A DNA stretch of 64,000 bases from an uncultured Candidatus Saccharibacteria bacterium (GTDB lineage Bacteria; Patescibacteriota; Minisyncoccia; Phycocordibacterales; Phycocordibacteraceae). The notes under the pieces are model-generated. The model did not search any database. It was given only the letters and a program-made list of their open reading frames with translations, and was not told the origin of the DNA. Shown here piece by piece: positions 1-64,000 of this stretch. Numbering within the stretch: the stretch's first letter is position 1; each line of letters starts with the position of its first letter. The stretch covers positions 418,064 through 482,063 of the forward strand of contig CAYMNZ010000001.1 in assembly GCA_964391975.1 (NCBI GenBank), read 5' to 3'. Made by a program: the position numbers and the translations under genes.

Positions 1-1
1 C

Positions 2-544
2 AGCGACTATGACCTGGTTATCCTCGACCTCATGCTTCCTACGAAATCAGGCTATGAGGTGTGTGAGGAGGCTAGGGCTCGGGGGGTCACGGTGCCTATT
101 CTCGTGCTCACCGCTCGCAACGAAGTAGAGAACAAAGTGCGCCTGCTCCTCTCAGGGGCGGACGACTACCTTGTGAAGCCCTTCTCATTCGAGGAGCTTT
201 TGGCTCGCGTCCATGCTCTCCTGCGGCGTCCAGTCGCCACAGTGCCCGACGTGCTTCGGGTGGCGGATATTGAGCTTGATCCCTCTGAGCACATCGTCCG
301 TCGCGAAGGAGTAGAGGTGCCCCTTACCCTTAAGGAGTTCACGCTGTTAGAATATTTCCTGCGCCACCCCAACGAGGTGGTGAACCGCGAAGACCTCCTT
401 TCACACCTCTGGGACTTCAATTATGAATCGTTCAGCAATGTAATCGACGTCCATGTCAAAAACCTCCGCAGGAAACTCGACGCGCCCGATGAACCGTCTC
501 TCATTGAGACGGTTAGGGGGATTGGTTACCGCCTTCGCGCGTAA
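2..544 (+). CDS. OmpR/PhoB-family response regulator, 5'-truncated at the window edge (receiver C-terminus plus winged-helix DNA-binding domain)
   Basis: Translation reads DYDLVILDLMLP...ADDYLVKPF (receiver) then ...LTLKEFTLLEYFLRHP...VHVKNLRRKL...TVRGIGYRL (winged helix trans_reg_C). The in-frame ORF runs to nt 2. Confidence 0.85.
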   Translation, partial: SDYDLVILDLMLPTKSGYEVCEEARARGVTVPILVLTARNEVENKVRLLLSGADDYLVKPFSFEELLARVHALLRRPVATVPDVLRVADIELDPSEHIVRREGVEVPLTLKEFTLLEYFLRHPNEVVNREDLLSHLWDFNYESFSNVIDVHVKNLRRKLDAPDEPSLIETVRGIGYRLRA

Positions 545-1625
545 GTACAAGCACGACCTCTTCTTCAGAACGGAACTGAACGTTATCGTTCTGCAGATTG
601 TGTTCACGCTGCTCATCCTCGTTTTGGTGTCGGTCGGGTTCTCCATACTCTACGACGACGTCTCGACCAACCTGCTGCTCGGCATCATGACGAGCATCGC
701 AAGTGGTGCAACGACAACCAGCTCGTTCATCGTCGACAACCTTGAGTACCTCAAGGACCGAAACTTCCTCTTCGTCGCGGCAGGCATCGCGCTTGTGACC
801 GCCGTCTTCGGGTACCTGCTCACGCGCCTCACACTTGCACCGACTCGCAACGCGCTTGAGAGTCAGAAGCAGTTCATCGGCAACGTCGCGCACGAACTAC
901 GCACTCCCCTTTCCATCATTAAAACCAACACGGAGGTGACACTCTTTGACGAGACGCTCCCCAAGGATACGCGCGAGACGCTTGAAAGTACGGTAGAAGA
1001 GCTTGACCGTATCTCAGACATCATCAATAACCTGCTTTCATTGAACGTACTTGTGCGGCCAGAGAAAGTGCCGTTTATGAACGTCGACATGGGAGAGATT
1101 GTTGACCGTGTCACCTCTCACCTCGACGAACTCATCAGCCGTAAGGGAATCATTCTTACTATTGAAAAGAACGAATACTGCACGGTCTGGGGAAACGCTA
1201 CCGCACTTGAGCAGATTGTTATGAACATTGTGAAGAACGCATGCAACTACACGCCAAGTGGCGGAAATGTATGTATCGCCGTTGCACCCGATTACCGAGG
1301 CCACCTGACGCTCCTCGTGGAAGACTCGGGCATTGGTATTGAAGAGAAGGACCTCGTGCGTATCTTCGAACCGTTCTACCGAGCAGACTCCTCGCGCACG
1401 CGCGGAAGCGGCGGCTCAGGACTCGGACTCGCCATTGTGAGAGAGTTGGTCAAGATGCACCATGGGAGCATCGTCATTAAGAGCGCGCCTGGTAAGGGCA
1501 CCAGCGTGACGGTTACACTTCCGTGCGGTAAAGACCAAGCAAAGAAAAAAGACGAGACCACCTCCGGCCAGGTAGAAGTAGATTTCTCCAAGTATTTTGG
1601 CCCTCAAAAGCGCGACGACCTCTAA
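453..1625 (+). CDS. Sensor histidine kinase (2 TM helices, HisKA H-box, HATPase_c)
   Basis: H-box FIGNVAHELRTPLSI; N box NIVKNACNYT; G boxes EDSGIGI and GSGLGLAIVRELV; two hydrophobic helices near the N-terminus. The start is uncertain. ATG 453 and 489 overlap the upstream RR, and GTG at about 600 is an alternative. Confidence 0.85.
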   Translation: MSKTSAGNSTRPMNRLSLRRLGGLVTAFARKYKHDLFFRTELNVIVLQIVFTLLILVLVSVGFSILYDDVSTNLLLGIMTSIASGATTTSSFIVDNLEYLKDRNFLFVAAGIALVTAVFGYLLTRLTLAPTRNALESQKQFIGNVAHELRTPLSIIKTNTEVTLFDETLPKDTRETLESTVEELDRISDIINNLLSLNVLVRPEKVPFMNVDMGEIVDRVTSHLDELISRKGIILTIEKNEYCTVWGNATALEQIVMNIVKNACNYTPSGGNVCIAVAPDYRGHLTLLVEDSGIGIEEKDLVRIFEPFYRADSSRTRGSGGSGLGLAIVRELVKMHHGSIVIKSAPGKGTSVTVTLPCGKDQAKKKDETTSGQVEVDFSKYFGPQKRDDL

Positions 1626-1768
1626 TTCATCTGCCACTCATCGGTGCTTTGGTACGGTAGTGAGCTATTACCAGCCCTAATAGTCACCTATCGTCGTAAC
1701 GCAATCTATGAGCACTCTACATAAGGAGAGCGAGAGCAGCGCCTCCGACCATATTGTGAGATAGAGCT

Positions 1769-1804
1769 GGGGAGGCCAATGCATAAAGCATTTTTGGCCT
1801 CCCC
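1769..1804. terminator. Strong hairpin (GGGGAGGCCAA...TTGGCCTCCCC) between the convergent HK and DUF5667-like genes, probably a bidirectional terminator
   Basis: 11-bp perfect inverted repeat with a 14-nt loop, read directly from the sequence. It lies between the stop codons at 1625 (+) and 1811 (-). Confidence 0.5.
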
Positions 1805-1810
1805 GGCGCC

Positions 1811-2974
1811 TTAGGGTGCCAAGTCGATGCGAATCGGACGATACCAGGAGCTGGAGCGACGCTCAGGACGCTCTACGTTCTCGACAACCGCTTCAGTGGA
1901 TGATGCGGTGGTGGTTGCCGTAGTAGTCGCTGCCGCCTTCATCATTGTTGGCGCTGAGAGCGCTGCGACCTCTGGAGCAGGTGCGGTAGCCATCTCTTCT
2001 TCAACGACAGCATCAGCGACTACCTCTTCTTCAGTCTCGAAGCGGTCTTTGGCCTCAAGGAGGCGCCAACTTACGCCGATGGCAGTCTTAGCACGCGCAA
2101 ATTCTGCGACCGCGTCTTGATACTCACCCCGCTCGTGCTTTGCCTTCCCTTCGTCAATCGCCTCGTTGATGAACGCGACACGACTATCGATGGCGAGCGC
2201 ATCATCTGCAGGAAGTACGACGGAGAGTTCTGCAAGGTCACGAACCGCAACTTCTGCGTCACGCGCCGCGCGAGCCAGCACATGTTCACTTGCTTCCTTG
2301 GAAGGTGCGTCGTTCTCATCACGCTCGAGTGCCACCTCCTCTTTCTTCTCAGCAATATCAACGCGTAGCGTAGCGAGCGCATCTTCTGTGTCCCCGCTGC
2401 GTGCAGCGATGATGTCGTCGATAATGCGGCCATGCGCTGAGAGCACTGATTCGAGTTCAACAGAGGCATCAATACTCTTCTCAGGTGCTTTCTCTGAAAG
2501 CTCATCAATATGTGACGCAGCTTCATCTGCCGAATCATGGAAACGTTCCGAAAGCTCTGCTACAGCAGTCTCATCAAGTGAGCCGCGCGCCGCAAGGACC
2601 TCTGCTTCCTCCAGGCGACGTTCAGCACGAGAGGTAGCAACCGCAGCTTTGGCCGAGGGGGTAATGGCAGTGAGCGTGTACAGCGGCTCGTTGACGTTGA
2701 CCTTAAGCGCATACATAGCGTCTCCTGGAACGGAATCCTCAGCAGCAAGCGAGACGCCTCCTGCACCACTTACAAAAACAACGACAACAGCGATGAAGGA
2801 TGCGGTCCTCTGGAACGTGAGGGTCATGAAAAAACCTCCGTAGGGGGACGGGATGTTCGGTGTAGCTTGCGTCGCGCGCATGCGAGTCAGAAGTACCTCG
2901 CGCATGGCGGAACGCTCCGCGTCCGAGAGACGAAGTATGGAAAGCGAGTGCTTGAGTGTTTTAAGTAGGTCCAT
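1811..2974 (-). CDS. DUF5667-like / anti-sigma-like protein. It has an N-terminal region, one TM helix, and an Ala/Glu-rich extracytoplasmic domain
   Basis: 387-aa ORF overlapping the upstream ECF sigma gene by 14 nt. TM helix FIAVVVVFVSGAGGVSLAA, then a long Ala/Glu/Asp-rich helical region. The architecture is typical of anti-sigma/DUF5667 partners of ECF sigma factors. Confidence 0.6.
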   Translation of the reverse strand: MDLLKTLKHSLSILRLSDAERSAMREVLLTRMRATQATPNIPSPYGGFFMTLTFQRTASFIAVVVVFVSGAGGVSLAAEDSVPGDAMYALKVNVNEPLYTLTAITPSAKAAVATSRAERRLEEAEVLAARGSLDETAVAELSERFHDSADEAASHIDELSEKAPEKSIDASVELESVLSAHGRIIDDIIAARSGDTEDALATLRVDIAEKKEEVALERDENDAPSKEASEHVLARAARDAEVAVRDLAELSVVLPADDALAIDSRVAFINEAIDEGKAKHERGEYQDAVAEFARAKTAIGVSWRLLEAKDRFETEEEVVADAVVEEEMATAPAPEVAALSAPTMMKAAATTTATTTASSTEAVVENVERPERRSSSWYRPIRIDLAP

Positions 2975-3470
2975 GGTCGAGTAGTGCTCGGAGCTTCTTG
3001 GTCGCGCGGTGGATGCGGACCGAAATGACGTTTGGAGATTCGCCTGAAATAGCGGCTATCTCCCCAACTGACAAATCTTCCACATGCCGCATAAGAAGGG
3101 CCTCGCGGTCTTTCTCTGGAAGCTCTGAAAGTAGTAAGAGGGCCTCCTTCCCTGCCGCAGCATCCGTAATGGTTGCTGCGTCTTCGCCTGCTGGGTCAAA
3201 CCCCGTCTCCTGCATCGATTCGAGCGAGGAGCTCTTCTTCTTGCGGTAGTGGTCGATAATCAGGTTGCCAGCTATCCGGAACAGGAAGGCTTTCGGATTA
3301 TCGACCTCGTTCCCGGCCGTGAGGTAGTCCCACATCCGGAGGAATGATTCCTGCGTGATGTCGAGTGCCATCTCACGGTCGCTTACCTTAAAGTAGGCGT
3401 GCCGGAAGAGCGGGTCCGCAAAGCGGGTATGCAGGTCAAGGAACGCCGTCTCAGTCGCTTTCGAGTCCAT
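2961..3470 (-). CDS. ECF-type RNA polymerase sigma-70 family factor
   Basis: Region 2 (FLRMWDYL...IAGNLIIDHYRKK) and region 4 HTH (REALLMRHVEDLSVGEIAAISGESPNVISVRIHRATKKLR). Confidence 0.85.
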   Translation of the reverse strand: MDSKATETAFLDLHTRFADPLFRHAYFKVSDREMALDITQESFLRMWDYLTAGNEVDNPKAFLFRIAGNLIIDHYRKKKSSSLESMQETGFDPAGEDAATITDAAAGKEALLLLSELPEKDREALLMRHVEDLSVGEIAAISGESPNVISVRIHRATKKLRALLDHGPT

Positions 3471-3530
3471 ATCCTATGACGTAGCACGCTGGTGCCTATT
3501 ACCTTTACCCTGCATATGGTCACAGCATAC

Positions 3531-3557
3531 CAAAAGCCCCGCTTTCGCGGGGCTTTG
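3531..3557 (-). terminator. Rho-independent terminator for the secreted-protein gene (AGCCCCGC-TTTC-GCGGGGCT followed by a U-run on the minus strand)
   Basis: 8-bp GC stem plus T-tract immediately 3' of the minus-strand stop at 3570. Confidence 0.7.
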
Positions 3558-3569
3558 AGGAGAGAACTG

Positions 3570-4061
3570 TTATTTCTTCCAGAAGCCGAAGTGGCCCTTG
3601 AACCAGTCCCGTACCTTGAGTCCGAAGTCCTTAGCATGGTCCTTCCTGTTCACGTTCTCGTCCTCAGACCATTCCTTAAGGACCGTTGCGTCCACACGGA
3701 AGGTTGATTCGAGCGTGCCGCTGAAGCTAACCGTATCTCCGACCTCGAGGTCATTGAGGTCGAAGTCATTGCCCTTGAGCGTGAGAAGCTCGGTGTCGCT
3801 GTCGATGTCGACCGTCCACGTAAGCTCCACATCCCCGAGGTCTGTCTGCGCCGTCACCACGTCGTCGTTGATTGCTGTCACTTCTGCGCCGCGCACGAGC
3901 GCACTACCGTTGGCGGTGAGCTGCACGAGCGTAGCAGGACGCACACTCTTGTTGTTTTCTTTCTGCTCGCCGTCGTTATTTGCGAGCGCCGCTGCCGGTC
4001 CTATCACGAGAGCTGCGATAAGCACCGGAAGCAGAATCTTTTGCATAAGGTTGGTGTTCAT
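3570..4061 (-). CDS. Secreted hypothetical protein (signal peptide)
   Basis: N-terminal signal-like MNTNLMQKILLPVLIAALVIGPAAALA; no recognisable catalytic motif; the ORF is followed by a terminator. Confidence 0.6.
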   Translation of the reverse strand: MNTNLMQKILLPVLIAALVIGPAAALANNDGEQKENNKSVRPATLVQLTANGSALVRGAEVTAINDDVVTAQTDLGDVELTWTVDIDSDTELLTLKGNDFDLNDLEVGDTVSFSGTLESTFRVDATVLKEWSEDENVNRKDHAKDFGLKVRDWFKGHFGFWKK

Positions 4062-4175
4062 ATCTGGATGGTTCCGTTAGTGCGGACATGCCGCATACGT
4101 ATACAGACGGATGTGGCGGATGCGCATTACGCACCGAGGTATCTTCCTACGGCCTAGATGAGCGGTAGATGAACG

Positions 4176-4730
4176 CTAGTACAGCTCTGTGAGAGAGCGG
4201 CGCATGCGGTCAAAGGTTGCGATGAGCGCGGTGTGGTCGAAAGCTTTAATGGTGCCAGGGTCGTAATTCTCAACAGCGGTGGAGTGAATGAAATAGCGAA
4301 CCACTCGGCACGGGCTGCTATCCACTGGCACAAAGACCCTTTCTTCGTAGCGGTTGCCTGCACCTGCATCAGAGACCGTGACGAAGGAATACGCTACACC
4401 CTGGTCCGTCACAAGGGTTGAGGAGGCTGGCGTATCGATGAACATCTCAGCATTACATTTTCCTTCTACCTCAACACTCTCAACCGAAAGCTTTGTATCG
4501 GAAGAAAGGTTGGTGCCCTCGCGCGTGCTTGTGCCCACAGTAAACGAAACCTTGTTCACCTCAGACTCCACTATGTACTCCGGTGGGTATTCAATACTGA
4601 AGTCGAGAGCAGTGTGGAGTTTCCATCCATCTTTTGGCGCTTCAGGCGCTACCGACTGTATGCGGGCGGTCAACCACGAACCCCCAAGCACCAGTCCCAC
4701 GATGACCAGAAAGATAAGGGCGGTTCTCAT
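4176..4730 (-). CDS. Membrane-anchored hypothetical protein
   Basis: 184-aa ORF with an N-terminal TM helix (ALIFLVIVGLVLGGSWL); no recognisable motifs. Confidence 0.5.
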   Translation of the reverse strand: MRTALIFLVIVGLVLGGSWLTARIQSVAPEAPKDGWKLHTALDFSIEYPPEYIVESEVNKVSFTVGTSTREGTNLSSDTKLSVESVEVEGKCNAEMFIDTPASSTLVTDQGVAYSFVTVSDAGAGNRYEERVFVPVDSSPCRVVRYFIHSTAVENYDPGTIKAFDHTALIATFDRMRRSLTELY

Positions 4731-4791
4731 GGTCTCAAGTATAGCCTAGGGCTCGGTGGGAAGGATGAGGCCAAAATGCTAAGATGCCCTC

Positions 4792-5655
4792 ATGAAGGCA
4801 GCCAACCTTAAGGCGGCAATCGCCGCCCTCGTGGTACTTAGTCTGGTCTTGGCCCTCGGGTTCCTCTGGTACTACAAGGACTCCAGGGCAACGCTTGGTG
4901 CCCTCGTGGCCGACTACGAAGCGAGGCTCGCTGTAGTGTCCGCTGACCTCGCCAAAGCAGAAGCTCAGAATACCGAGCTTGGCGGTAACCTTGAGGCCGA
5001 GCGCGAGCGCAATAATGCATTTGAAGATCAAATCAAAGACATCACCGGAACCGTAAGCGACCTCGACAAGCTCGCGAAGACCGACCCTGAGCTGCTGCGG
5101 AAATATTCCAAAATCTATTTCCTCAACGAGAACTACTCACCTACTGGTGCAGTGTCCATTGATAAGAAGTACGTCTACGGCGACAGCGAATCCATACACG
5201 AAAAGGTGTGGCCGTTTCTTGAAGACCTCCTTGAGGACGCCGAGGATGACGATATCGACTTGAAGGTCATTTCCGGCTTCCGCTCCTTCGGAACGCAAGC
5301 GGCACTTAAATCAGGCTACAAGGTGACGTACGGCAGCGGCGCAAACGCCTTCTCTGCTGACCAAGGCTATTCCGAGCACCAGCTTGGCACTACTGTTGAT
5401 TTCACCACTGACGCCATTGGCTCTTCCTTTACGGGCTTCGACCAATCAGAAGCATTCTCCTGGCTCACCAAGAACGCCTACCGGTACGGCTTTGTTCTTT
5501 CCTATCCTAAAGGAAACACGTATTATCAGTACGAGCCGTGGCACTGGCGTTTCGTCGGTACCGACCTAGCTCGCGACCTTCACAAGAACGGAAAGAGCTT
5601 CTACGACCTCGACCAGCGCGAGATTGATACCTATTTGATAACCCTCTTCGACTAA
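4792..5655 (+). CDS. Peptidase M15B / VanY-like D-alanyl-D-alanine carboxypeptidase with N-terminal TM anchor and coiled coil
   Basis: Motifs SGFRSF...Q, SEHQLGTTVDF and EPWHWRF are characteristic of Zn D,D-carboxypeptidases (VanY/M15 family). Confidence 0.75.
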   Translation: MKAANLKAAIAALVVLSLVLALGFLWYYKDSRATLGALVADYEARLAVVSADLAKAEAQNTELGGNLEAERERNNAFEDQIKDITGTVSDLDKLAKTDPELLRKYSKIYFLNENYSPTGAVSIDKKYVYGDSESIHEKVWPFLEDLLEDAEDDDIDLKVISGFRSFGTQAALKSGYKVTYGSGANAFSADQGYSEHQLGTTVDFTTDAIGSSFTGFDQSEAFSWLTKNAYRYGFVLSYPKGNTYYQYEPWHWRFVGTDLARDLHKNGKSFYDLDQREIDTYLITLFD

Positions 5656-5657
5656 TC

Positions 5658-7241
5658 ATGAAAAAAGTAGAGACAGCGCTCCTCTCGGTCTACCATAAGG
5701 ACGGCATCGTTGAGTTCGCAAAAGGACTCACCGATCTCGGAGTCAAAATCTACGCCTCCGGAGGCACGGCCAAGGCGCTTACTGATGCCGGCATTGCAGT
5801 GACCGATGTTGCGACCTTGGTGGGCGGCGGCGCCATCCTTGGGCACCGTGTGGTGACCCTTTCTCGCGAAGTACACGCAGGACTCCTTGCTCGCGATGTT
5901 CCTGAAGACCTCAAAGAACTCGCCGACCTTTCTATACCGTTTATTGACCTCGTGTGCGTTGACCTCTATCCGCTTGAGGAAGAAATCAAAAAGCCGGGAA
6001 GCACTCGTGAGTCAGTGGTTGCGCAGACTGACATGGGCGGCCCTGCAATGATTCGCTCTGCTGCCAAAGGCGACCGCGTTGTCGTGTGCGACCCTAAAGA
6101 CCGCGAGCGTGTGCTCGAGTGGCTTCGTGCTGGAGGAAGTGATGAAGCATTTGTGCACGAGCTGGGTGCAAAGGGTGAATACACGATTGCCGGCTACTGC
6201 CTCACTTCTGCAACATATAAGGGAGAAGGTCGTTACGCAGGATTTGTAGGCGAGCGCATTGCTGAGTGTAAGTATGGCGAGAACGCAGTGCAGGCACCAG
6301 CAGCCCTCTACGCTTCTTCTACGGAGGATCCTCTCGCACTCTCAAAGTTCTCTATTCTCGAGGGAACACCTCCTTCCTATAACAATTGGGCAGATATCGA
6401 TCGCCTCTTACAGACGGCAACGCATATCGCTGCAGCTTTTGATGTGAACCGAGGGAAGGTCCCGCACCTCGCAGTGGGTGCTAAGCACGGCAACGCCTGC
6501 GGTGCAGCGGTAGGTGGTACACACGCAGAGACGCTCAAGAAGACCATCGCTGGCGACCCGCTCGCCATCTTTGGCGGACTCATCCTTACCAACTTCCCTG
6601 TTGGTGCTGAGGAGGCAGAAGAGATTGCTGGCCGCATGCTCGACGGCATTATCGCTCCTTCGTTTACGGAAGAAGCAATCACGAAGTTGAGACGCAAGGG
6701 CGACAAGTGCCGCTTCATTGTGAACCCGGCACTCGCCTCCCTTGGAAAGGACTCCCTGGATGCTGCTCCTCGCTTCAGGTATGTGCGTGGTGGATTCCTC
6801 ACACAACCTAACTACACGTACGTGCTTGAGCTCGCGTCTACTGACCTCGCTACATACGGGAACGCAACCGCCGCGCAGGAGGACGACATGCTCCTAGCCT
6901 GGGCCATCGGAGCAACCAGCAACAGCAACACCATCGCGCTTGTGAAGGATGGAATGCTCGTCGGTAACGGTGTTGGCCAGCAGGATCGTGTAGGGGCTGC
7001 AAAGCTCGCCCTCATGAGGGCAGAGCGCTCCAAGCATGAGGTGAAGGGGGCGGTAGCCTACAGCGACTCCTTCTTCCCCTTCCCGGACGGTCCTGAGACA
7101 TTGATTGATGGCGGTGTTGCTACCATTCTCACGACGAGTGGTTCGCTTAAGGATCCAGCAACTATTGAGCTTGCAGCCTCGCGCGGCGTCCCTCTGTATA
7201 TGATTCCTGATCGACTGGGACGAGGGTTCTTCGGGCACTAG
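5658..7241 (+). CDS. purH: Bifunctional AICAR transformylase / IMP cyclohydrolase
   Basis: 527 aa. The N-terminal MGS-like domain (LLSVYHKDGIVEFAKGL...IYASGGTAKAL) and the C-terminal AICARFT domain have the length and order of PurH. Confidence 0.85.
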   Translation: MKKVETALLSVYHKDGIVEFAKGLTDLGVKIYASGGTAKALTDAGIAVTDVATLVGGGAILGHRVVTLSREVHAGLLARDVPEDLKELADLSIPFIDLVCVDLYPLEEEIKKPGSTRESVVAQTDMGGPAMIRSAAKGDRVVVCDPKDRERVLEWLRAGGSDEAFVHELGAKGEYTIAGYCLTSATYKGEGRYAGFVGERIAECKYGENAVQAPAALYASSTEDPLALSKFSILEGTPPSYNNWADIDRLLQTATHIAAAFDVNRGKVPHLAVGAKHGNACGAAVGGTHAETLKKTIAGDPLAIFGGLILTNFPVGAEEAEEIAGRMLDGIIAPSFTEEAITKLRRKGDKCRFIVNPALASLGKDSLDAAPRFRYVRGGFLTQPNYTYVLELASTDLATYGNATAAQEDDMLLAWAIGATSNSNTIALVKDGMLVGNGVGQQDRVGAAKLALMRAERSKHEVKGAVAYSDSFFPFPDGPETLIDGGVATILTTSGSLKDPATIELAASRGVPLYMIPDRLGRGFFGH

Positions 7242-7294
7242 CTATACCCACTCTCTGCCCGCCGGCGTACAGCAGGCGGTATACTAAACGCACT

Positions 7295-7792
7295 ATGAAA
7301 TCCCAGAAGCCTGCTGACAGTCTGTTCTCCCGTCATCTCAAATCACGTCTTTCCTTCAAACACAGTTTGATAGGTCGTTTTGCTGACCTTATGACCCACT
7401 GGTTCGGTACGGTCACCTTCCTGTTCATAAACTTCGTTGTCTTCCTCGTATGGATTCTCTGGAACGAAGGCTTGCTCGGCTATGAAATTTTTGACCCCTT
7501 CCCGTATTCGCTCCTTACCATGGCAGTCTCGCTTGAAGCAATCGCTCTTTCAGTCATTGTGCTTATCAGTCAGAACCGTCAGGGACACATTGCCGATATT
7601 CGTGAGAAGCTCGACTTCGAGATAGATGTTCGCTCCGAAGAGGAAATAACGAAGGTGCTCATTATGCTTGATGAGATTCAGCACCACCTTGGCATGCGTC
7701 GTCACCTCAAGGACAGCGAGCTCGCGGAGATGAAAGCGAGCACCGATATCGAAGCGCTGAGGGAAGAAGCAGAATCACTTCCGGACGCGTAA
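7295..7792 (+). CDS. DUF1003-family membrane protein
   Basis: FGTVTFLFINFVVFLVWILWN...DPFPYSLLTMAVSLEAIALSVIVLISQNRQ matches the conserved DUF1003 core. Confidence 0.7.
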   Translation: MKSQKPADSLFSRHLKSRLSFKHSLIGRFADLMTHWFGTVTFLFINFVVFLVWILWNEGLLGYEIFDPFPYSLLTMAVSLEAIALSVIVLISQNRQGHIADIREKLDFEIDVRSEEEITKVLIMLDEIQHHLGMRRHLKDSELAEMKASTDIEALREEAESLPDA

Positions 7793-7796
7793 AAGG

Positions 7797-7821
7797 AAAC
7801 CGCCCTTCCGGGCGGTTTTTT
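7797..7821. terminator. Rho-independent terminator (AAACCGCCC-TTCC-GGGCGGTTTTTT), bidirectional between convergent genes
   Basis: Perfect GC hairpin plus T6 directly after the stop at 7792. The A-run on the other side could serve the minus-strand gene ending at 7820. Confidence 0.85.
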
Positions 7822-8425
7822 AGTTACCGAGAGCGAGCTTGCCGCCCGTCACAATGTCGACGAGTTCAGCCTGGGTGCTCGGGATGTCAGAGACCTTGAT
7901 GCGGCCAACCACCTTGATGGTGACACCGTTACAAATACCGAGCGCAAGCGCAGGGTTTACCGCTTTTCCGCTCACCAGCACGGTGTCTTCCATATTCACG
8001 AGAACGTCAATTTGCTCAACCTTCCTGGAGTGCGTAGTGTCCGCAATAACGCGGTAGCCCACCAGGTGCTCAACCGAAGCGTAGCCACAGGAGCGTGAAG
8101 GGTTCTGGGGTGCCTCAATGGAGATGATGGTTCCGAACGGGAGCTCGGAAGCAAGGTCCTTGGAGCGTGCAGCTATGACCTCAGGGTTAGAAGCCGCGCC
8201 GGAGGCGGTTATCAGGGGGTTACCGTCCGTCTGCTCTGGTACGGCATTGTAGGCCGTGAGCTTTACGGAAAGTTCACCAACGGCGTCCCGGGCGACAGCT
8301 ACTTCGTCCTTTACGGCTACCTTTACGGTTTCCGCAGGGTCGATAGGAGTCTGTTCAGCCTGGACGGGCGCGTAGGCGGTCCCTGCCCAAACAAAAAAGC
8401 CCATAAGGGCTATAAGTGGTGTCAT
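7820..8425 (-). CDS. 3D-domain (MltA/YuiC-like) cell-wall protein with signal peptide
   Basis: Signal peptide, then TAYNAVPEQTDGNPLITASG, typical of 3D-domain lytic transglycosylase-like proteins. Confidence 0.65.
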   Translation of the reverse strand: MTPLIALMGFFVWAGTAYAPVQAEQTPIDPAETVKVAVKDEVAVARDAVGELSVKLTAYNAVPEQTDGNPLITASGAASNPEVIAARSKDLASELPFGTIISIEAPQNPSRSCGYASVEHLVGYRVIADTTHSRKVEQIDVLVNMEDTVLVSGKAVNPALALGICNGVTIKVVGRIKVSDIPSTQAELVDIVTGGKLALGN

Positions 8426-8557
8426 AGATACAAGGGTCCAAAAGACAACCTCGTAAAGCTAGACTATCAGTCAAGGCCCCTTTTGTCAAGGTCTACAACA
8501 CTTTTGAGAAGTATGTCAAGAGTGAAAATGGGCTAAATACCCTTATTCTACGCCATT

Positions 8558-8842
8558 CTATTGCTCTGAACCTTGTATACCCTGTAGCTCCCAGGCCTTC
8601 CTTCTTCCCTCCTCTACTTCGGCCCGGAGAGCTCGGAGGTCGACGAGCTCTGGGTGGTTGGTTATCTGGCCCTTTTCAATGCCTAATTCGGCCTCTAACA
8701 CCCCTTCCCGGTCTACAAAGTCATCCACCACCTCCTCAAGTGACCGCGCATCGCCTTTGGCGACCGCATTTTTAACCATCTGGCGGACAGTTTCAGCGTC
8801 CGCAATACCCCAAGGGTAAGTTTTAGGCTCGTTCTCTATCAT
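8558..8842 (-). CDS. Acidic hypothetical protein, co-transcribed downstream of nrdB
   Basis: 94-aa ORF with a 2-nt gap after the nrdB stop; no Cys, no known motif. Confidence 0.45.
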   Translation of the reverse strand: MIENEPKTYPWGIADAETVRQMVKNAVAKGDARSLEEVVDDFVDREGVLEAELGIEKGQITNHPELVDLRALRAEVEEGRRKAWELQGIQGSEQ

Positions 8843-8844
8843 AC

Positions 8845-9879
8845 TTACCAGTTAAGGGTTCCGCCCGTCTTGTACTCGGTCACCCGGGTCTCGAAGAAGT
8901 TCTTCTCCTTGTTGAGGTCGATGGCCTCGCTCATCCAGGTGAAGGGGTTCTCAACGTTGAACTGGGCTGGGAGACCCACGCGCTCAAGGCGGCGGTCAGC
9001 AATGTGCTCGATGTACTGCTTGAAGCCCTCGGCGTTCATACCGAAGATACCGCGCGGGAAGACTTCGGTGGCGAAGGTGTACTCCAGCACCACTGCCCTC
9101 TTCACGAGGTCGATGATGTGCGCCTGGAACTCAGGGGTCCAGAGCTCTGGCTGCTCCTCCTTAATGGAGTTAATCATGTTGATGCCGAAGTTCAGGTGCT
9201 GGGACTCGTCACGCATGATGTACTGAATCTGCTCTGCAGAACCCGTGAGCTTGTTCTGGCGCTGGAAGCCGAACATAACGGCAAAGGAAGAATAGAAGAA
9301 GATTCCTTCCATGATGAGGGAGAAGACGATGAGGTTCTCGAGGAACTTCTGGTCGTTCTCAAACGTTCCGGTCTTGAACCCGGCCTCGAAGATTCCTTCG
9401 TTCAACGCGAGCACCATGTTGTCCTTGTTGTAGATGGACTCAATCTCACGGTACATGTTGAAAATCTTTGACTGATCCATGCCGAGTGACTCCACGATGT
9501 ACTGGTATGCGTGCGTGTGAATCGCCTCTTCATACCCCTGACGAAGAAGGTACATGCGGCACTCAGGACTCGTGATGTGCTTGTAGAGGGCAAGCACAAC
9601 GTTGTTAGCTGCAATGGAGTCTGCGGTGGTGAAGAAGCCGAGCACGGTTTCAAATGCCTGACGCTCGTCAGCGGATAGCACAGTGGTGCTCCTCCACTGC
9701 TCGATGTCGCGCTGCATGGAGATTTCTGTTGGAAGCCAGTGGTTAGCGTTACCGGCAAGGTACGCCTCCCACGCAAAGGTGTGGCGCATTGGGTAGAGCT
9801 GCATCACGTCCGCATCCTTACCGTTGATGATACGGCGGGCGTTAATGTCGACAGTGGAAGCTCCTTTTTGTATTGGCAT
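8845..9879 (-). CDS. nrdB: Ribonucleotide reductase class I beta (R2) subunit
   Basis: Ferritin-like di-iron motifs (EAIHTHAYQYIVESL, ...MRDESQHL...) and the R2 size of 344 aa. Confidence 0.9.
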   Translation of the reverse strand: MPIQKGASTVDINARRIINGKDADVMQLYPMRHTFAWEAYLAGNANHWLPTEISMQRDIEQWRSTTVLSADERQAFETVLGFFTTADSIAANNVVLALYKHITSPECRMYLLRQGYEEAIHTHAYQYIVESLGMDQSKIFNMYREIESIYNKDNMVLALNEGIFEAGFKTGTFENDQKFLENLIVFSLIMEGIFFYSSFAVMFGFQRQNKLTGSAEQIQYIMRDESQHLNFGINMINSIKEEQPELWTPEFQAHIIDLVKRAVVLEYTFATEVFPRGIFGMNAEGFKQYIEHIADRRLERVGLPAQFNVENPFTWMSEAIDLNKEKNFFETRVTEYKTGGTLNW

Positions 9880-9998
9880 ACGATTGTGGGTTTATGTGTA
9901 ATTCGAGATCGTAAATCTCAGAAGGTCATGCCATTGTCCCCTTTTGGGGGGTTCGGGGCAAGTGTATAACCGGGTCCGTGAAGGAGCTGGAAAAGAGC

Positions 9999-10880
9999 TT
10001 AGCTACGAGCCCCGATTTTGAGCTGGTCGGTGAGGAGCGCTACTCCCACCATTAGCGGAACGAGCGCGGAAAGCTGCCAAATAGTCGGGGTCTGAGCAAG
10101 GAGAACCCAAGCCGCAATAAGTGTTACCACTACTGCCCCACTCTCAAGAGAGAGCGCTTTAGTGACCGATATCCTTTTTATAGCCTCAAGAAAGAAGAGT
10201 TTAGAGAGTCCGAGTAAGAGGAGGCCGTTTACAAGGAGGAACGGAAGAGAGTCCTGAATCTGCGACCATGTCGCATGAGCACCTGTAAAGAACGCAAGCA
10301 AGAAAACGAATGGCACCGAGACAATGCTGCGCAGGCACATGACCGTCTCGCTTGATGCGAGTTGCACGGCCTTCTGGGAATAGTAGTTTCCGAACGGGGC
10401 AACGCATATCGCAAGCACGCACAGAAGGTCGCCGAGGTTCGGCGTCGATGCGTTCGGACCAAGAACGAGACCTGCACCAATTACCATGCAGATGGCACCG
10501 AGGATATGGGCGAATGGAATCTTTTCCTTACGAAATACATTGAAGTAAAGAAAAGAAGTAAACACCGTGAGCAGCATGATAAGTGCAGCATTCCCCGCTG
10601 TCGTAAAACGTAGAGCAGTGAAATAAAAGGAATAGAGGAGGATGCCGATGAAAAATGTAGCAAGTAACGTGTAGCGCAGGACGAGCGGTTTCTTCAGTTC
10701 ATGCCATTTCTTTCGTACGGTCACGAAAACCCCAAAGAAGAGTGCGGCGAACAAGGTGCTCCACCCAAGCGAAACAAGAGCAGGAATACTTGTATACGAA
10801 AGAACAGTGATAACTGGAAACAACCCCCACAAAAGAGTTTCTGCCAGACTATAGAGTTCTCCTTTCCGCTGCTCAGTCAT
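9999..10880 (-). CDS. DMT (EamA-like) superfamily transporter
   Basis: About 10 TM helices and a duplicated EamA-like topology. Confidence 0.65.
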   Translation of the reverse strand: MTEQRKGELYSLAETLLWGLFPVITVLSYTSIPALVSLGWSTLFAALFFGVFVTVRKKWHELKKPLVLRYTLLATFFIGILLYSFYFTALRFTTAGNAALIMLLTVFTSFLYFNVFRKEKIPFAHILGAICMVIGAGLVLGPNASTPNLGDLLCVLAICVAPFGNYYSQKAVQLASSETVMCLRSIVSVPFVFLLAFFTGAHATWSQIQDSLPFLLVNGLLLLGLSKLFFLEAIKRISVTKALSLESGAVVVTLIAAWVLLAQTPTIWQLSALVPLMVGVALLTDQLKIGARS

Positions 10881-11679
10881 GAATCGGGAACGGCGCGTCC
10901 GGTCCTTCGGTCAGTTCACGGAACACGAGCGGATTTGCTGCTATAAAGTCAGTCTTCCGGTAATCATAGCTACGCTTACCCAGGTTGGCGACGATACCTC
11001 CCGCCTCGGACACAAGGAGAGACCCTGGAGCAAAATCCCAGTCCCGACCATGCGGCTCGAAGTGCACACGCCCCTCAAGCCTGCCTGAGGCAATCTGCGT
11101 GAACTCGTAGCCGGCCGAGAGGGTCTTAAACAGGAACGATCGGTCACGGAGCTTCAGGAACCGCTCGAGGTTCTCCGGCTTATCAATATGGGTCTCCCAA
11201 CCCAGATAGCTGTTAGCAATGGGGCGCTCACTCACCCGTATAGGCTCTCCGTTCCTAAAAGCCCCCTCCCCTTTCTTGGCACTGTAGAGGTGGTCATTCA
11301 CAAAGTCATAGATGAACGAGAGCGTCACCTGTTGCTCTTCAATGAGCGCGAGCATCACGGTACAAAACGGCATACCGCGAATGAAGTGCCCGGTGCCATC
11401 AATTGGGTCACAGAGCCAGAAGCGCTCCTGGTCGCGCGAGCCTCCGCGCTCCTCCCCTGCAAAACCAATGGACGCATCAAGCTTCGCAAGCCCACTTGCC
11501 AGATACTCTTCGGTTTCCGTATCAAGACGCGTGACCATATCAATGGCGCCTCCGCCTTTGTCGACAGTCTCTCCTGCGTTCCCGTAGTACGGAAGAAGCT
11601 GTGCGCGAGTGGAGCGCACGAGGTCTGCTGCAGAAGAGGCGAGATTCATAGAGTGATTATACCCGCCTTCGGAATTCAT
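10873..11679 (-). CDS. Inositol monophosphatase family protein (SuhB/CysQ-like)
   Basis: WLCDPIDGT motif and IMPase-fold metal-binding residues. Confidence 0.8.
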   Translation of the reverse strand: MNSEGGYNHSMNLASSAADLVRSTRAQLLPYYGNAGETVDKGGGAIDMVTRLDTETEEYLASGLAKLDASIGFAGEERGGSRDQERFWLCDPIDGTGHFIRGMPFCTVMLALIEEQQVTLSFIYDFVNDHLYSAKKGEGAFRNGEPIRVSERPIANSYLGWETHIDKPENLERFLKLRDRSFLFKTLSAGYEFTQIASGRLEGRVHFEPHGRDWDFAPGSLLVSEAGGIVANLGKRSYDYRKTDFIAANPLVFRELTEGPDAPFPIHD

Positions 11680-12181
11680 CCACTGTCATGAGTGTCTTCA
11701 TATCCTTCATGCGGTCTACAAACGTAACACCATTCAAGTGATCAATTTCGTGCTGGAAGATTGCCGCCCATAGACCAGTAGCTGCGGCAGTTACCTTCTC
11801 CCCACACTCATCGTAGTAGGTAACAGCAATCGTCTTTGCGCGCGGCACCTTGCCACGTATGCCTTCGCAGGAAAGACATCCTTCCCAACTCGGGGCGGTT
11901 TCCTTTGAGCGATACGTAATGCGCGGGTTCACCGCAACAACCACATCGGAGCGCTTGAGGTTTGGGCGAGTCTTGGTTGGCCTGGTTTCCATCACCGCCA
12001 GTTGAATGCCCTTCCCTATCTGAGGAGCAGCGAGTCCGACTCCCTCGACTTTGCGCATCGTGTAGACCATCTGCTGCACGAGCCTCTGGAACGAGACGGT
12101 ACCAATCGTCTTCAATGCTACCTTCTTCGCTTTCTTGCGGAGAATAGGATTACCGAACTCGGTCCGTCGCAATACCTTCAT
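11657..12181 (-). CDS. def: Peptide deformylase
   Basis: GVGLAAPQIG, EGCLS and QHEIDHLNG motifs. Confidence 0.9.
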   Translation of the reverse strand: MKVLRRTEFGNPILRKKAKKVALKTIGTVSFQRLVQQMVYTMRKVEGVGLAAPQIGKGIQLAVMETRPTKTRPNLKRSDVVVAVNPRITYRSKETAPSWEGCLSCEGIRGKVPRAKTIAVTYYDECGEKVTAAATGLWAAIFQHEIDHLNGVTFVDRMKDMKTLMTVDEFRRRV

Positions 12182-12207
12182 AGATAGGGATAGTATACTT
12201 CCTCCAC

Positions 12208-12804
12208 ATGGAACTGACGGTAGAAGTCAAAAACATCTTGGCCATTGTCTCGACCGTAGTCGGTCTCGTCTCCTTTGCCCCCTATCTCTGGCAGATTCTA
12301 AAGCGGGAGACAGAACCCCACGCCTACACCTGGCTCATTTGGACTATTACCCAGTGCATCGTTGCGGCAGGTATCTGGTTTGGTGGTGGTGGCATCCTTG
12401 CCTTTGCGATGGCGCTCTACGCGCTCTGCGCCCTTACGGTATTCATTCTCTCCTTTTGGTACGGCACGAAGAACATTACGCGCGGGGACGGCATACTCCT
12501 CCTCGTAGCAATTGCTGCCATCTTTGTATGGCAAGGACTCGATAACCCTGCGCTCGCTGTCATAATCGCCACCGCTATCGACCTCATCGGGTACGCGCCA
12601 ACATTCAGGAAATCCTTCACCGAGCCCTGGACTGAGAATATTCTCGCTTGGATTGGCTACACCCTATCGCCCTACATTGCCCTCTTTTCGTTACTTGAAT
12701 TCAACGTCATGACAGGAAGTTACGCCGTCGCAACTGCAGTGATGAACACAGCGCTGGTGGTATTCCTTCTGGTACGACGTCAAAAGATTCCGAAGCCGGA
12801 ATAG
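12208..12804 (+). CDS. Polytopic membrane protein, possibly a PQ-loop-like 2x3-TM repeat
   Basis: Six predicted TM helices with an internal repeat; APYLWQ loop and a second AP loop. Family assignment is tentative. Confidence 0.45.
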   Translation: MELTVEVKNILAIVSTVVGLVSFAPYLWQILKRETEPHAYTWLIWTITQCIVAAGIWFGGGGILAFAMALYALCALTVFILSFWYGTKNITRGDGILLLVAIAAIFVWQGLDNPALAVIIATAIDLIGYAPTFRKSFTEPWTENILAWIGYTLSPYIALFSLLEFNVMTGSYAVATAVMNTALVVFLLVRRQKIPKPE

Positions 12805-13665
12805 CTATTTCCTTCGTGCAAGGTATTGAATGAAGAGACTCTTCTCTTTCTGTTCTTCAGCGAAGTCGTGATAGACGTGTTCTACCTCAAAGTCCTCGGA
12901 GAGAATATCGAGCATGTCCTTCTGGTAGATAGGATAAAGGTCGAGCTTTGACCATACCTTCGTCTCCTTGTCGTAATAGTGATTCACCACCACCGTCTCA
13001 CTGATATAGGCCGGGAACACGAGTACCTTCTCCTGGAAGCCGTGATAGTAGACCGTGTGGTCGAAGGTGAAGTTTTTGAATATCTCCTCCTTGGGAAGGT
13101 TCATGAGCGAGCGGATGTAGTCGTAGTTGCGTGAATCAAGGAACAGGTAACCTCCCTTCTCTATCATGCTCGCGAACTTATTCACGACGCTCTGCTGCGC
13201 CTTCTTAGTGTAGTCACGGGTTCCACCTCCGATATAGGTCAAAGAATTGCCAGTGAGGAAGCCGAAATCAAACTGGTGTGTGTAAGGCGGCGTGGCGCGC
13301 GGAAGGTCGAGCCAGTTTGCCTTATGAATCGGAATATTGAGACCCTCGCTCTTAAAATGTTCGGCGGCTAACCTAATAAACGTATCGTCCACTTCATTTG
13401 CCTCTGCAGTATCAAATGGATGGTTTTCGTTCTTCAGTCCCTTCACGATACCGGCAAGTTCAACACCACTGCCGACGCCTAGGTCGATAATGTTGCGAAG
13501 TCCACGCTCTTTGATGAGGTCGGTAAAGAACTTAATCTCCGATGCCTTCGTTCCACCCTTGAACTTAGGATAGATGCCGGATTCCCAGTCGACGAGTTTA
13601 TAGTCTCCGAATTCTTCAATCGGGTTACTAATGTACGGAAGCGTATTTACAAAAGAGTTCTCCAT
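12805..13665 (-). CDS. Class I SAM-dependent methyltransferase
   Basis: Motif I IIDLGVGSGVELAGIV; GC is somewhat lower than the flanks. Confidence 0.6.
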   Translation of the reverse strand: MENSFVNTLPYISNPIEEFGDYKLVDWESGIYPKFKGGTKASEIKFFTDLIKERGLRNIIDLGVGSGVELAGIVKGLKNENHPFDTAEANEVDDTFIRLAAEHFKSEGLNIPIHKANWLDLPRATPPYTHQFDFGFLTGNSLTYIGGGTRDYTKKAQQSVVNKFASMIEKGGYLFLDSRNYDYIRSLMNLPKEEIFKNFTFDHTVYYHGFQEKVLVFPAYISETVVVNHYYDKETKVWSKLDLYPIYQKDMLDILSEDFEVEHVYHDFAEEQKEKSLFIQYLARRK

Positions 13666-13668
13666 ATG

Positions 13669-14214
13669 TTACGAGCGTGGCTGCGCAAGTCCTTCAATCA
13701 CCTGTGCGTTCGACAAGGAGATGAGGAAAGAGCCCGGTACTGCGAGCTTTGACTTGCGTATACCGCTACCAATAATCACATACTCTGATGCGACAACTGC
13801 CGCGTCGACATATATCGGCCAATCTACCGGAAGCCCGATGGGAGTGATGGCACCGTACTCCATGCCGGTCTTTGAGACCGCATCCTCCATTGAGGCGAAG
13901 GAAATTTTGTTCACATCGAGTAGTTTCTTCACGGTCTTATTCACATCAGCGCGAGTTGTCGCAAGAATCATGCAAGCGGCGTACTTCTTGTCCTCTCCGC
14001 GCCTACCTTCGACGATAACGCAGTTGGCCGCTGTCTCCGGTCCGGTGCCATACCGTTCGCAAAATGCTGCCGTGTCTGAGACCGTCGGGTCTATCTCCGT
14101 AACACCAACCACTTGCGTGCCTGACAACGCAGCTAGAGCGGTTGCGACTGGAGGGGCGACCAAATCAGTTCCCTCTATCCTCTCGAACTCAAGTGAGCCA
14201 AGTTTCGTAACCAT
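13669..14214 (-). CDS. YbaK/ProX-type aminoacyl-tRNA deacylase domain protein
   Basis: GAITPIG and the overall YbaK/EbsC-like pattern (AACMIL...). Confidence 0.6.
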   Translation of the reverse strand: MVTKLGSLEFERIEGTDLVAPPVATALAALSGTQVVGVTEIDPTVSDTAAFCERYGTGPETAANCVIVEGRRGEDKKYAACMILATTRADVNKTVKKLLDVNKISFASMEDAVSKTGMEYGAITPIGLPVDWPIYVDAAVVASEYVIIGSGIRKSKLAVPGSFLISLSNAQVIEGLAQPRS

Positions 14215-14231
14215 AATTCAGTAGTGTACAA

Positions 14232-14258
14232 GAAAAAGGCCCCTTTCGGGGCCTTTCC
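14232..14258 (-). terminator. Rho-independent terminator after nrdA (GGCCCC-TTTC-GGGGCC with a U-run on the minus strand)
   Basis: GC hairpin flanked by A5 on plus, which is T5 on minus, 3' of the nrdA stop at 14260. Confidence 0.8.
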
Positions 14259-14259
14259 T

Positions 14260-17106
14260 CTAACTCTCGCAACTCTCACAGATTCCCGCTTCCTCTCCTG
14301 CTGCCACTCGAGCGAGCTTGGCTGCCATCGCGGAGGCAGTGAGCGGCTCAGGGGTGCCAGAAGGCGTTATAACCTCGTCTACGGTGGCTACGGCTGCTGC
14401 CATAGCTGCTCCGGTCTTCCTGGTGTGGGTAGAACCGAAGGCTGCGGTCGAAACAGTGGCCTTCTCCACCTGGGAAGCTCCGAGAGTACGTAGGTAGTAG
14501 GTGGTCTTAAGGCCGCGCTCCCATGCGTAGAAGTAAATGTCTGAGAGCTCCTTGCCTGAGGTGCCGGCAAAGAAGATATTGAGCGACTGGGACTGGTCCA
14601 TCCACTTTCCGCGCTCTGCAGCGGCATCAATGAGCCAGCGAGCATCAATCTCGAAGACCTCCTTGTACTTTGCCTTGAGGTCAGCAGGAATCTCAGGAAT
14701 AGACTGCACGGAGCCGTCAGCGTACTTAATCTTGTTCAACATGTCGTCAGTCCAGAGGTTCAACTTCTTGAGGTCCTCAATAAGGTACTTGTTCACGACG
14801 ATGAACTCCCCTTCCTTGTTGCTCTTCACGTAGATGTTCTTGTAGATAGGCTCCACACACGGGACACAGCCCACGAGGTTCGCGGTAGAAGCGGTCGGTG
14901 CAATCGCCATCGTGTTGGAGTTACGCATACCGTGCTCCTTTACGTGTGCGCGTACCGGTGCCCAATCAAGCTTGCCGCCGAGGTTCACACCGATGGATTC
15001 ACTGCGCTCCTTTGCAAGAAGCTCAATGGTGTCCTGCGGGAAGATGTCGCGGTCCCACTTAGAACCCTTGAAGGTCTCGTACGCACCGCGCTCCTTCGCG
15101 AGTTCAGAGGAGCCGAGAATCGCGTAGTAGGAAACAATTTCCATACTCTCGTTAGCAAACGCAACCGCCTCTGGTGTATCGAAGTTGATGCCGAGCATAT
15201 AGAGCGCGTCGTGGTAGCCACGAATACCAAGACCGACTGGACGATGGCGCATGTTGCTGCGGCGTGCGTCCTCTGTTGGGTAGTAGTTGAGGTCAATCAC
15301 GTTGTCGAGCATGCGCATTGCAGAGCGCACCACGCGCCCAACGAGTTCTTGGTCGAACTTACCGTTCACGACGAACTTCGCGAAGTTAATCGAGCCCAAG
15401 TTACAGACTGCCGTCTCGTCGTACGACGTGTTGAGTGTAATCTCGGTGCAAAGATTTGAGTTGTGCACGACACCAACGTGGTCCTGCGGAGAACGAATGT
15501 TTGAAGGATCCTTCCACGTAATCCATGGGTGTCCGGTCTCAAAGAGCATTGCGAGCATCTTCTTCCAAAGATCAGACGCTGGCATCTTCTTGAAGAGCTT
15601 GATTTTCCCTTCTGCTGCCATCTTCTCGTACTCCTCGTACTTCTTTTCAAATGCTGCACCATAAATCTCATGGAGCTCAGGCACTTCTTCAGGGCTGAAG
15701 AGCGTCCACTCTCCCCCATCACGCACTCGCTTCATGAAGAGGTCTGGAATCCAGTTAGCGGTGTTGATGTCGTGTGTGCGACGGCGCTCGTCTCCGGTGT
15801 TCTTACGCAGTTCAAGGAAGTCCTCTACGTCGAGGTGCCAGGACTCAAGGTACACACAGCCGGCTCCACGGCGCTTACCAGAGCGGTTGATGGCGACGTT
15901 GACGTCGTTGGCAATCTTAAGGAACGGCACGATGCCCTGAGAGCCCACTCCCGTTCCCTTGATGAAGGCGCCGGTAGCGCGAAGGCTGGTCCAGTCAGTT
16001 CCGGTGCCTCCTGACCACTTAAGGTACTGAGCGTTGTCTGAGAAAGTCTTGAAGATACCGTCGAGCGAGTCTGGAACGGTGTTAAGGAAGCAGTTAGAGA
16101 GCTGCGCCTTCTTAGCACCAGCCTGGAAGCAGGTGCGGCCTCCTGGGGTGTAGTAGAAGTTGGAGAGAATGTCGTAGAAATCGAGTGCGACACGCTCGCG
16201 GTCCTCCGCCTTCTCGTTAAGCGAGGTACCCATAGCAACGCGCATCCAGAACATCTGCGGCGTCTCCATCTGAGCCTTCGTCTCAGGGTCTTCCATGCAG
16301 TAGCGCGTGGTCATAATCTCAAGACCCATGTACTCGAAGAGCTTGTCGTTCTCAATCTTGAGCTTATTGCCCAAAGATTCTAGATCGAACTCAAGCATGC
16401 GCTCATCAAGGAGTTCACGCTCCACCATGTTCTTGATGTTGCGCACAAATATCTCCGTGTGCTTGCCGGCGAGGTTGTCGCTCTCGTAGTCACCGAACAC
16501 ATCGTGATACATCTTGTCCAAAAGCAGGAACGATGCGAGACGTGAGTACGCAGGGTCGCGTTCAATCATCGAACGCACCACGGCAATCACCGCGCGCTGG
16601 ATTTCTTTGGTTGAAATATTTTCGTAGAGCTCGTACTTGAGTTGCGAAATGATTTTCTCTTGGTCAACAACACCATCGATACCTTCCGTACCTTTGATGT
16701 GTGCCGCGAGTGTCTTTCGAATCTCTTCTTCGCTAAACGGAACGATGTTTCCGGTGCGCGTCGTGACATTGAGTTCCTTGTCAGCAATCTTTTCGAGTAC
16801 TTCCTGCTTCTTCTCATCGCGCTTCTTGGAGTGTTCGTAGCGGTAGACGATGTAGTGCTTAGCCACCGTGTGGTAGCCCTCGTTCATGATCGTCATCTCC
16901 ACAATGTCCTGTATTTGCTCAACGGATGGGATTTGCTCCTCGAAGCGCGTCTCCATCTCTGCAAGTATGGAACGGGTCATGTCGGAGAGTTTGTCCTCTC
17001 CAATTGCTACTTCCATAGCGGCGAATGCCTTGCGCATCGCGTCCGTTATTTTCTCTGCATGAAAATCTGCAATCTGTCCGTTCCTCTTTTTTACTTGCTT
17101 CGTCAT
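14260..17106 (-). CDS. nrdA: Ribonucleotide reductase class I alpha subunit with N-terminal ATP-cone
   Basis: ATP-cone (KRNGQIADFHAEKITDAMRKAF), active-site NLCTEI, and a C-terminal redox tail ending ...EEAGICESCES. Confidence 0.92.
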   Translation of the reverse strand: MTKQVKKRNGQIADFHAEKITDAMRKAFAAMEVAIGEDKLSDMTRSILAEMETRFEEQIPSVEQIQDIVEMTIMNEGYHTVAKHYIVYRYEHSKKRDEKKQEVLEKIADKELNVTTRTGNIVPFSEEEIRKTLAAHIKGTEGIDGVVDQEKIISQLKYELYENISTKEIQRAVIAVVRSMIERDPAYSRLASFLLLDKMYHDVFGDYESDNLAGKHTEIFVRNIKNMVERELLDERMLEFDLESLGNKLKIENDKLFEYMGLEIMTTRYCMEDPETKAQMETPQMFWMRVAMGTSLNEKAEDRERVALDFYDILSNFYYTPGGRTCFQAGAKKAQLSNCFLNTVPDSLDGIFKTFSDNAQYLKWSGGTGTDWTSLRATGAFIKGTGVGSQGIVPFLKIANDVNVAINRSGKRRGAGCVYLESWHLDVEDFLELRKNTGDERRRTHDINTANWIPDLFMKRVRDGGEWTLFSPEEVPELHEIYGAAFEKKYEEYEKMAAEGKIKLFKKMPASDLWKKMLAMLFETGHPWITWKDPSNIRSPQDHVGVVHNSNLCTEITLNTSYDETAVCNLGSINFAKFVVNGKFDQELVGRVVRSAMRMLDNVIDLNYYPTEDARRSNMRHRPVGLGIRGYHDALYMLGINFDTPEAVAFANESMEIVSYYAILGSSELAKERGAYETFKGSKWDRDIFPQDTIELLAKERSESIGVNLGGKLDWAPVRAHVKEHGMRNSNTMAIAPTASTANLVGCVPCVEPIYKNIYVKSNKEGEFIVVNKYLIEDLKKLNLWTDDMLNKIKYADGSVQSIPEIPADLKAKYKEVFEIDARWLIDAAAERGKWMDQSQSLNIFFAGTSGKELSDIYFYAWERGLKTTYYLRTLGASQVEKATVSTAAFGSTHTRKTGAAMAAAVATVDEVITPSGTPEPLTASAMAAKLARVAAGEEAGICESCES

Positions 17107-17384
17107 ACGCGCTAAAAGTTACTTTTGATAATTCAGTCCGAGAAATTACGTCTGCACAAAGGGCGAATTTAGGGGACTAGTCGAGCGGATGTACATCCTA
17201 TCACGCGAGGCATGAGTCGCGCGCCATGTGGATAGTGTCTTAGGACATACTTTCCCGCTCATGTCTCCCCTTGTCCGGGAGGCCAGGAATTACACCCTCT
17301 CACGACTGCTTTTTTGACCCCTTCATCTGGCCTTTACGATTTCTTCTTCAATTCTTCACCGGTTGGTCGGTATCATGTCGCCTC

Positions 17385-18068
17385 ATGCCCACCCTGCCCC
17401 GAGTGATGATTCTTGAGGACGAGCCGAAGATCGGCCAAGGTGTAAAAAAGGGCCTAGAGAAAAGTGGGTTCGTCGCTGATTGGTACGGTGATTCGAAAGA
17501 AGGACTTGCACAACTACTTTCTCCTGGGCGCGCAGGGCGTGCACCCTATGATTTGGTCGTTCTTGATTTAATGATGCCAGACGTGGACGGATGGACCGTC
17601 ACCCGCACCGCGCGCAGTGCAGGACTTACGATACCAATCATCGTTGTGACCGCCCGTGGAGAGATTGAGTTCAAGACGCAGCTCCTCTCAGCAGGGGCCG
17701 ACGACTACATGGTGAAGCCTTTCTCGTTCGTAGAGCTCGTTGCACGAGCGAAGGCAGTGCTGCGCCGTCCGGTTGAGACATTTCTATTAAAACTCTCAGT
17801 GCAGGATATTGAACTTGATTCTGCAGAACACACGGTCACTGTTGCCGGAGAACCTGTGTCGCTCACCCCACGCGAGTTCGCATTGCTCGAGTACTTGATG
17901 CGACACACGGACAAGACTGTTTCCCGCGCTACGCTCCTCGAACATGCATTCCCACGTAACTCAGGCAACGACAATGTACTCGATGTACATATGAAGAACC
18001 TTCGTAAGAAAGTTGGAGAGGACGCGTTCGTAACTGTGCGAGGTGTGGGGTATCGGATGAACTCCTGA
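17385..18068 (+). CDS. OmpR-family response regulator, an orphan paralog of the RR at 2..544
   Basis: The receiver (VMILEDEPKI...DLVVLDLMMPDVDGW...ADDYMVKPF) and winged helix (LTPREFALLEYLMRH...VHMKNLRKKV...TVRGVGYRM) are near-identical in pattern to the first RR. Start is likely ATG 17385 (or 17406) rather than the upstream ATG 17271. The 17271..17384 extension is hydrophobic and non-receiver-like. Confidence 0.85.
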   Translation: MPTLPRVMILEDEPKIGQGVKKGLEKSGFVADWYGDSKEGLAQLLSPGRAGRAPYDLVVLDLMMPDVDGWTVTRTARSAGLTIPIIVVTARGEIEFKTQLLSAGADDYMVKPFSFVELVARAKAVLRRPVETFLLKLSVQDIELDSAEHTVTVAGEPVSLTPREFALLEYLMRHTDKTVSRATLLEHAFPRNSGNDNVLDVHMKNLRKKVGEDAFVTVRGVGYRMNS

Positions 18069-18069
18069 G

Positions 18070-18921
18070 TTACATCAAGAGAAGACCCAGGAGGGCGACG
18101 ACGCTACCCGCTAGCTTGCGTTTGAAGTCTTCGCGCTCACCAAGGAACAGTGCACCCGCGAGGAAAATAATCACCACCTTAAAGGTAGTGACGGCAGAGA
18201 CGACGCTCAAGTTCGCTACTACGAAGAGCAGTATCACCCACGAGAATGCTTGAAGTGCACGGAGTATCCCCGTCACGCCGATGTCGATAGGAGTGTATTC
18301 GTTCTTCGTTTTCGTGAAGAGAACAAGAATGCCAAGGAAGATGGTCTGAGACCACCAACTAATAAGGGTGCCTAAGGTAAAGCCTGCCTCAAGCTGAAGC
18401 GCCCGTTCCGCAGCGATGCAGACACCAAGCATGGTCCCGCTCGCGAGCATCATAAGGAAGTACTTGTCGAACTTGAACCGGCCCACCCGGTGCTTCCTCG
18501 AGACGACGAGCATTCCCACAAGCAGCAGGGCCGTCCCCCCGATTTGCACCAGCGTTAGACTTTCATGGAGGAAAAGCGAGGCTAACACTATAGCCACCGG
18601 CGTATAGATGTTCATCACGATATTCGTGACGCCCGCCTCTACGTGCTTCTGAGCTATATAATTGGGTATATACAGCCCTCCACCGATGACCGCCGTAACC
18701 AAGCCTAGGAGAACGATGGTAAGTAGGTCGCCCTGGAACTTGATTGGCTCAATAAAGAGCAAGAACACGCCCGAGAGCGCGACGGTGAGCATCGCATAGA
18801 ACGCAAGGCGTATCTGGCCGTCGTTACTAACCTCCTGGTGCCGCTTCGCAAGCCACCTGCGCTGGAGTGGAGAAACGCTCGCAGCAACGAAGTAGAAGAG
18901 GTAGGCGAGAAGCTGAATCAT
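18070..18921 (-). CDS. DMT (EamA-like) superfamily transporter
   Basis: About 10 TM helices with two EamA-like halves. Confidence 0.65.
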   Translation of the reverse strand: MIQLLAYLFYFVAASVSPLQRRWLAKRHQEVSNDGQIRLAFYAMLTVALSGVFLLFIEPIKFQGDLLTIVLLGLVTAVIGGGLYIPNYIAQKHVEAGVTNIVMNIYTPVAIVLASLFLHESLTLVQIGGTALLLVGMLVVSRKHRVGRFKFDKYFLMMLASGTMLGVCIAAERALQLEAGFTLGTLISWWSQTIFLGILVLFTKTKNEYTPIDIGVTGILRALQAFSWVILLFVVANLSVVSAVTTFKVVIIFLAGALFLGEREDFKRKLAGSVVALLGLLLM

Positions 18922-19607
18922 AGTTCAGCAATGACAGAAATTGGTAGATGGTCCGAGCCCTTGGATTCCTCAACCTTAAAGGAGTGCGTCTTGATGTCTT
19001 TGGTCGTGAAAATGTAATCGAGCTTTGTATCGACTACTTGCGGATTGCACGTCTTACATCCATCAGGATAGACGCTCCACGTAGGTAGCGAGTCTGGGTC
19101 AGAGTCGACAAGAACAGACTTCATGCACCGTATAGCCTCACTGTCTGGGGTCGCATTGAAATCCCCCATGACGAGGGTGTTCTCTGCTGGAAGCGCGGAG
19201 AGGAGATTCTCTATTTGCTCCATCTGCACATCCGAATGTTCTTGGTGGGTATGGAGCGTGTGGACGCTAAACACGCGAAGTACTTTCTCCCCTACCTGCA
19301 GGTCTATGCGTACTGCACCTCGAGCATTCTCTTTTGAAAGCAAATAGGTTTCGCTCGATAAAATAGGCAACTTTGAGAAGAGCGCAGGGCCATCATTGAA
19401 AGTATTGTCTCCCCACTTCTTACGTGCTGGGAGGAAAATATGATGGTAGCCGCGTGAGGAGAGATACCCAATCACATCCCGCTCGGGGTCTGTATCCTTC
19501 ACTTCCTGCAGACCGATGATGTCTGGGTCTACTCGCTCAATGAGTGTCTTGTATTCTTCGAACTTACCTTCTATCCAAATGTTCCAAGAGAGAATCTTGA
19601 GTTGCAT
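18918..19607 (-). CDS. Endonuclease/exonuclease/phosphatase (EEP) family protein
   Basis: N-terminal LKILSWNIW...DPDIIGLQEV and C-terminal SDHLPI EEP motifs; lower GC than the flanks. Confidence 0.75.
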   Translation of the reverse strand: MQLKILSWNIWIEGKFEEYKTLIERVDPDIIGLQEVKDTDPERDVIGYLSSRGYHHIFLPARKKWGDNTFNDGPALFSKLPILSSETYLLSKENARGAVRIDLQVGEKVLRVFSVHTLHTHQEHSDVQMEQIENLLSALPAENTLVMGDFNATPDSEAIRCMKSVLVDSDPDSLPTWSVYPDGCKTCNPQVVDTKLDYIFTTKDIKTHSFKVEESKGSDHLPISVIAEL

Positions 19608-19609
19608 GG

Positions 19610-20254
19610 CTATTTAATGAGTGGAGCTATCTTCTCCCAAACCTTATCGCATATGAATTGATGCCCTGCCTGGTTGGGATGGAGACCATCTATGTAAAGG
19701 TACTTCTCCTTCCATTCGTCGGGGTCTACACCTAGTTCGATGAACGTCACTCCTACCTCCGCAGCGATGCCACGAAGGGCTTCATCAAAGAGCGCACGGC
19801 GTGCATTGGTGAAATACGATTTTCGATCGCTAAACGGACTTATCTTAGGATTAGTTTTTGATTCATCGACTGTTCCACTCCCCACGAAAAATACATGATC
19901 AACCTGCCTCTTGAGAGTGGTAAGAAAGATGGTCATCTCCTTCGTGTATTCCTCAACCGTCGACACGAAGTTAGCGGGGTCATTTTCCGCTTTAGCATTG
20001 TTACCGCCTATCGAGACGAGGGCGATAGTTAGGCCGTCCCTCTTGTACGCCTTCAGCTGTCCCTCAACTGTTTCCTGCGCAAAGGCAATCTTTGCTCCCG
20101 ACTTGCCAAAATTAAAGAGTTCCCATTTCTCTCCTCTTCCATTGACACCATAAAGCTCTCCGTGAAGACGGCACTTAAGAAGGTCAGCCCACCCTCCGTC
20201 TTTACCGCCAACACCGTATGCAGAACTCGAACCGAAGACGAATACCTGATTCAT
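19610..20254 (-). CDS. SGNH/GDSL hydrolase family protein
   Basis: N-terminal VFVFGSSSAYGVGG (GDS block) and C-terminal DGLHPN (catalytic D...H). Confidence 0.7.
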   Translation of the reverse strand: MNQVFVFGSSSAYGVGGKDGGWADLLKCRLHGELYGVNGRGEKWELFNFGKSGAKIAFAQETVEGQLKAYKRDGLTIALVSIGGNNAKAENDPANFVSTVEEYTKEMTIFLTTLKRQVDHVFFVGSGTVDESKTNPKISPFSDRKSYFTNARRALFDEALRGIAAEVGVTFIELGVDPDEWKEKYLYIDGLHPNQAGHQFICDKVWEKIAPLIK

Positions 20255-20263
20255 CCTCTTATA

Positions 20264-20998
20264 TTACCCCACACTATCTTTGAGCTGAGAGTGTATCTGG
20301 TCAGCTGAGTAATTTGGCTTCTCAGGCATATATCCAAGTATCTCCTTTGCCTTGGTTATATCGAGATGAGGTACGTCGTCTACGATGCTGAACGCCTCGT
20401 ACCAAAGTTCACCAGGGTATTCGAGCGCAAGCTTAATTGCTTGAGTGGCATTATTGATGCTGACACTAGTTCCGAGAAAAACCTTGTTAATCGGACCAAA
20501 ACGAAGTGCAATCGTTTGCACTTTCTTATTCAAGCCAAACCAAGCAGCAATCTGCTCAGCCATTACTTTACTGACATGATATGAAAGATCGACTTCTCGC
20601 ATAGAAAGCTGATCTGCCTTTAGGTACTGTGATACGAACGGCTGATTTTCAGTAATCGGCGTCTGAAACGGTATTCCCTTCTCGATACCGTAGATGGTAG
20701 TCGAGCTTGCGTAAATGACTCGACGTACGCCATGCTCATTTGCTGCGCGCAATACGTTGAGTGTTGACTCAACATTATTGGAGAAATATTCTGGGAAACT
20801 CTTTCCTTCGACAGGCTTAGGGATGGCGGCAAGGTGCACTACCTGTTCGCATCCCTTCATCTTTTCGCTTAGTGTTGCGTAATCAAGAAGGTTAAGACCA
20901 TCTTGAAGATCGTAGCCCACTATCTCGTAGTCGTTCCCGTAGCGTTGTATGAACTCGGTTCCTAAATACCCCTTATCCCCGGTAAGAAGGATTTTCAT
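20264..20998 (-). CDS. NAD-dependent epimerase/dehydratase (SDR) family protein
   Basis: MKILLTGDKGYLGTEF Rossmann motif and Y..xK; low GC. Confidence 0.75.
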   Translation of the reverse strand: MKILLTGDKGYLGTEFIQRYGNDYEIVGYDLQDGLNLLDYATLSEKMKGCEQVVHLAAIPKPVEGKSFPEYFSNNVESTLNVLRAANEHGVRRVIYASSTTIYGIEKGIPFQTPITENQPFVSQYLKADQLSMREVDLSYHVSKVMAEQIAAWFGLNKKVQTIALRFGPINKVFLGTSVSINNATQAIKLALEYPGELWYEAFSIVDDVPHLDITKAKEILGYMPEKPNYSADQIHSQLKDSVG

Positions 20999-21004
20999 GG
21001 TTAT

Positions 21005-21778
21005 CTAATTCCTCAATCCCGCCCCCTTCGTAAAGCTCCACAACGTCGCCCCTAAGAGCACCACCGTCACCGCTATCGTAATCCCGAAGCTCATCCACAG
21101 GCTCACATCCGAAACCCCCAAGAACCCGTGTCGGAAGGCATTCACCATATATAGGATGGGATTTCCAAGAGAAAGGGTGCGGAATGGCTCTGGAAGGAGC
21201 TCGATGGAGTAGAAGATGCCTCCGAGGTAGGTCAGCGGGGTGAGCACAAAGTTCGGGACAATGGTGATGCCATCGAAGCCCTTGGCAAAGATGCCGTTCA
21301 CGAGCCCTGCAAGGGAGAAGAGCACGGCGGTTAGAAGACCAGCGGCAATGATTATCAAAACGTTATGGAGCGTAATCTGAGTGAAGAGTAGCGACACAAT
21401 AATCACCAGGATGCTCACAATCACCGAGCGCAGCACTCCTCCCGTCACGTACCCCAGCACAATAAGCCAGTGCGGCATTGGAGAGACGAGCAGCTCATCA
21501 ATGCTCCGCATGAACTTCGCAGAGAAGAACATGGAAGAGACGTGCGCGTACGCGCTCGTAATCACCGTCATCATGACAAGTCCCGGCATGATGAACTGCA
21601 TGTAGGAGAACCCTTCAATAGGCTGCACCTGGCTTCCAATGAAGCCCCCGAAGATAGCAAAGTAGAGCGAGGTCGTCACCACCGGAGGCAGCAAGGTCTG
21701 CGACCAGATACGGAAGATGCGCACGACCTCCTTCCGGATCATGGTGTAGTAGGCGGTCCACATTGCTTGAGTCGTCAT
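21005..21778 (-). CDS. ABC-2 type transporter permease
   Basis: Six TM helices, ABC-2 permease-like; overlaps the upstream ATPase gene by 4 nt. Confidence 0.7.
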   Translation of the reverse strand: MTTQAMWTAYYTMIRKEVVRIFRIWSQTLLPPVVTTSLYFAIFGGFIGSQVQPIEGFSYMQFIMPGLVMMTVITSAYAHVSSMFFSAKFMRSIDELLVSPMPHWLIVLGYVTGGVLRSVIVSILVIIVSLLFTQITLHNVLIIIAAGLLTAVLFSLAGLVNGIFAKGFDGITIVPNFVLTPLTYLGGIFYSIELLPEPFRTLSLGNPILYMVNAFRHGFLGVSDVSLWMSFGITIAVTVVLLGATLWSFTKGAGLRN

Positions 21779-22536
21779 ACGGCTGGTTTGTCGTCTGCGG
21801 TCATCTCTAGGAAGATGTCCTCAAGCTTCTTGTCTCCGTGACGAGCAAGGAGGTTCTTCATCGGCTCGTTTGCGACAATCTCCCCTTTCCGGATGATGGC
21901 CACGTGGCGAGCAAGCTGCTCTGCCTCCTCCAGGTAATGGGTGGTGAGAACAATAGTAGTTCCTTCAGCATTTATCTTGCGGAGAAATTCCCACATCCCG
22001 CGACGAAGCTCAACGTCCACTCCGGCAGTTGGCTCATCAAGCAGAAGCACCGAGGGCTGGTGCATGAGTGCGCGCGCAATCATAAGTCGGCGCTTCATTC
22101 CTCCCGAGAGCGCTTGAGACTTGTCGTTACGCTTTTCCCAGATACCAAGGTCCTTAAGCACCACCTCTGCGCGGGCGAGTGCCTCTGCACGAGGAATACC
22201 GTAGTAGCCAGCTTGGTCAACAACAATATCGAGCACCTTCTCGAAGATATTGAAGTTGAACTCCTGCGGGACCACGCCGATGTGTGTCTTCGCAAGCGAA
22301 GGATTCTCATCAATGGAGACACCGTTCACCTTCACGTCCCCTGAACTTTTCACCACGAGCCCGGTCAGAATGCCGATGATGGTCGTCTTCCCCGCCCCGT
22401 TAGGCCCTAAAAGCGCAAAGAACTCCCCGCGAGGTACAGAGAGCGAGACCCCCTTAAGAGCCTCAGTCGCAGCAGCGGACTTATCAGACTTCCTATAGAC
22501 CTTCTTGAGGTCTTTGATTTCAATAGCAGGCTCCAT
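21775..22536 (-). CDS. ABC transporter ATP-binding protein
   Basis: Walker A LGPNGAGKTT, signature LSGGMKRRL, Walker B LLLDEPTAGVD. Confidence 0.9.
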   Translation of the reverse strand: MEPAIEIKDLKKVYRKSDKSAAATEALKGVSLSVPRGEFFALLGPNGAGKTTIIGILTGLVVKSSGDVKVNGVSIDENPSLAKTHIGVVPQEFNFNIFEKVLDIVVDQAGYYGIPRAEALARAEVVLKDLGIWEKRNDKSQALSGGMKRRLMIARALMHQPSVLLLDEPTAGVDVELRRGMWEFLRKINAEGTTIVLTTHYLEEAEQLARHVAIIRKGEIVANEPMKNLLARHGDKKLEDIFLEMTADDKPAV

Positions 22537-22574
22537 TTTCAGCCATTATAGCATTTGGGCTATACTCTGCAGTA

Positions 22575-23312
22575 ATGCGACCGGCCCACGAGTACCGACA
22601 CATCTTCTTTGACGTCGATAAGACGCTCACGAAGAGCCGCTCACCGATGGCGCCTGAACACCAGGAAGTATTCGCGCGGTTGTGTGCTGAGCGTGACGTC
22701 GTCGTCGTGACCGGTGGCTCACGCGACCAAATGCGTGAGCAGGTCACCCCTCGCTTTGATGGAATGTACACTGCACTCCCACAGAGCGGCAATCTTGCGA
22801 TAGGAAAAGATGGAAGCGAATTCTGGTACGACCCACTCACCAACGCACAGGTAGAGGAAATCATGCGCGCCATTACTGAGTTGAGGCACTATTTCAATAT
22901 CACCGTCAAAGATGAGAACGACATCATCGACAACCGTGGCGCACAGGTGAGCTACAGTGTCCTCGGATTCCACGAAGACATAGAAAAGAAGTACGCGTTT
23001 GACCCGAGCGACACGAAGCGTCAGGCAGCACTTAGGGCACTCCCTCAAGTAGTGAGCCGCCTCGATGCAGTTGGCATCATCGCCGTTCCGGCAGGCACTA
23101 CCGTTTTCAACTTCATCCCGAAGGGCAAAGACAAGGGACATAACGTGGAGCGATTGATCGAGCGCATGGGCTGGTCAAAGGAAGACTGTATCTACGTGGG
23201 AGACGCACTCTATCCTGGAGGAAACGATGAATCGGTCATGGACGTGATCGACACGAAAGCAGTTGCCGTTCCTGAAGAAACGTTCGATTTCATACAGCAG
23301 ATTCTTTCCTGA
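22575..23312 (+). CDS. HAD-superfamily (IIB-like) hydrolase, phosphomannomutase/sugar-phosphatase-like
   Basis: Motif I FFDVDKTLT; C-terminal VGDALYPGGNDESV (motif IV). Confidence 0.65.
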   Translation: MRPAHEYRHIFFDVDKTLTKSRSPMAPEHQEVFARLCAERDVVVVTGGSRDQMREQVTPRFDGMYTALPQSGNLAIGKDGSEFWYDPLTNAQVEEIMRAITELRHYFNITVKDENDIIDNRGAQVSYSVLGFHEDIEKKYAFDPSDTKRQAALRALPQVVSRLDAVGIIAVPAGTTVFNFIPKGKDKGHNVERLIERMGWSKEDCIYVGDALYPGGNDESVMDVIDTKAVAVPEETFDFIQQILS

Positions 23313-23347
23313 TTCCCACGTTCCTACCGTGCTACGATACTGAGGAA

Positions 23348-24994
23348 ATGCTTCGTGACGACATAGCAAAGGCCATCAAGGGCGATGTCGCTGACGACTC
23401 CCCTACCCTCGACACATTCTCGCGCGACACGAGTGTCTTCGAGAAGCGCCCCACGCTTGTGGTGTATCCCAAGGATGCCAACGACGTCTCAAACCTCGTG
23501 CATGCGGTACACGCACTTAAAGAAACCGGCGAAGACGTTTCCGTAACTGCTCGCTCAGCAGGTACCGACATGTCGGGTGGACCGCTCACCACCTCTATCG
23601 TCGCGGTATTCACCAAGTACATGAACCAGGTACTTGAGGTAGGAGACGGCTACGCAATTACCGAGCCAGGAGCCTTCTATCGTGACTTCGAAAAGGAGAC
23701 GCTCAAGAAAGGCTTTATTCTCCCCTCTTATCCGGCCTCCCGTGAAATCGCAGCCATGGGCGGGATTGTGAACAACAACTCCGGTGGTGAACGCACCCTC
23801 AAATACGGCAAGACCGAGAAGTATGTCGAAGAAGTAGAAGTGATTCTCTCAGATGGTACGAAGACTACCTTCAAAGCACTTGGCCCCGACGAGCTTGCAG
23901 AGAAGAAACTCCAGAAGGACCTCGAAGGCGATATCTATCGGAGAATGAGCAACCTCATCATCGACAACCGCGAGACCATCGAAGCTGCGCGCCCCAAGGT
24001 CTCTAAGAACTCTGCCGGCTACGCACTCTGGAGCGTGATGGATTTTGAGAACGGTACCTTCAACCTCGCGAAGCTTATCTGTGGTGCGCAAGGCACCCTC
24101 GCGCTCATGACCAAGGCGAAGCTCTCCTTGGTAAAGCCACAGGACCATCGCTCAATGTTGGTCGTCTTCCTCTCAGACATGAATGTGCTTCCGGAGGTCG
24201 TGAAGCGCGTCCTTAAATACAATCCGGAATCCTTTGAGTCCTACGACGACCACACTTTCAAACTCGCCGTGCAGTTCCTGCCACAGATGCTCTCGCAGAT
24301 GGGTTTATTCCGTGCGATTCGTCTCGGCTTCTCTTTCCTTCCGGAAGTAGGGCTCGTGCTCAAAGGTGGCGTACCGAAATTGGTACTCATGGCAGAGTTC
24401 TCTGAAGACACGCACGAAGCTGCACTCAAGGCAGCCAAGGATGCACAACAATCTCTCAAAGACCTCGGCCTCCCGACGCGCATCAACGTCGATGAGCGTG
24501 CAAGTGAGAAGTACTGGATTGTGCGTCGCGAAAGCTTCTCCCTTCTTCGCAAGAACCTGAAGGGCCTCTATGCCTCTCCATTCATTGATGACTTCGTCGT
24601 CCCTCCGGAGACCTACCCGGAGTTCCTCCCGAAGCTCTACGAGATTCTCGACCAGTACAACCTCATCTTCACCATCGCCGGACACATTGGAAACGGCAAC
24701 TTCCACATTATTCCTCTTATGGACCTCTCCAAGGAGGAGGCGCACACGACCATACTCGAACTCTCTCCCAAGGTCTACGACCTCGTGATTAAGTACGGTG
24801 GTACCACCACTGGCGAGCACAACGACGGTATCATCCGCACCCCCTACCTGACCCAGTTGTTCGGGGAGAAAATGGTGGAATTGTTCAGGCAAACAAAGGA
24901 GATTTTCGACCCCTTGACTATCCTCAATCCTGGGAAGAAAGTGGGAGGAACCTTTGAGGATATCCGAAAGGCCATGACTCACCACGTTTCGTAA
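23348..24994 (+). CDS. FAD-linked oxidase (PCMH-type FAD-binding, GlcD/D-lactate dehydrogenase-like)
   Basis: N-terminal FAD-binding pattern (VVYPKDANDVSNLVHAV..., ARSAGTDMSGG) and a C-terminal FAD-oxidase_C-like region. Confidence 0.7.
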   Translation: MLRDDIAKAIKGDVADDSPTLDTFSRDTSVFEKRPTLVVYPKDANDVSNLVHAVHALKETGEDVSVTARSAGTDMSGGPLTTSIVAVFTKYMNQVLEVGDGYAITEPGAFYRDFEKETLKKGFILPSYPASREIAAMGGIVNNNSGGERTLKYGKTEKYVEEVEVILSDGTKTTFKALGPDELAEKKLQKDLEGDIYRRMSNLIIDNRETIEAARPKVSKNSAGYALWSVMDFENGTFNLAKLICGAQGTLALMTKAKLSLVKPQDHRSMLVVFLSDMNVLPEVVKRVLKYNPESFESYDDHTFKLAVQFLPQMLSQMGLFRAIRLGFSFLPEVGLVLKGGVPKLVLMAEFSEDTHEAALKAAKDAQQSLKDLGLPTRINVDERASEKYWIVRRESFSLLRKNLKGLYASPFIDDFVVPPETYPEFLPKLYEILDQYNLIFTIAGHIGNGNFHIIPLMDLSKEEAHTTILELSPKVYDLVIKYGGTTTGEHNDGIIRTPYLTQLFGEKMVELFRQTKEIFDPLTILNPGKKVGGTFEDIRKAMTHHVS

Positions 24995-25013
24995 TCTTAT
25001 ATACTGAGGATGT

Positions 25014-25343
25014 ATGGAAGACCAAGACAAACAAGAAGGAAGCCCGACAGACAACAAGCCCGCAGAAGAGCTCTGGCCTGAACTCGCAAAAATAAAAGAA
25101 GACGACGGTCCAATCACCAACAAGCTGGATTCGGTAATCGTCCAGAAAATAAAAGGGGACCTGTCAAAGAACCCTGCGCTCGCTGAGACGTTGCTCGATT
25201 TCGTCGCTGGCCGCGACTTTAAGTCCGACCGGCATGCATGGGAACTAAATACCCGGAGTGTCGCATTCAACCTCGGCATCCCGACTGCAGTCATTGATGT
25301 AGCGATACGTCGTATAGCCGCGAAGTTGCAGAAGAAGGGCTGA
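25014..25343 (+). CDS. Hypothetical protein (first gene of a tight three-gene operon with purN)
   Basis: 109-aa ORF preceded by a TATACT...GAGG...ATG start context; 4-nt gap to purN. Confidence 0.45.
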   Translation: MEDQDKQEGSPTDNKPAEELWPELAKIKEDDGPITNKLDSVIVQKIKGDLSKNPALAETLLDFVAGRDFKSDRHAWELNTRSVAFNLGIPTAVIDVAIRRIAAKLQKKG

Positions 25344-25347
25344 GCCG

Positions 25348-25956
25348 ATGAAGCCCCGCCTCCTCATCCTTGCCTCAGGCACCCCGGACGGCGGGGGGAG
25401 CGGCTTTGAGAACCTCGTACAGAACGTCACGGCGGCAGATATTGTCGGTGTCGTCTCTAACAATGAGAATGGTGGTGTACGAGAACGTGCAGACCGCCTT
25501 GGTATTCCCTTCACGTACTTCTCCGGTCCCTACTCCGCCGAAAACTACCAGAAGATAGTCAAAGAGACTGGAGCAGACTTCGTCGCCCTTTCCGGCTGGC
25601 TGAAGCTCGTCGCAGGACTCGACCCCAAAACTACTTTCAACATTCACCCCGGTCCCCTTCCTGAGTTCGGCGGCAAGGGACTCTGGGGGCGTTTTGTGCA
25701 CGAAGCAGTGCTTAAGGCATATGCGGAAGGGCGCATTACAGAGTCAGCAGTTTCCATGCACTTCGTAACGCCCGAGTTCGACGAAGGTCCCGTCTTCTTC
25801 TCGCACCCAGTTCCTATACTTCCAGAAGACACACCGGAGACACTCGCGGAGCGTGTGCAGGCAGCAGAAAAGAAGTGGCAGCCCCAGATTACTGACAAAG
25901 TGGTGCGTGGTGAGGTAACCTGGAACGGCGAACATAAGGAATCACTCCATGTTTGA
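25348..25956 (+). CDS. purN: Phosphoribosylglycinamide formyltransferase-like protein (Formyl_trans_N domain)
   Basis: LLILASGTPDGGGSGFENL..., NIHPGPLPEFGG, and HFVTPEFDEGPVFF..PILPEDTPETLAERV match the PurN catalytic core (N, H, D). Confidence 0.7.
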   Translation: MKPRLLILASGTPDGGGSGFENLVQNVTAADIVGVVSNNENGGVRERADRLGIPFTYFSGPYSAENYQKIVKETGADFVALSGWLKLVAGLDPKTTFNIHPGPLPEFGGKGLWGRFVHEAVLKAYAEGRITESAVSMHFVTPEFDEGPVFFSHPVPILPEDTPETLAERVQAAEKKWQPQITDKVVRGEVTWNGEHKESLHV

Positions 25957-27010
25957 AAATAAAGAACAGAAACTAGCTGCGAAGGCCGACCAGTATCCTC
26001 TCCTTGAAGGACGCGAAGCCATTTTGAACCATGCCACACGTACACGTGTGCAACCCGACGCATGGCTTGCGCGCGTTGAAGAGCATGTAAAGAATGGCGA
26101 CATTGGCATTAACGACCTTGAGTATTTCGTAAGTAACTTTGCAAACACCTATAACGGCGTCCCTCAGTTCGCAAAGCGCTTTCCGAAGGCTACAAATCTG
26201 TACACGTTTATGAAACGTGGGCCGCTCAATGACGCCATGCACTCCTGCTCCGTCAATCAGTCCCAAAGCAGAACGAACCTTTGGCCTGCAGCCTTCTCAC
26301 TCTCAGGAGCTGAGGCGAGCGCAGACGGTCTGCGCCCTCCTTTTGAGATCGTCGACCTCCTCAACGCTGATATCTCATTCTTGACTGCGCACGATGGCAC
26401 CACAATCGACCTCACAAAAGGACGAGTCGAGGGTTCGAAAACACATTGGGAGGCTGGCCAATCAAACGTGGAGGTGTGTGCTGAAGCTGAGCGGCGCTTC
26501 TTCCGTACGCTTACAGGAAAAATTGCAGAGGGCTCCGCTGAACCAGCCAACCTACTCATACACGGAAAGGAACTGGAAGGCATTGTGTTCACCGACCAAG
26601 GTAAGGCAGTGGGTCTCGTGAAATTCGTTGGGGAGTTCAGTCTCCTGGCACTGCGCAGTGTGGGGAGTTCCGAAGGAACGGAATTCCACAAGGGCATGCT
26701 CTATTCTCTCAACGGGCCGCTGAAAATGCTCCTACGAGACATTATGGGCAAACACAAGACATCTGAGCCGGACCCGACGGAACCACTCAAACGTCGGTTC
26801 CTCTCCATCGACGTAGCCGCACTCAAACAGGAAGCGGACAAAGCGAACGTAGTGCTCGCCAAGAGGAGCACTCGATTCCTCGGTATACGCCACATGAAGG
26901 AACCGGAGGAATCCAAGGTGAACATGTATGAGGAAATGGATTCTTTCGCGCAGGAATTCGAGATCGGCGCCTTCGCAACCGAACCCCTCTTCCCTACAGA
27001 AGAAAAATAG
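25949..27010 (+). CDS. Hypothetical protein of 353 aa, overlapping the purN stop
   Basis: Long ORF with no motif I can recognise; 8-nt overlap with purN suggests translational coupling. Confidence 0.5.
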   Translation: MFENKEQKLAAKADQYPLLEGREAILNHATRTRVQPDAWLARVEEHVKNGDIGINDLEYFVSNFANTYNGVPQFAKRFPKATNLYTFMKRGPLNDAMHSCSVNQSQSRTNLWPAAFSLSGAEASADGLRPPFEIVDLLNADISFLTAHDGTTIDLTKGRVEGSKTHWEAGQSNVEVCAEAERRFFRTLTGKIAEGSAEPANLLIHGKELEGIVFTDQGKAVGLVKFVGEFSLLALRSVGSSEGTEFHKGMLYSLNGPLKMLLRDIMGKHKTSEPDPTEPLKRRFLSIDVAALKQEADKANVVLAKRSTRFLGIRHMKEPEESKVNMYEEMDSFAQEFEIGAFATEPLFPTEEK

Positions 27011-27152
27011 AAGCTTGTCCCCACCTTCCTTGTGAAAGGGCTAGTTCTGTTGCATACTGCGATTGAGCTCGCAGTATCCAGAACTTCGCGCGGCAAACCC
27101 GCTCCCTAGTGCTCAGTTCGGCGAGAAGTTATACATCAGTCAATCAAGCCAC

Positions 27153-27515
27153 ATGGCAACAAACAAGCTCTATGTCGGCGGTATCCCGTACCGCACGACT
27201 GAAGATGAAATGCGCACCGCCTTTGAAGAGGCAGGTACCGTTTCGTCCGTTAGTATTATCATGGACCGCATGACCGGTCGTTCTCGCGGCTTCGGCTTCG
27301 TCGAGATGGCAGACGAGGCTCAGGCCCAGGCTGCAATCGACCGTTGGGATGGAAAGGAATTCGATGGGCGCACGCTCTCGGTTTCCTTTGCTCGCCCTCA
27401 GGGTGATCGCCCAGCAGGTGGCGCCGGAGGAGGTCGCGGAGGTTTTGGCGGCGGTAACCGCGGAGGCGGCTACGGCGGCGGAAACAGCGGCGGCGGCTAC
27501 GGAGGTGGCTACTAA
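27153..27515 (+). CDS. RRM-type RNA-binding protein with glycine-rich (RGG/GGY) C-terminal tail
   Basis: RNP-2 KLYVGGI and RNP-1 RGFGFVEM; the tail is GGAGGGRGGFGGGNRGGGYGGGNSGGGYGGGY. Start is taken at MATNKLYV rather than the upstream ATG 27063. Confidence 0.85.
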   Translation: MATNKLYVGGIPYRTTEDEMRTAFEEAGTVSSVSIIMDRMTGRSRGFGFVEMADEAQAQAAIDRWDGKEFDGRTLSVSFARPQGDRPAGGAGGGRGGFGGGNRGGGYGGGNSGGGYGGGY

Positions 27516-27526
27516 GCTCTGATAAA

Positions 27527-27560
27527 AGAAAAAGGCCCGCTTCACGCGGGCCTTTTTCTT
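27527..27560 (+). terminator. Rho-independent terminator (AGGCCCGC-TTCAC-GCGGGCCT-TTTTCTT)
   Basis: Perfect 8-bp GC stem plus T-run 12 nt after the RRM gene stop. Confidence 0.85.
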
Positions 27561-28242
27561 ATGGTTTGAACTCCTGAGTATTCGAAGCCGGGGCTTTTTT
27601 TATGAGGTCAAGGACCATGGTAAATCGCGGAGCATTATCGGTTGGCCGTTTATGATACGCACCTAGACGAAGTTTTTCGTCTATCCCAGCTCCGTAAGGA
27701 CCGAGAGCGCCACCAGACATACGATGCACCGTCACCGCGCGACCATTTGGTTGAATAAGGTTCGTTCCCGCAAGGTCATCTGCGTAGAAAGTTGCGGGGC
27801 CAGCCATCGTCGCTATCACGCGACGTACCCCTACAGCCATCTCGGGCTCTACCACATCTGGATGCAACACAAGGTCATCTCCCTGATTTACAGAGCGTGC
27901 TCCCGCGAGGAAGACCGTGACAATATCGTAATCACGAAACGTGTCCTCAAGGAGTTCGTACTCAGCCATCACGTAATCGAGCACAGGAGCTTCTAGACCG
28001 AGTCGAGCGAAACGAGTTCGAACCTCTGTATGTGTGTGGCGTCCACTGTAGTGATATTGGGTCGGCGCAATCTCCGCACTTGCTTTAAGTAATTCCTCCA
28101 CATGAGGATGAGGCGGCAGTTCGATATACGCTGCCCGTGCCCCGCCCTTCTCTATCAGCGAAGGAAGATCGGAGAGACGTTCCGCCTTAAGAATATAGCG
28201 AGAGCCTTTTTCTATAGGTGCGGCTGACACGTCTTCGCTCAT
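27559..28242 (-). CDS. Hypothetical protein of 227 aa, downstream of the DUF1360 gene in the same operon
   Basis: ORF with a 3-nt gap after the upstream gene; His-rich patches (PPHPHVEEL, YHYSGRHTH) but no assignable family. Confidence 0.45.
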   Translation of the reverse strand: MSEDVSAAPIEKGSRYILKAERLSDLPSLIEKGGARAAYIELPPHPHVEELLKASAEIAPTQYHYSGRHTHTEVRTRFARLGLEAPVLDYVMAEYELLEDTFRDYDIVTVFLAGARSVNQGDDLVLHPDVVEPEMAVGVRRVIATMAGPATFYADDLAGTNLIQPNGRAVTVHRMSGGALGPYGAGIDEKLRLGAYHKRPTDNAPRFTMVLDLIKKAPASNTQEFKP

Positions 28243-28245
28243 GGC

Positions 28246-28779
28246 CTATCCGCAGGTGGATGTATGGTTCCCCGAGTTCGGAGCATCAAGCACTGCCCTC
28301 TTCTTCTGTTCTGCAGACCAACCTATAAGGTTTACGAGAATCTGAAGGAAGGACGCGACACCTGCGAGCGCGAGGATGAGAATCACCGGCCAAGCGTACG
28401 GCGTGGCGAAGTAGAAGAACACCATAAAGAAGCTCCACCAGAGACCCACGCACCATGGGCAGTTAATGAGCGCGCCGAGTGTACCAAGGAAGGTGCCCTG
28501 AGGCCTCCCAACAAAGGCATCACGTATGAACTTCGTGATGAGGTCGTAGGACGTAAGGCGAATCAGACGGAAGAGTGCGAGCGACATCAAGAGGAAATCC
28601 CCAAGTGGTACCCACGTAGTAAAGCGGCCAGTCTCCTCAAGCCACATAACGCCGAAGAACATAAGGACCGCGAAGAAGAGCGCGAAGAACACATCCCACA
28701 GTGCTGTTTTCATGAGGGTAGTATACCGTATGACTATGGAGACCAGCCGAGAGGATGTGGAAGCCCTGATTCGCGACAA
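28246..28779 (-). CDS. DUF1360-family membrane protein
   Basis: Conserved CPWCVGLW motif within a 4-TM protein. The start may be the internal Met (MKTALWDV, about 28713), since the longer form overlaps divergent prmC. Confidence 0.6.
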   Translation of the reverse strand: MSRIRASTSSRLVSIVIRYTTLMKTALWDVFFALFFAVLMFFGVMWLEETGRFTTWVPLGDFLLMSLALFRLIRLTSYDLITKFIRDAFVGRPQGTFLGTLGALINCPWCVGLWWSFFMVFFYFATPYAWPVILILALAGVASFLQILVNLIGWSAEQKKRAVLDAPNSGNHTSTCG

Positions 28780-29458
28780 ATACGCGGGGGACCGGAGCGC
28801 AGACCTCTCTGGAGACCTGGCACGCCTCAGTGAGGGAGAACCCCTGGCCTACGTCATTGGATGGATGCCGTTTCTTGGACTCAGAATCAACCTCGACTCA
28901 CGCCCCCTTATTCCCCGCCCCGAAACTGAGTGGTGGACAGAGCAACTCATTGAACAACTTAACGGTCGCACACTGCGAGTGCTTGATCTCTGCGCGGGCT
29001 CCGGTGCAATCGGACTCTCGGTTCTTGCAAAGGTGCCGGGCGCGCATGTCTCCTTTGGTGAACTCATGGAAGAGCATGCTGAACAGATACGAAAGAATCT
29101 GATAGTGAACGGCCTTGACGCTTCTCGAGCAGACATACGTGAAGGCGACCTCTTCGAACCCTTCAGTGGTGAGACCTTTGATTTCATCGTCTCAAACCCT
29201 CCGTACATTCCAGAAGGACGCGAACTTCCCGAGAGCGTTCTTGAGTACGAACCAGAAGAGGCGCTCTACTCAGGCACCGACGGTCTTGAGGTGATACGCC
29301 GTATCGCACAGGAGGCACCGTCATACCTCATACAAGGTGGCGAGGTATGGATTGAGGCAGACGTTGAGAACATCGGGGCAGCCAGTCGTTTCCTTCCGCA
29401 CAGTGAGATACGCACGGACCCATATGGCAGGCCACGTCTTCTCGTGGGACACTACTAA
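28712..29458 (+). CDS. prmC: Release-factor glutamine N5-methyltransferase
   Basis: VSNPPY motif (FDFIVSNPPYIPEG) and SAM-binding LDLCAGSGAIG. Start may be 28736. Confidence 0.8.
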   Translation: MRVVYRMTMETSREDVEALIRDKYAGDRSADLSGDLARLSEGEPLAYVIGWMPFLGLRINLDSRPLIPRPETEWWTEQLIEQLNGRTLRVLDLCAGSGAIGLSVLAKVPGAHVSFGELMEEHAEQIRKNLIVNGLDASRADIREGDLFEPFSGETFDFIVSNPPYIPEGRELPESVLEYEPEEALYSGTDGLEVIRRIAQEAPSYLIQGGEVWIEADVENIGAASRFLPHSEIRTDPYGRPRLLVGHY

Positions 29459-29461
29459 CGT

Positions 29462-29698
29462 ATGGATGCTTCTACGACGCTCCTTCGCTTCCCCGCCATC
29501 TTCGGAAATGTCACGAGCGAGGCCGTGCTCTCAGTTATCTTCACCTTGGTGTTCATTTGGTGGACCGTCTACACGTTGGTGGCTATTTATCACTGGTTCC
29601 GCTACGGTCGCTCGTCTTGGGTGGCGGTTCCAGCCATCGCACTGCACCTAGCAGTCTCAGGCGGCATCTTTATCTACATGACGTCAGCTCTCCACTAG
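29462..29698 (+). CDS. Small two-TM membrane protein (78 aa)
   Basis: Two hydrophobic helices; 3-nt gap after prmC and 1-nt gap before the next gene. Confidence 0.45.
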   Translation: MDASTTLLRFPAIFGNVTSEAVLSVIFTLVFIWWTVYTLVAIYHWFRYGRSSWVAVPAIALHLAVSGGIFIYMTSALH

Positions 29699-29699
29699 T

Positions 29700-30257
29700 A
29701 TGGAAGATCTTCACCTCCAGCCGGGCGAGCATGTACTGAAAGCGGTCAGGAAACACTGGCTCATCTATGTGGGCGCTGCCATCCCCTTTGCAGTCTTCGC
29801 CTACCTTCCAGTACTTGCGCTTGAGCTCTTTGCCAAGAGTCCGTTTGTAAGCGCACCATGGGCGCACTACGTCTCGCTTGAGAATCCGTGGATACTCTTT
29901 GTGCTTGGCGTCTGGTGGCTCTTTGTCTGGATGGCCGCCTTCTCAAACTTCATGCGCTACTTCCTCGATGTCTGGATTATCACCAACAAGCGCATCATCG
30001 ACGTTGAGCAAATCGACTTCTTCAGCCGCGAAGTAACGTCACTCTTCCTCGACCATATTGAAGACGTCACCGTGCACGAGACTGGCTTCTTCCACACCCT
30101 CTTCGGGTTCGGCAACCTTATGGTGCAGAGCGCAGGAGCTGCCGACCGCACCGAGCTCCCGGGTATCGCGTACCCAAAGGACGTACGGGACCTTCTCATG
30201 CACCAGGCAGGCAAGTTTGAAGAGCGCCCACAGCACGTCATCGTCGACAAGAAGTAG
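29700..30257 (+). CDS. Bacterial PH-domain (YdbT/bPH_2-like) membrane protein
   Basis: N-terminal double TM hairpin followed by a PH-like soluble domain. Confidence 0.5.
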   Translation: MEDLHLQPGEHVLKAVRKHWLIYVGAAIPFAVFAYLPVLALELFAKSPFVSAPWAHYVSLENPWILFVLGVWWLFVWMAAFSNFMRYFLDVWIITNKRIIDVEQIDFFSREVTSLFLDHIEDVTVHETGFFHTLFGFGNLMVQSAGAADRTELPGIAYPKDVRDLLMHQAGKFEERPQHVIVDKK

Positions 30258-30296
30258 ACGTTTGGCGACCTTACAGGGTCCCGGTATACTCCCCTG

Positions 30297-31547
30297 ATGA
30301 GCGAACCTCTCTCAACTGAGTCCTACAAGGGCGTACGCGATTTCTATCCAGCTGACTGGGCGCGCCTCTCGGGCGTCTTCGAGAAGACCCGCAAGGTACT
30401 TCGTGCATGGGGATACGAGGAATACCAAGCTTCCCCACTTGAACCTTCCGAGCTCTATGAAAGTAAGGGCAACGAAGAGATTATCCGCGAACAAACCTTC
30501 AGCTTCGAGGACCGTGGCGGCAGGCGCGTGACGCTTCGCCCCGAGATGACTCCAACACTCGCACGCATGGTCGCTGCTAAGCGCCGCGAACTTCCGCTTC
30601 CCTTCCGTTGGTTCTCAATCGGCAATCGCTTCCGCTACGAGCGCCCTCAGCGTGGCCGCCTGCGCGAGTTCTTCCAAACAGACGTGGACCTCGTTGGTCT
30701 CCCAGAGGGAGAAGCAGACCTTGAGGTTCTCATGCTCGCAAGCGACATTCTCACCTCCTTTGGTGCGACACCAAAGGATTTCGCTATCCGCATCAACTCG
30801 CGCGCACTCCTAGGCGCTGCCTGCAGAGCGGTCGGACTCACTGACGCCGAAGGCGTTAAGGCGTACTGGCAGCTGCTTGATAAGAAGTCGAAGATGAGCG
30901 CTGCAGAATTCAATGAAGCTCGCGCAAGTACTAAGGACCCTCTTGCCGCGGTCGAGGAAGCTACCGACCCTGAGGTGAAAGCTGAGAAAGAGAAGGTTAT
31001 GGAGCTAATCGAGACCTTGAAGAGCCGTGGGGTAACAAATGTCTCCTTTGACCCCGAGATTGTACGCGGCTTTGATTACTACACGGGCATGGTGTTTGAG
31101 GTAAACGACACAGACCCCGTGAACCCTCGCGCGCTCTTTGGTGGTGGCCGCTACGATGGACTCGTTTCCCTCTTCGGTGGCGACCCGATTCCAGCCGTAG
31201 GCTTCGCCTTCGGGGATGTCACCTTTATGGATTTCCTCGAGACACACAAGCTCATGATTGAGAACGAATACGCTCCACAACTCTACATCGGTACCCCCTC
31301 TCCAGATTTCATTCCCGCTGCTCAGGAATTCGCGCAGGAACTGAGGAAATCAGGCGCACGTGTGTTCGTCCACATCGGCAGCAAGGGCCTAGGCGACCAA
31401 ATCAAGGACGCTGACCGCCGCGGCATCCCCCTCTTCATGGCGTACGGAGCGGACGAAGCCACGAGCGGAGAGGTGCGCGTTAAGAATCTTGCCAGCGGTA
31501 AAGAGGAGGCCCTTACGAAAGACGCGGTCGCCTCATTCCTTGCATAG
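30297..31547 (+). CDS. hisS: Histidyl-tRNA synthetase
   Basis: Class II motifs (FRYERPQRGRLREFFQ, GGGRYDGL) and a C-terminal anticodon-binding domain. Confidence 0.9.
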   Translation: MSEPLSTESYKGVRDFYPADWARLSGVFEKTRKVLRAWGYEEYQASPLEPSELYESKGNEEIIREQTFSFEDRGGRRVTLRPEMTPTLARMVAAKRRELPLPFRWFSIGNRFRYERPQRGRLREFFQTDVDLVGLPEGEADLEVLMLASDILTSFGATPKDFAIRINSRALLGAACRAVGLTDAEGVKAYWQLLDKKSKMSAAEFNEARASTKDPLAAVEEATDPEVKAEKEKVMELIETLKSRGVTNVSFDPEIVRGFDYYTGMVFEVNDTDPVNPRALFGGGRYDGLVSLFGGDPIPAVGFAFGDVTFMDFLETHKLMIENEYAPQLYIGTPSPDFIPAAQEFAQELRKSGARVFVHIGSKGLGDQIKDADRRGIPLFMAYGADEATSGEVRVKNLASGKEEALTKDAVASFLA

Positions 31548-31548
31548 C

Positions 31549-32127
31549 ATGCGTGCGATTACGTTTGATATCGAGACTAAGGCCGCGTCCATGGTGCGCG
31601 GAAAGTTTGATATCTCCGCTATGGAGGTTACGGTCGTGGGCATCCACGATTCAGAGACGAATGAATACTCTGCCTTCTTCGTTGAGGAATTCTCCAAGCT
31701 CTGGCCCATCCTCGAGCGCGCAGACATGTTGATTGGCTTCAACTCCGATAGCTTCGACATTCCAATACTGAACCGCTACTACCCTGGCGACCTCACGAAA
31801 ATTAAATCTCTCGACCTTCTTACTGAGGTCTATAACGTCCTCGGACGCCGGGTGCGGCTTGATACGCTGGCACAAGCAACGCTTGGCCGCGGAAAGACGG
31901 GAGACGGACTCAAGGCGGTGGAGTGGTGGGAGCAAGGGCTCTATGAACAGGTGAAGGAGTATTGTCTTGAGGATGTGAGGATTACCCGCGAGCTCTACGA
32001 CTACGCCCGCACGAACGGAAGCCTAAAATACAAGGACCTCCGCGAGGTACGCGAGATGAAAATAGATGCTTCTGGGTGGGAGAACGGAGGAAGTAGTCCT
32101 TCCCTCACGCACACCCTGCCCTTCTAG
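31549..32127 (+). CDS. DEDDy-type 3'-5' exonuclease (RNase H-like fold)
   Basis: Exo I FDIET, Exo II FNSDSFD, Exo III YCLEDV. It starts 1 nt after the hisS stop. Confidence 0.7.
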   Translation: MRAITFDIETKAASMVRGKFDISAMEVTVVGIHDSETNEYSAFFVEEFSKLWPILERADMLIGFNSDSFDIPILNRYYPGDLTKIKSLDLLTEVYNVLGRRVRLDTLAQATLGRGKTGDGLKAVEWWEQGLYEQVKEYCLEDVRITRELYDYARTNGSLKYKDLREVREMKIDASGWENGGSSPSLTHTLPF

Positions 32128-32147
32128 GCTTGGTATACTGAAGAGCA

Positions 32148-32831
32148 ATGAAGCGCACCATCCTGCTCCCCGGTGCGATTATCCTCGCCGGGGTCATCAT
32201 TGCCATCTCCGTCTATATGGTGCGGGTCAACAACCTGCCTCCTGTCCCCGCTCCAGACATTAGCGCGCTGCGCCCTGTTTCTCCTGATGAACACGTCGTA
32301 GGTAACCCTACTGGAGGCATCGTCATCATCACGTACTCAGACCTCGATTGTGCTTACTGCAAGCAGTTCGAGCGCACGATGAGCCAAATCATGACCGACT
32401 ACGGCGCAGGCGGAAAGGTCGCCTGGGTCTTCCGTCACCTCCCGCTCGTCTCTGCGCACGCCAACTCGGGGCTCCACGCAGAGGCAAGCGAATGCGTGGC
32501 AGCGCTTGCTGGAGAGGATGCCTTCTGGCGCTTCATTGACCTTATGCACTCCTCAGCGCCCGGTACGAATGAATTCAACCCCAACGCCTACATCGCCCTC
32601 CTCCCCCAAGTGGACGTGGAGGACGCTGCGTTTGAAGCCTGCATGTCGGAAGGCCGCTATGTGAAGAAGGTCGAAAGCGACCTTACCAACGCACTTGATA
32701 TAGGCGCCATTGCCGCCCCCTACAGCGTAGTCGTTGTCGAAGGTGAAGAGCCCGTTGCCATTTCTGGCGCTCTTACCTACGGCGAAATGAAGATGATTAT
32801 CGAGCAGGCGCTCGAAGAGATCACTCGTTAA
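32148..32831 (+). CDS. DsbA-like thioredoxin-fold thiol:disulfide oxidoreductase with N-terminal TM anchor
   Basis: CAYC active site (CxxC) in a thioredoxin-like context and an N-terminal TM helix. Confidence 0.75.
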   Translation: MKRTILLPGAIILAGVIIAISVYMVRVNNLPPVPAPDISALRPVSPDEHVVGNPTGGIVIITYSDLDCAYCKQFERTMSQIMTDYGAGGKVAWVFRHLPLVSAHANSGLHAEASECVAALAGEDAFWRFIDLMHSSAPGTNEFNPNAYIALLPQVDVEDAAFEACMSEGRYVKKVESDLTNALDIGAIAAPYSVVVVEGEEPVAISGALTYGEMKMIIEQALEEITR

Positions 32832-33654
32832 GCTTCAGGCGGTAGAGCTCAAAGGAGTGTTCCCCTTCAAACATATCTGAGGGGTTTGGGAGGTAGACCC
32901 GCTTGCGGGCGACTTCCTCGGTTGCATCCATAAGGAGGCGGTGGAATATCTTGAACGACTCTTCCGCCTTCTCGTACTCGAGTACGTACTTCTTAAGCTG
33001 CGGGCGTCCATCAGCGTTCCGGGTCTTCTTGCATTCATACACGATGAAGCGCTTCACTGGCTTATCAAAAATATCCTTCACCGTGTAGTAGTTGAAGATT
33101 GCCTGGAGCGCGAAGGCTGGTCGGTCGGCACCGCTCGCACTAAATGACTGCACGAATTTATGATCAACCACGTCGACTGCCCCTGGGTTCCCTTTCGATT
33201 CCACCACCAGGTCCGAAATGGCCTTCACTGGGAGTAGAAGGCCAGGTACTTCCGCCACCCCTTTCACCTCAGCGCCCAGCACTTTGTGTCTGGGAGGTCG
33301 CTTTAGATAGTAATTCACGGCCTGATAGTACTCGCGCTTCATAGACTCGCGCTTCTGCCGCTGCGCTCGCTTGGTCTTTGCTGCCCCAAAGTTAATCTCA
33401 AAATCCGCAATCGCATCCATGGACTCAGCACCAAGACGCATCGCAAGTTCTTTCTCTGCTCCACTATAGAAATGCTCAAGTGCAACGTGTCCCGCTGACC
33501 CGATGATAGAGGCGGGGGTACGAGGAGCGTCATAAATGCGCTCAACATACCGCGTGTGCCACGCAAGTGGGTTCCGGAGGAACGCCAGGAGCGAGGAGTG
33601 GCTCCAATAGGCTATAGGGAATCCATCGGGAGCAGGCATCCCCACAGTATACAA
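32821..33654 (-). CDS. PD-(D/E)XK nuclease superfamily protein (Cas4/RecB-nuclease-like, Cys-less)
   Basis: The N-terminal WSHSSLLAFLRNPLAW, GSAGHVALEHFY, DLVVE...VDVVDHKF (D/ExK) and QAIFNYY (QxxxY) match the PDDEXK_1-type order. Confidence 0.6.
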   Translation of the reverse strand: MYTVGMPAPDGFPIAYWSHSSLLAFLRNPLAWHTRYVERIYDAPRTPASIIGSAGHVALEHFYSGAEKELAMRLGAESMDAIADFEINFGAAKTKRAQRQKRESMKREYYQAVNYYLKRPPRHKVLGAEVKGVAEVPGLLLPVKAISDLVVESKGNPGAVDVVDHKFVQSFSASGADRPAFALQAIFNYYTVKDIFDKPVKRFIVYECKKTRNADGRPQLKKYVLEYEKAEESFKIFHRLLMDATEEVARKRVYLPNPSDMFEGEHSFELYRLKLNE

Positions 33655-33666
33655 AACGTGGGAATT

Positions 33667-34992
33667 TTAGAGACCCGAAACGTGACCTTCGAGAATCAGG
33701 TCAATCACCTTCCCCTCAATACCAATCGACTTAAGCAAACGAACATTCTCCACAAGCTCCTCGTGGTTTTCATACAGAAGGCCTGCGTTAAAGCGGTAGA
33801 GGTCTCCCTTACGGCTCATAGAAATCATCTGAAGAAGATGATGGGTGGACTTTGGGTTCGTATATGCGAAAAGCTTCGCGAAGGCCTCCTCAGAGCCGGT
33901 AAAGGTACCGATAAACCCCACCGCCTTCTTTGGGATAAGGCCACGACGCGAAAGAGACACGAGGCCAAAGGTAGCGGTTTGGCGGAAGTTTGGGTCGATA
34001 AAATACGGTTTTCCTGAAGTGGAAATCAGCACATCAAGTCCTCCAACGCCGTACCATCCTGCCCTACGTACATTCGGTAAAATCTCTGTGGTAACGATGC
34101 GGAAAATATCGTGCAGAAGTGGATTTGCGATAACGTGAGGCGGGCACACAACACTTCCCAAGAACTCGCCAACGTCTGTAATCACTTGGTGGTTGTAGCC
34201 GATAATCTCTATCGGCTCTTGTGCCTTAAACGGTATGCCGAACTGAATACAGTAATTCTCAACAGCTTCGACGAACTCTTCGATAAAAATGCCATCAATC
34301 ACCCCTTTGAAAGTCTCCTGTGCAGCCTGGACATCTTCCACGCTTCTGCAGATACGGACGCCATCCCCTGCGCTTGAGGATGCAACCTTGACCACGCAAG
34401 GGAATGGTACGGAAATCGCTGCACGTGCGAACGCAGCCCCATTGTCAAAGGACACGTAGCGGGTTGGAAGATAGGCCTCCGGAATATACGTGCCAAGATT
34501 GGTTTTATCATTAAACTGCGCCGAAAGTTTCGGATCGAGATGAAAGAGGTGGTTCACTTCCCCATCAAGAAACGGTTGGGCCATGAAGAGTTTTCCTTCG
34601 GGAACTGTATCGCGCAGCACCTGCTTCACTGCTTCGTTGCGTGCCGACCCACTTAGCTCATCGTTGAGTGCAGCTGGGAATTGTATGCAGTCTTCCTCTT
34701 TCGTCAGCGTGACACCGCATTCCTGTTCGAGCCAATGGCGTATCTGCGGAGTAGACGCCGCGTCGAAGACGACCGGGCGAATGCCGAGGCCGGCGCAGAC
34801 AAGGGTGCGGGCCGATACCAGTTCCTCCACCCATGACGGAACGTTGTTGAAGAAATCTGAGCCATTCCCTGACGGAAAGCCATAGAAGTACGCTGCGCCT
34901 TCAGGGAAGTACTTTGAGAGGGTCGCGTGGGGGTCAACTGGTAATCCAGAAGAAGCTTGGCCGTGAGGCCCTGTAAAGGTTGATGCCTGCAT
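33667..34992 (-). CDS. ATP-grasp fold enzyme (unknown ligase)
   Basis: PCVVKVASSSAGDGVRI (ATP-grasp B-loop-like), GGLDVLI and FIDPNFR (Mg/ATP site-like). There is a 12-nt gap to the downstream nuclease gene. Confidence 0.55.
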   Translation of the reverse strand: MQASTFTGPHGQASSGLPVDPHATLSKYFPEGAAYFYGFPSGNGSDFFNNVPSWVEELVSARTLVCAGLGIRPVVFDAASTPQIRHWLEQECGVTLTKEEDCIQFPAALNDELSGSARNEAVKQVLRDTVPEGKLFMAQPFLDGEVNHLFHLDPKLSAQFNDKTNLGTYIPEAYLPTRYVSFDNGAAFARAAISVPFPCVVKVASSSAGDGVRICRSVEDVQAAQETFKGVIDGIFIEEFVEAVENYCIQFGIPFKAQEPIEIIGYNHQVITDVGEFLGSVVCPPHVIANPLLHDIFRIVTTEILPNVRRAGWYGVGGLDVLISTSGKPYFIDPNFRQTATFGLVSLSRRGLIPKKAVGFIGTFTGSEEAFAKLFAYTNPKSTHHLLQMISMSRKGDLYRFNAGLLYENHEELVENVRLLKSIGIEGKVIDLILEGHVSGL

Positions 34993-35055
34993 ACGTTAAT
35001 GATGGAGACTACGCCTGCCCCAGAGGAGTGTCAACGACCCCCAGGTTCATAACTT

Positions 35056-36348
35056 TTAGTAGCTCTTAAGGCGCCTACTCTTCTCGTGGGTGCGAATCTT
35101 CTCGAGTGCTTTGGCCTCAATCTGACGAATACGCTCGCGAGTGACGCCGAACTCCTTCCCCACTTCCTCAAGCGTGTGGTAGATACCATCGAGAAGTCCG
35201 TGACGCATCTCAAGAATCTTGCGCTCTTTAGGAGAAAGATCGTCGAGGATGTCGCGGACCTGCTCAGCGAGGATGCGCTCAGAGGATTCCTGCACCGGGG
35301 AAGGAATCTTGTCGTCAGCGATGAAGTCTCCAAGGGTCGACTTCTCATCATCGTCAGAGCCAATAGGATTCTCAAGCGAGAGCGTGTCCTGGTTGATCTT
35401 CTCAATCTGGTAAATTTTCTCAACTTCCACACCCATCTCAATAGCAACTTCTTCCGGCTGTGGGTCACGGCCAAGAGTCTGGGCAAGACGGCGGGACACC
35501 TGCTTGTACTTAGCAATGGTCTCCACCATGTGCACGGGAATACGAATCGTGCGGGACTGGTCGGCAAGGGCGCGGGTAATAGCCTGGCGAATCCACCACG
35601 TAGCGTAGGTTGAGAACTTGTAGCCCTTCTTCCAGTCGAACTTATCGACGGCCTTGAAGAGACCAAGGTTTCCCTCCTGAATAAGGTCGAGAAGCGTTAG
35701 GTCCGGGGAGCGACCTACGTACTTCTTGGCAATCGAGACCACGAGACGGAGGTTGCTGCGTGCAAGAATGTTGCGAGCCTCGTCGTCACCTGACTCAATG
35801 CGCTTAGCAAGCTCGCGCTCTTCAGAGGCAGTCAGGAGCGGATACTGTCCGATTTCACGGAGATAAATCTGGATGGAGTCATAGCCCGAGGATTCACGAC
35901 CCTTGATGTTACGGGTAGCGAGATACTCGTCAGCATTGTCCTCAAGCATGCCGCCTTCGAGGATATCTATACCGACAATGGAGAAGCGCTCGTAGAGCTG
36001 GTCGAGGAACGAGACATCGTCCTCAATGTGTGGGAACTCTTTCAAAATCTCACTGTAGGTGATGTAGCCACGCTCGCGACCCTTAAGGACGAGCTTCTCC
36101 GCCTTGGCGTCGCGCTCGTTACGAGCCTTTGCCTTAGCGCCTCCGGCAGCAACACGAACGACGGCCATCGCTTTCTTCTTAGCGGGCATCTTCTTGGCAA
36201 CCTTCTTCGCCACCTTCTTCTTAGGTGCAGCTTTCTTGACCGCTTTCTTAGCGGTCTTCTTTACGACTTTCTTCTTGAGGGGTTTCTTTTTCATGGCATT
36301 TAAAATTAGCGGGAAAGGGCTGAGAGGAGCTGAGAAAGTTCCTTGCAT
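35056..36348 (-). CDS. rpoD: Primary sigma factor with Lys-rich N-terminal extension
   Basis: Region 2 ([28 protein letters not shown]...[14 protein letters not shown]) and regions 3/4; the KKKxxKK N-terminal tail. Confidence 0.92.
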
Positions 36349-37982
36349 TCGTTGGCGGCAGCATTGATAGCTGCCTCGTCCTTCATGGTCTCTGCGGCTC
36401 GCAAGCGGGCGGTCGCCTCGCCTAGGCGGTAGCTCAGATGTGCATGCTCGAATGCGCGCACGAGATCGTCTGCAGAACCTTCATCAGGCGTCTCGCCGAG
36501 AGCGAGTCCCGCCTCAAAGAGCACGCGTTCAGGAGGGGGTTCCTCCGGGAAGGCGGTGCCAGTAATTCGAGCGTACTCGCTTGCGAGCCTTTCTGCAAGC
36601 GGGGTGCCGGGATACGAGAGGGCTGCAGCCTGCAGGATGAGCTTACGCATCTCAAGCGGAGTGAGCTTGATAGAGGCAGCTCGGGCTGACCCTACTTCAG
36701 CCTCCTCCTTTGGAAGCGCACGAGCGGCGTTCTTCACCGAGAGCCTGACAGCATCTGGAGTGAGGTTCAAAGACCTCGCGGTCTTCCCTATGAAGTGCTC
36801 CTGCTCCATAGGGCTCTTCATGGCCGCAATGAGTGGCACCACTACCCTTTCGCAGGCAAGCAGGAGCTTATGTGGGTCCGTTTCTGCTGCAGCAAGTGCT
36901 GAGAGGAAGAACTCAACAATCGGCTCAGCAGACGCTACCTTCCCTGCGAACTCCTTCGGGTTCTCCTTAATGAGGTCCGCAGGGTCCTGTCCCTTAGGAA
37001 GGCGCACTGCCTTCACCTTCATGCCTGTCGAGAGCGCAAGCGCTGCCGTACGCGCTGAGGCAGCGAGCCCTGCCCTGTCTCCATCAAGGGCAAGCATGAG
37101 GTTATCTGAGTATCGCTTTATAAACGAAAGATGCGATGAAGACAGCGCGGTGCCTGAGAGTGCCACCGTGTTCTGGAAGCCTGCCTGGTGTGCGAGCAGG
37201 AGGTCGAACTGCCCTTCAACCAGAAGCGCGAACCCTCGAGTACGAATCGCATCCTTTGCGCGGTCCATACCGAACAGCACCATCGACTTCTTGAAGAGCT
37301 CAGTCTCAGGCGAGTTCAAATACTTCGCCTCATCATCCCCAAGCGCACGCCCTGTGAACGCCACCGTCCTCCCTGCACTGTCTTTAATCGGGAACATCAG
37401 GCGGTTACGGAAGCGGTCGTAGAAGGTTCCCTTCTTCTCATCCGCTTCTTTCACAAGACCTGCAGCGGCAAGCTCCGGAACGGTGAAGCCCTTACTCGAG
37501 AGGTCCTCAAGAAGTGCGCGCCACGATTCAGGAGCAAGGCCTAGATTCCACGCCTTGATGTTCTCTGGCGTGAGGCCACGAGACAACGCGTACTGATACG
37601 CAGTTCCCTTGGGATCCAGTCCTGCAGCAAAGAATGCTTCAGCCTGTGCCAACGCCTCGTACAGCCTGTTCTGCTTGTCTTTGTTTACCGGACTCTTCTC
37701 ATACACCAGAGGCACGCCCGCCTTCTCGGCTAAGATTTTGAGTGCACCTTTGAAGTCCACACCCTCCATTTTCTCAATGAAGGTGAACGCATCCCCTCCC
37801 TGACTTGAGGAGAAGCAGTAGTAGGAGTTGCGCTCCGGGTTCACGTAGAAGGACGGCGTCTTCTCCTTGTTAAAGGGAGAGAGACCCCTCCAGTACCTGC
37901 CGGCCTTAGTGAGTTTTACGTACGGCGATACTACATCGACAATCGACAGTTTCTCCTTCACGAGCTGTACGGTATCCGCCAT
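36306..37982 (-). CDS. dnaG: DNA primase
   Basis: CHC2 zinc finger ([14 protein letters not shown]) and Toprim domain; overlaps the rpoD start (classic dnaG-rpoD operon). Confidence 0.9.
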
Positions 37983-38010
37983 TGTGTGTAGTGTATCGCG
38001 CTAAACACAT

Positions 38011-38029
38011 ACGAGCCCAGAGGGCTCGT
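38011..38029 (-). terminator. Hairpin (ACGAGCCC-AGAG-GGGCTCGT) between the rpoC stop and the dnaG start, a possible attenuating terminator or processing site
   Basis: 8-bp perfect stem; the downstream U-run on the minus strand is weak (AUGUGUUU). Confidence 0.35.
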
Positions 38030-38037
38030 AGAGTGTC

Positions 38038-41000
38038 TTACTTCGTGCTTTCGAGCGGCATCCTCGCCTCCTCTTCCGCGGCAGCTGCTGCCATCCGTAC
38101 CGTGCGCTCCTTCTGGAGTGCACCGATCGAAGCGTGCTTACGGCTTCCAGAGAAGCCCGTACCTGCGGGAATAAGGCGACCGAGAATGACGTTCTCCTTG
38201 AGGCCGCGAAGCGTATCCACGGAGCCCTTAAGAGCTGCGTTGATAAGAATCTTCGTGGTCTGCTCAAACGATGCAGCAGAAAGGAAGGAACGGCGGCTAA
38301 GCGCAGACTCCTTGATACCGAGCACCATCTCGCGTGCCTTCGGTGGGAGCTTCCCGTCTGCCTCCATGTTCTTCACATCCTCCTCGAACTCCCAGCCCTC
38401 AAGCACGTCTCCTACTGAGTAGTCGGAATCTCCGGTCTCAGTAATCTTCATGCGTGAGAACATCTGCTTCACGATAACCTCGAGGTGCTTGCGAGAAACC
38501 GAAGCGCCCTGAAGCTCGTAAATCTTAGAAGTCTCCGTGATGATGTACTCCTGTACCGCAGCGCGTCCGGCGTACTCGAAGAGATCATCAAGGTCAGCGG
38601 ATCCGTCAGTGAGGAGCTGGCCCTTCACGACAGAGTCTCCTGCCTTCACAAGCGGCATACGAGGGTAGGTAGCGAGGTACTCGTATGAGTCCCCTTCCTT
38701 CTTACCCTTACGCTTCTTGGTCTCAGAACCTGCCTCAGGTGCAACGACAAGAATCTTGTCGCGACCTGCGTCCCTGATTTCAAGGAGAATACCATTGGTC
38801 TTCGAGACGATGGCTGGGTTCTTCGGCGAGCGCTTCTCGAACACTTCCTCAACACGAGGGAGACCCTGCGTGATGTCTCCACCAACAGAGGCTGTACCTC
38901 CAGCGTGGAAGGTACGCATGGTGAGCTGAGTTCCCGGCTCTCCAATTGCCTGAGCGGCAACGGTTCCGACAGCCTCACCAAGGTCCACCTTCTCCTGACT
39001 TGTAAGATCCATACCGTAACAGGTGGCACAGATTCCGTAGCGGGTTTCGCAGGACATTGCTGAGCGCACCATGACGGAGCTCACGTCAGATGCACCAATC
39101 TTCTGTGCGTCCTCAGCATTGAGGTAGTGGCCTTTCTTGAAGCCCTCTACTTCAGCTGCGAGCGTCCTACCGCGGATAGCCTCACCGAAGTCGGTGCGGA
39201 TACCGGAAGCAGAGACACGGTTCACCGATACTCCGCGCTTCGTCTTACAATCCTCCTCAGTAATGATGGAGTCCTGTGCAGTGTCGAAGAGGCGGCGCGT
39301 GAGGTAACCAGCGCGCGCAGTACCGAGCGCAGTGTCAGTCAATCCCTTACGTGCACCGTGCGTACTCATGAAGTACTCAACAGGGTTAAGTCCTTCGGTC
39401 ATCGAGGACACAATCGGCACCTCAATGGTCTCACCGGCAGTGTTCTGGATAAGACCCTTCATACCTGCCATCTGAGTAAGGTTTCCGATAGAACCACGAG
39501 CACCAGAGCGCACCATGTCATGCACTGAGCCTGCTGGGTCGAGCTGCTCTTCCACGAGCTTCTCAACTTCAGTCTTAGCTGCGTGCCAGACCTCAATCAC
39601 CATGCGGCGCTTCTCCTCTTCAGAGAGAAGTCCCTCGAAGTAATCTGCGTTAATCTTGGCAACCTTCTCGCGAGCAGCATCCACAATCGGCTGCTTCTTT
39701 GGAGGAACCGACACGTCGTCGAGCGACCAGGAGACACCCGAAAGAGTGGCGTACTGGAAACCGAAACGCTTAATCTTGTTCACAATCTCAGGAATGCGGT
39801 CGAGACCGTAACGAACAACGGAGTCGTCCATAATCTTCGAGAGCGCCTTCTTCGTAATCGGCTCGTTCACAAACGGATAGTCGTTCGGAAGCACGGTGTT
39901 GAAGAGAAGGCGTCCGACAGTAGTCTCGAAGGCCTTGCCCTCAAATCCTTCGTACTTCTTCTTTCCTGGCATCGGGATAACCGAAACCTTGGCACGAAGA
40001 TCGATGGCACCGTACTCGTGCGCAAGAATAGCGGCGTTCGGGCTCTGGAAGAACTTTCCTTCGCCGTTTACACCGTCCACCTGCTTCGTGAGCCAGTACG
40101 TACCGAGCACGATATCAAGCGGCTTGGCGGTAAGTACAATCATTTCGCCAGACCCTGGCTTAAGAATGTTCTTGTTCGCAGACATGACGTTCTTTGCCTC
40201 CCACTGCGCCTCAGTTGAGAGCGGCACGTGAATGGCCATCTGGTCTCCGTCGAAGTCGGCGTTAAAGGCCGGACACACGAGCGGGTGTAGCTGGATAGCG
40301 TCGCCTTCGATAAGACGAGGGCGGAATGCCTGGATACCCTGACGGTGAAGCGTAGGGGCGCGGTTAAGGAGCACATACTTGCCCTTAATTGCCTCTTCAA
40401 GAATCTCCCACACCTCAGACACACCGTCTTCAATGAGACGACCGGCACCGCGGATGTTGAACGCGAGTTCGCGCTCAAGAAGTCCTGCGATAACGAATGG
40501 GCGGAAGAGCTCAAGCGCCATGTGCTTTGGAAGACCACATTCATCAAGCTCAAGCTCAGGACCCACCACAATCACGGAACGACCGGAGTAGTCCACGCGC
40601 TTACCAAGAAGATTTTGGCGGAAGTACCCCTGCTTACCCTTAAGGTAGTCAGCAAGTGACTTAAGCGGACGGCGCTGTGCAGGGGTAAGTGCACCACCTG
40701 ACGCTCCCGACTTGCGGATTGAGTTGTCGAGCAAAGCGTCGACTGCTTCCTGGAGAATGCGCTTCTCGTTACGGAGAATCACTTCAGGAGCGTGAATGTC
40801 GAGGAGCTTCTTCAAACGGTTGTTGCGGTTGATGACGCGGCGATAGAGGTCGTTGACGTCAGACGTTGCGTGACGGCCACCTTCAAGCGCAACCATCGGG
40901 CGAAGTGCCGGAGGAATAACCGGAATCTTGGTGAGGAACATCCACTCAGGACGAACCTTCGCTGCAATGAGCGAGGTGATGAGTGCAATGCGCTTTGCAA

Positions 41001-41778
41001 GCTTCTCCTTCTCTGCAATGCCTGCCTGCTCGTAGCGAGCCTCTAGCGTTGCTTTGAGGTCCTCAAGGTTAATTGCCTTGAAGAGGTCGTAGATAGCCTC
41101 GGCACCAATCTTTGCTTCAAAGAGCGTTCCGTACTTCACCGAGAAGCGGTGGTACTGAATCTCGTCGAAGACCTTACCAACAACCACTGAGTCAATCTCA
41201 GCTTTTGCGAGATTCATGCGCTCCTTAAGAGCATCACGGTCTTTGTCATCCTTTCCTGCCTTGTGCTTGGTCTTGTACTCGCTCTCAAGTTCAGAGAGGA
41301 GGCGCTTCTTTACGTCCTCAGCAACCTTCGTGACGATGTAGCCAGCGAAGTAGACGACCTTTTCAAGGTCAGCTGCAGGGACTCCAAGAAGGAGTGCCAT
41401 GCGGCTAGGCATTGAGCGGAGGAACCAAATGTGCGCGACAGGAGTTACGAGCTCGATGTGACCCATGCGCTCACGGCGAACGATGGAGCGAGTGATTTCA
41501 ACACCACACTTGTCACAAACAATACCCTTGTAGCGAATACCTTTGTACTTACCGCAGTAACACTCGTAGTCCTTCTCAGGACCGAAGATCTTCTCATCGA
41601 AGAGACCATGCTTCTCCGAACGCTGGGTGCGGTAGTTGATGGTCTCAGGCTTCGTGACCTCGCCGCGCGACCACTCGAGAATCCTCTCAGGTGAGGCGAG
41701 CGAAAGCTTCAGCGCATTCCAATCCTGGCGGCTTGCCATAGGGCGTGTGAACGTTTTCTTTGGGGGGTAGGTAGCCAT
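38038..41778 (-). CDS. rpoC: DNA-directed RNA polymerase beta' subunit
   Basis: Zn-binding CxxC pairs near the N-terminus, the NADFDGD catalytic motif and bridge-helix/trigger-loop regions. Start is set at MATYPPKK (ATG 41778), 4 nt after the rpoB stop. Confidence 0.93.
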   Translation of the reverse strand: MATYPPKKTFTRPMASRQDWNALKLSLASPERILEWSRGEVTKPETINYRTQRSEKHGLFDEKIFGPEKDYECYCGKYKGIRYKGIVCDKCGVEITRSIVRRERMGHIELVTPVAHIWFLRSMPSRMALLLGVPAADLEKVVYFAGYIVTKVAEDVKKRLLSELESEYKTKHKAGKDDKDRDALKERMNLAKAEIDSVVVGKVFDEIQYHRFSVKYGTLFEAKIGAEAIYDLFKAINLEDLKATLEARYEQAGIAEKEKLAKRIALITSLIAAKVRPEWMFLTKIPVIPPALRPMVALEGGRHATSDVNDLYRRVINRNNRLKKLLDIHAPEVILRNEKRILQEAVDALLDNSIRKSGASGGALTPAQRRPLKSLADYLKGKQGYFRQNLLGKRVDYSGRSVIVVGPELELDECGLPKHMALELFRPFVIAGLLERELAFNIRGAGRLIEDGVSEVWEILEEAIKGKYVLLNRAPTLHRQGIQAFRPRLIEGDAIQLHPLVCPAFNADFDGDQMAIHVPLSTEAQWEAKNVMSANKNILKPGSGEMIVLTAKPLDIVLGTYWLTKQVDGVNGEGKFFQSPNAAILAHEYGAIDLRAKVSVIPMPGKKKYEGFEGKAFETTVGRLLFNTVLPNDYPFVNEPITKKALSKIMDDSVVRYGLDRIPEIVNKIKRFGFQYATLSGVSWSLDDVSVPPKKQPIVDAAREKVAKINADYFEGLLSEEEKRRMVIEVWHAAKTEVEKLVEEQLDPAGSVHDMVRSGARGSIGNLTQMAGMKGLIQNTAGETIEVPIVSSMTEGLNPVEYFMSTHGARKGLTDTALGTARAGYLTRRLFDTAQDSIITEEDCKTKRGVSVNRVSASGIRTDFGEAIRGRTLAAEVEGFKKGHYLNAEDAQKIGASDVSSVMVRSAMSCETRYGICATCYGMDLTSQEKVDLGEAVGTVAAQAIGEPGTQLTMRTFHAGGTASVGGDITQGLPRVEEVFEKRSPKNPAIVSKTNGILLEIRDAGRDKILVVAPEAGSETKKRKGKKEGDSYEYLATYPRMPLVKAGDSVVKGQLLTDGSADLDDLFEYAGRAAVQEYIITETSKIYELQGASVSRKHLEVIVKQMFSRMKITETGDSDYSVGDVLEGWEFEEDVKNMEADGKLPPKAREMVLGIKESALSRRSFLSAASFEQTTKILINAALKGSVDTLRGLKENVILGRLIPAGTGFSGSRKHASIGALQKERTVRMAAAAAEEEARMPLESTK

Positions 41779-41782
41779 GGTA

Positions 41783-44700
41783 TTACGCGTTATCGGTTGG
41801 CTGATCCATTGGCTCAATGTCGAGCACGAGGCCGCGGATCTGGTTAGTAAGTACCGAGAAGGAAGCTGGGGTGCCCGAGTGGACAACCGGCTCGCCCTTC
41901 ACGATGGCATCGAAGGTCGCAGAGCGTCCCTGGATATCGTCAGACTTAATGGTGAGCATCTCGCGGAGCGTGTAGGCAGCTCCGTAACCGAGAAGTGCCC
42001 AGACTTCCATTTCTCCGAAGCGCTGACCTCCGTTCTGTGCCTTACCACCAAGCGGCTGCTGAGTGATGAGGGAGTACGGACCAATAGAGCGCATGTGGAT
42101 CTTGTCCTCCACCATGTGGTGAAGCTTCAGGATGTACATGTAGCCCACGGAGACTGGCTGCGCGAAGGCAACACCGGTGCGGCCATCGTAGAGCTGCAGT
42201 TTTCCGGAACGACTGAAGCCAGCGGCTTCGAGCTCGTCACGGATTTCATCTGCGGTTGCTCCGGCAAACGGAGGCACCACTGCCTGGTAGCCAAGCGTAT
42301 TAGCGGCAAGTCCCAAGTGAAGCTCGAGAATCTGTCCGAGGTTCATACGGGATGGAACGCCGAGCGGTGTGAGAATCACATCCACTGGGTTGCCGTCCTT
42401 GTCGTACGGCATGTCCTCTGCTGGAAGCACGCGGGAGATAACTCCCTTGTTACCGTGGCGTCCTGCGAGCTTGTCTCCAACGGAAACGTTACGGACCTGA
42501 GCAACGGTAACGACAATCTTCTTGATGATGCCGGATTCCAACTGGTCACCGCGCTCGCGACTGAATACGCGAACTCCAATGACACGACCGCGCTTCCCTC
42601 CTTCCATGCGGAGTGAGGTGTCCTTCACATCCTTGGCCTTGTCGCCGAAGATGGAACGGAGAAGGCGTTCCTCAGGCGTGAGCTGAGTCTCGCCCTTAGG
42701 CGTTACCTTACCGACGAGAATGTCGCCTGGGCGCACTTCTGCACCGATGCGCACGACTCCCTCTTCGTCGAGGTTCTTGAGGCGAAGCTCACCGACGTTT
42801 GGAATGTCGTGGGTGGTGACTTCAGCACCGAGCTTGGTGTCGCGCACTGCTGCCTCGAAGTCTTCAATATGAATAGTAGTGAACTTGGACTGCTGCACGA
42901 GGCGCTCGCTCACAATGATGGCGTCCTCGTAGTTAGCACCAGACCAGCTCATGAAGGCGACGCGTACGTTCTGACCGAGAGCCATCTGGCCGCGGTCGGA
43001 GCTTGATGCGTCTGCGAGCACCTCTCCCTTCTTCACCTTGTCGCCAGTTTTGACGATTGGGCGCTGGAGGAAGGCTGAGTTCTGGTTGGTCTGGGTGAGC
43101 TGCTGAAGGCGGTATTCCATCGGCTTCTTCTCCTTGCCCTGGACGATAATCTTGCGAGCGTCAGCGAAGGTGACTTCACCTGCCTCCTGCGCAATGACGA
43201 GGCGTCCCGTGTTGCGAGCTGCATGCTCCTCAATACCGGTAGCGACAAGCGGAGCTTCCGGAATCATGACCGGAGTTGCCTGCTTCTGCATGTTCGAACC
43301 CATGAGTGCACGGTTTGCGTCGTCGTGGTCGACGAACGGAATCATTGCGGTAGCAGCGGAGAACATCTGGTACGTCGAGGAATCGATGTACTGAATCTCA
43401 TCGCGACGAACGATTGCAGGCTCGCCACCGCGGCGTGCCTCAATGGTGTCAGGGATAATCTTGCCCTTGTCGTCCACTGGGGTGGCACCGTGAGCAATCA
43501 CGTACTCCTCTTCCTCAAGTGCGTTTAGGTACTCGATGTTCTCGGTAACAACACCATCGGTGACCTTTGCGTACGGAGTTTCAATAACACCGAACTCGTT
43601 GGTGCGAGCGTGAAGTGCAAGGCGGAGGATAAGACCGATGTTCTGACCTTCCGGTGTGTGAATTGGGCAGAGGCGTCCGTAGTGGGATGGGTGCACGTCG
43701 CGCACTTCGAAGCCTGCGCGCTCGCGGGTAAGACCGCCGGGACCGAGAGCGGAAAGGGTGCGCATGTTCTCGAGCTCAGCAAGAATGTTCTGCTGGTCCA
43801 TGAACTGCGAAAGCTGGTTGGCCGTGAAGAACTCGCGAATGGATGCCTGAAGTGGGCGTGGATTCACGAATGCCATTGGAAGGCTGGTGTCGCTCTCAAT
43901 GGTCGACATGCGGTCCTGAATGTTGCGCTTCATGCGTGACATACCAACGCGCATGCGAGCCTGAAGAAGCTCACCGACGAAACGGACACGACGGAAGCCG
44001 AGGTGGTCGATGTCATCAGGGCGCGCGTTTGGGTCCTTGTTCATCTTGGCGATTTCACCAACGATGTGGATAAGGTCGTCGTACGTAAGTACGCGCTGCT
44101 CAAGAGCCTTTGGCTCCATCTTGCCGCCGAAGCGCTTGTTAAGGCGGTAGCGTCCAACCTTCGAGAGGTCGTAACGGTCTGGGGTGAAGAGTGCGTTGAC
44201 GTACTGCTTTGCGTTCTCAGGGGTAGCGAGGTCACCATCGCGCATGCGGCGGTGAATCTCAACGTACGCATCCTCGAGCGTCTTAGCTGGGTCGTGCTCA
44301 AGGGTGGTCTGGATTGCAGCAACGGCGTCAGCGTTTCCTGCAAAGCGCTTCAAAAGAGGAGCACCTGCTTCCCCGCTGAATACAGCAAGGAGGTTGGTGA
44401 CTGGGAACTTACGCTTGCGGTCAATCTTGACCATGATGGCGCCGGATGGCTCGGAATCAATCTCAATCCAGACACCGCGCGATGGAATGATCTTTGCGCC
44501 GAACCAGGTCTGACCCTTTGCCTCTTCAGAGATGAAGAAGGCGCCGAAGGAACGAGCGAGCTGGGGGACAATCGCGCGCTCAACACCGGACACGATAAAG
44601 GACCCGTGTGGGGTCATGACCGGAATATCCGCAAGGAAGATGTCCTGCGTCTTCTCGGTACCGAGGGTTTTATTTAGGAGGGTAACAGAGGCCTTGAGGG

Positions 44701-44962
44701 GGGCTTCATAGGTCCTCATGTTCTCGCGTGCAGACTCTTCGTCGCCCTTAGGCTCTCCTATCTCGAAGCCGTTCCACTTGAGCTCGAACTTCTTGGTCGA
44801 GTAGTCCGGGATTGGAGTGAACTCCTTGAAGAGTTCGGTGAGCCCGTCTTTGACGAGCCACTCGAAGGACTGGCGCTGGTGGGCGACCAAGTCTGGGAAC
44901 TCGACGCGCGGCTTCTTGAAGGCCGCGAACGTCTTCTGCACGAGAGGTTTGTTGATCGGCAT
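41783..44962 (-). CDS. rpoB: DNA-directed RNA polymerase beta subunit (compact, 1059 aa)
   Basis: Conserved RpoB blocks (rifampicin cluster region ...FMDQQN...; ...GGQRFGEMEVWAL...). Confidence 0.93.
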   Translation of the reverse strand: MPINKPLVQKTFAAFKKPRVEFPDLVAHQRQSFEWLVKDGLTELFKEFTPIPDYSTKKFELKWNGFEIGEPKGDEESARENMRTYEAPLKASVTLLNKTLGTEKTQDIFLADIPVMTPHGSFIVSGVERAIVPQLARSFGAFFISEEAKGQTWFGAKIIPSRGVWIEIDSEPSGAIMVKIDRKRKFPVTNLLAVFSGEAGAPLLKRFAGNADAVAAIQTTLEHDPAKTLEDAYVEIHRRMRDGDLATPENAKQYVNALFTPDRYDLSKVGRYRLNKRFGGKMEPKALEQRVLTYDDLIHIVGEIAKMNKDPNARPDDIDHLGFRRVRFVGELLQARMRVGMSRMKRNIQDRMSTIESDTSLPMAFVNPRPLQASIREFFTANQLSQFMDQQNILAELENMRTLSALGPGGLTRERAGFEVRDVHPSHYGRLCPIHTPEGQNIGLILRLALHARTNEFGVIETPYAKVTDGVVTENIEYLNALEEEEYVIAHGATPVDDKGKIIPDTIEARRGGEPAIVRRDEIQYIDSSTYQMFSAATAMIPFVDHDDANRALMGSNMQKQATPVMIPEAPLVATGIEEHAARNTGRLVIAQEAGEVTFADARKIIVQGKEKKPMEYRLQQLTQTNQNSAFLQRPIVKTGDKVKKGEVLADASSSDRGQMALGQNVRVAFMSWSGANYEDAIIVSERLVQQSKFTTIHIEDFEAAVRDTKLGAEVTTHDIPNVGELRLKNLDEEGVVRIGAEVRPGDILVGKVTPKGETQLTPEERLLRSIFGDKAKDVKDTSLRMEGGKRGRVIGVRVFSRERGDQLESGIIKKIVVTVAQVRNVSVGDKLAGRHGNKGVISRVLPAEDMPYDKDGNPVDVILTPLGVPSRMNLGQILELHLGLAANTLGYQAVVPPFAGATADEIRDELEAAGFSRSGKLQLYDGRTGVAFAQPVSVGYMYILKLHHMVEDKIHMRSIGPYSLITQQPLGGKAQNGGQRFGEMEVWALLGYGAAYTLREMLTIKSDDIQGRSATFDAIVKGEPVVHSGTPASFSVLTNQIRGLVLDIEPMDQPTDNA

Positions 44963-45156
44963 GTGAGTAAGCTATGAAAGAGTGCTCTATAGGAACGGAA
45001 AACGGGTCCATACGCGCATGGACCGACGTCTCGTTCCTCGAGACGCTTGATAAATATTGTCGCCCGAATGTTGCCCCCCAGAGTGCCCCCGTCACTCAAT
45101 CTGAATCTGGTTCCTTATAACTTACACCCGGGAGCTGGGAGGGTCAAGGCTGTGGA

Positions 45157-45660
45157 TTACCTCTTGGCCAAGAACTCCAGACGCGATTTCTCTGCCACCC
45201 GCAGTACCTCTTCCCGTGGGTTAAGGAGAATTGGATACCCCTCCCCACTGACCTCTGCGTCATAGTCTTGCCCCGCAGGAAGGATTTCCGTGGATGCACT
45301 TACAGAGCTGCCATTGTCTTCACGTACCGTGACGTCGATGACGTCGAACCAGCCGAGGTCGACTAGTTCCCAGTCACGAATAATCGCTCGCTCATCTTCA
45401 GTGACCTCCCACACCATGCCGGCCACCTTCGCTTCCGGGTCAGGAACCGTCACGTAACTTCTGAAACTGTCTGGCCATTCAACTCGAAGCACCTCCTGCG
45501 CAGAAGCAGGTACTTGGTCAATGCGCTGTATGCAAAGTCGCATTCCCGCTACCGAACCGGCAGTTCCGGTAGGACGACGGCCAATCACGGCTTCCATCAC
45601 CTCCTCGCTACTCATCGCTCCGTAGCCAAAATACTTCATGGCTATTTCTTCTCTCTCCAC
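45157..45660 (-). CDS. Hypothetical protein, possibly gamma-glutamyl cyclotransferase (AIG2/GGCT)-like
   Basis: N-terminal YFGYGAMSSE resembles the YGSN motif of GGCT-like proteins. An alternative start at MKYFGYG (45639) abuts the trmD stop. Confidence 0.4.
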   Translation of the reverse strand: MEREEIAMKYFGYGAMSSEEVMEAVIGRRPTGTAGSVAGMRLCIQRIDQVPASAQEVLRVEWPDSFRSYVTVPDPEAKVAGMVWEVTEDERAIIRDWELVDLGWFDVIDVTVREDNGSSVSASTEILPAGQDYDAEVSGEGYPILLNPREEVLRVAEKSRLEFLAKR

Positions 45661-46292
45661 CCATCAATCTTCGCGTGGTTCCCGGTCTTAAGAACCGCCG
45701 GCACCTTATAAATCTTCCCCTCCCACTTGATAGCGTCGGGTCGTGTGTAGACCGCACTTGAGGCAATGCGACGCTCCTCTACTGACTCGTCCTTTCCAAG
45801 TACACCTGGGAGTCTGCGGGTAACCGCGTCCACAATCGCGAGCGCCGGCACTTCCCCTCCAGTAAGCACCGCCTCCCCTACTGAGTACGTTTTCAGGGTT
45901 CCCATGGTCTTCAAAATCTTTGCAGCACGCTCATCAATGCCTTCGTAGCGGCCGCAGACCAACACGACATTGTCGAACTTACCGAGCTTGTCAGCTTCCT
46001 TGTTATCAAATGCTTTAGCTCCTGGAGAGAACCACACGAGCGCCGTCTTCCCTTTCTTGCGTCCAAGAGATTTCTTCGCAGCCCGTACAACCGGAAGCGC
46101 AGTCATCACCATGCCAGGACCTCCACCATACGGGCGCTCATCTACCTTCCCCCACTTGTTATCAACGAAATCCCGAGGAGATTGATACACCACATGCATC
46201 TTCTTGTTCTTGCGTGCGCGCCCAAGAATGGAAGCCGAAAGATACGCCTCGCAGGCCTCCGGGAAGAGCGTAATGAGATGGAACGTGACCAT
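45642..46292 (-). CDS. trmD: tRNA (guanine37-N1)-methyltransferase
   Basis: SPOUT/TrmD motifs (ITLFPE..., YGGGPGMVM..., VVLVCGRYEGIDER). Start is taken at MVTFHLITLFPE. Confidence 0.88.
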   Translation of the reverse strand: MVTFHLITLFPEACEAYLSASILGRARKNKKMHVVYQSPRDFVDNKWGKVDERPYGGGPGMVMTALPVVRAAKKSLGRKKGKTALVWFSPGAKAFDNKEADKLGKFDNVVLVCGRYEGIDERAAKILKTMGTLKTYSVGEAVLTGGEVPALAIVDAVTRRLPGVLGKDESVEERRIASSAVYTRPDAIKWEGKIYKVPAVLKTGNHAKIDGWREKK

Positions 46293-46311
46293 AACCGGCA
46301 CACTACCACGA

Positions 46312-46343
46312 AAAACCGCCGCTAAAAGCGGCGGTTTTCTCTT
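46312..46343 (-). terminator. Rho-independent terminator for the minus-strand secreted-protein gene (CCGCCGC-TAAAA-GCGGCGG plus a U-run on minus)
   Basis: GC hairpin with A5 5' on plus, which is T5 3' on minus, just after the stop at 46359. Confidence 0.75.
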
Positions 46344-46358
46344 CAAACAACAACGTGT

Positions 46359-46910
46359 TTAGAGTGCGAGCTTCACCTCAAAATTACCGCGGAAACCAAC
46401 ACCACCTTCGATAGGCTCACCAAGTTCCCCGACCATGACGTCGAATCCTCCGTCCTCGTGCGCGAAGACGCCAATCTCATCTCCACTTCCAGCAAACCAA
46501 CACTGTGCAGCCGAAAGCTCTCCCGCAAGAAGACCCTTGCCGTCAACGCCGCCGTTCGCGCCGATTTCGTTACAAGACCCAGCATAGGTACCCATAGCGT
46601 GTGCAGTTCCGTTAATGGTGACCGTGACCTTGGTCTGCGGAACACCATTGACCTCTGTGAGCTCATCGAACTTCCAGGAAATAGAGGTCTTTGCAGTGCC
46701 CAGTTGTGCCGACTCAAGTTCAATCCATCCTTTCTGTCGTGCGCTCTCGCCCCCTGTCTCCTGATTCCCCTCTTCCATCTTTACCTCGTCAGGGGCCTGA
46801 AGCACCTGTGGGTTAAGCGCAACATATCCTCCGCCCGCAACAACGATAAGCCCGAGCACTACTAACAGGGCCGTGACGGCCGCGAATCCTTTGTGGTAGT
46901 TCATACGCAT
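46359..46910 (-). CDS. Secreted or anchored hypothetical protein
   Basis: N-terminal TM/signal (AAVTALLVVLGLIVVAGGG); Gly-rich. Confidence 0.5.
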   Translation of the reverse strand: MRMNYHKGFAAVTALLVVLGLIVVAGGGYVALNPQVLQAPDEVKMEEGNQETGGESARQKGWIELESAQLGTAKTSISWKFDELTEVNGVPQTKVTVTINGTAHAMGTYAGSCNEIGANGGVDGKGLLAGELSAAQCWFAGSGDEIGVFAHEDGGFDVMVGELGEPIEGGVGFRGNFEVKLAL

Positions 46911-46957
46911 AAGTATATAGCCGCTTCGGGCGGTTCAAGACAGACGTGTGGATGGCC

Positions 46958-47338
46958 CTAAGCGTACTCGATGTCGAGCCTGCCGGTGATGATGTCGAGC
47001 TTCGCGAGCTCCGCCTTCACGTCGTGAATTTGATCACTATGCACTTTTCCAAAGAATGCTGAATCGACAGGAATGAAAGTGAGTGGGGTGATGGCATCGG
47101 TAGCGTGTATGTCCGTAATCGCATCGGCAAGCACGATGCCACCTGACGCGTGGAGCGCGTGAATCTTCTTATCGCGACCTTGCTGGTACACCGCGACGCA
47201 CGCAGTGTTCGAGCATTCGTTTCGCAGACGTGTAGCGAACGCCTCAGCCGTCTCCTGTGCGGCTGTTTTTGTCTCCGCAGCTCGTGCAAGGTTTCCGTCT
47301 AACATCCCCTGATTATAGCTCGTCGACCACCTGGTCAA
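46958..47338 (-). CDS. Hypothetical protein occupying the rimM position of the rpsP-KH-rimM-trmD cluster (not RimM-like)
   Basis: 126-aa ORF overlapping the KH gene by 26 nt; the real start is probably internal (MLDGNL...). Confidence 0.4.
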   Translation of the reverse strand: MTRWSTSYNQGMLDGNLARAAETKTAAQETAEAFATRLRNECSNTACVAVYQQGRDKKIHALHASGGIVLADAITDIHATDAITPLTFIPVDSAFFGKVHSDQIHDVKAELAKLDIITGRLDIEYA

Positions 47339-47606
47339 CCGTCTTCTCCTCTCGCTTGCCGCCTACTGGCTCGTTCACCTTGAGGTTCACGCGAGCGTTG
47401 TGCTTCATGCCCACCACACGAAGGAGGGTGCGAATCGCCTTAGCGATGTTCCCTTCTTTACCGATAATCTTGCCCATGTCATCAGCAGCAACGGTGAGCG
47501 TAAGGAGGACTCCCATCTCATCAACTGAGCGGGCAATTTCTACTTGGTCCGGGTTATCAACCAGAGACTTAACAACGTACTCGAGAAATGCGTGGTCTTG
47601 TTCCAT
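47313..47606 (-). CDS. KH-domain RNA-binding protein (UPF0109/YlqC-like)
   Basis: GKIIGKEGNIAKAIRTL GXXG loop KH motif; conserved position after rpsP. Confidence 0.8.
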   Translation of the reverse strand: MEQDHAFLEYVVKSLVDNPDQVEIARSVDEMGVLLTLTVAADDMGKIIGKEGNIAKAIRTLLRVVGMKHNARVNLKVNEPVGGKREEKTVDQVVDEL

Positions 47607-47674
47607 AAAAGAGTGTTCAGAGTTACGGGATATTCAGCTAATGGAAGCACAGGCCGCAGGAAGCGGCGATGAAG

Positions 47675-48145
47675 TTAGGCGGCCGGTGTCTCTTCTGCAG
47701 GCGTCTCGGCAGCAACCTCAGCTGGAGCCTCCTCCACTGCGGGTGCTGCTTCTGCTACTACCTCCTCAGGAGCTGGCTCTGCCTCAGCGATAGCGGCCTC
47801 AACGACCTCCTCGCTGGTTGCCTCTGCGGCAGGGGCTGCTGGAGCAGCTACCTCAGGCTCGTCCTTCTTGATAGGAGACTTCTTAGGAAGAACGTTCACC
47901 TTCTTACCCTCGATAATCTTCTTGTCGATGAGGAGGTTAGAGAGCGATGGGGAGAGCTGGGCACCCTGAGAAATCCAGTGCTTGATGCGGTCCCCCTGGG
48001 CAGCAAACTGCTTGGTCTTTGGGTTGTAGGTACCGACAACCTCGACATTGGTACCCGCCTTAGGGCCCGATGCCTTCTCGAGTACGACCATACGGAACGA
48101 CGGGTCGTTCTTACGGCCGATGCGCTGGAGGCGTACCATCAACAT
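47675..48145 (-). CDS. rpsP: 30S ribosomal protein S16 with a long Ala/Pro/Glu-rich C-terminal extension
   Basis: N-terminal MLMVRLQRIGRKNDPSFRMVV...GTYNP (S16 core); about 75 aa of AAPAAPAAEATSEEVVEAA... low-complexity tail. Confidence 0.85.
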   Translation of the reverse strand: MLMVRLQRIGRKNDPSFRMVVLEKASGPKAGTNVEVVGTYNPKTKQFAAQGDRIKHWISQGAQLSPSLSNLLIDKKIIEGKKVNVLPKKSPIKKDEPEVAAPAAPAAEATSEEVVEAAIAEAEPAPEEVVAEAAPAVEEAPAEVAAETPAEETPAA

Positions 48146-48201
48146 AATTACGGGAGCCTACCAGACAAGGGAACATCCGTCAAAAAGGCCTATATGCTAA
48201 A

Positions 48202-50196
48202 GTGGAGGAAATGAGTGCAGAAGACAAAGAGATCTACGAAGGCCCTATAAGCATCACCCGGACCGCTAAGGGCTTCTTTACCTACGACCCTAACAAGGAC
48301 GACCTCTATATACCCTCAGAGGCCCTGGGAAGCGCCTTCCCTGGCGACATCGTAAAGGTAGTGGTCACCGGCTCCTACAACGACCCTAAGACCCGTGAGA
48401 AGCGCCTTGCCGGCAAGGTGGTGGAAGTGGTCTCCCGCACCCGCGAGACTTTCGTTGGGAAGCTCGTTGAAGACGAGGGCCGCATTCTCCTTATTCCTGA
48501 CTGGAAGAAAATGTACGTGCCGTTTGAGGCGCGCGGCGAGAACCTCCCGCTCGGACACAAGGTGGTGCTCAAGTTCAAAGGATGGGACACACATCCTGGA
48601 TTCCCGTGGGGCGAGGTCACCGAAGACATCGGTGTTGCCGGCATCCACGAGACGGAGATGCGCGCACTCGCGCTTTCACAGGGCTTCAGTTCTGAGTTCC
48701 CTCCTGGCGTCATCGCTGAAGCTAAAAAGCTTGAAGAAACCGGCGAGGCAATGATTGCTGAGGAAGCGAAGACTGTCATTCCGTGGGATGAGAACAAGAC
48801 CTCGCAGGCGCGTCGAGACTTCCGTGGCATCACCACGTTTACCATCGACCCAGCAGACGCTAAGGACTTCGACGATGCACTCTCGGTCAGGAAGCTCGAT
48901 AACGGAGATGTTGAAGTAGGCATACACATCGCCGACGTCTCCTTCTTTGTGCGTCCCGGCTCAATTATCGATACGGAAGCCCGTAAGCGTGCGACCTCTG
49001 TTTACTTGGTCGACCGCACGATTCCCATGCTCCCCCACGTGCTCTCGACCAATTACTGTTCGCTCAACCCTGACGTTGACCGCCTCTCCATGGCTGCAGT
49101 CTTCGTGCTTGATAAGGACGCGAATGTAAAAGAGCGCTGGTTTGGCGAGACCATCATCCACTCCGATAAGCGCTTCGCATACGAGGAGGCACAGGACGTG
49201 CTTGATGCAGGTCAGGGTACGCTCTATGACGAGCTCTCCACCATTGCCGCCCTCGCTCGCAAGATTCGCACCGCACGTGTTGCCAAGGGCGCCATTGAAT
49301 TTGATACCGCTGAGGTAAAAATTGAGCTCGACGAAGAGGGTAAGCCTATTGCCGTGCACCTCAAAGAGCGCAAAGAAACTAACCTCCTCATCGAGGATTT
49401 CATGTTGCTTGCAAACGTGGGTGTTGCCGAAGAACTTTCCGAGCTCGGTAAGCAAAACGGTAACCAGCCATCCGTCTACCGCATCCACGACGCTCCAGAC
49501 CCGGAGCGCATTGAGAACCTCTCGCAGTTTTTGAAGGTCATGGGCTACGAGCTTCCAGTTGGTGCCACCGGCAAGGTGAAGGGCTCTGATCTCAACAAAC
49601 TCATGGCACAGGTGAAGGGAAAGCCTGAGGAATACCTCATCAAGATGGCCACGCTTCGCTCTATGTCGAAGGCCATCTACACCACAAAGAACATCGGGCA
49701 CTTCGGTCTCGCCTTTGACCACTACACGCACTTCACCTCCCCGATTCGCCGCTACCCTGACGTGCTCGTGCACCGCATGCTTAAGAGCTATGTCTCTGGT
49801 GAACCCGTCTCCAAGAACGAAATGGAAGAGCTTGAAAAACTCTCCTATCACTCCTCAGAACGCGAAGTCTCTGCTTCTGAAGCTGAGCGCGATTCCATCA
49901 AGATGAAGCAGGTGGAGTTCCTTGCGGGCCGCATTGGCGAGGACTTCGACGGCGTTATCTCCGGTGTTACCGACCGCGGTATCTATGTTGAATTGAACGA
50001 AACCCATGCTGACGGCATGGTGCGCATGAACGCACTCGGCACCGACTACTTTATCTACGACCAGAAACGCTATCGAGTCGTCGGTGAGCGCACGAAAAAG
50101 GAGTACGCCCTTGGCGACCCTATAAAGGTGAAGCTGGTTGCAGCACGTGTCCCTGAGCGCGAGCTTGATTTCGCACTAGCACTTCCTACTCCTTAG
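48202..50196 (+). CDS. rnr: Ribonuclease R (RNB family 3'-5' exoribonuclease with C-terminal S1 domain)
   Basis: RNB motifs (RDFRGITTFTIDPADAKDFDDALS..., ...RSMSKAIYT..., HFGLAFDHYTHFTSPIRRYPD) and a C-terminal S1-like segment. Confidence 0.9.
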   Translation: MEEMSAEDKEIYEGPISITRTAKGFFTYDPNKDDLYIPSEALGSAFPGDIVKVVVTGSYNDPKTREKRLAGKVVEVVSRTRETFVGKLVEDEGRILLIPDWKKMYVPFEARGENLPLGHKVVLKFKGWDTHPGFPWGEVTEDIGVAGIHETEMRALALSQGFSSEFPPGVIAEAKKLEETGEAMIAEEAKTVIPWDENKTSQARRDFRGITTFTIDPADAKDFDDALSVRKLDNGDVEVGIHIADVSFFVRPGSIIDTEARKRATSVYLVDRTIPMLPHVLSTNYCSLNPDVDRLSMAAVFVLDKDANVKERWFGETIIHSDKRFAYEEAQDVLDAGQGTLYDELSTIAALARKIRTARVAKGAIEFDTAEVKIELDEEGKPIAVHLKERKETNLLIEDFMLLANVGVAEELSELGKQNGNQPSVYRIHDAPDPERIENLSQFLKVMGYELPVGATGKVKGSDLNKLMAQVKGKPEEYLIKMATLRSMSKAIYTTKNIGHFGLAFDHYTHFTSPIRRYPDVLVHRMLKSYVSGEPVSKNEMEELEKLSYHSSEREVSASEAERDSIKMKQVEFLAGRIGEDFDGVISGVTDRGIYVELNETHADGMVRMNALGTDYFIYDQKRYRVVGERTKKEYALGDPIKVKLVAARVPERELDFALALPTP

Positions 50197-51463
50197 CGAC
50201 AATCCTCGTCAGGGCGAGTGCGTACGCTGCTTCCCTGAGAGTCACTCCCCTATCAAGCGCAAAATCTGCAACGTCCCGATAGGCGTTGGCCATAGTTTCC
50301 TCAAGACGGTCGGTGACGGTCGGGCGGTCCCAGACCTCACCGCTTCTGTTCTGTACCCATTCGAAATACGAAACGGTAACCCCGCCAGCGTTCGCAAGTA
50401 CGTCCGGAATAACCACCACACCGCGCTTAGCGAGTATCTCGTCTGCCTCGGGAGTCGTCGGGCCGTTAGCAATCTCGAGCACAATTGAAGCTTTCACGTC
50501 TGCGACGTTGTCAGCGCGTATCTGCTCCTCAAGCGCTGCAGGAACCAGAATGTCGACATTTTCCTTGAGCACCGCCTCGGTATCGAGCATCTGCGCCTTA
50601 TCTTCCTTCATGCGTGCGTCGTCGCATACCCCACCCCTGCAGTAGATATCGCGCAGCGTACCAACGACATCCTTGGTCGCGAGTGTCTTCTCGACGTCAA
50701 CATGGCCCTCGCAAATGAGAGAGCCGCTCCGGTCAGCAATGGCGGTCACGCGCGTCGACATGTTCGCAAAGAGTTGCGCAGCACGTGCTCCCGCGTTCCC
50801 TGCTCCCTGGATGGCAGCGGAAAGCTTTGCTGGGTCACGGTGCTGGTCCTTGAGGAGTGCAGATAACACTGCAATGGCACCGTCAGCAGTGGCTGTGTCG
50901 CGCCCAACGCTTCCTCCCTTATCAAGTGGCTTTCCGGTAATCATTGCAGGCGCTGAGCGTCCGACAATCTTCTCGTATTCGTCGAGCATGATTGCCATGA
51001 TTTCCGGATTAGTCGCAACATCGGGAGCCGGTACGTCGACGTCAGGACCGAGGTTATCGGCAAATGCGCGCACATAGGCGCGCGACACTTCTTCAATCTC
51101 ATGCGCGGAGAGTAGGTGCGGGTCAACTGCAACGCCTCCCTTTCCGCCACCAAACGGAATATCAACAACGGCACACTTGATGGCCATCATCGCGGCAAGC
51201 GACATGACCTCATCCTCGTCAGCGGCGGGATGGAAGCGAATGCCTCCCTTGTACGGACCACGCACGTTATTGAATTGCACGCGGTAGGCCGGGAAGGTCG
51301 CAGTGCCGCCCTGATCAAGAGGAATGGTGAGCTCAGCGCGAAGGACCCGGTCCGGGGTCATCATGCGCTCACGTGCACTTTCCGACAGTCCAAGAAGGTC
51401 CGCTGCTTTCGAGGTGTTGTGCTTGAAGTACTCGAAGGCCCCCATGTTGTTGCGGGTAAGCAT
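50186..51463 (-). CDS. gdhA: Glu/Leu/Phe/Val dehydrogenase family, glutamate dehydrogenase-like
   Basis: Catalytic IPFGGGKGG motif and an NAD(P) Rossmann GAGNAGARAA. Confidence 0.85.
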   Translation of the reverse strand: MLTRNNMGAFEYFKHNTSKAADLLGLSESARERMMTPDRVLRAELTIPLDQGGTATFPAYRVQFNNVRGPYKGGIRFHPAADEDEVMSLAAMMAIKCAVVDIPFGGGKGGVAVDPHLLSAHEIEEVSRAYVRAFADNLGPDVDVPAPDVATNPEIMAIMLDEYEKIVGRSAPAMITGKPLDKGGSVGRDTATADGAIAVLSALLKDQHRDPAKLSAAIQGAGNAGARAAQLFANMSTRVTAIADRSGSLICEGHVDVEKTLATKDVVGTLRDIYCRGGVCDDARMKEDKAQMLDTEAVLKENVDILVPAALEEQIRADNVADVKASIVLEIANGPTTPEADEILAKRGVVVIPDVLANAGGVTVSYFEWVQNRSGEVWDRPTVTDRLEETMANAYRDVADFALDRGVTLREAAYALALTRIVAKE

Positions 51464-51495
51464 ACCCCCGAACCGTCTATGAAGCCTGGGGATAA

Positions 51496-51849
51496 CTAAC
51501 GGCTCCGGCCGTCAAAGGGCATGCGAGTGAGTTTCGTGAGATCTATCCCCTCTATAGTCCTTACGTTGATAGCTGCCCCAAGAGTCCCATCCGGCATAGG
51601 AGCGCGTCCGAAGCACTGGGTCCCGCAGGTCTTACAGAACTGGTGCTTAATCTTCTCGGTATTGAAACGGTACTCCGCGAGGTTGTCTTCCCCTGAAAGG
51701 ATAGAGAGCTTCTCTCCGGGTACGAAGGAGAGCAGGAGTCCCTGAGCTTCGCAGTAGGAGCAGTTGCACTCAACAACAGGCTGCGAGAGGTCTATCTCAA
51801 CCTCGTAGGTAACTGCACCACAATGACATTTGCCTGTTCGTTTTTCCAT
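51496..51849 (-). CDS. GFA-family (CENP-V/glutathione-dependent formaldehyde-activating-like) zinc protein
   Basis: CHCGAV...C..C and CKTCG Zn-binding cysteines in the GFA arrangement. Confidence 0.7.
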   Translation of the reverse strand: MEKRTGKCHCGAVTYEVEIDLSQPVVECNCSYCEAQGLLLSFVPGEKLSILSGEDNLAEYRFNTEKIKHQFCKTCGTQCFGRAPMPDGTLGAAINVRTIEGIDLTKLTRMPFDGRSR

Positions 51850-51850
51850 A

Positions 51851-54061
51851 TTATTTGGCGACCGTCATGGCCTCCTCGAATTTAACTGATAGAAGCTTCG
51901 ATATACCGTCGTTACCCATGGTGACCCCGTAGAGAATACCTGCGCGCGACATCGTCTCGCGGTTGTGCGTGATGACGACCAGCTGCGACTTCTTAGCGAG
52001 GCTCTCAATCATGTCGCCGTAGCGGCGAGAGTTGGCCTCGTCGAGTGCTGCATCCGTCTCATCGAGAATCAAGAATGGTGGCGGGTTCACCTGACTCATG
52101 GCAAAGATGAGCGCGATGGAGGTAAGTGCACGCTCGCCTCCGGAAAGCTGCATCAAAGACTGCACACGCTTCTTTGGGAGGCTCACTGAAATCTCAATAC
52201 CTGCCTTCTGCTGTTTCTTTGGTCCTTCTTCCTGCATCTCTTCCTCCTCGTCTTCTTCAGCGTCATCGAACTCTTCAAGCACGAGACGCGCGCTTCCTCC
52301 TCCGAACATGAGTGCAAAGAATTCACTGAACGATTCGTTCACCTTCTTAAGTCCCTCAGAGAAGGATTTTCCGAGTTCTTCATCAAGGTTGCCGATAAGT
52401 TCACGAAGTCCCTCTGCCGACTTCGCGAGGTCCTCAAGTTCACGAGCAAGAAATTGTTCGCGCTCGCTCGCCTCCTTAAACTCAGTGCGCACCTCCTCTC
52501 CAGTACCTCCCGCTTCTTCCACGCGAATCTTGAGGCGCTCCATCGTCTTCTTACGTTCCTCCTGCACCCGGCGCTCTTCCTCAGGAAGTCTGTCGAGCGG
52601 TGCATAGGAAAGCGCTGCGGCGCCCGCAAGCGCGAGCACCTCAGCACGATCGCGCTCAAGCTCATCAGCAAGCGACTGCAGTTCTCCTTGCCTGCTTTCC
52701 TCCCGCAGCACCGCTGCCTCTTCACGCGCCTTCGCTTCCGCCATATCGAGCACACGGAACTGATTCTCGCGCCCAGTCTCCTCGTGCACTGAGACTGCTT
52801 CGCGTGCTTTGACGAGCGCGTGGCGCGCCTTCTCAGAGGCTGCGGAGAGTTCCTGCTCTCGTGCGGCAAGACCTTTGCGCTCCTCCTCAAGTGTATAGAC
52901 CGCGCGCTCTTCTTCAGCTAGGTATTCGCTTTCTGGCGAGACGAAGCGGTCGAAGAAGGCAGCCACAGCGTTCTTAAGTGCAATGAGCGCAGCACGGAGC
53001 GCACTTGCGTCTGCTCCCTCAGCAACCGTTGCCTGTGCATCAAGCTCCTTCCGAAGTTCACCAAGCTGCTCGCGAGGAACCTTCACATACGGCTCTTCTT
53101 TTACCGCTTCCGCACGACGCTTCGCAGCCTCAAGTGCTCCTTCAACGCGACCCATCTCACGAGAAATAGTTCCCTGCTCGGCAAGCGCGCGGTCTACTTC
53201 GCGCTCTGCAGCACGCACGGCGTCTGCCCTCTTGAGTCCCTCAGTGTCGAGCGTCGCGCGGTCTTGAAGTGGAGCGAGTGCTGCAGTAGCAACCGCAAGA
53301 CGCTCTTTAGCATCTGAAAGGCGCGTGGTTGAAGCAGCCTTCTCACTTCTGACATAGAGTTCCTCGATGGCGAAGTACTCGCGACACGCATCGGTGAGCG
53401 ACTTGATGAGCTCCTCTGCACGCTCAAGCTTCTCTACCTGCTTGCCGAGGAACTTTAGGTGCGGAAGGATTTCACGACGCAGTGCCTCCACCTGCTTTAC
53501 GTTATCCTCGGTCTTCTCAAGCTTGCGTTCTGCCTCCTGTTTTTTGAACTCATAGACCTTGAGGCCAAGTGCGTCCTCGAGCATGGCGCGGCGCTCACGT
53601 GGGTGCGAGAGAAGAATGCGGTCTGCCTCACCTTGAGAAATGATGTGGTGCCCGGTGTCGCCAATGTTCGCGCTGGCGAGCAGTTCCTGCACATCACGGA
53701 GGCGTACCTTCGAGCCGTTGATTGAGTACTCACTCGCCCCATCACGGAAGACGGCACGCTCGATTGACACCTCCTCAAACTCACACTTCGGGAAGATGCG
53801 CTTCTTGTTATCAAATACGACCGACACCGACGCCCGGTTGGACCGTGGCGCAGTGTTAGAACCGCTCCAGATAAGGTCCTCGCTGCGCTTCCCGCGCATG
53901 CTCTTCATAGACTGCTCGCCAAGCGCGAAGCGGAAGGCTTCAGCAACGTTACTCTTTCCTGAGCCGTTAGGGCCCACAATGGAAGTTACGGACGACGAGA
54001 AATCAAGCGCGGTTTTCTTCGCGAATGATTTGAACCCCGCGATCTCAAGTCGCTTTAGCAT
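51851..54061 (-). CDS. smc: SMC-family ATPase lacking a hinge domain (short SMC, 736 aa)
   Basis: N-terminal Walker A GPNGSGKSN, long Glu/Arg/Ala coiled coil, C-terminal signature LSGGERALTSIAL and Walker B FLILDETDAALD. No Gly-rich hinge segment is visible. It sits immediately downstream of rnc. Confidence 0.75.
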   Translation of the reverse strand: MLKRLEIAGFKSFAKKTALDFSSSVTSIVGPNGSGKSNVAEAFRFALGEQSMKSMRGKRSEDLIWSGSNTAPRSNRASVSVVFDNKKRIFPKCEFEEVSIERAVFRDGASEYSINGSKVRLRDVQELLASANIGDTGHHIISQGEADRILLSHPRERRAMLEDALGLKVYEFKKQEAERKLEKTEDNVKQVEALRREILPHLKFLGKQVEKLERAEELIKSLTDACREYFAIEELYVRSEKAASTTRLSDAKERLAVATAALAPLQDRATLDTEGLKRADAVRAAEREVDRALAEQGTISREMGRVEGALEAAKRRAEAVKEEPYVKVPREQLGELRKELDAQATVAEGADASALRAALIALKNAVAAFFDRFVSPESEYLAEEERAVYTLEEERKGLAAREQELSAASEKARHALVKAREAVSVHEETGRENQFRVLDMAEAKAREEAAVLREESRQGELQSLADELERDRAEVLALAGAAALSYAPLDRLPEEERRVQEERKKTMERLKIRVEEAGGTGEEVRTEFKEASEREQFLARELEDLAKSAEGLRELIGNLDEELGKSFSEGLKKVNESFSEFFALMFGGGSARLVLEEFDDAEEDEEEEMQEEGPKKQQKAGIEISVSLPKKRVQSLMQLSGGERALTSIALIFAMSQVNPPPFLILDETDAALDEANSRRYGDMIESLAKKSQLVVITHNRETMSRAGILYGVTMGNDGISKLLSVKFEEAMTVAK

Positions 54062-54077
54062 TTAGAGCAATTATAAC

Positions 54078-54767
54078 CTACCAACCCTTCTTCTTGAGCC
54101 CGTTCCCAGCAGCATCCTGCTCCGCCTCTTGCTTGCTCTTCCCTTTCCCGCGTGCAACTTCCTCGTCTTTCACAAAGACGGCGACGGTGAAATGACGGTC
54201 GTGGTCAGGCCCCGTCTCATCAATGGTCTTGTAATGCGGGGTGGTTCCCTCCTTCTCCTGGGAAGCTTCTTGGAACTTGCTTTTGGCGTCCTGGTACGAG
54301 CGCTTCTCAAGCACGCTGTCGAGCTTCGGATAGAGGTGCTTCTCAAGGAACGTAACCGCGGTGTCGTAGCCCTGGTCCAAATACAAAGCACCGAGCAATG
54401 CCTCAAACGCATTGGCAAGAATAATCTGGCGTGCGCGTCCCGTATCGCGCTTCTCCCCTTTCGACAGAAGCAGCATGTCGTTCATACCAAGGCGCTCGGC
54501 AACCTCGGCAATCGAATAGGTGTTCACCAAAGCCGCGCGGTAGGCAGTGAGGTCGCCCTCTGGTTTCTGTGGGAACTTGTCATAGAGCATGCGCGTAGTC
54601 GCGAGCTCAAGCACCGCGTCACCAAGAAACTCAAGGCGCTCGTTGTGCGCTTTCGAACTCCGGTTTTCATTCAAATAGGAGCGGTGCGTCAACGCCTCCT
54701 CGAGGAGCTCGAGGTCTTTGAAGGTGAGCCCGAGCTTTTGGGCGGCTTCCGTGAAGTCCATACGCAA
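54078..54767 (-). CDS. rnc: Ribonuclease III
   Basis: Signature ERLEFLGDAVLEL and a C-terminal dsRBD. Confidence 0.92.
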   Translation of the reverse strand: MRMDFTEAAQKLGLTFKDLELLEEALTHRSYLNENRSSKAHNERLEFLGDAVLELATTRMLYDKFPQKPEGDLTAYRAALVNTYSIAEVAERLGMNDMLLLSKGEKRDTGRARQIILANAFEALLGALYLDQGYDTAVTFLEKHLYPKLDSVLEKRSYQDAKSKFQEASQEKEGTTPHYKTIDETGPDHDRHFTVAVFVKDEEVARGKGKSKQEAEQDAAGNGLKKKGW

Positions 54768-54823
54768 ACTATGCGGCAGGAGAAAGAAAAAAGAAAGTGT
54801 CGCTGTCTGGGACGATGTTGGAA

Positions 54824-55297
54824 CTACCTTAACTGACGGATATCCTCTAAATCGACTTCTCTTCCCAGTTTCGTCTTATAGGCGATGAGCGGCTCTTTTC
54901 TTAGAACCGGCACCATCAATCCTTCAAATTGTTTCGGTTCGAAATCCATGTCGGATGGTTGAAGCGTCCTTTCCCCTGTCTTTGAGATTATGTACACCTC
55001 TTCTACCTGATTAATGTCGATAGGCACACCGTCTATCTCTAACTTCATTATCCAAATATCGAACTGATCGTCAGGACCTTCCATATCGTTGTTCCAGTCT
55101 TCAGTTATGTAGTCTTCGAAGAGTGAGCGCACCGTTTCTACATCTCTTTTATGTATCTCCAGGTCAATATCGTAGAGAGAGCGATTAACACCATGAATAA
55201 TTGCAGCGAGTCCACCACTTACCTGAAACTCAATATTGTTCTTCTGTAACGTCTCAACGAGACGTTCGAGTACTTCCTTCTGGATTTCCGTTAGCAT
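54824..55297 (-). CDS. Small nucleotidyltransferase (Pol-beta superfamily; ANT(2'')/Lnu-like minimal NTase); markedly low GC
   Basis: GGLAAIIHGVNRSLYDIDLEI aligns with the GG..(x)..R..DIDL pattern of small antibiotic/substrate nucleotidyltransferases. I estimate gene GC at about 42% versus about 58% for the window. Confidence 0.6.
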   Translation of the reverse strand: MLTEIQKEVLERLVETLQKNNIEFQVSGGLAAIIHGVNRSLYDIDLEIHKRDVETVRSLFEDYITEDWNNDMEGPDDQFDIWIMKLEIDGVPIDINQVEEVYIISKTGERTLQPSDMDFEPKQFEGLMVPVLRKEPLIAYKTKLGREVDLEDIRQLR

Positions 55298-55342
55298 TAG
55301 CCTAATTAGACCATAGAAACCTGGCCGCCCAGGGTTCGAACC

Positions 55343-56242
55343 TTACTTCCCCGCCTTATCCAGCAGTTTCTGCACGGCAGCCGTCACAATAGGAAGCATG
55401 TCGTCGTAGAAGTTGAGCGCCCGGATATCTGGAAGCCTGAACCAGCGCGCATCATCAAGTCCCCCGCTCTGCTTGAGGTTGAGCTTCGCAAACTCTGCCT
55501 TCACAAGGAAGAAATAGACGTGCTTGCGAACCTTTCCCTTCTCGGGGTGTGAAGCGATGTACTCGTTCTCACCCACCATGTCTTCAATTGTTCCTTCAAG
55601 ACCAAGCTCTTCCTTCACCACACGAGCAACACCCTCCTCGGGAGTGGCGTCGTTCTCGATGTGCCCTTTAGAGAGCGTCCAGCGCCCGAAGACGTCATGG
55701 ACAAGCGCGACATAGTACTGAGTCTCATGCACCGCGTACACGATGGCGCCACCAAGCTTTTCCATTGGAAGCGTGCTGACATCCACGCGCTCCTTCTTCT
55801 TGCTGGTGTCTTCCTTGCCCGGCTCTCCCATCTCTTTGTAGACAGCGCCCAGCACTCCGTTGATGAAGCGTCCGGAAGAATCTCCGCCGAAAATCTTAGC
55901 GAGTTCAATCGCTTCGTTAATCGCAACCTTCGGCGGCACCTGCGCACGGTCAGCAAAAAGAAGCTCGTAGAGACCAAGTCTCAATATGTTGCGGTCTATC
56001 GGCGCGATGCGGTCGATGGGCCAGTCTGGTGCGGCTTTCTGTATGACAAGGTCGAGGTCATCGCGCTTGGCGAGTACACCCTCAAGGAGAGATTCCATAA
56101 ACTGGCCTTCCGTGTCGTCCCCGCCGAACTCGCGAGTGTTGCGGGCAAGGATGTCGGTGACGTCAGCATCGGCAACGTTGGCCGTATCCCACTCGAAGAG
56201 GGTCTGAAGGACGAGCGAACGCGCGAGATGCCGATTAGCCAT
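55343..56242 (-). CDS. nusB: Fusion protein: N-terminal NusB-family (transcription antitermination) domain plus C-terminal Nudix hydrolase domain
   Basis: The NusB core (ARSLVLQTLFEWD..., RIAPIDRNILRLGLYELLF...PPKVAINEAIELAKIFGGDSSGRFINGVLGAV) continues in the same ORF into a Nudix box GHIENDATPEEGVARVVKEELGLEG. Confidence 0.75.
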   Translation of the reverse strand: MANRHLARSLVLQTLFEWDTANVADADVTDILARNTREFGGDDTEGQFMESLLEGVLAKRDDLDLVIQKAAPDWPIDRIAPIDRNILRLGLYELLFADRAQVPPKVAINEAIELAKIFGGDSSGRFINGVLGAVYKEMGEPGKEDTSKKKERVDVSTLPMEKLGGAIVYAVHETQYYVALVHDVFGRWTLSKGHIENDATPEEGVARVVKEELGLEGTIEDMVGENEYIASHPEKGKVRKHVYFFLVKAEFAKLNLKQSGGLDDARWFRLPDIRALNFYDDMLPIVTAAVQKLLDKAGK

Positions 56243-56286
56243 ATATGGAAAGAACTATTCCAAGAATAGCACACGCCCCAGAGTGT

Positions 56287-56691
56287 CTAGCCCTCCTTGG
56301 GCTTGCCGTACTCAGTACCGATAATTGCGCGTATCCGCTTAAGCAACGCGAACACTTCCTTTCCAGTCTGGTACGCTTCCGTCGCATATCCTTTAGCGAC
56401 AAGCTGCTCAACCGCTTCCTCATAGGAACCGAAAAGAAGTTCTTCATACGTATCGAGGCCCGTAAGATTCCCGATAAGAAGTAGGCTCTTATATTTGCGA
56501 CCAAGGCGGTCTTTTACTTTTCCGATGTGGTTTGCATGCTGAAGCGCACCACTCTCCTGCCGCAGGTCCGCCTCTCGTAGTTGTACACCGAGCTGTTCGA
56601 GCTCCTCTTCAGCTCGGTCCACATACGCGGTGTGATCACGCATCATCTGCTCGATGCTTTCATGCCTCCTTCCTTCCGCGTCCATAGTCAA
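56287..56691 (-). CDS. Hypothetical protein (134 aa)
   Basis: ORF with a good start context; no motif. Confidence 0.45.
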   Translation of the reverse strand: MTMDAEGRRHESIEQMMRDHTAYVDRAEEELEQLGVQLREADLRQESGALQHANHIGKVKDRLGRKYKSLLLIGNLTGLDTYEELLFGSYEEAVEQLVAKGYATEAYQTGKEVFALLKRIRAIIGTEYGKPKEG

Positions 56692-56703
56692 AGTCTAGCA
56701 AAG

Positions 56704-56731
56704 AAAAAGGCCCGCTTTCGCGGGCCTTTTG
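56704..56731. terminator. Bidirectional rho-independent terminator (AGGCCCGC-TTTC-GCGGGCCT flanked by A- and T-runs)
   Basis: Perfect 8-bp GC stem with A5 upstream and T4 downstream, 3' of minus-strand rpmF. Confidence 0.8.
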
Positions 56732-56732
56732 G

Positions 56733-57071
56733 TTACACTCCTCCTCCCATTCCTGAGCGGGCTTTCGCCTTGCCCTTGGTCATACGACCGAGGAGTCCGG
56801 TCTTCTTCTCCTTTGGCTTCTCCTCCTTCTCGAGGTGGACGTGGCCTTCTGCAGGACCAACAGCATCTGCCTTGGCGTAGTCCTTCTTCTCCTTCTTTAC
56901 CTTCGGAGGGGCGATAAGCTTTCCGCGGTACATACCAGTCTTCTCATCAAGGCGGTGTGGCAGGCGGAGGTTGCCCGTCTCCTTGTCGGTGAGAATCTTC
57001 TTGTTCTTGAGGGCATGATGACTCCTACGATTCTTCGTATGGGAGCTCGTGTGGCGCATCCGTATAGACAT
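56733..57071 (-). CDS. rpmF: 50S ribosomal protein L32 with a Lys-rich C-terminal extension (112 aa)
   Basis: N-terminal MRHTSSHTKNRRSHHALK matches the L32 core; about 55 extra residues rich in K/E. Confidence 0.75.
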   Translation of the reverse strand: MSIRMRHTSSHTKNRRSHHALKNKKILTDKETGNLRLPHRLDEKTGMYRGKLIAPPKVKKEKKDYAKADAVGPAEGHVHLEKEEKPKEKKTGLLGRMTKGKAKARSGMGGGV

Positions 57072-57099
57072 AGGCGCTACCTTACCTTATTACCCTCGT

Positions 57100-57672
57100 T
57101 TATGCAAAATTGCGGCAGAAGCTGCGCCGATGGAGGTCACAGAGCCCAAACTGGCGGATTGCGTCCTGGTGGGCCTTAGTCCCGTACCCCTTATGCTTGG
57201 CAAAATCATACTCTGGATACTTCTCCGAAAGCCTGACCATGAGACGGTCCCGCGTGACCTTGGCGGCAACTGATGCAAGCATAATCGCTGGAATGAGGGC
57301 GTCTCCCCCAATGACCGTCTCCTGTTCATACTCTTCGGGCCCTGAAAGTGAGCCGTCGAGATATACCCGGACATCCATAGGCTCCGGTGCGAGGTCGCGT
57401 ATACCGGCGTGCACGGAGCTTCGCACTGCCTTAGCGATACCTACCTTATCTATAGTCAGCGCATCCACTGACTTCACGCGGAAGGAAATCTGGTCGCAAG
57501 CAAGCAACAGTTCAAACAACGCTTCCCTCTTTTTCTCAGAGAGTTTCTTGGAATCGTTGAGACCCGGAAAAGCAGAAAGGAAATCGAATCCCTCTTCTGC
57601 CATCACGACACCGACGGCGACCGGACCTGCAAGCGGTCCTCTGCCTGCTTCGTCGACACCGAGTATGCGCAT
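57100..57672 (-). CDS. rnhB: Ribonuclease HII
   Basis: N-terminal ILGVDEAGRGPLAGPVAVG catalytic motif. Confidence 0.9.
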   Translation of the reverse strand: MRILGVDEAGRGPLAGPVAVGVVMAEEGFDFLSAFPGLNDSKKLSEKKREALFELLLACDQISFRVKSVDALTIDKVGIAKAVRSSVHAGIRDLAPEPMDVRVYLDGSLSGPEEYEQETVIGGDALIPAIMLASVAAKVTRDRLMVRLSEKYPEYDFAKHKGYGTKAHQDAIRQFGLCDLHRRSFCRNFA

Positions 57673-57674
57673 CG

Positions 57675-57917
57675 TTATCCTGTGTTCGCCTCCTCTTCGA
57701 GCTTACGAAGCTCTGCCCTCATCTCTTCTGCCGCTTCTTTGTTGCCCTGCTTCTCTGCCTCTCCAATCTCCTTCATGATACGAGCAATCGCCTGAGGCAC
57801 TGTCTCCGCAACTACGAGCGGCGGCTCTGGTGCCTGCTCCCCGGCCTTCGGACGCCATTCTCCCCCACCTTTGTTCTCTCCCCCCATAGGTATAGCGCTT
57901 ATGTGTAAGTCCTCCAC
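57675..57917 (-). CDS. Small hypothetical protein (80 aa), upstream of and coupled to rnhB
   Basis: ORF with a 2-nt gap to rnhB; charged, helical C-terminus. Confidence 0.4.
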   Translation of the reverse strand: MEDLHISAIPMGGENKGGGEWRPKAGEQAPEPPLVVAETVPQAIARIMKEIGEAEKQGNKEAAEEMRAELRKLEEEANTG

Positions 57918-57949
57918 AGTATACCAAGTGGCCCCTACCTTGCTATCCT

Positions 57950-60900
57950 GTGTCTATGAGCTTCGTGCATCTCCATACCCACAGCCACTACTCCTTCCTG
58001 CAGGCCCTGCCTAAGCTCGATGAGCTTGTGGGAGCTGCTAAGAAGGCGGGCATGCCAGCGCTCGCCTTAACTGATGCCGGGAACCTGCATGGCGCTATCG
58101 AGTTTTATAAGGCCGCAACTAAGGCAGGGATAAATCCCATCCTCGGAGTCGACGCCTACATCGCTCCGGGTTCACGTCTTGAGAAGAACCGTGATGAACG
58201 ACGTTCGCGTCTCGTACTCTTGGCTGAGAACATTGAAGGCTACAAAAATCTGCTTGCGCTCGTCACGAAGTCGTTTACCGAAGGGCTCTTCGAGAAGCCT
58301 CGAATGGACAAGGAAATCCTGAAGCAACACTCTAAGGGGGTTATCGCACTTATTCCTTCCTTCTCCGGAGATGTTGTGCAGGCGGTCGCAAGTGGTGACC
58401 TCAAAGCAGCCAGCGCTCTTCTAGAAGAATATGTAAGTATCTTCGGCAAGGACAATGTGTTTCTTGAAATTACGCACCACCCGAAAGTGGAGGGACACGA
58501 GAAGAAGATGGAAGCTCTCAAAGAACTCTCCAAGTCTTCCGGTGTTCCACTCGTCGCCCAGCACGACGTCTATTACCTCGACCCTGAAGACCGCGAGGCT
58601 TGCTCGGTCATGCGCCGCATTCAGCACGGCGAGAAAGGCTTCAACGAGGAAGAGGATTTCTCCTTCGTCCTCGAGAAACAGATGAAAGCGTGGTTCAAAG
58701 ATATTCCAGACGCAGTAGAGCGAAGCGGTGAGATAGCGGCGCGCTGTCACATTGAGTTCACCCTCGGTGAGTGGGTGTTCCCTGAATTCAAGGTGGAGAG
58801 CGGAAAAACACACGACGAGGAACTGCGCGCGAAGGCACAGGCCGGACTCTCCATGCGCGGCATGGAGAAGACCAAAGAAGTTGAGGAGCGTATTGAGTAC
58901 GAGCTCAAGGTCATTGCAGACAAGGGCTTCGCTCCCTACTTCCTCATCGTCTCGGACCTCCTCACCTTTGCGAGGAAAGAAGGCATCCTCACCACTACTC
59001 GAGGCTCAGCTGGCGGTTCTCTCATTTCGTACTTGGTGGGCGTCACGAACGTCGACCCTATTTTCTACAAGCTCCCCTTCGAACGCTTCTTGAACCCGGA
59101 GCGTCCTAAGGCACCGGACATCGACATGGACTTTGCCGATAACCGTCGCGGCGAAGTGATTGCATACGCGAAGCAAAAGTATGGTGCTGACCGTGTCGCG
59201 CAGATTGGTACTTTCGGGACCATGATGGCTCGCGCTGCAGTACGTGACGTCTCGCGCGCGCTTGGGCATTCCTACGGTACCGGCGACCGTATCGCAAAAC
59301 TGATTCCGGTGGGCTCACAAGGCTTCCCTATGACCATCGACCGCGCACTCACCCTTGAAGAGGACCTGAAGAGCCTCTACGACGAGGATGAGGACGCGCG
59401 CGAGGTCATTGACCTGGCTCGCCGCATTGAAGGCTGTGTGCGCCACGTGGGCGTGCATGCTGCAGGAGTGGTCATCGCACCCTCCCCTCTCGTTGAATGG
59501 GCGCCTCTGCAGTACGACCCGAAGAGTGACGACGACCACGCAGCGCTCATCACCCAGTACGACATGTATTCCATCACCGACGAGTACGGCGGCGTGGGTC
59601 TCCTTAAGTTCGACTTCCTTGGTATTAAGAACCTTGCGATTCTCGCTGACTCCGTGGAGCGCGTGAAAGAGTCTCGCGATCTCTGGATTGATATTGAGAA
59701 GATTCCACTGGACGACGCGATGACGTTCTCCATGCTTGCGCGCGGTGATACTGAGGGGCTCTTCCAGCTCGCCGGCTCCGGCATGACGCGCTACCTCAAG
59801 GAGCTACGCCCCACTACCATCCACGACATCAACGCCATGGTGGCCCTCTATCGCCCGGGACCGATGGAAACTATTCCCGCCTACATCGAGCGCAAGCGAA
59901 ACCCGAAGCTCGTTCGCTTCATCGACGAGCGTATGAAGGAGTACCTCTCCGAATCCCATGGTCTCATCGTCTACCAGGACGATGTGCTCCTCACTGCTAT
60001 CAAGCTCGCCGGCTACACCTGGCTTGAGGCGGACGCGCTCCGAAAAGCTATGGGTAAGAAGATTCCTGAGCAGATGGAGGAACAGAAGGAGAAGTTGGTC
60101 GCCGGATTCATGAACTTCGGCAAGCTCTCCAAGGAGAAAGCTGAAGCCATCTGGAAGCTCATCGAGCCGTTTGCCGCCTACGGCTTCAACAAGGCGCACG
60201 CTGCTTCCTACGGTAAAGTCGCGTACCAGACTGCCTACATGAAGGCGAACTTCCCTGTTGAATACATGGCAGCAGTACTCACTGCAGACTCTGGCGACAC
60301 CGATTCCATTGCCACCATGGTCGCTGAATGCGAACGCCTCAAAGTCCCGGTACTACCTCCAGACGTGAACGAATCTAAGGCGGTCTTCACCGTCGCGGGA
60401 GAAGGCAAGGACACCATTCGCTTCGGGCTCTCGTCTATCAAGAACTTCGGCGAAGGTATCTCTGAAGCCATCATCGAGGAGCGGGAGAAGAATGGTGCCT
60501 TTGCTTCTCTGTCCGATTTCCTTGTGCGCATAGGAACCAAGAACCTCAACCGCAAGTCACTTGAGTCACTCATCAAGTGTGGTGCGCTCGACCGCTTCGG
60601 AGAGCGGCTGACACTCCTCACCCACATCGAGACACTGCTTACCTTCCACCGCGACGCAACCAGTGCTCCTACACAGGACGCGCTCTTCGCCTCAGCTGCA
60701 CCAATACTCACCCTTCCCGAAAGCGACAAGAAGACCACGCTTCGGGACAAGCTTGATTGGGAGAAAGAGTTGCTTGGCATTTACGTCTCGGGCCACCCGC
60801 TTGATTCCCACGCGACCTATCTCGCCAAAGCAAAGCTCACCATCGCAAAGATTAAGGAGGACCCGCAGCAGAGCCTCCCGGTTATTCTTCCAGCACTCGT

Positions 60901-61117
60901 CGCCGACGTGCGCACCATCCTCACCAAGAACGGCGAGAAGATGTCCTTTGTTCGCTTCGAAGACAAGACCGACTCGATTGAGGCAGTTGTATTTCCTAAA
61001 CTCTTCAAGGAACAATCAGCCGCCCTGGTGGAGGGGTCCTGCGTATTGCTTAAGGGGAAAGTTTCCCTTCGCAACGGAGAGACCACGCTTGCGATTGAGG
61101 ACTTGAAGCCGCTCTAG
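57950..61117 (+). CDS. dnaE: DNA polymerase III alpha subunit
   Basis: N-terminal PHP domain (FVHLHTHSHYSFL), polymerase core, and C-terminal OB fold; 1055 aa. Confidence 0.93.
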   Translation: MSMSFVHLHTHSHYSFLQALPKLDELVGAAKKAGMPALALTDAGNLHGAIEFYKAATKAGINPILGVDAYIAPGSRLEKNRDERRSRLVLLAENIEGYKNLLALVTKSFTEGLFEKPRMDKEILKQHSKGVIALIPSFSGDVVQAVASGDLKAASALLEEYVSIFGKDNVFLEITHHPKVEGHEKKMEALKELSKSSGVPLVAQHDVYYLDPEDREACSVMRRIQHGEKGFNEEEDFSFVLEKQMKAWFKDIPDAVERSGEIAARCHIEFTLGEWVFPEFKVESGKTHDEELRAKAQAGLSMRGMEKTKEVEERIEYELKVIADKGFAPYFLIVSDLLTFARKEGILTTTRGSAGGSLISYLVGVTNVDPIFYKLPFERFLNPERPKAPDIDMDFADNRRGEVIAYAKQKYGADRVAQIGTFGTMMARAAVRDVSRALGHSYGTGDRIAKLIPVGSQGFPMTIDRALTLEEDLKSLYDEDEDAREVIDLARRIEGCVRHVGVHAAGVVIAPSPLVEWAPLQYDPKSDDDHAALITQYDMYSITDEYGGVGLLKFDFLGIKNLAILADSVERVKESRDLWIDIEKIPLDDAMTFSMLARGDTEGLFQLAGSGMTRYLKELRPTTIHDINAMVALYRPGPMETIPAYIERKRNPKLVRFIDERMKEYLSESHGLIVYQDDVLLTAIKLAGYTWLEADALRKAMGKKIPEQMEEQKEKLVAGFMNFGKLSKEKAEAIWKLIEPFAAYGFNKAHAASYGKVAYQTAYMKANFPVEYMAAVLTADSGDTDSIATMVAECERLKVPVLPPDVNESKAVFTVAGEGKDTIRFGLSSIKNFGEGISEAIIEEREKNGAFASLSDFLVRIGTKNLNRKSLESLIKCGALDRFGERLTLLTHIETLLTFHRDATSAPTQDALFASAAPILTLPESDKKTTLRDKLDWEKELLGIYVSGHPLDSHATYLAKAKLTIAKIKEDPQQSLPVILPALVADVRTILTKNGEKMSFVRFEDKTDSIEAVVFPKLFKEQSAALVEGSCVLLKGKVSLRNGETTLAIEDLKPL

Positions 61118-61941
61118 GACACTCCGTACTTCTCGTAGAAGTCTGCAATCGGCCCTTCAACTCGCAGGAGCTTGTACGGCAGTATGCTCTGCACAGATTC
61201 AGCATCCACATGCTCAAGAGATTTGAGGCTCGTAATAAACCATTTGGTGAGGTCGCGCTTTACTTCAAGATGATCATCAAGAAATTGGCCGTACACGCCG
61301 TAGCCAACGGTGAGTGAACGAGGGCTGAGGTCAGCCTCGGGAGTCTTGAGGTAGCTCTCTGGGAAGAGTCGCTTATACGCCTCAAGGTTATAGAGCCAAG
61401 AGCCACCCACTACCGTATCTACTTCCGGATGTTTGCGCTTAATAGCTGCAAACAAATCATGAAGTTCAGTAAGGCGGTGAGCAATCTTCCCTTCAGTGAG
61501 AGGCCCCTCATCATCACGCTCGCGGTTATCGAAATGGATACGCACCATCTTCCATTCCGACACGTATTCGAAATTGAAGCACCCGTACTGGTCGCTTCCA
61601 GTTGGATGGTACTCACCATTGTCTGTACGATTGAGCCGCTTGAGCTGCGCATAGAGTCGGTCTGCCAGTTCGTTACTATGTGATGTGCCTTCGAAGCTTT
61701 TGCCCCCGTCATAGAGGACCGAAGCTCGCACATAACTGGTGAACTGTTTCCCCGCCTCCTTAAGTGATAGTCCTGTCTTCTCTGCAATAATACGGGCTAC
61801 TTCGAGCTCAAACTCCACATACTCCCTACTAAGCACGTGGCTTTCACGCTCCACCCACCACTCAGGCGCAGTCACCCTCTTCCCTTCTGGGCGGCTCTTT
61901 TTCTTCTCGTCCGCTAGGGGAGGCTTGAGATCTTCGGTCAT
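61114..61941 (-). CDS. Hypothetical protein (275 aa)
   Basis: ORF overlapping the dnaE stop by 4 nt (convergent); no confident family. Confidence 0.45.
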   Translation of the reverse strand: MTEDLKPPLADEKKKSRPEGKRVTAPEWWVERESHVLSREYVEFELEVARIIAEKTGLSLKEAGKQFTSYVRASVLYDGGKSFEGTSHSNELADRLYAQLKRLNRTDNGEYHPTGSDQYGCFNFEYVSEWKMVRIHFDNRERDDEGPLTEGKIAHRLTELHDLFAAIKRKHPEVDTVVGGSWLYNLEAYKRLFPESYLKTPEADLSPRSLTVGYGVYGQFLDDHLEVKRDLTKWFITSLKSLEHVDAESVQSILPYKLLRVEGPIADFYEKYGVS

Positions 61942-62053
61942 GCGGAGAGTCTATCATTGGTGTCCTTTGACACCGGCATCCCCCAGTCTATACTTGAGCC
62001 TATGATCCTAACGACCACTACCACGGCGCGCTAAGCTGCTCGGCGGTGGTCTA

Positions 62054-62080
62054 CTCCAATACTCCCCCGCCAAAGAGCGG
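62054..62080 (+). promoter_or_regulatory. Leader hairpin plus T-run (CCCCCGC-CAAAGA-GCGGGGG-ATTTTTT) 30 nt upstream of thrS, a candidate attenuator or terminator in the thrS 5' region
   Basis: 7-bp GC stem followed by T6 on the plus strand. The upstream gene is divergent, so this is not its terminator. Confidence 0.5.
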
Positions 62081-62111
62081 GGGATTTTTTATCGACTATA
62101 CTTAACGGACT

Positions 62112-63857
62112 ATGAACCAGGACCTCGAATACAAACGCCATTCTCTTGCCCACCTGCTTGCCGCAGCGGTGCTTGACCTCTACCCAGACGCCAAGCGAAC
62201 GATAGGACCCGCCATCGACAACGGCTTCTACTTCGACTTCGAGTTCCCCACCAATAAGCCGGCTGAGAAGGACCTTGAGAGAATCGAGAAGCGCATGCGC
62301 GAGATTCTTCCGTCTTGGACCGCATTCGTGCGCTCCGAGCTCTCTGGAGATGAAGCGAAAGCCGAATACCCGGGCAACCCCTACAAGCACGAACTCATCG
62401 ATGAGTTCACCAAGGATGGTGCCAAGGTCTCGTTCTATAAGTCAGGCGACTACTGGGACCTCTGCCGTGGAGGACACTCTGAGAATCCGGCTAAGGAGAT
62501 AACTGCTGATTCCTTCGCACTCGATCGTATTGCCGGCGCGTACTGGCGTGGAGACGAGAAGAACACAATGCTCACCCGCATCTACGGTCTCGCCTTCGAC
62601 ACCAAGGAAGAGCTTGAGAAATACCGTGAGCTACGCGAAGAGGCCAAGAAGCGTGACCACCGCAAGATTGGTAAGGAACAAGGACTGTTCGTCTTCTCGG
62701 AGCTCGTGGGTTCCGGTATGCCGCTCTTCACGCCCAAAGGAAACGTCGTCCGCTCAGAAATCATCGGCTTTTCTCGAGAACTGAATGCTGAGCTTGGATT
62801 CGGCGAAGTACACACACCAAACGCCAACAAGGCTGAGCTCTTTAAGACCTCAGGTCACTACGACAAGTACAAGGAGGACATGCTCCAGGTGAAGAGTCAG
62901 TACGTCGAAGACGAGATGTTTCTCAAGCCGATGAACTGCCCTCAGCACACGCAGATATACGCTGCAGAACCTAGGAGCTACCGCGACCTCCCTATCCGCT
63001 ATGCCGATTTCGCGGTCCTCTATCGTGACGAGCGCCCAGGTGAATTGTCCGGCCTTACACGCCTACGCTCCTTCAGCCAAGACGACGGGCACATCTTCTG
63101 TCGCGAGGACCAGATTGAGGAAGAGATTGAGAAGGTACTCACTGCTATCCGGAAGGCGCTCTCGACCTATCACATCGAGTATTGGATACGTCTCTCACTA
63201 CGTGACCCTGCCCGCAAGGAAAAGTATCTCGGAACTGACGCTGAGTGGGAGCGCTCCGAAGGAGAGCTGCGTCACATCATCGAGAAGAGTGGCATTCCCT
63301 TCAAGCCAGTTGAGGGCGAGGCGGCTTTCTACGCGCCGAAGCTCGATATCATGGCAGTGGACGCGCTCGGCCGCGAGTGGCAGATATCAACGATTCAGGT
63401 AGACCGCAATATCCCAGCACGCTTTGAGCTTGAATACGCTGCAGACGATGGAACCAAGAAGACGCCTGTCATGATTCACCGCGCACTGGTCGGCTCCCCT
63501 GACCGCTTCATGGGCATCTTGATTGAACACTACGCAGGCGCCTTCCCAATATGGCTCGCCCCTGTTCAGGCTCGCATGCTTCCCGTCTCTGATAAGCACG
63601 CGGAGTACGCACGCACCGTCGCAGAGAAGCTCAATGCTTCCGGTGTACGCACTGATGTGGATGACGCAAGCGAATCTCTCGGCAAAAAGATTAGGAACGC
63701 CAAGGGTGACAAGATTCCCTACCTGCTCGTCGTTGGCGACCAGGAAGTTGAGGCCGGTACGGTGTCAGTAGAAAGCCGCGATAAGGGAAAGCTGGACGCC
63801 ATGGCGACCGACGCGTTCCTTGCCCTCATACAGGAGGAAATCCGCGCTCGCGCTTAG
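62112..63857 (+). CDS. thrS: Threonyl-tRNA synthetase (lacks the N-terminal TGS domain)
   Basis: Starts in the editing/second additional domain (HSLAHLL...), then class II catalytic motifs and an anticodon-binding domain; 581 aa. Confidence 0.9.
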   Translation: MNQDLEYKRHSLAHLLAAAVLDLYPDAKRTIGPAIDNGFYFDFEFPTNKPAEKDLERIEKRMREILPSWTAFVRSELSGDEAKAEYPGNPYKHELIDEFTKDGAKVSFYKSGDYWDLCRGGHSENPAKEITADSFALDRIAGAYWRGDEKNTMLTRIYGLAFDTKEELEKYRELREEAKKRDHRKIGKEQGLFVFSELVGSGMPLFTPKGNVVRSEIIGFSRELNAELGFGEVHTPNANKAELFKTSGHYDKYKEDMLQVKSQYVEDEMFLKPMNCPQHTQIYAAEPRSYRDLPIRYADFAVLYRDERPGELSGLTRLRSFSQDDGHIFCREDQIEEEIEKVLTAIRKALSTYHIEYWIRLSLRDPARKEKYLGTDAEWERSEGELRHIIEKSGIPFKPVEGEAAFYAPKLDIMAVDALGREWQISTIQVDRNIPARFELEYAADDGTKKTPVMIHRALVGSPDRFMGILIEHYAGAFPIWLAPVQARMLPVSDKHAEYARTVAEKLNASGVRTDVDDASESLGKKIRNAKGDKIPYLLVVGDQEVEAGTVSVESRDKGKLDAMATDAFLALIQEEIRARA

Positions 63858-64000
63858 ACGTCCTTCTCTTCGCGAGCGAGCCCTTTCACGATGTCTTCCG
63901 TCGTGAGCTTTCCGTCCTTATCTGCAAAGGAGCGGAACCCTTCGTAGATTGAATAGCCTGGGGGCGCCTCGGGTGCTTTTCCTCCTGGAAGATGGTGCCC
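63854..64000 (-). CDS. 3' end of an unknown minus-strand gene (C-terminal 48 codons; start lies beyond the window)
   Basis: Open frame ...GFRSFADKDGKLTTEDIVKGLAREEKDV*. Its stop codon overlaps the thrS stop. Confidence 0.35.
   Translation of the reverse strand, partial: GHHLPGGKAPEAPPGYSIYEGFRSFADKDGKLTTEDIVKGLAREEKDV

What the first reader, a model, noticed from the sequence alone, without database searches (positions are those of the whole stretch)
51851..54767. Hinge-less short SMC in the conserved rnc-smc position
The 736-aa protein has a textbook SMC head (Walker A GPNGSGKSN; C-terminal LSGGERALTSIAL signature; Walker B FLILDETDAALD) joined by one continuous Glu/Arg/Ala-rich coiled coil. 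There is no central Gly-rich hinge domain. It sits directly downstream of RNase III, the rnc-smc synteny known from Firmicutes. A hinge-less SMC resembles RecN or an SbcC-like rod more than a condensin. It raises the question of how, or whether, this organism dimerises and loads a condensin. No scpA/scpB or ftsY is visible nearby.
Basis: partly seen in the sequence, partly recalled or inferred. Interest (0 to 1): 0.55.

Follow-up and report, generated by a model that had tools for sequence, protein, structure and literature searches.

The report
Naturally hinge-less short SMC of Patescibacteria
This is the ordinary chromosome-organising smc gene of a tiny-genome Patescibacteria (CPR) bacterium. 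Here, and in every Patescibacterial relative I sampled, the protein has lost the central hinge that normally joins two SMC molecules and has arms about 60% of normal length, so it is a natural test of what the hinge is for.

Summary
Window 51851-54061 (-) encodes a 736-aa protein with an intact SMC ATPase head, 16 nt downstream of RNase III.

**Not an artefact.** The identical protein sits on 12 contigs, including a 742-kb one. More than 150 clusters at 50% identity share the 700-780-aa architecture. Further Patescibacterial orthologues of 711-996 aa also lack the hinge. All examined lie in the ancestral nusB-rnc-smc-rpsP-khpA-trmD cluster.

**Identity.** By sequence and fold it is Smc, not RecN or Rad50/SbcC.

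**Unresolved.**
- How it dimerises. My inference is the unusually hydrophobic tip helix 352-373.
- Whether ScpAB exists. None was found in about 84 kb of this genome or within 10 kb of smc in about 28 related loci.

**Novelty.** A 2025 paper reports hinge-less SMCs in marine metagenomes assigned to Actinomycetes. I found nothing on Patescibacteria. I rate it a new variant of a known kind, of moderate to high interest.

The parts
51851..54061 (-). smc orthologue: 736-aa hinge-less short SMC (coordinates include the stop codon)
   Evidence: ORF. SMC_N spans residues 1-721 at 8.3e-69 with no SMC_hinge. TIGR02168 scores 536.5 bits. The identical protein is on 12 contigs.
53561..54061 (-). N-terminal half of the ATPase head, residues 1-167. 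Holds Walker A G30-S37 (nt 53951-53974), R56 and Q-loop Q143.
   Evidence: Invariant columns. Aligns to B. subtilis Smc head residues 3-200. AF2 pLDDT about 90.
52943..53560 (-). N-terminal strand of the arm, residues 168-373: neck, joint, distal arm and broken tip helices. Breaks lie at P200, about 271, 323-329 and 345-351.
   Evidence: AF2 helices 168-270, 273-322, 330-344 and 352-373. Family-wide proline and indel hot spots. Only residues up to about 225 align confidently to canonical Smc.
52943..53008 (-). Tip helix, residues 352-373 (SALRAALIALKNAVAAFFDRF). It is the most hydrophobic and least charged segment of the arm and is my candidate dimerisation surface (inferred).
   Evidence: Hydrophobic fraction 0.34-0.39 and charged fraction 0.14-0.28, against about 0.4 charged elsewhere in the arm. 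F369 and F370 are invariant in the close subfamily. F369 is at least 70% conserved in the wider family.
52928..52942 (-). Hairpin turn, residues 374-378 (VSPES), occupying the place of the roughly 170-aa canonical hinge
52382..52927 (-). C-terminal strand of the arm, residues 379-560. Includes the conserved HEETGRE (426-432) opposite the 323-329 break, the mid-arm loop 485-496 and the joint loop EEAGGTG (515-521).
   Evidence: AF2 helices 379-479, 497-517 and 522-586. The joint loop aligns to canonical EELGTVNLG with high confidence.
51851..52381 (-). C-terminal half of the head, residues 561-736. Holds the signature LSGGE 639-643 (nt 52133-52147), Walker B 663-668 (nt 52058-52075), the D-loop and H699. 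An acidic disordered insert spans residues 597-620 (nt 52202-52273).
   Evidence: pLDDT is below 50 at residues 606-615.
54078..54767 (-). rnc (RNase III), immediately upstream on the same strand
   Evidence: Pfam. rnc lies upstream of smc in 15 of 20 short-SMC loci and in 32 of 44 canonical-Smc loci.
55343..56242 (-). nusB-NUDIX fusion gene, part of the conserved upstream cluster
   Evidence: Pfam NusB 1.9e-33 and NUDIX 1.3e-12. Conserved neighbour in 15 of 20 loci.
45642..48145 (-). Downstream part of the ancestral cluster: rpsP (47675-48145), khpA-like KH protein (47313-47606) and trmD (45642-46292)
   Evidence: Precomputed Pfam on the source contig. The same order is seen in L001, L089, L090 and in Priestia L074.

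Best explanation
**Shown.** This is the orthologous smc gene of a Paceibacteria-type Patescibacterium (742-kb contig). It keeps a catalytically complete Smc ATPase head, the neck and the 'joint'. The canonical globular hinge and the hinge-proximal half of the arms are gone. Each arm strand is about 180-205 residues, roughly 27-30 nm, against about 344 residues and about 47 nm in B. subtilis. The two strands connect through a bare five-residue turn. The same hinge-less design, with arms of several lengths (proteins of 705-996 aa), is the rule for this gene in every Patescibacterial homologue I sampled.

**Inferred.** The protein still works as a minimal chromosome-organising SMC. Two hairpins pair constitutively through their hydrophobic tips (helix 352-373 and its partner strand), probably as a small helical bundle, and/or along the arms as a rod. 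ATP drives head engagement and DNA clamping on the conserved head surface (R59, R120, R122, which align with the B. subtilis head DNA-contact residues as I recall them). A kleisin, if the genome has one, would bridge neck and cap as in Smc-ScpAB.

**Evolutionary reading.** The hinge was dispensable in these 0.6-0.9-Mb genomes. This fits the experimental finding that the B. subtilis hinge can be swapped for an unrelated dimeriser.
For: **Identity as Smc.**
- TIGR02168 scores 536.5 bits.
- B. subtilis Smc head chains match at 1e-91.
- hhalign gives probability 100 over head, neck and joint.
- The top Foldseek hits are Smc head, coiled-coil and joint structures.
- The ancestral synteny rnc-smc...rpsP-khpA-trmD is shared with Firmicutes, Actinobacteria and Chloroflexi.

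**Hinge absent.**

**Real and under selection.**
- The identical protein is on 12 contigs.
- More than 100 clusters share 69-98% identity end to end.
- 150 clusters at 50% identity are mostly 700-780 aa, with a few shorter or partial sequences.
- The ATPase motifs are invariant.

**Tip as interface.** It is the least charged and most hydrophobic segment of the arm, with invariant F369 and F370.

**Plausibility.** Bürmann et al. 2017 (PMC5344682) showed that shortened arms can be functional. [quoted passage not shown]
Against: - No ScpA or ScpB was found in about 84 kb of this genome. None lies within 10 kb of smc in about 28 related loci. Only about 11% of the genome could be read.
- Two cultured Patescibacteria have no smc at the syntenic site, and no ScpA, ScpB or hinge Pfam family in their (partly truncated) annotation tables. 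SMC function is therefore dispensable in some relatives.
- Dimerisation was not modelled, because only monomer predictions were possible.
- The tip sequence is conserved only within the close subfamily. The 'hydrophobic tip' signal is equivocal in the other length classes.
- The protein falls just below NCBI's Smc equivalog cut-off (536.5 against 567.35).
Confidence: 0.6

Rival explanations
1. RecN-like mode. The hinge-less protein has no kleisin. It dimerises tip-to-tip into an extended rod or engages only through its heads. It tethers or bridges DNA (repair or simple cohesion) rather than forming an Smc-kleisin ring that extrudes loops.
For: The architecture (head plus short hairpin, no hinge) is that of RecN. 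RecN 4ad8 appears among the hairpin matches at rank 35. No ScpAB was detected anywhere I could look. Relatives can lose smc altogether.
Against: Sequence and fold are Smc, not RecN: 536 against 57 bits and the structural ranking. The neck and joint, the parts that bind kleisin and transmit the ATPase cycle in Smc, are the best-conserved parts of the arm. The gene keeps the housekeeping smc locus. Absence of ScpAB is untested for 89% of the genome.
Confidence: 0.2
2. Trans-complemented hinge. A separate, unrecognised protein caps or bridges the hairpin tips and supplies the dimerisation and DNA-binding role of the lost hinge.
For: The exposed hydrophobic tip and the near-invariant GxxxG (G304, G308) suggest protein-protein contacts. 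Several conserved-cluster neighbours have no Pfam family.
Against: No unknown gene is a conserved neighbour of smc across 20 loci. Every recurrent neighbour is a known housekeeping gene. Nothing positive supports a partner.
Confidence: 0.1
3. Defence-system SMC-like ATPase (Lamassu LmuB or MADS Mad3 type) rather than a chromosomal Smc.
Against: These scores are far below the Smc score. No defence partner genes are adjacent. The gene sits in a fixed housekeeping cluster in every genome examined and is near-universal in the clade. That is the opposite of the patchy distribution of defence islands.
Confidence: 0.03
4. Artefact: an assembly-collapsed or decaying full-length smc.
For: None beyond the short length.
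Against: The reading frame is intact. The identical protein is found in 12 independent contigs from several samples. Hundreds of homologues share the same length and align end to end. The catalytic residues are invariant.
Confidence: 0.01

Closest known systems
Canonical bacterial Smc (B. subtilis Smc of Smc-ScpAB; NCBIfam TIGR02168)
   Same: ATPase head, neck and joint are homologous: about 45% identity over the N-terminal 200-230 residues, and hhalign probability 100. Same genomic position after rnc and before rpsP/trmD. Intramolecular antiparallel coiled coil.
   Different: No hinge domain. Arms are about 55-60% of canonical length. An acidic insert sits in the C-terminal head. The score is just under the equivalog cut-off. 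Partners ScpA and ScpB were not found.
Engineered B. subtilis Mini-Smc and Smc(Zh) chimeras (Bürmann et al. 2017, PMC5344682)
   Same: Shortened arms and a non-hinge dimeriser on an otherwise normal Smc. Some of these constructs support growth.
   Different: The constructs keep either the hinge or a Rad50 zinc hook. The natural protein has neither, only a helical hairpin tip. Its strand length of about 180-205 aa lies between the natural length modes (163, 238 and 341 aa) reported for hinge-bearing Smc, so it is not directly comparable.
'Hinge-less' SMC clade from Tara Oceans metagenomes (Sussfeld et al. 2025, PMC12153180)
   Same: [quoted passage not shown] The authors judged it to belong to SMC rather than Rad50/SbcC.
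   Different: That clade was assigned to Actinomycetes and presented as a small oceanic cluster. The present family is Patescibacterial, very large, and shown to be the syntenic orthologue of smc. I could not test whether the two are one clade or convergent losses.
RecN
   Same: An SMC-superfamily head with a short antiparallel coiled coil that ends without a hinge.
   Different: RecN is about 550 aa and belongs to a different head subfamily (TIGR00634 scores 56.8 bits against a cut-off of 407.85). It acts in SOS and repair, and the genomic context differs.
Rad50 / SbcC
   Same: Head plus coiled-coil hairpin without a globular hinge.
   Different: These dimerise through a CxxC zinc hook, which is absent here. 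They pair with the Mre11/SbcD nuclease, which is not adjacent. NCBIfam scores are at most 49 bits against cut-offs of 700 or more.

Membership tests
Bacterial Smc (condensin-type SMC) | ABC-type ATPase head with Walker A, Q-loop, LSGGE signature, Walker B with catalytic Glu, D-loop and H-loop | tested here: met
   All motifs are present and invariant in 73 homologues.
Bacterial Smc (condensin-type SMC) | Specific homology of head, neck and joint to Smc rather than to other SMC-superfamily ATPases | tested here: met
   Best NCBIfam model is TIGR02168. PDB Smc heads match at 1e-91. hhalign covers residues 1-225 and 500-736. Foldseek's top hit is 5xei.
Bacterial Smc (condensin-type SMC) | Long intramolecular antiparallel coiled-coil arm | tested here: met
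   AF2 hairpin with pLDDT 92 for the distal half. It is shorter than canonical.
Bacterial Smc (condensin-type SMC) | Central globular hinge dimerisation domain (Pfam PF06470) | tested here: not met
   No hit at E<=1 in this protein or at E<=0.1 to E<=1 in 13 divergent relatives. Positive controls score 1e-29 and 1e-31. Fold searches find only hairpins.
Bacterial Smc (condensin-type SMC) | Reaches the curated equivalog score (TIGR02168 cut-off 567.35) | tested here: not met
   It scores 536.5 bits. This explains the public names 'AAA family ATPase'.
Bacterial Smc (condensin-type SMC) | Orthologous genomic position (rnc-smc ... rpsP-trmD cluster) | tested here: met
Bacterial Smc (condensin-type SMC) | Kleisin ScpA and ScpB encoded in the same genome | tested here: inconclusive
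   None found in about 84 kb of the 742-kb contig or in the flanks of about 28 related loci. The rest of the genome could not be read.
RecN | Matches the RecN equivalog (TIGR00634 cut-off 407.85) | tested here: not met
   56.8 bits.
Rad50 / SbcC | CxxC zinc hook at the coiled-coil apex, and a Rad50/SbcC head profile | tested here: not met
   The only cysteines are C93 and C226. Rad50 models score at most 49 bits against cut-offs of 700 or more. SbcC_Walker_B gives E=0.016, below threshold.
Lamassu LmuB / MADS Mad3 defence ATPases | Located in a defence operon with partner genes, with a patchy distribution | tested here: not met
   PADLOC profile hits exist. However, the neighbours are rnc, nusB, gdh, RNase R and rpsP in every genome examined.
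Marine 'hinge-less SMC' clade (Sussfeld 2025) | Membership of the same monophyletic cluster | not tested
Only the architecture is shared.

The most novel reading that the evidence does not exclude
A large part of the Candidate Phyla Radiation organises and segregates its chromosome with an Smc that has no hinge at all, and possibly no ScpAB kleisin. If so, neither the hinge nor perhaps the tripartite ring is required for the core SMC function. Together with relatives that have lost smc entirely, these lineages would capture stepwise dismantling of the condensin machine: canonical, then hinge-less, then none.
Probability: 0.25. Interest if true: 0.8.

Novelty: new variant of a known kind. Interest (0 to 1): 0.6.

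Why it matters
The hinge is treated as a defining SMC domain. It is the constitutive dimerisation site, a DNA-binding site and, in some models, a DNA gate. Its necessity has been tested only with engineered B. subtilis chimeras.

Here nature offers hundreds of diverged, selected, hinge-less orthologues with several discrete arm lengths, in organisms with chromosomes under 1 Mb. They make three open questions directly testable:
- What is the minimal SMC that still works?
- How do arm length and tip geometry constrain function?
- Does a kleisin ring persist when the hinge is lost?

There is also a practical point. These proteins fall below NCBI's Smc cut-off and are deposited as 'AAA family ATPase'. 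Surveys that define SMC by head plus hinge (for example the arm-length survey in PMC5344682) would exclude them by construction.

Tried and rejected
1. **ScpB in Patescibacteria by profile search.** I used five PDB-validated ScpB seeds. All 120 listed hits were streptococcal, so the search was uninformative.
2. **The same profile against viral contigs.** It gave two hits at 64-70% GC, which are not Patescibacteria.
3. **phmmer with ScpA and ScpB seeds** against every ORF of all held loci. The only hit was ScpA beside a canonical Smc in an Anaerolineae locus.
4. **Walking the 742-kb contig.** Look-ups accept only window proteins, so I gained only about 19 kb beyond the window.
5. **Literature searches** combining SMC, hinge, ScpA or ScpB with Patescibacteria, CPR or Parcubacteria. 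Nothing relevant turned up; one hit concerned the host's ScpAB.
6. **Least-charged 21-mer test.** I asked whether it sits at the arm midpoint. It peaked at the tip in the 690-800-aa class (127 of 320) but not in the longer classes, and the sequences are not independent. I treat this as weak evidence only.
7. **Arm periodicity.** I first read the arm as about 160 aa plus a 55-aa 'mini-hinge', matching the 163-aa mode of Bürmann 2017. The fragment model showed a continuous, broken hairpin instead, so I dropped that claim.
Full report
**Observation.** The minus-strand ORF at 51851-54061 encodes 736 residues. The N-terminus (MLKRLEIAGFKSF...) matches the start of canonical Smc. Walker A (GPNGSGKS, 30-37), Q143, the signature LSGGE (639-643), Walker B with the catalytic Glu (LILDETD, 664-670), the D-loop and H699 are all present. 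They are invariant in an alignment of 73 homologues sharing 38-84% identity. RNase III (54078-54767, Pfam 8.6e-39 plus dsrm) ends 16 nt upstream on the same strand. Residues 168-586 are Glu/Ala/Leu/Arg-rich.

**Is there a hinge?** Four independent tests say no.
1. Pfam finds SMC_N spanning residues 1-721 but no SMC_hinge even at E<=1. Thirteen divergent short relatives give nothing.
2. I compared a profile of the short family with an alignment of 44 canonical Smc proteins (hhalign). It aligns residues 1 to about 225 with canonical 1 to about 225, and residues about 500-736 with canonical about 968-1185, at maximal confidence. The second block includes the joint loop EEAGGTG, equivalent to EELGTVNLG. 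Residues 226-490 align with zero confidence, and nothing maps to the hinge at canonical 500-670.
3. AlphaFold2 on the full length (pLDDT 84) predicts only helices between the head halves. A second run on residues 262-440 is confident (pLDDT 92.3, pTM 0.74). It shows helix 273-322, loop 323-329, helix 330-344, loop 345-351, helix 352-373, a five-residue turn at 374-378, and a continuous return helix 379-439.

There is no CxxC hook; the only cysteines are C93 and C226.

**Arm anatomy.** Family-wide proline and indel hot spots fall at about 200, 255-275, 320-329, 370-385 and 480-499. They pair symmetrically about the turn at residue 376:
- the break at 271 lies opposite 481-496;
- the EPYVKVP break at 323-329 lies opposite the conserved HEETGRE at 426-432.

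This is what a simple folded-back hairpin predicts. Each strand is therefore about 180-205 residues. That is roughly 27-30 nm at the usual coiled-coil rise (my calculation), against 344 residues and about 47 nm for B. subtilis (PMC5344682). The tip helix 352-373 is the most hydrophobic and least charged stretch of the whole arm, in both the close and the broad alignments. F369 and F370 are invariant in the close subfamily.

**Is it real?** Yes.
- The identical protein is encoded on 12 contigs from different samples. One is the 742,107-bp JGI contig from which the window derives.
- More than 100 clusters at 90% identity share 69-98% identity over 100% of the length, at 725-770 aa. They are named Pacebacteria, Paceibacterota, Parcubacteria or Patescibacteria.
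- In a library of 50%-identity representatives, the best 150 hits are mostly 700-780 aa and mostly align in one end-to-end stretch.
- A scan of species-representative genomes finds the short form in MAGs labelled Parcubacteria, Paceibacterota, Azambacteria and Uhrbacteria.

Assembly collapse and pseudogenisation are excluded.

**Wider distribution.** I searched with the most divergent short member, the 810-aa protein of L021. It returned 120 proteins of 711-996 aa, with names including Kuenenbacteria, Komeilibacteria, Parcubacteria and Patescibacteria. None carries PF06470 in its precomputed domain list. A direct re-scan of seven of them at E<=1 confirms this. Three of these (804, 882 and 991 aa) lie in the same gene cluster. 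The hinge-less state is thus a property of the Patescibacterial smc orthologue generally, with several arm-length classes.

**What is it by homology?**
- NCBIfam ranks SMC_prok_B first at 536.5 bits, just under its 567.35 cut-off. RecN scores 56.8 bits and Rad50 at most 49 bits.
- The best PDB sequence matches are B. subtilis Smc head constructs at 1e-91.
- The best structural matches for the whole model are prokaryotic Smc head, coiled-coil and joint structures. Rad50 appears only at rank 24, and RecN is not in the top 50.
- PADLOC gives head-level hits to Mad3 and LmuB. The fixed housekeeping context argues against a defence role.

**Synteny.** On the source contig the order is rpmF, nusB-NUDIX, a nucleotidyltransferase, rnc, smc, GFA, gdh, RNase R, rpsP, khpA, two unknowns, trmD.
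- Across 20 short-SMC loci, rnc is the immediate upstream neighbour in 15, nusB is present in 15 and rpsP in 13.
- In 32 of 44 canonical-Smc loci from Firmicutes, Actinobacteria and Chloroflexi, rnc lies within the held flank of smc, upstream and co-oriented in nearly all. rpsP and trmD follow within 3-7 kb in several, including Priestia.

The gene is therefore the orthologue of smc, not a paralogue that happens to sit there.

**Partners.** No ScpA (PF02616), ScpB (PF04079) or FtsY was found among the precomputed annotations for the window and about 19 kb beyond it. A lenient Pfam scan of ten unannotated window ORFs found none either. phmmer with ScpA and ScpB seeds, which I validated against PDB chains, found none in any held Patescibacterial locus. 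This covers only about 11% of the genome, so presence elsewhere is unresolved. No unknown gene is a conserved neighbour of smc.

**Relatives without smc.** The annotation tables of two cultured Patescibacteria show rnc directly followed by rpsP, with no smc. They are Southlakia epibionticum (PMC10633639) and Minisyncoccus archaeiphilus (PMC12281837). Neither table lists a hinge, ScpA or ScpB family, though the Minisyncoccus table was truncated in storage. This suggests a reductive series: canonical Smc in the outgroups, hinge-less Smc in many Patescibacteria, and none in some.

**Mechanism.**
- *Shown:* an intact ATPase head; a conserved neck and joint; a hairpin arm with no hinge; strong purifying selection.
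- *From established knowledge:* Smc heads engage on ATP and clamp DNA. R59, R120 and R122 align with the B. subtilis head DNA-contact residues K60, R120 and K122 as I recall them from the literature; I did not test this here.
- *From the literature:* shortened arms can be functional, and the hinge can be replaced by the unrelated Rad50 zinc hook (PMC5344682).
- *Inferred:* constitutive homodimerisation through the hydrophobic hairpin tip and/or arm-arm packing, giving a short rod or ring that organises a 0.74-Mb chromosome.

The main rival is a RecN-like, kleisin-less tether. Gene-content analysis of closed genomes and a dimer model would decide between them.

**Novelty.** Full-text searches found no description of hinge-less Smc in Patescibacteria. 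Sussfeld et al. 2025 (PMC12153180) describe a small, abundant 'hinge-less' SMC clade in Tara Oceans data. [quoted passage not shown] The arm-length survey of Bürmann et al. 2017 required a recognisable hinge, so it would have excluded these proteins. I classify the finding as a new variant of a known kind. The gene is an Smc orthologue that fails one defining feature of the family, and it does so in every Patescibacterial homologue I sampled.

Noticed in passing
window 55343-56242 (-): NusB and a NUDIX hydrolase are fused in one 299-aa ORF. The same fusion occurs in L001. They are separate adjacent genes in S. epibionticum, and NusB stands alone in L090 and L091.
   Followed up: partly
window 56733-57071 (-) and 47675-48145 (-): Ribosomal proteins bL32 (112 aa) and bS16 (156 aa) are about twice the usual length as I recall it. 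Both carry Lys/Glu- or Ala/Glu/Pro-rich C-terminal tails.
   Followed up: no
window 52202-52273 (-), SMC residues 597-620: An acidic, disordered insert (EEFDDAEEDEEEEMQEEGPKKQQK; pLDDT below 50 at 606-615) sits in the C-terminal head lobe. It is absent from canonical Smc in the profile alignment and varies in length across the family.
   Followed up: partly
window 54062-54077: The 16-nt rnc-smc spacer GTTATAATTGCTCTAA contains a perfect TATAAT ending 8 nt before the smc ATG and has no Shine-Dalgarno-like sequence. It may be an internal promoter giving a leaderless or near-leaderless smc mRNA, or it may be chance.
   Followed up: no
SMC residues 304-308 (window 53138-53152) and 476-496 (window 52574-52636): A near-invariant GxxxG (GRVEG) lies inside the N-strand helix. 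A low-charge, Pro-containing mid-arm break (LALAGAAALSYAPL...) pairs with the N-strand break near residue 271. These may be an elbow or a partner contact; they remain unexplained.
   Followed up: partly
Literature supplements: S. epibionticum SEML1_0591-0594; M. archaeiphilus MNSC_04470-04480: In both cultured Patescibacteria, the conserved nusB-rnc-rpsP cluster has no smc between rnc and rpsP. Their annotation tables list no SMC_hinge, ScpA or ScpB family. The Minisyncoccus table was truncated in storage.
   Followed up: partly
P0399-P0518; L089, L090, L091: Hinge-less Patescibacterial SMC orthologues fall into discrete length classes of about 705-780, 800-830, 860-895, 930 and 990 aa. This hints at quantised arm lengths. 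The sampling is biased by my choice of queries.
   Followed up: partly
window 51496-51849 (-) and 54824-55297 (-): A GFA-family protein (glutathione-dependent formaldehyde-activating-like, 1.2e-14) starts 1 nt after the smc stop. An aminoglycoside-2''-adenylyltransferase-like nucleotidyltransferase sits between nusB and rnc. Both are absent from the relative L001, so they are recent insertions into the cluster.
   Followed up: no
window 51851-54061, database names: Public records name this family 'AAA family ATPase' more often than 'chromosome segregation protein', probably because it scores 536.5 against the 567.35 TIGR02168 cut-off. Some MAGs carrying it are labelled Bacillota, Alphaproteobacteria, Bdellovibrionales or Gammaproteobacteria, which are probably binning or labelling errors.
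   Followed up: no

Follow-up and report, generated by a model that had tools for sequence, protein, structure and literature searches.

A foreign PF10706 nucleotidyltransferase gene as the probable cargo of an integron-like cassette with tRNA-Gln-type boundaries in a Patescibacteria genome

In an uncultured Saccharibacteria genome, assigned to the Paceibacteria (Patescibacteria/CPR), a single intact ORF with an ATG start lies between two core genes, one encoding a NusB-Nudix fusion protein and the other RNase III (rnc), raising the question of where this gene came from, what its product does and what defines its borders. An earlier note, made from the letters of the DNA, had described the gene as a low-GC, horizontally acquired islet flanked by an inverted repeat and encoding an ANT(2'')/Lnu-like minimal nucleotidyltransferase, possibly antibiotic-modifying or toxin-like. 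We analyzed the locus within its window, the whole stretch of 64,000 nucleotides (64 kb) under study. The explanation that we favor, at a probability of roughly 0.6 (a figure blended over its parts), is that a foreign PF10706 nucleotidyltransferase gene forms the cargo of an integron-like cassette of the tRNA-Gln att type. The features of the locus are collected in Table 1; the interval 54768-55342 to which the islet had been assigned corresponds to the entire inter-gene space and not to the ORF.

Table 1. Features of the nucleotidyltransferase slot and its flanking genes, in window coordinates
Feature	Coordinates	Strand	Description	Remarks
NusB-Nudix fusion gene	55343..56242	-	conserved upstream flank, core, outside the insert	Pfam NusB + NUDIX
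Left (upstream) boundary repeat	55320..55342	-	GGTTCGAACCCTGGGCGGCCAGG	resembles tRNA-Gln T-arm + acceptor 3' end
Leader, putatively cassette-borne	55298..55319	-	from left repeat to ATG	-10-like GGTCTAAT at 55305-55312, 7 nt before the start codon
Nucleotidyltransferase gene	54824..55297	-	stand-alone, 157 aa, PF10706, TM1012-like; predicted cassette cargo	
Right (downstream) boundary repeat	54798..54826	-	29-nt motif, TAGTTCCAACATCGTCCCAGACAGCGACA	overlaps the nucleotidyltransferase TAG stop
Spacer	54762..54797	-	pyrimidine-rich, with rnc-proximal -10-like GCATAGT	upstream of the rnc start
rnc (RNase III)	54078..54761	-	conserved downstream flank, core, outside the insert	Pfam Ribonuclease_3 + dsrm

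The base composition of the gene sets it apart from its surroundings. The GC content of the ORF is 43.0% as compared to 54.3% for the whole window (z = -4.06 among all 474-nt windows, of which only 0.09% are equally low), and the window-wide minimum for stretches of that length (42.4%) falls inside the nucleotidyltransferase gene. The windowed computation therefore establishes a real deviation; the earlier hand count of about 42-44% over the first 100 nt of the gene agrees with the computed 43%, while the 58-60% attributed to rnc and smc proved slightly too high (56.4-56.5%). The identities proposed for the neighbors as RNase III, SMC and NusB+NUDIX are borne out by Pfam, and no paralogue of the nucleotidyltransferase gene is present in the 64-kb window. 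Low GC could, in principle, mark a resident housekeeping gene in which amino-acid composition is the sole cause, as GC at second codon positions is very low (25% versus 35-44% in the neighbors) and homologues elsewhere are still 0-6 GC points below their own flanks. However, third positions are lowered as well, to 48% versus 56-72% in nine neighboring genes, and in homologues from GC-rich hosts they reach 61-71%.

Comparison with related genomes bears more directly on this alternative. Genome contigs contain 330 stretches related to NusB-Nudix. Of 80 related loci, 78 hold both NusB-Nudix and rnc; in all 78 the two genes adjoin, with a junction of less than 130 nt in 63. By tblastn, the nucleotidyltransferase gene is absent from the junction in 80/80 related loci. 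Among close relatives, one locus (L011, 96% amino acid identity) has an empty junction of 22 nt and another (L010, 97%) carries an unrelated hydrophobic ORF, also of 157 aa and encoding a membrane protein, between these two flanking genes. The insert in the window lies exactly behind the stop codon of NusB-Nudix, whose C-terminus it leaves unaltered, and precedes rnc by ~20-60 nt. Homologues of the nucleotidyltransferase occupy seven unrelated contexts with no neighbor in common, and their GC content tracks that of the host (gene/host 43.5/43.9, 41.6/44.0, 52.3/55.4 and 55.1/57.9), in contrast to the 43.0/55.5 of the gene in the window. Judged by these sequence comparisons, the housekeeping reading can be regarded as already refuted, and we consider it extremely improbable.

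The possibility that foreign reads were chimerically inserted during assembly or binning is raised by the metagenomic source and the abrupt GC step. Against such an artefact, an identical gene with identical junctions is found on 18 contigs, for which four places from four samples are shown (three JGI assemblies and one Logan assembly of a public run), and the flanking repeats are shared with the independently assembled L010 locus; the prospect of an artefact is vanishingly small. The source metagenomes are JGI 3300020219, 3300020180 and 3300020195 and run SRR6448206. Close relatives in which the site is empty or holds other cargo, non-syntenic homologues and host-tracking GC together uphold the original proposal of horizontal acquisition, and we regard it as highly probable that the PF10706 nucleotidyltransferase gene is carried by a horizontally acquired, repeat-bounded single-gene cassette. 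Its donor would have had a GC content of ~43-44%, and the gain would be recent. A phage vehicle was considered and set aside, as a scan of viral contigs yielded none and tblastn of 50,697 phage records returned no match. The sole phage link of the nucleotidyltransferase is a PHROG of unknown function.

The borders of the insert are defined by two repeats. The left one begins directly after the NusB-Nudix stop codon, and a homologous site, GGTTCGAATCCCAGTCTGTCAGC, occupies the matching place in L010. Left-type sites also follow the rnc stop in L012 and L013, occur after other core genes, and constitute the genuine 3' terminus of tRNA-Gln genes; at L011, the empty site lacks the left repeat and with it any att-like copy. 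The inverted repeat described previously exists in the form of two small palindromes, CCTGG-CCGC-CCAGG (55320-55333) and GGTTCGAACC (55333-55342), but its meaning differs, as the element makes more sense as a member of a pair of direct, tRNA-Gln-like repeats that bound a cassette. Consistent with this reading, both the left and the right repeat align with the tRNA-Gln 3' end, as expected if the direct repeats around an insert are taken from the 3' portion of a tRNA gene. The left repeat, of 23 nt, reproduces the T-arm of tRNA-Gln together with its acceptor 3' end, and the right repeat is a 29-nt variant of the left, GGTTCCAACATCGTCCCAGACnGCCAGC. The window itself contains no tRNA gene detectable by ARAGORN in its 64 kb, and Rfam gave no match at E <= 5 for positions 53500-56500.

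On the downstream side, the 29-nt motif is recovered by nhmmer at 54826-54800 with 30 bits, the sole copy in the 64 kb, and the same motif follows the different cargo gene of L010. Together with the adjoining spacer, this right flank of 63 nt is identical to L010 at 55 positions (a hand count from the alignment) despite the different cargo, and the last ~19 nt of the spacer can be loosely aligned with the 22-nt empty junction of L011. On the upstream side, the leader contains a -10-like sequence, and GGTATA(C/G)T precedes the start codon at equal spacing in the empty L011 junction, in L010 and in the L012 and L013 cassettes. This -10-like element may serve as part of a promoter, although a consensus scan of the leader found no full sigma-70 match.

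The arrangement in the window is one instance of a much broader pattern. In many metagenomic contigs, the left and right repeats enclose accessory genes of diverse, unrelated kinds, one gene at a time and often as tandem arrays, with a common layout: a core gene or tRNA-Gln, a tRNA-like first site, a cargo gene, the 29-nt motif, and then further units of cargo plus motif. In the L012 and L013 arrays, for example, the motif follows every cassette. We found at least 37 copies with no more than two mismatches in the 10 flanking positions, distributed over 27 metagenomic loci of 28-63% GC; the census was seeded with an exact 15-mer, so that the estimate of conservation is subject to ascertainment bias. 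Nearly all strong copies (35/38) are intergenic, mostly 0-4 nt past a co-directional stop codon, and the distance to the next start codon is 17-60 nt. All six tRNAs beside arrays are tRNA-Gln, located upstream in the same orientation. The motif can be aligned with the tRNA-Gln 3' end, and its first copy at L200 carries the 3' variant of the resident tRNA itself. Some arrays begin at 3' fragments of tRNA-Gln, including partial tRNA duplications, and other tRNA-like first sites lie directly after the stop codons of nusB-nudix, rnc, ung and further genes. Flanking genes include dnaX and an M10 peptidase upstream of the tRNA-Gln arrays, and housekeeping genes at other arrays.

The cargo of these arrays comprises GNAT, NUDIX and HAD proteins, a VanX-type M15 peptidase, a 2H phosphoesterase, a second nucleotidyltransferase, membrane proteins and DUFs. 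Cargo GC lies below that of the core genes in 3/3 neighboring arrays, and the cargo of the same slot varies among close relatives. Homologues of the nucleotidyltransferase itself mostly occur elsewhere without a flanking motif; the exception is L212, whose array opens with a degenerate copy. Several other identities for the motif were tried and rejected. A known RNA family is not indicated, as Rfam searches of five array loci returned only real tRNAs, and a fixed -35 element is incompatible with the variable distance (17-60 nt) to -10-like boxes and start codons. An attP site on viral contigs was likewise discounted, as matches to a 15-mer or 18-mer of the motif were chance singletons or lay inside a high-GC phage C5-methyltransferase gene, a probable coincidence. 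Boxes of the form TAYANT upstream of the genes in the window are weak (13/55 in a quick count), and we therefore make no claim of a genome-wide promoter.

Whether the repeats act in recombination is central to the cassette model. A rather unlikely but substantial alternative holds that they are not recombination sites, that the 29-nt motif is instead a regulatory or RNA element (in a 3'-UTR, in termination or in processing), and that the genes turn over by ordinary homologous recombination with the DNA of relatives. The position of the motif close behind stop codons and ahead of the next start suits such a role, as does the A-rich tract and terminator-like hairpin that it often precedes. The motif is C/A-rich and unstructured (z = +0.5 to +1.8 for the folding of motif regions versus shuffled sequence), and no integrase or transposase, among the families listed (25 of 32), was seen within ~6 kb of the arrays. 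Furthermore, the flanks of the window and L010 have diverged to the same extent as the rest of the genome (55/63 versus 86-88.5% for the flanking genes), which fits an old slot whose cargo was replaced later. However, the motif is rare, with one copy in 64 kb, and accompanies variable cargo only, not ordinary operons; it is a recognizable derivative of the tRNA-Gln 3' end, and its sequence is kept across hosts that span the full GC range of the census. Moreover, arrays that start at tRNA-Gln genes or 3' fragments bear the classical footprint of site-specific integration. On balance, we put the assignment of the boundary repeats as recombination sites at even odds.

If the repeats are recombination sites, cassettes would come and go by recombination at these boundaries. 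The agent could be a site-specific recombinase encoded in trans that acts on tRNA-Gln-like att sites, with entry at the first site in the fashion of an integron, or the exchange could be homologous and proceed via the conserved repeats. Neither an excised form nor a recombination junction was observed.

These arrays resemble integrons (attI/attC, IntI) in several respects. Both consist of single, mostly co-directional accessory genes, here of 0.35-1.3 kb, with a repeated site between them; in both, a distinct first site is followed by cassette-type sites, and tandem arrays differ in close relatives. The spectrum of cargo is similar, including GNAT, NUDIX, nucleotidyltransferases, a VanX-type peptidase and unknowns, and distant homologues of the window protein (~32% identity) are bona fide integron cassettes that lie between attC-like repeats of 127 nt on a plasmid of Vibrio alginolyticus. 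There are also differences. An integron attC is an imperfect palindrome of 55-140 nt with RYYYAAC/GTTRRRY ends, whereas the repeat here is linear, has a length of 29 nt, folds no better than shuffled sequence and has no GTTRRRY partner. Being unstructured, the motif is not attC-like. In addition, its sequence is maintained in widely differing hosts and derives from a tRNA-Gln 3' end, no integrase (intI) adjoins the first site, and the cassettes seemingly carry their own -10-like elements.

A second point of comparison is provided by the tycheposons of Prochlorococcus, tRNA-targeting integrative elements that build genomic islands (bioRxiv 10.1101/2020.12.28.424599). These elements likewise insert beside a tRNA gene and are surrounded by direct repeats of part of the tRNA, successive integrations displace older ones outward, and the host genomes are streamlined, with a scarcity of classical mobile elements (bioRxiv 10.1101/2020.12.28.424599). 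In contrast, the units described here are single genes without an integrase or replication module, and neither a full-length tRNA (in the 64 kb) nor an element integrase (in or near the cassettes) was found. The repeat is also located directly after the stops of protein genes without a tRNA, as in the window, and the internal repeat has a 'T-loop' that is longer by 5-6 nt and is not a tRNA copy.

We then considered the protein that this slot encodes. The catalytic motif noted previously, GGLAAIIHGVNRSLYDIDLEI, is present at residues 28-48, and the assignment as a minimal nucleotidyltransferase of the Pol-beta superfamily is substantiated by PF10706 ('Aminoglyc_resit'), which matches at 31.7 bits (E = 2e-7, profile positions 2-149 of 149) against a gathering threshold of 21 bits and also recognizes 48/55 members of the family. 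With TM1012 at 117.5 bits and ANT(2'')-Ia at 69.8 bits for scale, the window protein is a peripheral member of PF10706. Across 55 homologues, G28 G29, D43 x D45 and D94 are invariant, giving a full catalytic signature of hGG, DxD and a third Asp, along with a conserved C-terminal Lys/Asp. In the AF2 model (pLDDT 95.2), D43 and D45 are predicted on or beside strand 44-48 and D94 on strand 91-97; the hG[GS] and DxD motifs, the third carboxylate on a neighboring strand and the alpha-beta-alpha-beta-alpha-beta core that define the Pol-beta fold are thus all found. The modeled C-terminal half, with four short strands and two helices, is TM1012-like.

TM1012 of Thermotoga maritima (PDB 2EWR/2FCL/4HX0), a putative nucleotidyltransferase with the same Pfam family and the same G-G/S...DxD motif, is the nearest solved relative (TM-score 0.80 versus ~0.6 for ANT(2'')). 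It is only ~20% identical to the window protein and less acidic (pI 5.7 for residues 13-155 versus 4.4), and as TM1012 has no assigned function, the match supplies the fold rather than the activity. The aminoglycoside transferase ANT(2'')-Ia, or AadB (PDB 4WQK, 4XJE, 5CFS), shares PF10706, the N-terminal catalytic motif, a similar size and a nearly equal acidic charge (pI 4.49 versus 4.44, both with a net charge of -16), and is likewise carried singly by mobile cassettes as a stand-alone gene, aadB being an integron cassette. The matching pI is the one indirect hint of an AadB-type reaction, the adenylylation of the 2''-OH of 4,6-disubstituted aminoglycosides. However, the hhalign match covers only 64 N-terminal columns (20% identity, probability 5%), and ANT(2'') chains were not among the matches (E <= 10) of the family profile in PDB sequences. 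The lincosamide adenylyltransferase LnuA (PDB 4FO1, 4WH5) is also small (~160 aa) and stand-alone and gives a weak profile match (E = 0.16), but at 18% identity the sequence match is not significant and does not place the window protein in the Lnu(A) type. The MenT1 toxin (Rv0078A) and the AbiEii/DUF1814 toxins share only the fold with the window protein, which is acidic and has no cognate antitoxin gene. From the description as ANT(2'')/Lnu-like, the minimal nucleotidyltransferase thus stands, within PF10706, while kinship to ANT(2'')-Ia does not extend beyond the 64 N-terminal residues and neither sequence nor curated models place the protein in that functional class.

The enzyme would work by a two-metal mechanism in which an NTP donates its nucleotidyl (probably adenylyl) moiety to a hydroxyl of the acceptor. 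As LnuA, MenT1 and ANT(2'')-Ia are structural neighbors at equal distance, structure does not point to an antibiotic substrate, and with an ANT(2'') likeness confined to the N-terminus, no retrieval by profile and no relevant match among NCBIfam models, the suggested antibiotic-modifying activity is downgraded to a reasonable hypothesis. At close to even odds, if not slightly below, the acceptor may be a small, probably cationic molecule, modified in a reaction of the detoxification or resistance type like those of ANT(2'')-Ia and LnuA, and the enzyme not a toxin that targets tRNA. The competing idea of a MenT/AbiEii-like toxin that blocks tRNA acceptor ends, as part of a toxin-antitoxin or abortive-infection system, draws on a weak profile match to an AbiEii/AbiGii family chain (8an4, E = 0.15), on homologues in defence-rich islands with Mrr, AcrVA2-like, DUF4011 helicase and IS1595 genes, and on the structural closeness of the tRNA-modifying MenT1, which equals that of both antibiotic transferases. 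We judge this idea improbable, because the genes adjacent in the window are nusB-nudix and rnc and not antitoxin-like, no neighbor is conserved over the seven contexts, no PADLOC model or Pfam DUF1814 matches, and a single-gene cassette without an antitoxin would be lethal. The whole family is also strongly acidic (median pI 4.5; window protein pI 4.44), which is unusual for an RNA-binding toxin. A HEPN partner, sought on the suggestion of the earlier note, is found neither beside the gene in the window nor in six other homologue contexts, and the protein has no PF01909 match, so that an MNT-HEPN pair is not indicated.

Taken alone, the enzyme is a modest result. It adds one uncharacterised protein, from an ultra-small bacterium that has not been cultivated, to a small family with a tRNA toxin and two antibiotic-modifying enzymes of clinical relevance among its members. 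The context outweighs the enzyme in importance. Patescibacteria have tiny genomes and few recognizable mobile elements, yet exchange genes extensively (PMC12455944), and the routes by which their accessory genes come and go are poorly understood. Literature searches on the motif sequence, on CPR integrons and on Patescibacteria islands with partial tRNAs found no prior description. We tentatively suggest that Paceibacteria and other Patescibacteria may hold an undescribed integron-like system of single-gene cassettes, with sites derived from the tRNA-Gln 3' end, a recombinase encoded in trans that adds new cassettes at the first site, and resulting arrays that differ between close relatives; the nucleotidyltransferase islet would be one such cassette, located in a cluster of housekeeping genes. 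A tRNA-Gln-derived repeat pair around interchangeable genes, in otherwise invariant housekeeping clusters and downstream of tRNA-Gln, offers a concrete and searchable candidate mechanism, and the 29-nt motif could help to inventory the mobile genes of these organisms, to search for the recombinase by co-occurrence and to detect excised cassettes in long reads.

The nucleotidyltransferase (NTase) gene lies in a run of minus-strand genes, rnhB-L32-x-nusB/nudix-NTase-rnc-smc-GFA-gdh, with a NusB-NUDIX fusion upstream and RNase III and SMC downstream, and encodes the motif GGLAAIIHGVNRSLYDIDLEI at residues 28-48. At 43.0% GC, the gene stands below the window's 54.3% (z = -4.06 among all 474-nt windows, 0.09% of which are equally low), and the window-wide minimum at that size, 42.4%, falls within the gene, bearing out the low-GC islet that the earlier note had described. 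Because GC3 is also low (48% versus 56-72% in nine surrounding genes), the deficit exceeds the effect of amino-acid composition. The islet is no assembly artefact, since the same gene and junctions recur, identical, on 18 contigs (four places and four samples shown). Elsewhere in the window, a second low-GC block holds genes that by eye encode an endonuclease/exonuclease/phosphatase-family protein (229 aa), an SGNH/GDSL-type hydrolase (214 aa) and an NAD-dependent epimerase (244 aa); an ABC-2 permease adjoins this block, which may be another acquired one, and no copy of the 29-nt motif bounding the NTase gene on its right was found in it.

Comparison with relatives indicates how the gene arrived. 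Eighty loci encoding NusB-Nudix relatives were retrieved (L010-L089; 330 stretches confirmed in one-genome-per-species contigs). Directly after nusB-nudix comes rnc in 78/78 loci holding both genes, at a junction shorter than 130 nt in 63 of them, and the NTase occurs in 0/80 loci. The junction measures only 22 nt in L011 (96% amino-acid identity; flanking genes 84-85% at the nucleotide level), while L010 (97%; 86-88.5%) carries a 586-nt insert, similar in size to that of the window and unrelated in content, with a hydrophobic 157-aa ORF of 45% GC as cargo. These absences and exchanges uphold the horizontal acquisition proposed from the sequence. NTase homologues elsewhere share the GC content of their hosts (gene/host 43.5/43.9, 41.6/44.0, 52.3/55.4 and 55.1/57.9%) and the window gene does not (43.0/55.5%), a contrast that points to recent transfer from a donor near 43-44% GC. 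The NusB-NUDIX fusion is kept directly upstream of rnc across a wide range of Paceibacteria, and some of the MAGs bearing it are labelled 'Saccharibacteria'.

The 157-aa product matches Pfam PF10706 ('Aminoglyc_resit') over its full length (31.7 bits, threshold 21 bits; E = 2e-7) and a PHROG of unknown function (1.9e-7); NCBIfam and PADLOC scans returned nothing. We collected 81 homologues, nearly all metagenomic and 155-165 aa long, the closest 79-80% identical; the few named ones are mostly Paceibacteria/Parcubacteria, with one labelled Rectinemataceae. In an exhaustive profile search, 1619 cluster representatives passed E <= 1e-3, and 406 of them E <= 1e-10; almost all are single-domain proteins of ~160 aa. 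The residues invariant in a 55-homologue alignment (G28, G29, L41, D43, I44, D45, D52, D94, K141, D152) make up, as judged from that alignment, a complete Pol-beta-type catalytic set, and the AlphaFold2 model is confident (pLDDT 95.2). As PF10706 includes both Thermotoga maritima TM1012 (117.5 bits) and ANT(2'')-Ia (69.8 bits), the family call of the earlier note is right at the Pfam level. The direct relationship to ANT(2'') is narrower: hhalign relates the NTase family to ANT(2'')-Ia (the AadB sequence, confirmed against PDB 4WQK) over the N-terminal 64 residues only, at a probability of 5%, and the family profile retrieves no ANT(2'') chains from PDB sequences at E <= 10. The NTase adds a new but peripheral member to an established family.

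We infer that the enzyme is an NTP-dependent nucleotidyltransferase, and we put the probability that it modifies a small molecule at roughly 45-50%. Strong acidity marks the family as a whole (median pI 4.5), the NTase (pI 4.44, net charge -16) nearly matching ANT(2'')-Ia (4.49, -16), and the gene stands alone in every case, in seven genomic contexts with no common neighbour. A small, probably cationic, acceptor is favoured over RNA because of this acidity and because the antitoxin partner that a MenT-type toxin needs is missing; both points also count against a toxin, which we consider improbable, and what probability remains goes to an acceptor of some other kind. Several homologues sit amid small 'detoxification-type' genes (GNAT, metallo-beta-lactamase fold, HAD, VOC-type, ABC exporter). 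Large Vibrio, Photobacterium and Pseudoalteromonas replicons carry distant homologues, 28-35% identical, and one of these, on Vibrio alginolyticus plasmid NZ_CP099958.1 (32% identical), is flanked by 127-nt attC/VCR-like repeats in a typical integron-type array. That array also includes an IS110-family transposase, and its NTase homologue is annotated 'MazG-related protein', which looks wrong for a PF10706-type fold. Family and horizontal transfer, then, have held from the original interpretation, and an antibiotic-modifying or toxin function stays hypothetical.

Coordinates of features in the window and in comparison loci
Feature	Locus	Position	Strand	Detail
NTase ORF	window	54824..55297	-	intact, ATG start, 157 aa
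NusB-NUDIX fusion	window	55343-56242	-	299 aa
Second low-GC block	window	18918-20998	-	44-47% GC in 474-nt windows; three co-directional genes
GC dip	window	12805-13665	-	46-47%; 286-aa methyltransferase-like ORF (by eye)
GC dip	window	9999-10880	-	46-47%; 293-aa EamA-type membrane protein (by eye)
Recurrent insert	L017	5888-6925
Recurrent insert	L018	5888-7447
Recurrent insert	L022	5888-6789
Recurrent inserts	L012-L016, L021, L025			rnc-smc gaps
Five-gene cassette array	L012	6646-9625		rnc-smc; close relative of L013
Five-gene cassette array	L013	6646-9237		rnc-smc; close relative of L012
tRNA-Gln 3' fragment	window, L010			after nusB-nudix stop codon
tRNA-Gln 3' fragment	L012, L013			after rnc stop codon
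tRNA-Gln 3' fragment	L103			after ung stop codon
tRNA-Gln 3' fragment	L144, L161, L176, L205			after stop codons of other core genes
tRNA-Gln gene plus partial duplicate	L097	7773-7943
tRNA-Gln gene plus partial duplicate	L119	1795-1907
tRNA-Gln gene plus partial duplicate	L150	888-1039
Junction with GGTATA(C/G)T	L011	5900-5921		junction
Junctions with GGTATA(C/G)T	L012, L013	5901-5921		junctions
GGTATA(C/G)T sites	L010, L012, L013			cassette leaders
NTase homologue	L293	3986-4468		V. alginolyticus plasmid
Phage methyltransferase gene with motif match	L228	5202-6461	-	plus ~35 related IMG/VR contigs (L222-L292)

Both flanks of the insert are common to the window and L010 in the alignment. The left one, GGTTCGAA(C/T)CC...CAG, follows the stop codon directly, and the right one comprises 63 nt starting GTTCCAACATCGTCCCAGACAG, of which 55/63 are identical by hand count; the flanks diverge as the surrounding genes do, and the slot would therefore be older than the split of the lineages, with its cargo swapped later. 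Where an inverted repeat had been proposed, two small palindromes do occur (55320-55342), the element being better read as a boundary repeat that resembles the 3' end of tRNA-Gln. In the 85% relatives L012 and L013, the right-flank motif follows every gene of the rnc-smc arrays. Their contents differ: L012 includes an unrelated second nucleotidyltransferase (PF01909-type, 227 aa) and a VanX-type D-Ala-D-Ala dipeptidase, L013 a HAD hydrolase and an ion-channel protein, and all that the two have in common is the small gene at the end (105-110 aa). Insertions also recur at the nusB-nudix/rnc and rnc/smc junctions of more distant Paceibacteria, and the cargo is different in each case; the insert of L018, which carries a 420-aa reverse-strand ORF, is T-loop-like at its left end (GGATTCGAGTTCC...) and bears a degenerate motif on its right (GGTTCCAACAGCGTCC).

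A metagenome census seeded with the exact 15-mer GTTCCAACATCGTCC returned 120 stretches, and its 139 exact sites were graded on 10 specified flanking positions (CAGACnnCCAGC). Mismatches were bimodal, with 37 copies in 27 loci showing <=2 and a chance group showing 6-9. The loci that carry good copies range in GC content from 28 to 63%. Strong copies are intergenic in 35/38, and most stand 0-4 nt behind the stop of a co-directional gene, with 17-60 nt left to the next start. Five loci (L111, L103, L200, L161, L119) hold arrays with 3-7 copies. The genes on either side of arrays are housekeeping genes. The 45 cassette ORFs are miscellaneous accessory cargo (GNAT, NUDIX, HAD, VanX-type M15 peptidase, 2H phosphoesterase, SET, a Trp-repressor-like protein, ion channel, YbjQ, the second nucleotidyltransferase, small membrane proteins and DUFs), with no recombinase among them. 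An exact 22-24-nt match to the boundary motif (GGTTCCAACATCGTCCCAGACAGC) was also seen in high-GC (0.62-0.70) phage contigs, inside a gene for a C5-cytosine DNA methyltransferase. There it is antisense to a peptide, VWDDVGT, that shortly precedes the PCQ motif; it may be coincidence (rough chance estimate p ~ 0.005-0.05). At many starts in the genomes of L010-L013, GGTATA(C/G)T stands ~7 nt before the ATG without an obvious Shine-Dalgarno, which suggests very short leaders; how general the arrangement is remains uncertain, a TAYANT box at -6 to -10 preceding only 13/55 window genes in a crude count.

The arrays are linked to tRNA-Gln. Of 24 loci scanned, 6 have a tRNA gene beside an array, and each of these is a tRNA-Gln gene that lies upstream of the array and points the same way; dnaX and an M10 peptidase come before tRNA-Gln in three loci. 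The tRNA-Gln 3' end (cTAGGTTCGATCCCTAGTCTCCCAGC) aligns to the motif, whose 'T-loop' is 5-6 nt longer, and the first copy in L200 bears the 3' variant of the resident tRNA. Arrays that do not begin at a tRNA begin at a 23-24-nt tRNA-Gln 3' fragment fused to a core-gene stop codon. Partial 3' duplicates lie 15-100 nt downstream of three intact tRNA-Gln genes, one spanning ~2/3 of the tRNA (L097) and another representing the other isoacceptor type (L119); the duplicates have the appearance of integration footprints.

The window thus contains an instance of a cassette architecture in which two repeats bound a single gene, the cargo varies and tRNA-Gln is associated; with moderate confidence we infer that the boundary repeats are recombination sites. 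A site-specific recombinase integrating at the first site would yield the layout seen, in which the first site is tRNA-like and those after it are of the cassette type, including the hybrid first copy of L200, by analogy with attI x attC in integrons and the attL/attR partial tRNAs of tRNA-targeting elements. Counting against this reading, the search in cis turned up no recombinase, the empty L011 site lacks an att-like sequence and no excision product was observed. The repeats might instead be a conserved regulatory or 3'-end element, the cargo turning over by homologous recombination, the chief rival explanation and one we hold to be less likely. The motif is unstructured as RNA, and no Rfam family matches it around the islet or in the five array loci scanned.

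The cassette context is close to two known systems. The cassettes resemble those of integrons in architecture and cargo but have neither attC structure nor an adjacent intI. They share partial-tRNA repeats and successive integrations with tycheposon-built tRNA-targeted islands (bioRxiv 10.1101/2020.12.28.424599), whereas their units are single genes, lack an integrase and may follow protein-gene stop codons. In open-access literature text we found no earlier description of the motif sequence or of Patescibacteria islands with partial tRNA and no relevant account of CPR integrons or attC, and a dedicated study of Patescibacteria HGT mentions no tRNA, integrase, cassette or direct repeat. The repeat-bounded cassette slot is the most interesting aspect of the islet.

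What the first reader, a model, noticed from the sequence alone, without database searches (positions are those of the whole stretch)
55343..56242. NusB antitermination domain fused to a Nudix hydrolase in one ORF
Residues 1 to about 145 carry the conserved NusB core (ARSLVLQTLFEWD; RIAPIDRNILRLGLYELLF; FGGDSSGRFINGVLGAV). The same reading frame continues without a stop into a canonical Nudix box (GHIENDATPEEGVARVVKEELGLEG) and about 150 more residues. NusB is normally a stand-alone 130-150-aa protein that binds boxA RNA with NusE. Nudix enzymes of this size include the RNA 5'-pyrophosphohydrolase RppH and NTP/NDP-sugar hydrolases. A covalent fusion would tether a (d)NTP or RNA-cap pyrophosphatase activity to the rRNA antitermination complex or to nascent transcripts. 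I do not recognise this architecture as described. It lies next to a low-GC nucleotidyltransferase gene.
Basis: partly seen in the sequence, partly recalled or inferred. Interest (0 to 1): 0.68.

Follow-up and report, generated by a model that had tools for sequence, protein, structure and literature searches.

The report
NusB fused to a crippled Nudix domain
This is a real gene, conserved across a whole lineage of ultra-small (Paceibacteria/CPR) bacteria, that joins the rRNA antitermination factor NusB to an Ap4A-hydrolase-type Nudix domain; here that domain has lost key catalytic residues but kept its nucleotide-binding pocket, so it probably binds a nucleotide and does not cleave it.

Summary
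The ORF is real: minus strand, 55343-56242, 299 aa, with NusB at residues 1-137, a disordered linker, and a Nudix fold at 165-299. It is not an assembly artefact. All 120 best database hits carry both domains, and so do all 80 species-representative loci inspected, out of at least 582 matches in Paceibacteria-type genomes. The gene sits in a conserved rpmF(L32)-nusB::nudix-rnc operon.

The "canonical Nudix box" claim is wrong. Against Gx5Ex7REUxEExGU, this protein has A199 and V208 in place of two of the four glutamates, including the Mg-coordinating "RE" Glu. That pattern is fixed in its clade.

The Nudix half belongs to the Ap4A/Ap6A-hydrolase clade. Across 118 fusions the adenine-stacking pair (Y228, Y279) and the phosphate-binding lysines (K192, K240) are nearly invariant. 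The RE Glu survives in only 36 of 118, with at least 16 state changes on the tree. The domain is nevertheless under strong purifying selection (dN/dS about 0.015-0.02, the same as NusB).

Best reading: a NusB with a tethered module that binds an adenine nucleotide or an RNA 5' end but hydrolyses it poorly or not at all, much like the Nudix domain of TRPM2 or CFIm25. Sister lineages with intact boxes may still be enzymes. I found no description of this architecture in the literature. The neighbouring nucleotidyltransferase gene is an unrelated insertion.

The parts
55343..56242 (-). nusB::nudix fusion ORF, 299 aa plus stop codon
   Evidence: ORF list and sequence; both Pfam domains in one frame; full-length homologues at 75-96% identity
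55832..56242 (-). NusB domain, residues 1-137
   Evidence: PF01029 E 1.9e-33. TIGR01951 130 bits, above the 88 cutoff. Aligns end to end with solved NusB proteins, E 1e-17. The model superposes on NusB of the NusB-NusE-boxA complex 3r2c, TM 0.89, rmsd 1.8 A.
55751..55831 (-). Inter-domain linker, residues 138-164 (GEPGK...PMEKLG); residues 141-150 predicted disordered
   Evidence: pLDDT 43 for 141-150 and pTM 0.62. The ends of the linker are conserved in the family consensus.
55346..55750 (-). Nudix-fold domain of the Ap4A/Ap6A-hydrolase type, residues 165-299
   Evidence: PF00293 E 1.3e-12. A profile of the fused Nudix halves hits Aquifex Ap4A hydrolase at 7.5e-20, then CT771, Ndx1, human NUDT2 and C. 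elegans Ap4A hydrolase. Foldseek TM 0.85-0.86 to 3i7u and 1vc8. dN/dS 0.015-0.018 against the nearest relatives.
55598..55666 (-). Degenerate Nudix box, residues 193-215, GHIENDATPEEGVARVVKEELGL. A199 replaces the Gx5E Glu and V208 replaces the RE Glu; E211 and E212 are retained.
   Evidence: Alignment to Ndx1. The family alignment and counts show [A/P]..RV[V/I]x[E/D]E fixed in 121 close relatives.
54078..54767 (-). rnc (RNase III), the conserved downstream operon partner
   Evidence: Pfam. It lies downstream on the same strand in 78/80 loci. Its start overlaps or abuts the fusion gene's stop in relatives.
56733..57071 (-). rpmF (ribosomal protein L32, 112 aa with a Lys-rich tail), the conserved upstream partner
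   Evidence: Pfam and NCBIfam. It lies upstream on the same strand in 75/80 loci.

Best explanation
The gene encodes the NusB of a Paceibacteria (Parcubacteria, CPR) bacterium. The N-terminal half is an ordinary NusB. By inference from the family, it pairs with ribosomal protein S10 and binds boxA RNA to build the rRNA antitermination complex. It is co-transcribed with RNase III, which processes pre-rRNA.

A flexible linker of about 27 residues tethers a Nudix domain descended from Ap4A/Ap6A-hydrolase (NUDT2/Ndx1/RppH-like) enzymes. In this organism's clade the catalytic network is broken: the Mg-coordinating Glu of REUxEE is Val, and the Gx5E Glu is Ala or Pro. The adenine-stacking Tyr pair and the phosphate-binding lysines are kept, and the domain is under very strong purifying selection.

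The most likely mechanism is therefore that the Nudix module binds an adenine-containing polyphosphate but hydrolyses it very slowly or not at all. The ligand could be free Ap(n)A or ATP, or the 5'-terminal (p)ppA or Np4A end of the nascent pre-rRNA leader. This would make NusB-dependent antitermination and processing responsive to, or anchored on, that ligand.

Shown here: the architecture, its phyletic spread, the operon, the loss of catalytic residues, the retention of pocket residues, and the purifying selection. Inferred: ligand binding, the identity of the ligand, and any effect on antitermination. Orthologues in sister lineages with an intact box (30 of 118 sampled) are probably still hydrolases, so the family looks like an enzyme-to-reader transition that happened many times.
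For: - Architecture and spread.
- Operon rpmF-nusB::nudix-rnc conserved down to about 30% Nudix identity.
- Box degeneracy. Only 6/38 fusions at the 50%-representative level keep all four Glu, against 21/27 stand-alone relatives.
- Across 118 fusions: RE Glu 36/118 and full box 30/118, with at least 16-18 state changes on the tree. In contrast K192 is 117/118, Y228 114/118 (plus 3 Phe), K240 108/118 (plus 6 Arg), Y279 118/118 and W188 118/118.
- By the alignment these pocket residues correspond to human NUDT2 Lys42, Tyr82, Lys89 and Phe128. PMC4734340 identifies the conserved Tyr plus a Tyr/Phe as the adenine-stacking pair and Lys42/Tyr82 as P1-phosphate ligands.
- Canonical and degenerate fusions differ only at box positions 199 and 208 and a coupled Tyr244 to Phe change. 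The rest of the domain is equally conserved in both.
- Selection: pairwise identity is 0.841 for Nudix and 0.844 for NusB; dN/dS is 0.015-0.018 for Nudix and 0.020-0.033 for NusB.
- Precedents: the RILGEE box inactivates NUDT9, and the E-to-I change in nvNUDT9-H leaves Km within twofold but kcat at about 1% (PMC6461439). The TRPM2 NUDT9-H domain is inactive but binds its ligand (PMC4974056). CFIm25 lacks two box Glu and binds but does not hydrolyse Ap4A, Kd 2.4 uM (PMC2425470). RppH E53A is inactive (PMC6061791).
- Structure model: two confident domains joined by a disordered linker.
Against: - No binding or activity data exist for any member.
- E211 and E212 are retained (family-wide 92/118 and 111/118), and Asp198 sits next to the missing first Glu. 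Part of the metal site therefore survives, and slow catalysis, which a tethered enzyme acting in cis might tolerate, cannot be excluded.
- A quarter of the sampled family keeps a perfect box, so hydrolysis may be the ancestral function and still the main one in those lineages.
- The fused domains are acidic (net -4.8 against -2.8 for stand-alone relatives). This does not favour extensive RNA-backbone binding.
- The flexible linker and pTM of 0.62 give no sign of a fixed interface through which ligand binding could be passed to NusB.
- I could not check whole genomes for a second nusB or for boxA.
Confidence: 0.5

Rival explanations
1. Active tethered hydrolase. Despite the altered box, the Nudix half still hydrolyses a substrate at the antitermination complex. 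It could convert the pre-rRNA 5'-triphosphate or an Np4A cap to a monophosphate as RppH does, or clear Ap(n)A locally. It would use E211/E212, Asp198 and residues outside the box.
For: The Nudix half belongs to the Ap(n)A-hydrolase clade, which also includes BdRppH among its structural neighbours. E211/E212 are almost invariant in the clade. 30/118 family members have a perfect box. The operon with RNase III fits an RNA-processing role. The E-to-I mutant of nvNUDT9-H keeps about 1% of kcat.
Against: The RE Glu is Val or Ile in all 121 close relatives, and the first Glu is almost never present. Equivalent substitutions inactivate NUDT9, TRPM2 NUDT9-H and RppH. The RE Glu shows at least 16 state changes on the tree while pocket residues stay invariant. 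A coupled Tyr244-to-Phe loss accompanies the change. The RppH equivalog scores 17 bits against a cutoff of 118.
Confidence: 0.27
2. Ligand-free structural module. The Nudix fold has been reused purely as a protein-protein or scaffold element of the Paceibacteria antitermination or processing complex. This would parallel the enzyme-fold protein SuhB in the E. coli rrn complex (my own knowledge). No nucleotide would be bound.
For: Catalytic residues are dispensable across the family. Purifying selection is strong on the whole domain surface. The acidic net charge would suit contact with basic ribosomal or RNA-polymerase partners.
Against: The residues that are most invariant family-wide are exactly those that stack adenine and bind phosphate in Ap4A hydrolases. 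A pure scaffold has no obvious need to keep that set in 114-118 of 118 sequences.
Confidence: 0.15
3. Artefact. The fusion results from a mis-assembly, a frameshift or a lost stop codon joining two separate genes.
For: One relative (L090) has an in-frame TAA at the Tyr135 codon, so gene callers report separate NusB and Nudix genes there.
Against: 120/120 best hits and 80/80 species-representative loci have one uninterrupted ORF. The linker sequence is itself conserved. dN/dS is about 0.03-0.045 in the linker. In L090 the frame and the conserved linker continue straight across the single stop, so that is a derived point change or an error in one 2.4-kb contig.
Confidence: 0.01

Closest known systems
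Stand-alone NusB (E. coli, Aquifex, Thermotoga; TIGR01951 / PF01029)
   Same: The N-terminal 137 residues match above the equivalog cutoff. They align end to end with solved NusB proteins and have the same fold as NusB in the NusB-NusE-boxA complex.
   Different: Known NusB proteins are 130-150 aa and have a single domain. This one carries a 160-residue linker plus Nudix extension that is conserved across a whole bacterial class.
Ap4A/Ap6A hydrolases of the Nudix superfamily (Aquifex aq_158 3i7u, Thermus Ndx1 1vc8, Chlamydia CT771, human NUDT2)
   Same: These are the best sequence-profile and fold matches. The adenine-stacking Tyr plus Tyr/Phe pair and the P1-phosphate Lys are conserved.
   Different: Those enzymes have the complete Gx5Ex7REUxEExGU box and are free-standing. 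Here two of the four Glu are replaced, and the domain is fused to NusB.
RppH (RNA 5'-pyrophosphohydrolase)
   Same: Same superfamily. BdRppH is among the structural and sequence neighbours. Its function on RNA 5' ends would fit the transcription context.
   Different: The RppH equivalog scores far below its cutoff (17 against 118 bits). The residue equivalent to the catalytic E53 (E53A is inactive, PMC6061791; that E53 is the RE Glu is my own knowledge) is Val here.
Non-catalytic Nudix ligand-binding domains: TRPM2 NUDT9-H, CFIm25 (NUDT21), NrtR
   Same: In each, a fused or complexed Nudix fold has lost box glutamates but keeps nucleotide binding, and serves regulation or RNA processing. TRPM2 also shows the same active-to-inactive transition within one fusion family.
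   Different: They belong to different Nudix subfamilies (ADP-ribose pyrophosphatase type, or the CFIm25 lineage) and have different partners (an ion channel, CFIm68, a wHTH domain). Ligand binding by the NusB-fused domain is inferred, not shown.
RsmB/Sun (NusB-like N-terminal domain fused to a 16S rRNA m5C methyltransferase)
   Same: This is the one well-known architecture in which a NusB-fold RNA-binding domain sits N-terminal to an enzyme domain acting on rRNA. The NusB half here gives weak sub-cutoff hits to RsmB models.
   Different: The partner there is a SAM methyltransferase, and the RsmB N-domain is a paralogue of NusB, not NusB itself. Here the NusB equivalog model is satisfied.

Membership tests
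NusB (TIGR01951 / PF01029) | Profile match above the curated cutoff over the whole domain | tested here: met
   TIGR01951 130.3 bits against an 88.35 cutoff, residues 4-137. PF01029 116 bits against 23.1.
NusB (TIGR01951 / PF01029) | All-helical NusB fold, superposable on NusB in complex with NusE and boxA | tested here: met
   The AF2 model has seven helices and pLDDT mostly above 90. Foldseek to 3r2c/3r2d gives TM 0.89, rmsd 1.7-1.8 A.
NusB (TIGR01951 / PF01029) | Binds S10 (NusE) and boxA RNA; supports rRNA antitermination | not testable with these tools
   Only inferred, from conservation of the VPxKVAINEAIELAK...F-x-NGVL motif shared with E. coli and Thermotoga NusB.
NusB (TIGR01951 / PF01029) | Single-domain protein of about 130-150 aa | tested here: not met
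   299 aa with an additional C-terminal domain.
Nudix hydrolase superfamily (PF00293) | Nudix alpha/beta/alpha fold | tested here: met
   PF00293 48 bits against a 21.1 cutoff. The model matches Nudix structures at TM 0.75-0.86.
Nudix hydrolase superfamily (PF00293) | Nudix box Gx5Ex7REUxEExGU with all four glutamates | tested here: not met
   Ala199 and Val208 replace the first Glu and the RE Glu. This is fixed in 121 close relatives.
Nudix hydrolase superfamily (PF00293) | Mg/Mn-dependent pyrophosphohydrolase activity | not testable with these tools
Precedents suggest loss or about a 100-fold reduction.
Ap4A hydrolase (NUDT2-like) clade | Closest profile and fold relatives are Ap(n)A hydrolases | tested here: met
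   Profile E-values: 7.5e-20 (3i7u), 3.4e-14 (CT771), 4.5e-14 (Ndx1), 1.7e-11 (NUDT2), 3.5e-10 (C. elegans); fold matches.
Ap4A hydrolase (NUDT2-like) clade | Adenine sandwiched by a conserved Tyr and a Tyr/Phe; Lys binding the P1 phosphate | tested here: met
   Y228, Y279 and K192 align with human Tyr82, Phe128 and Lys42. They are conserved in 114-118 of 118 fusions.
Ap4A hydrolase (NUDT2-like) clade | Catalytic/metal-binding Glu of the RE pair (human E58) | tested here: not met
   Val208 here. It is retained in only 36/118 fusions. By the numbering, E58 is the residue mutated in PDB 4ijx, the 'E58A mutant'.
RppH | Match to the RppH equivalog models, and a catalytic Glu equivalent to E53 | tested here: not met
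   NF001936 scores 17.2 bits against a cutoff of 118. The equivalent position is Val.
Non-catalytic Nudix sensor domains (functional class, not a homology family) | Loss of box glutamates with retained ligand-contact residues and continued purifying selection | tested here: met
Non-catalytic Nudix sensor domains (functional class, not a homology family) | Demonstrated ligand binding without turnover | not testable with these tools
   Requires biochemistry.

The most novel reading that the evidence does not exclude
The fused Nudix module reads Ap4A-type alarmones or the (p)ppA/Np4A 5' end of nascent pre-rRNA, and gates or anchors NusB-dependent rRNA antitermination and RNase III processing in CPR bacteria. 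That would be the first Nus factor that directly senses a nucleotide signal or an RNA 5'-end state. It would have evolved repeatedly from a tethered decapping or Ap(n)A-hydrolysing enzyme.
Probability: 0.2. Interest if true: 0.8.

Novelty: new variant of a known kind. Interest (0 to 1): 0.52.

Why it matters
NusB is a textbook single-domain factor. A class-wide, strongly constrained fusion to an Ap4A-hydrolase-type domain implies that, in a large branch of the bacterial tree with tiny genomes, rRNA transcription and processing is physically coupled to adenine-polyphosphate or RNA 5'-end chemistry. The family also offers a natural series of active-looking and inactive-looking versions of the same fusion. 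That series makes the enzyme-to-reader hypothesis directly testable with a few recombinant proteins. It may also bear on what Ap4A or Np4A caps do in cells. Finally, current annotation ('NusB') hides the second domain.

Tried and rejected
- **Assembly chimera or frameshift.** Rejected. The same ORF appears in 120/120 hits and 80/80 loci.
- **'Canonical Nudix box'.** Rejected.
- **A shift toward a basic, RNA-binding surface in the fused domains.** Not supported. They are more acidic than stand-alone relatives (-4.8 against -2.8, p = 0.016).
- **Pre-fusion gene adjacency in the nearest stand-alone Nudix relatives.** Uninformative. P0163 lies in an integrase/methylase context, and P0164 and P0206 are on contigs under 1 kb.
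- **Natural split versions.** L089 is truncated at a contig edge. L090 has a single in-frame TAA at the Tyr135 codon with the frame and linker continuing, so it is a derived mutation or an error, not an ancestral split.
- **Functional link to the neighbouring nucleotidyltransferase.** Rejected. The gene is low-GC, absent from the 96% and 97% relatives and from all 80 loci, and another relative has a different insert at the same site.
- **A second NusB or Nudix gene in the window.** None found.
- **Searches that failed or found nothing.** The first genome scan with a very diverse alignment failed for lack of a conserved stretch. The afdb50 fold library was unavailable. Rfam and tRNA scans of the window found nothing.
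- **dN/dS for orthologues with internal indels.** Discarded as invalid. Only L001-L003, L006 and L015 were used.

Full report
**Observation**

The ORF lies on the minus strand at 55343-56242 and encodes 299 aa beginning MANRHLARS. Pfam finds NusB at residues 7-136 (E 1.9e-33) and NUDIX at 178-280 (E 1.3e-12) in one frame. The NCBIfam nusB equivalog TIGR01951 scores 130 bits against a cutoff of 88. MutT, RppH and other Nudix equivalogs score far below their cutoffs. So the two-domain observation is correct.

The claim of a canonical Nudix box is not correct. Aligned to Thermus Ndx1 ([23 protein letters not shown]), the window protein reads GHIENDATPEEGVARVVKEELGL. The Glu of Gx5E is Ala199, and the Glu of 'RE' is Val208.

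**Not an artefact, and widespread**

- All 120 best hits in a 5.8-billion-protein collection are about 300 aa, 75-96% identical, carry both Pfam domains and come from many independent assemblies. Where they are named, the name is only 'NusB'.
The best 80 are Paceibacteria-type MAGs: Kaiser-, Lloyd-, Adler- and Campbellbacteria, Parcubacteria, plus many bulk-labelled MAGs.
- In 80/80 of those loci NusB and Nudix are in one ORF. rnc follows on the same strand in 78/80, and rpmF (L32) precedes in 75/80.
- The same L32-fusion-rnc-smc order holds in carriers whose Nudix half is only 31-44% identical, and there the fusion stop overlaps the rnc start.
- An exhaustive HMMER search with the Nudix half alone shows fusion proteins down to about 29% identity. 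Only beyond that do stand-alone 140-aa Nudix proteins appear.

**What the two halves are**

- The NusB half aligns end to end with solved NusB proteins, including chains from antitermination-complex entries (E about 1e-17).
- The AlphaFold model (mean pLDDT 88.7) superposes on NusB from the NusB-NusE-boxA complex at TM 0.89 and 1.8 A.
- The linker is disordered at 141-150 (pLDDT 43) and pTM is 0.62, so the picture is two modules on a tether.
- The Nudix half is closest in fold to Aquifex Ap4A hydrolase (TM 0.85) and Ndx1 Ap6A hydrolase (TM 0.86), followed by CT771 and Rv2985/MutT1.
- A profile of 31 fused Nudix halves hits Aquifex Ap4A hydrolase (7.5e-20), CT771, Ndx1, human NUDT2 (1.7e-11) and C. 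elegans Ap4A hydrolase, ahead of Dcp2.

**The catalytic site erodes while the pocket stays**

In the 121 sequences of the window's clade the box is GHIExD[A/P]xPxxGVxRV[V/I]x[E/D]ELGL. The RE Glu is always Val or Ile. At the 50%-identity representative level only 6/38 fusions keep all four Glu, against 21/27 stand-alone relatives.

Across 118 fusions:

| Residue class | Position | Retained |
|---|---|---|
| Catalytic | First Glu (199) | 64/118 |
| Catalytic | Arg (207) | 97/118 |
| Catalytic | RE Glu (208) | 36/118 |
| Catalytic | Third Glu (211) | 92/118 |
| Catalytic | Fourth Glu (212) | 111/118 |
| Catalytic | Complete box | 30/118 |
| Pocket | W188 | 118/118 |
| Pocket | K192 | 117/118 |
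| Pocket | Y228 | 114/118 (plus 3 Phe) |
| Pocket | K240 | 108/118 (plus 6 Arg) |
| Pocket | Y279 | 118/118 |

- Fitch parsimony on a neighbour-joining tree needs at least 16 state changes for the RE Glu and at least 18 for the complete box.
- By the alignment, K192, Y228, K240 and Y279 correspond to human NUDT2 Lys42, Tyr82, Lys89 and Phe128.
- PMC4734340 states that the adenine ring is stacked by a conserved loop-5 Tyr (human Tyr82) and a Tyr/Phe (human Phe128), and that Lys42 and Tyr82 bind the P1 site.
- Comparing the 30 canonical-box fusions with the 82 that lack the RE Glu, the only strongly conserved positions that change are 199, 208 and a coupled Tyr244-to-Phe. Every other core and pocket position is equally conserved in both groups.

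**Selection**

Within the clade, mean pairwise identity is 0.844 for NusB, 0.841 for Nudix and 0.811 for the linker. Against the nearest relatives, DNA is about 85-88% identical and protein is 96-97% identical. There, dN/dS is 0.020-0.033 for the NusB half and 0.015-0.018 for the Nudix half. Only the gapless comparisons L001-L003, L006 and L015 are valid. The degenerate domain is therefore functional.

**Interpretation**

Published precedents show what losing the RE Glu does:

- An RILGEE box inactivates NUDT9. Human TRPM2 NUDT9-H (RILRQE) is inactive yet binds ADP-ribose. The E-to-I/F-to-L mutant of the sea-anemone domain keeps Km within twofold with kcat at about 1% (PMC6461439, PMC4974056).
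- RppH E53A is catalytically dead (PMC6061791).
- CFIm25 lacks two box Glu and binds but does not hydrolyse Ap4A, Kd 2.4 uM (PMC2425470).

The best-supported reading is that the window protein is a bona fide NusB carrying a tethered module that binds an adenine polyphosphate or an RNA 5' end but hydrolyses it poorly or not at all. Sister lineages with intact boxes probably retain hydrolase activity. Ligand identity and any effect on antitermination are inferences.

Several points weigh against a clean 'dead enzyme' model:

- E211/E212 are retained and Asp198 is adjacent to the missing first Glu.
- A quarter of the family has a canonical box.
- The domain is acidic.
- There is no predicted fixed inter-domain interface.

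These keep the tethered slow-enzyme model and the ligand-free scaffold model alive.

**Novelty**

Full-text searches found nothing describing this architecture. The term combinations tried were NusB+Nudix, NusB+Patescibacteria, Nudix+antitermination, NusB+candidate phyla radiation, and mixed fusion terms. That library covers open-access papers and bioRxiv only. The architecture is visible in precomputed Pfam annotation, so it is unremarked, not hidden. I rate it a new variant of known kinds: NusB, and pseudo-enzyme Nudix domains.

**Context**

The 'low-GC nucleotidyltransferase' (54824-55297) has GC 0.43, against 0.56 for its flanks. The window aligns to its two nearest relatives on both sides of this gene but not across it. 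The 96% relative has 20 bp between the fusion gene and rnc. The 97% relative has a different insert of about 500 bp. No homologue occurs in any of the 80 loci. It is an insertion into the operon and is not a functional partner.

Noticed in passing
window 54824-55297 (-), and the fusion-rnc intergenic site in L001, L006, L010-L012, L019, L029, L039, L041: The nucleotidyltransferase-like gene (weak PF10706 hit; GC 0.43 against 0.56 for the flanks) is an insertion between nusB::nudix and rnc. The 96% relative has only 20 bp there. The 97% relative has a different ~500-bp insert with a hydrophobic ORF. Several other loci have 260-1400 bp at the same spot. This looks like a recurrent insertion site inside a housekeeping operon.
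   Followed up: partly
window 56287-56691 (-): A 134-aa ORF between L32 and the fusion gene has no Pfam or NCBIfam match. It is present as 133 aa in the closest relatives (L001-L003) and absent from distant fusion carriers (L004, L005), so it is a clade-specific operon member of unknown function.
   Followed up: partly
window 56733-57071 (-): Ribosomal protein L32 is 112 aa here, and the Pfam match covers only residues 6-52. The rest is a Lys/Glu-rich C-terminal tail. Distant relatives have L32 of 64-70 aa.
   Followed up: no
protein P0240 (379 aa, from the Nudix-half search): The same Nudix clade (38% identical to the query's Nudix half) is fused to Sigma70_r4 and DnaA-C helix-turn-helix domains, and it also lacks the RE Glu (box ...ALRKTREEIGL). 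This is an NrtR-like layout. It suggests that this Nudix clade has been recruited as a non-catalytic module in transcription proteins more than once.
   Followed up: partly
L090 542-1459 (GCA_013565675.1 contig JACCDV010735530.1): One orthologue has an in-frame TAA exactly at the conserved Tyr135 codon (GAV*KELGEP...), so the gene is called as separate NusB and Nudix genes. It could be a sequencing error, a recent nonsense mutation or a readthrough site.
   Followed up: partly
window 55346-56242 against L006 30-944: Synonymous divergence differs about twofold between the halves of the gene (dS 0.48 for NusB and the linker, 1.0 for Nudix). That could reflect recombination near the domain boundary.
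   Followed up: no
window 1-64000: There is no Rfam family at gathering threshold and no tRNA or tmRNA gene anywhere in the 64 kb. That is unusually RNA-gene-poor for a small genome.
   Followed up: partly
residue 244 of the fusion protein (window 55511-55513): Position 244 is Tyr in 30/30 canonical-box fusions but Phe in half of those lacking the RE Glu. It is probably a hydroxyl that partners the catalytic Glu and is lost together with it.
   Followed up: partly
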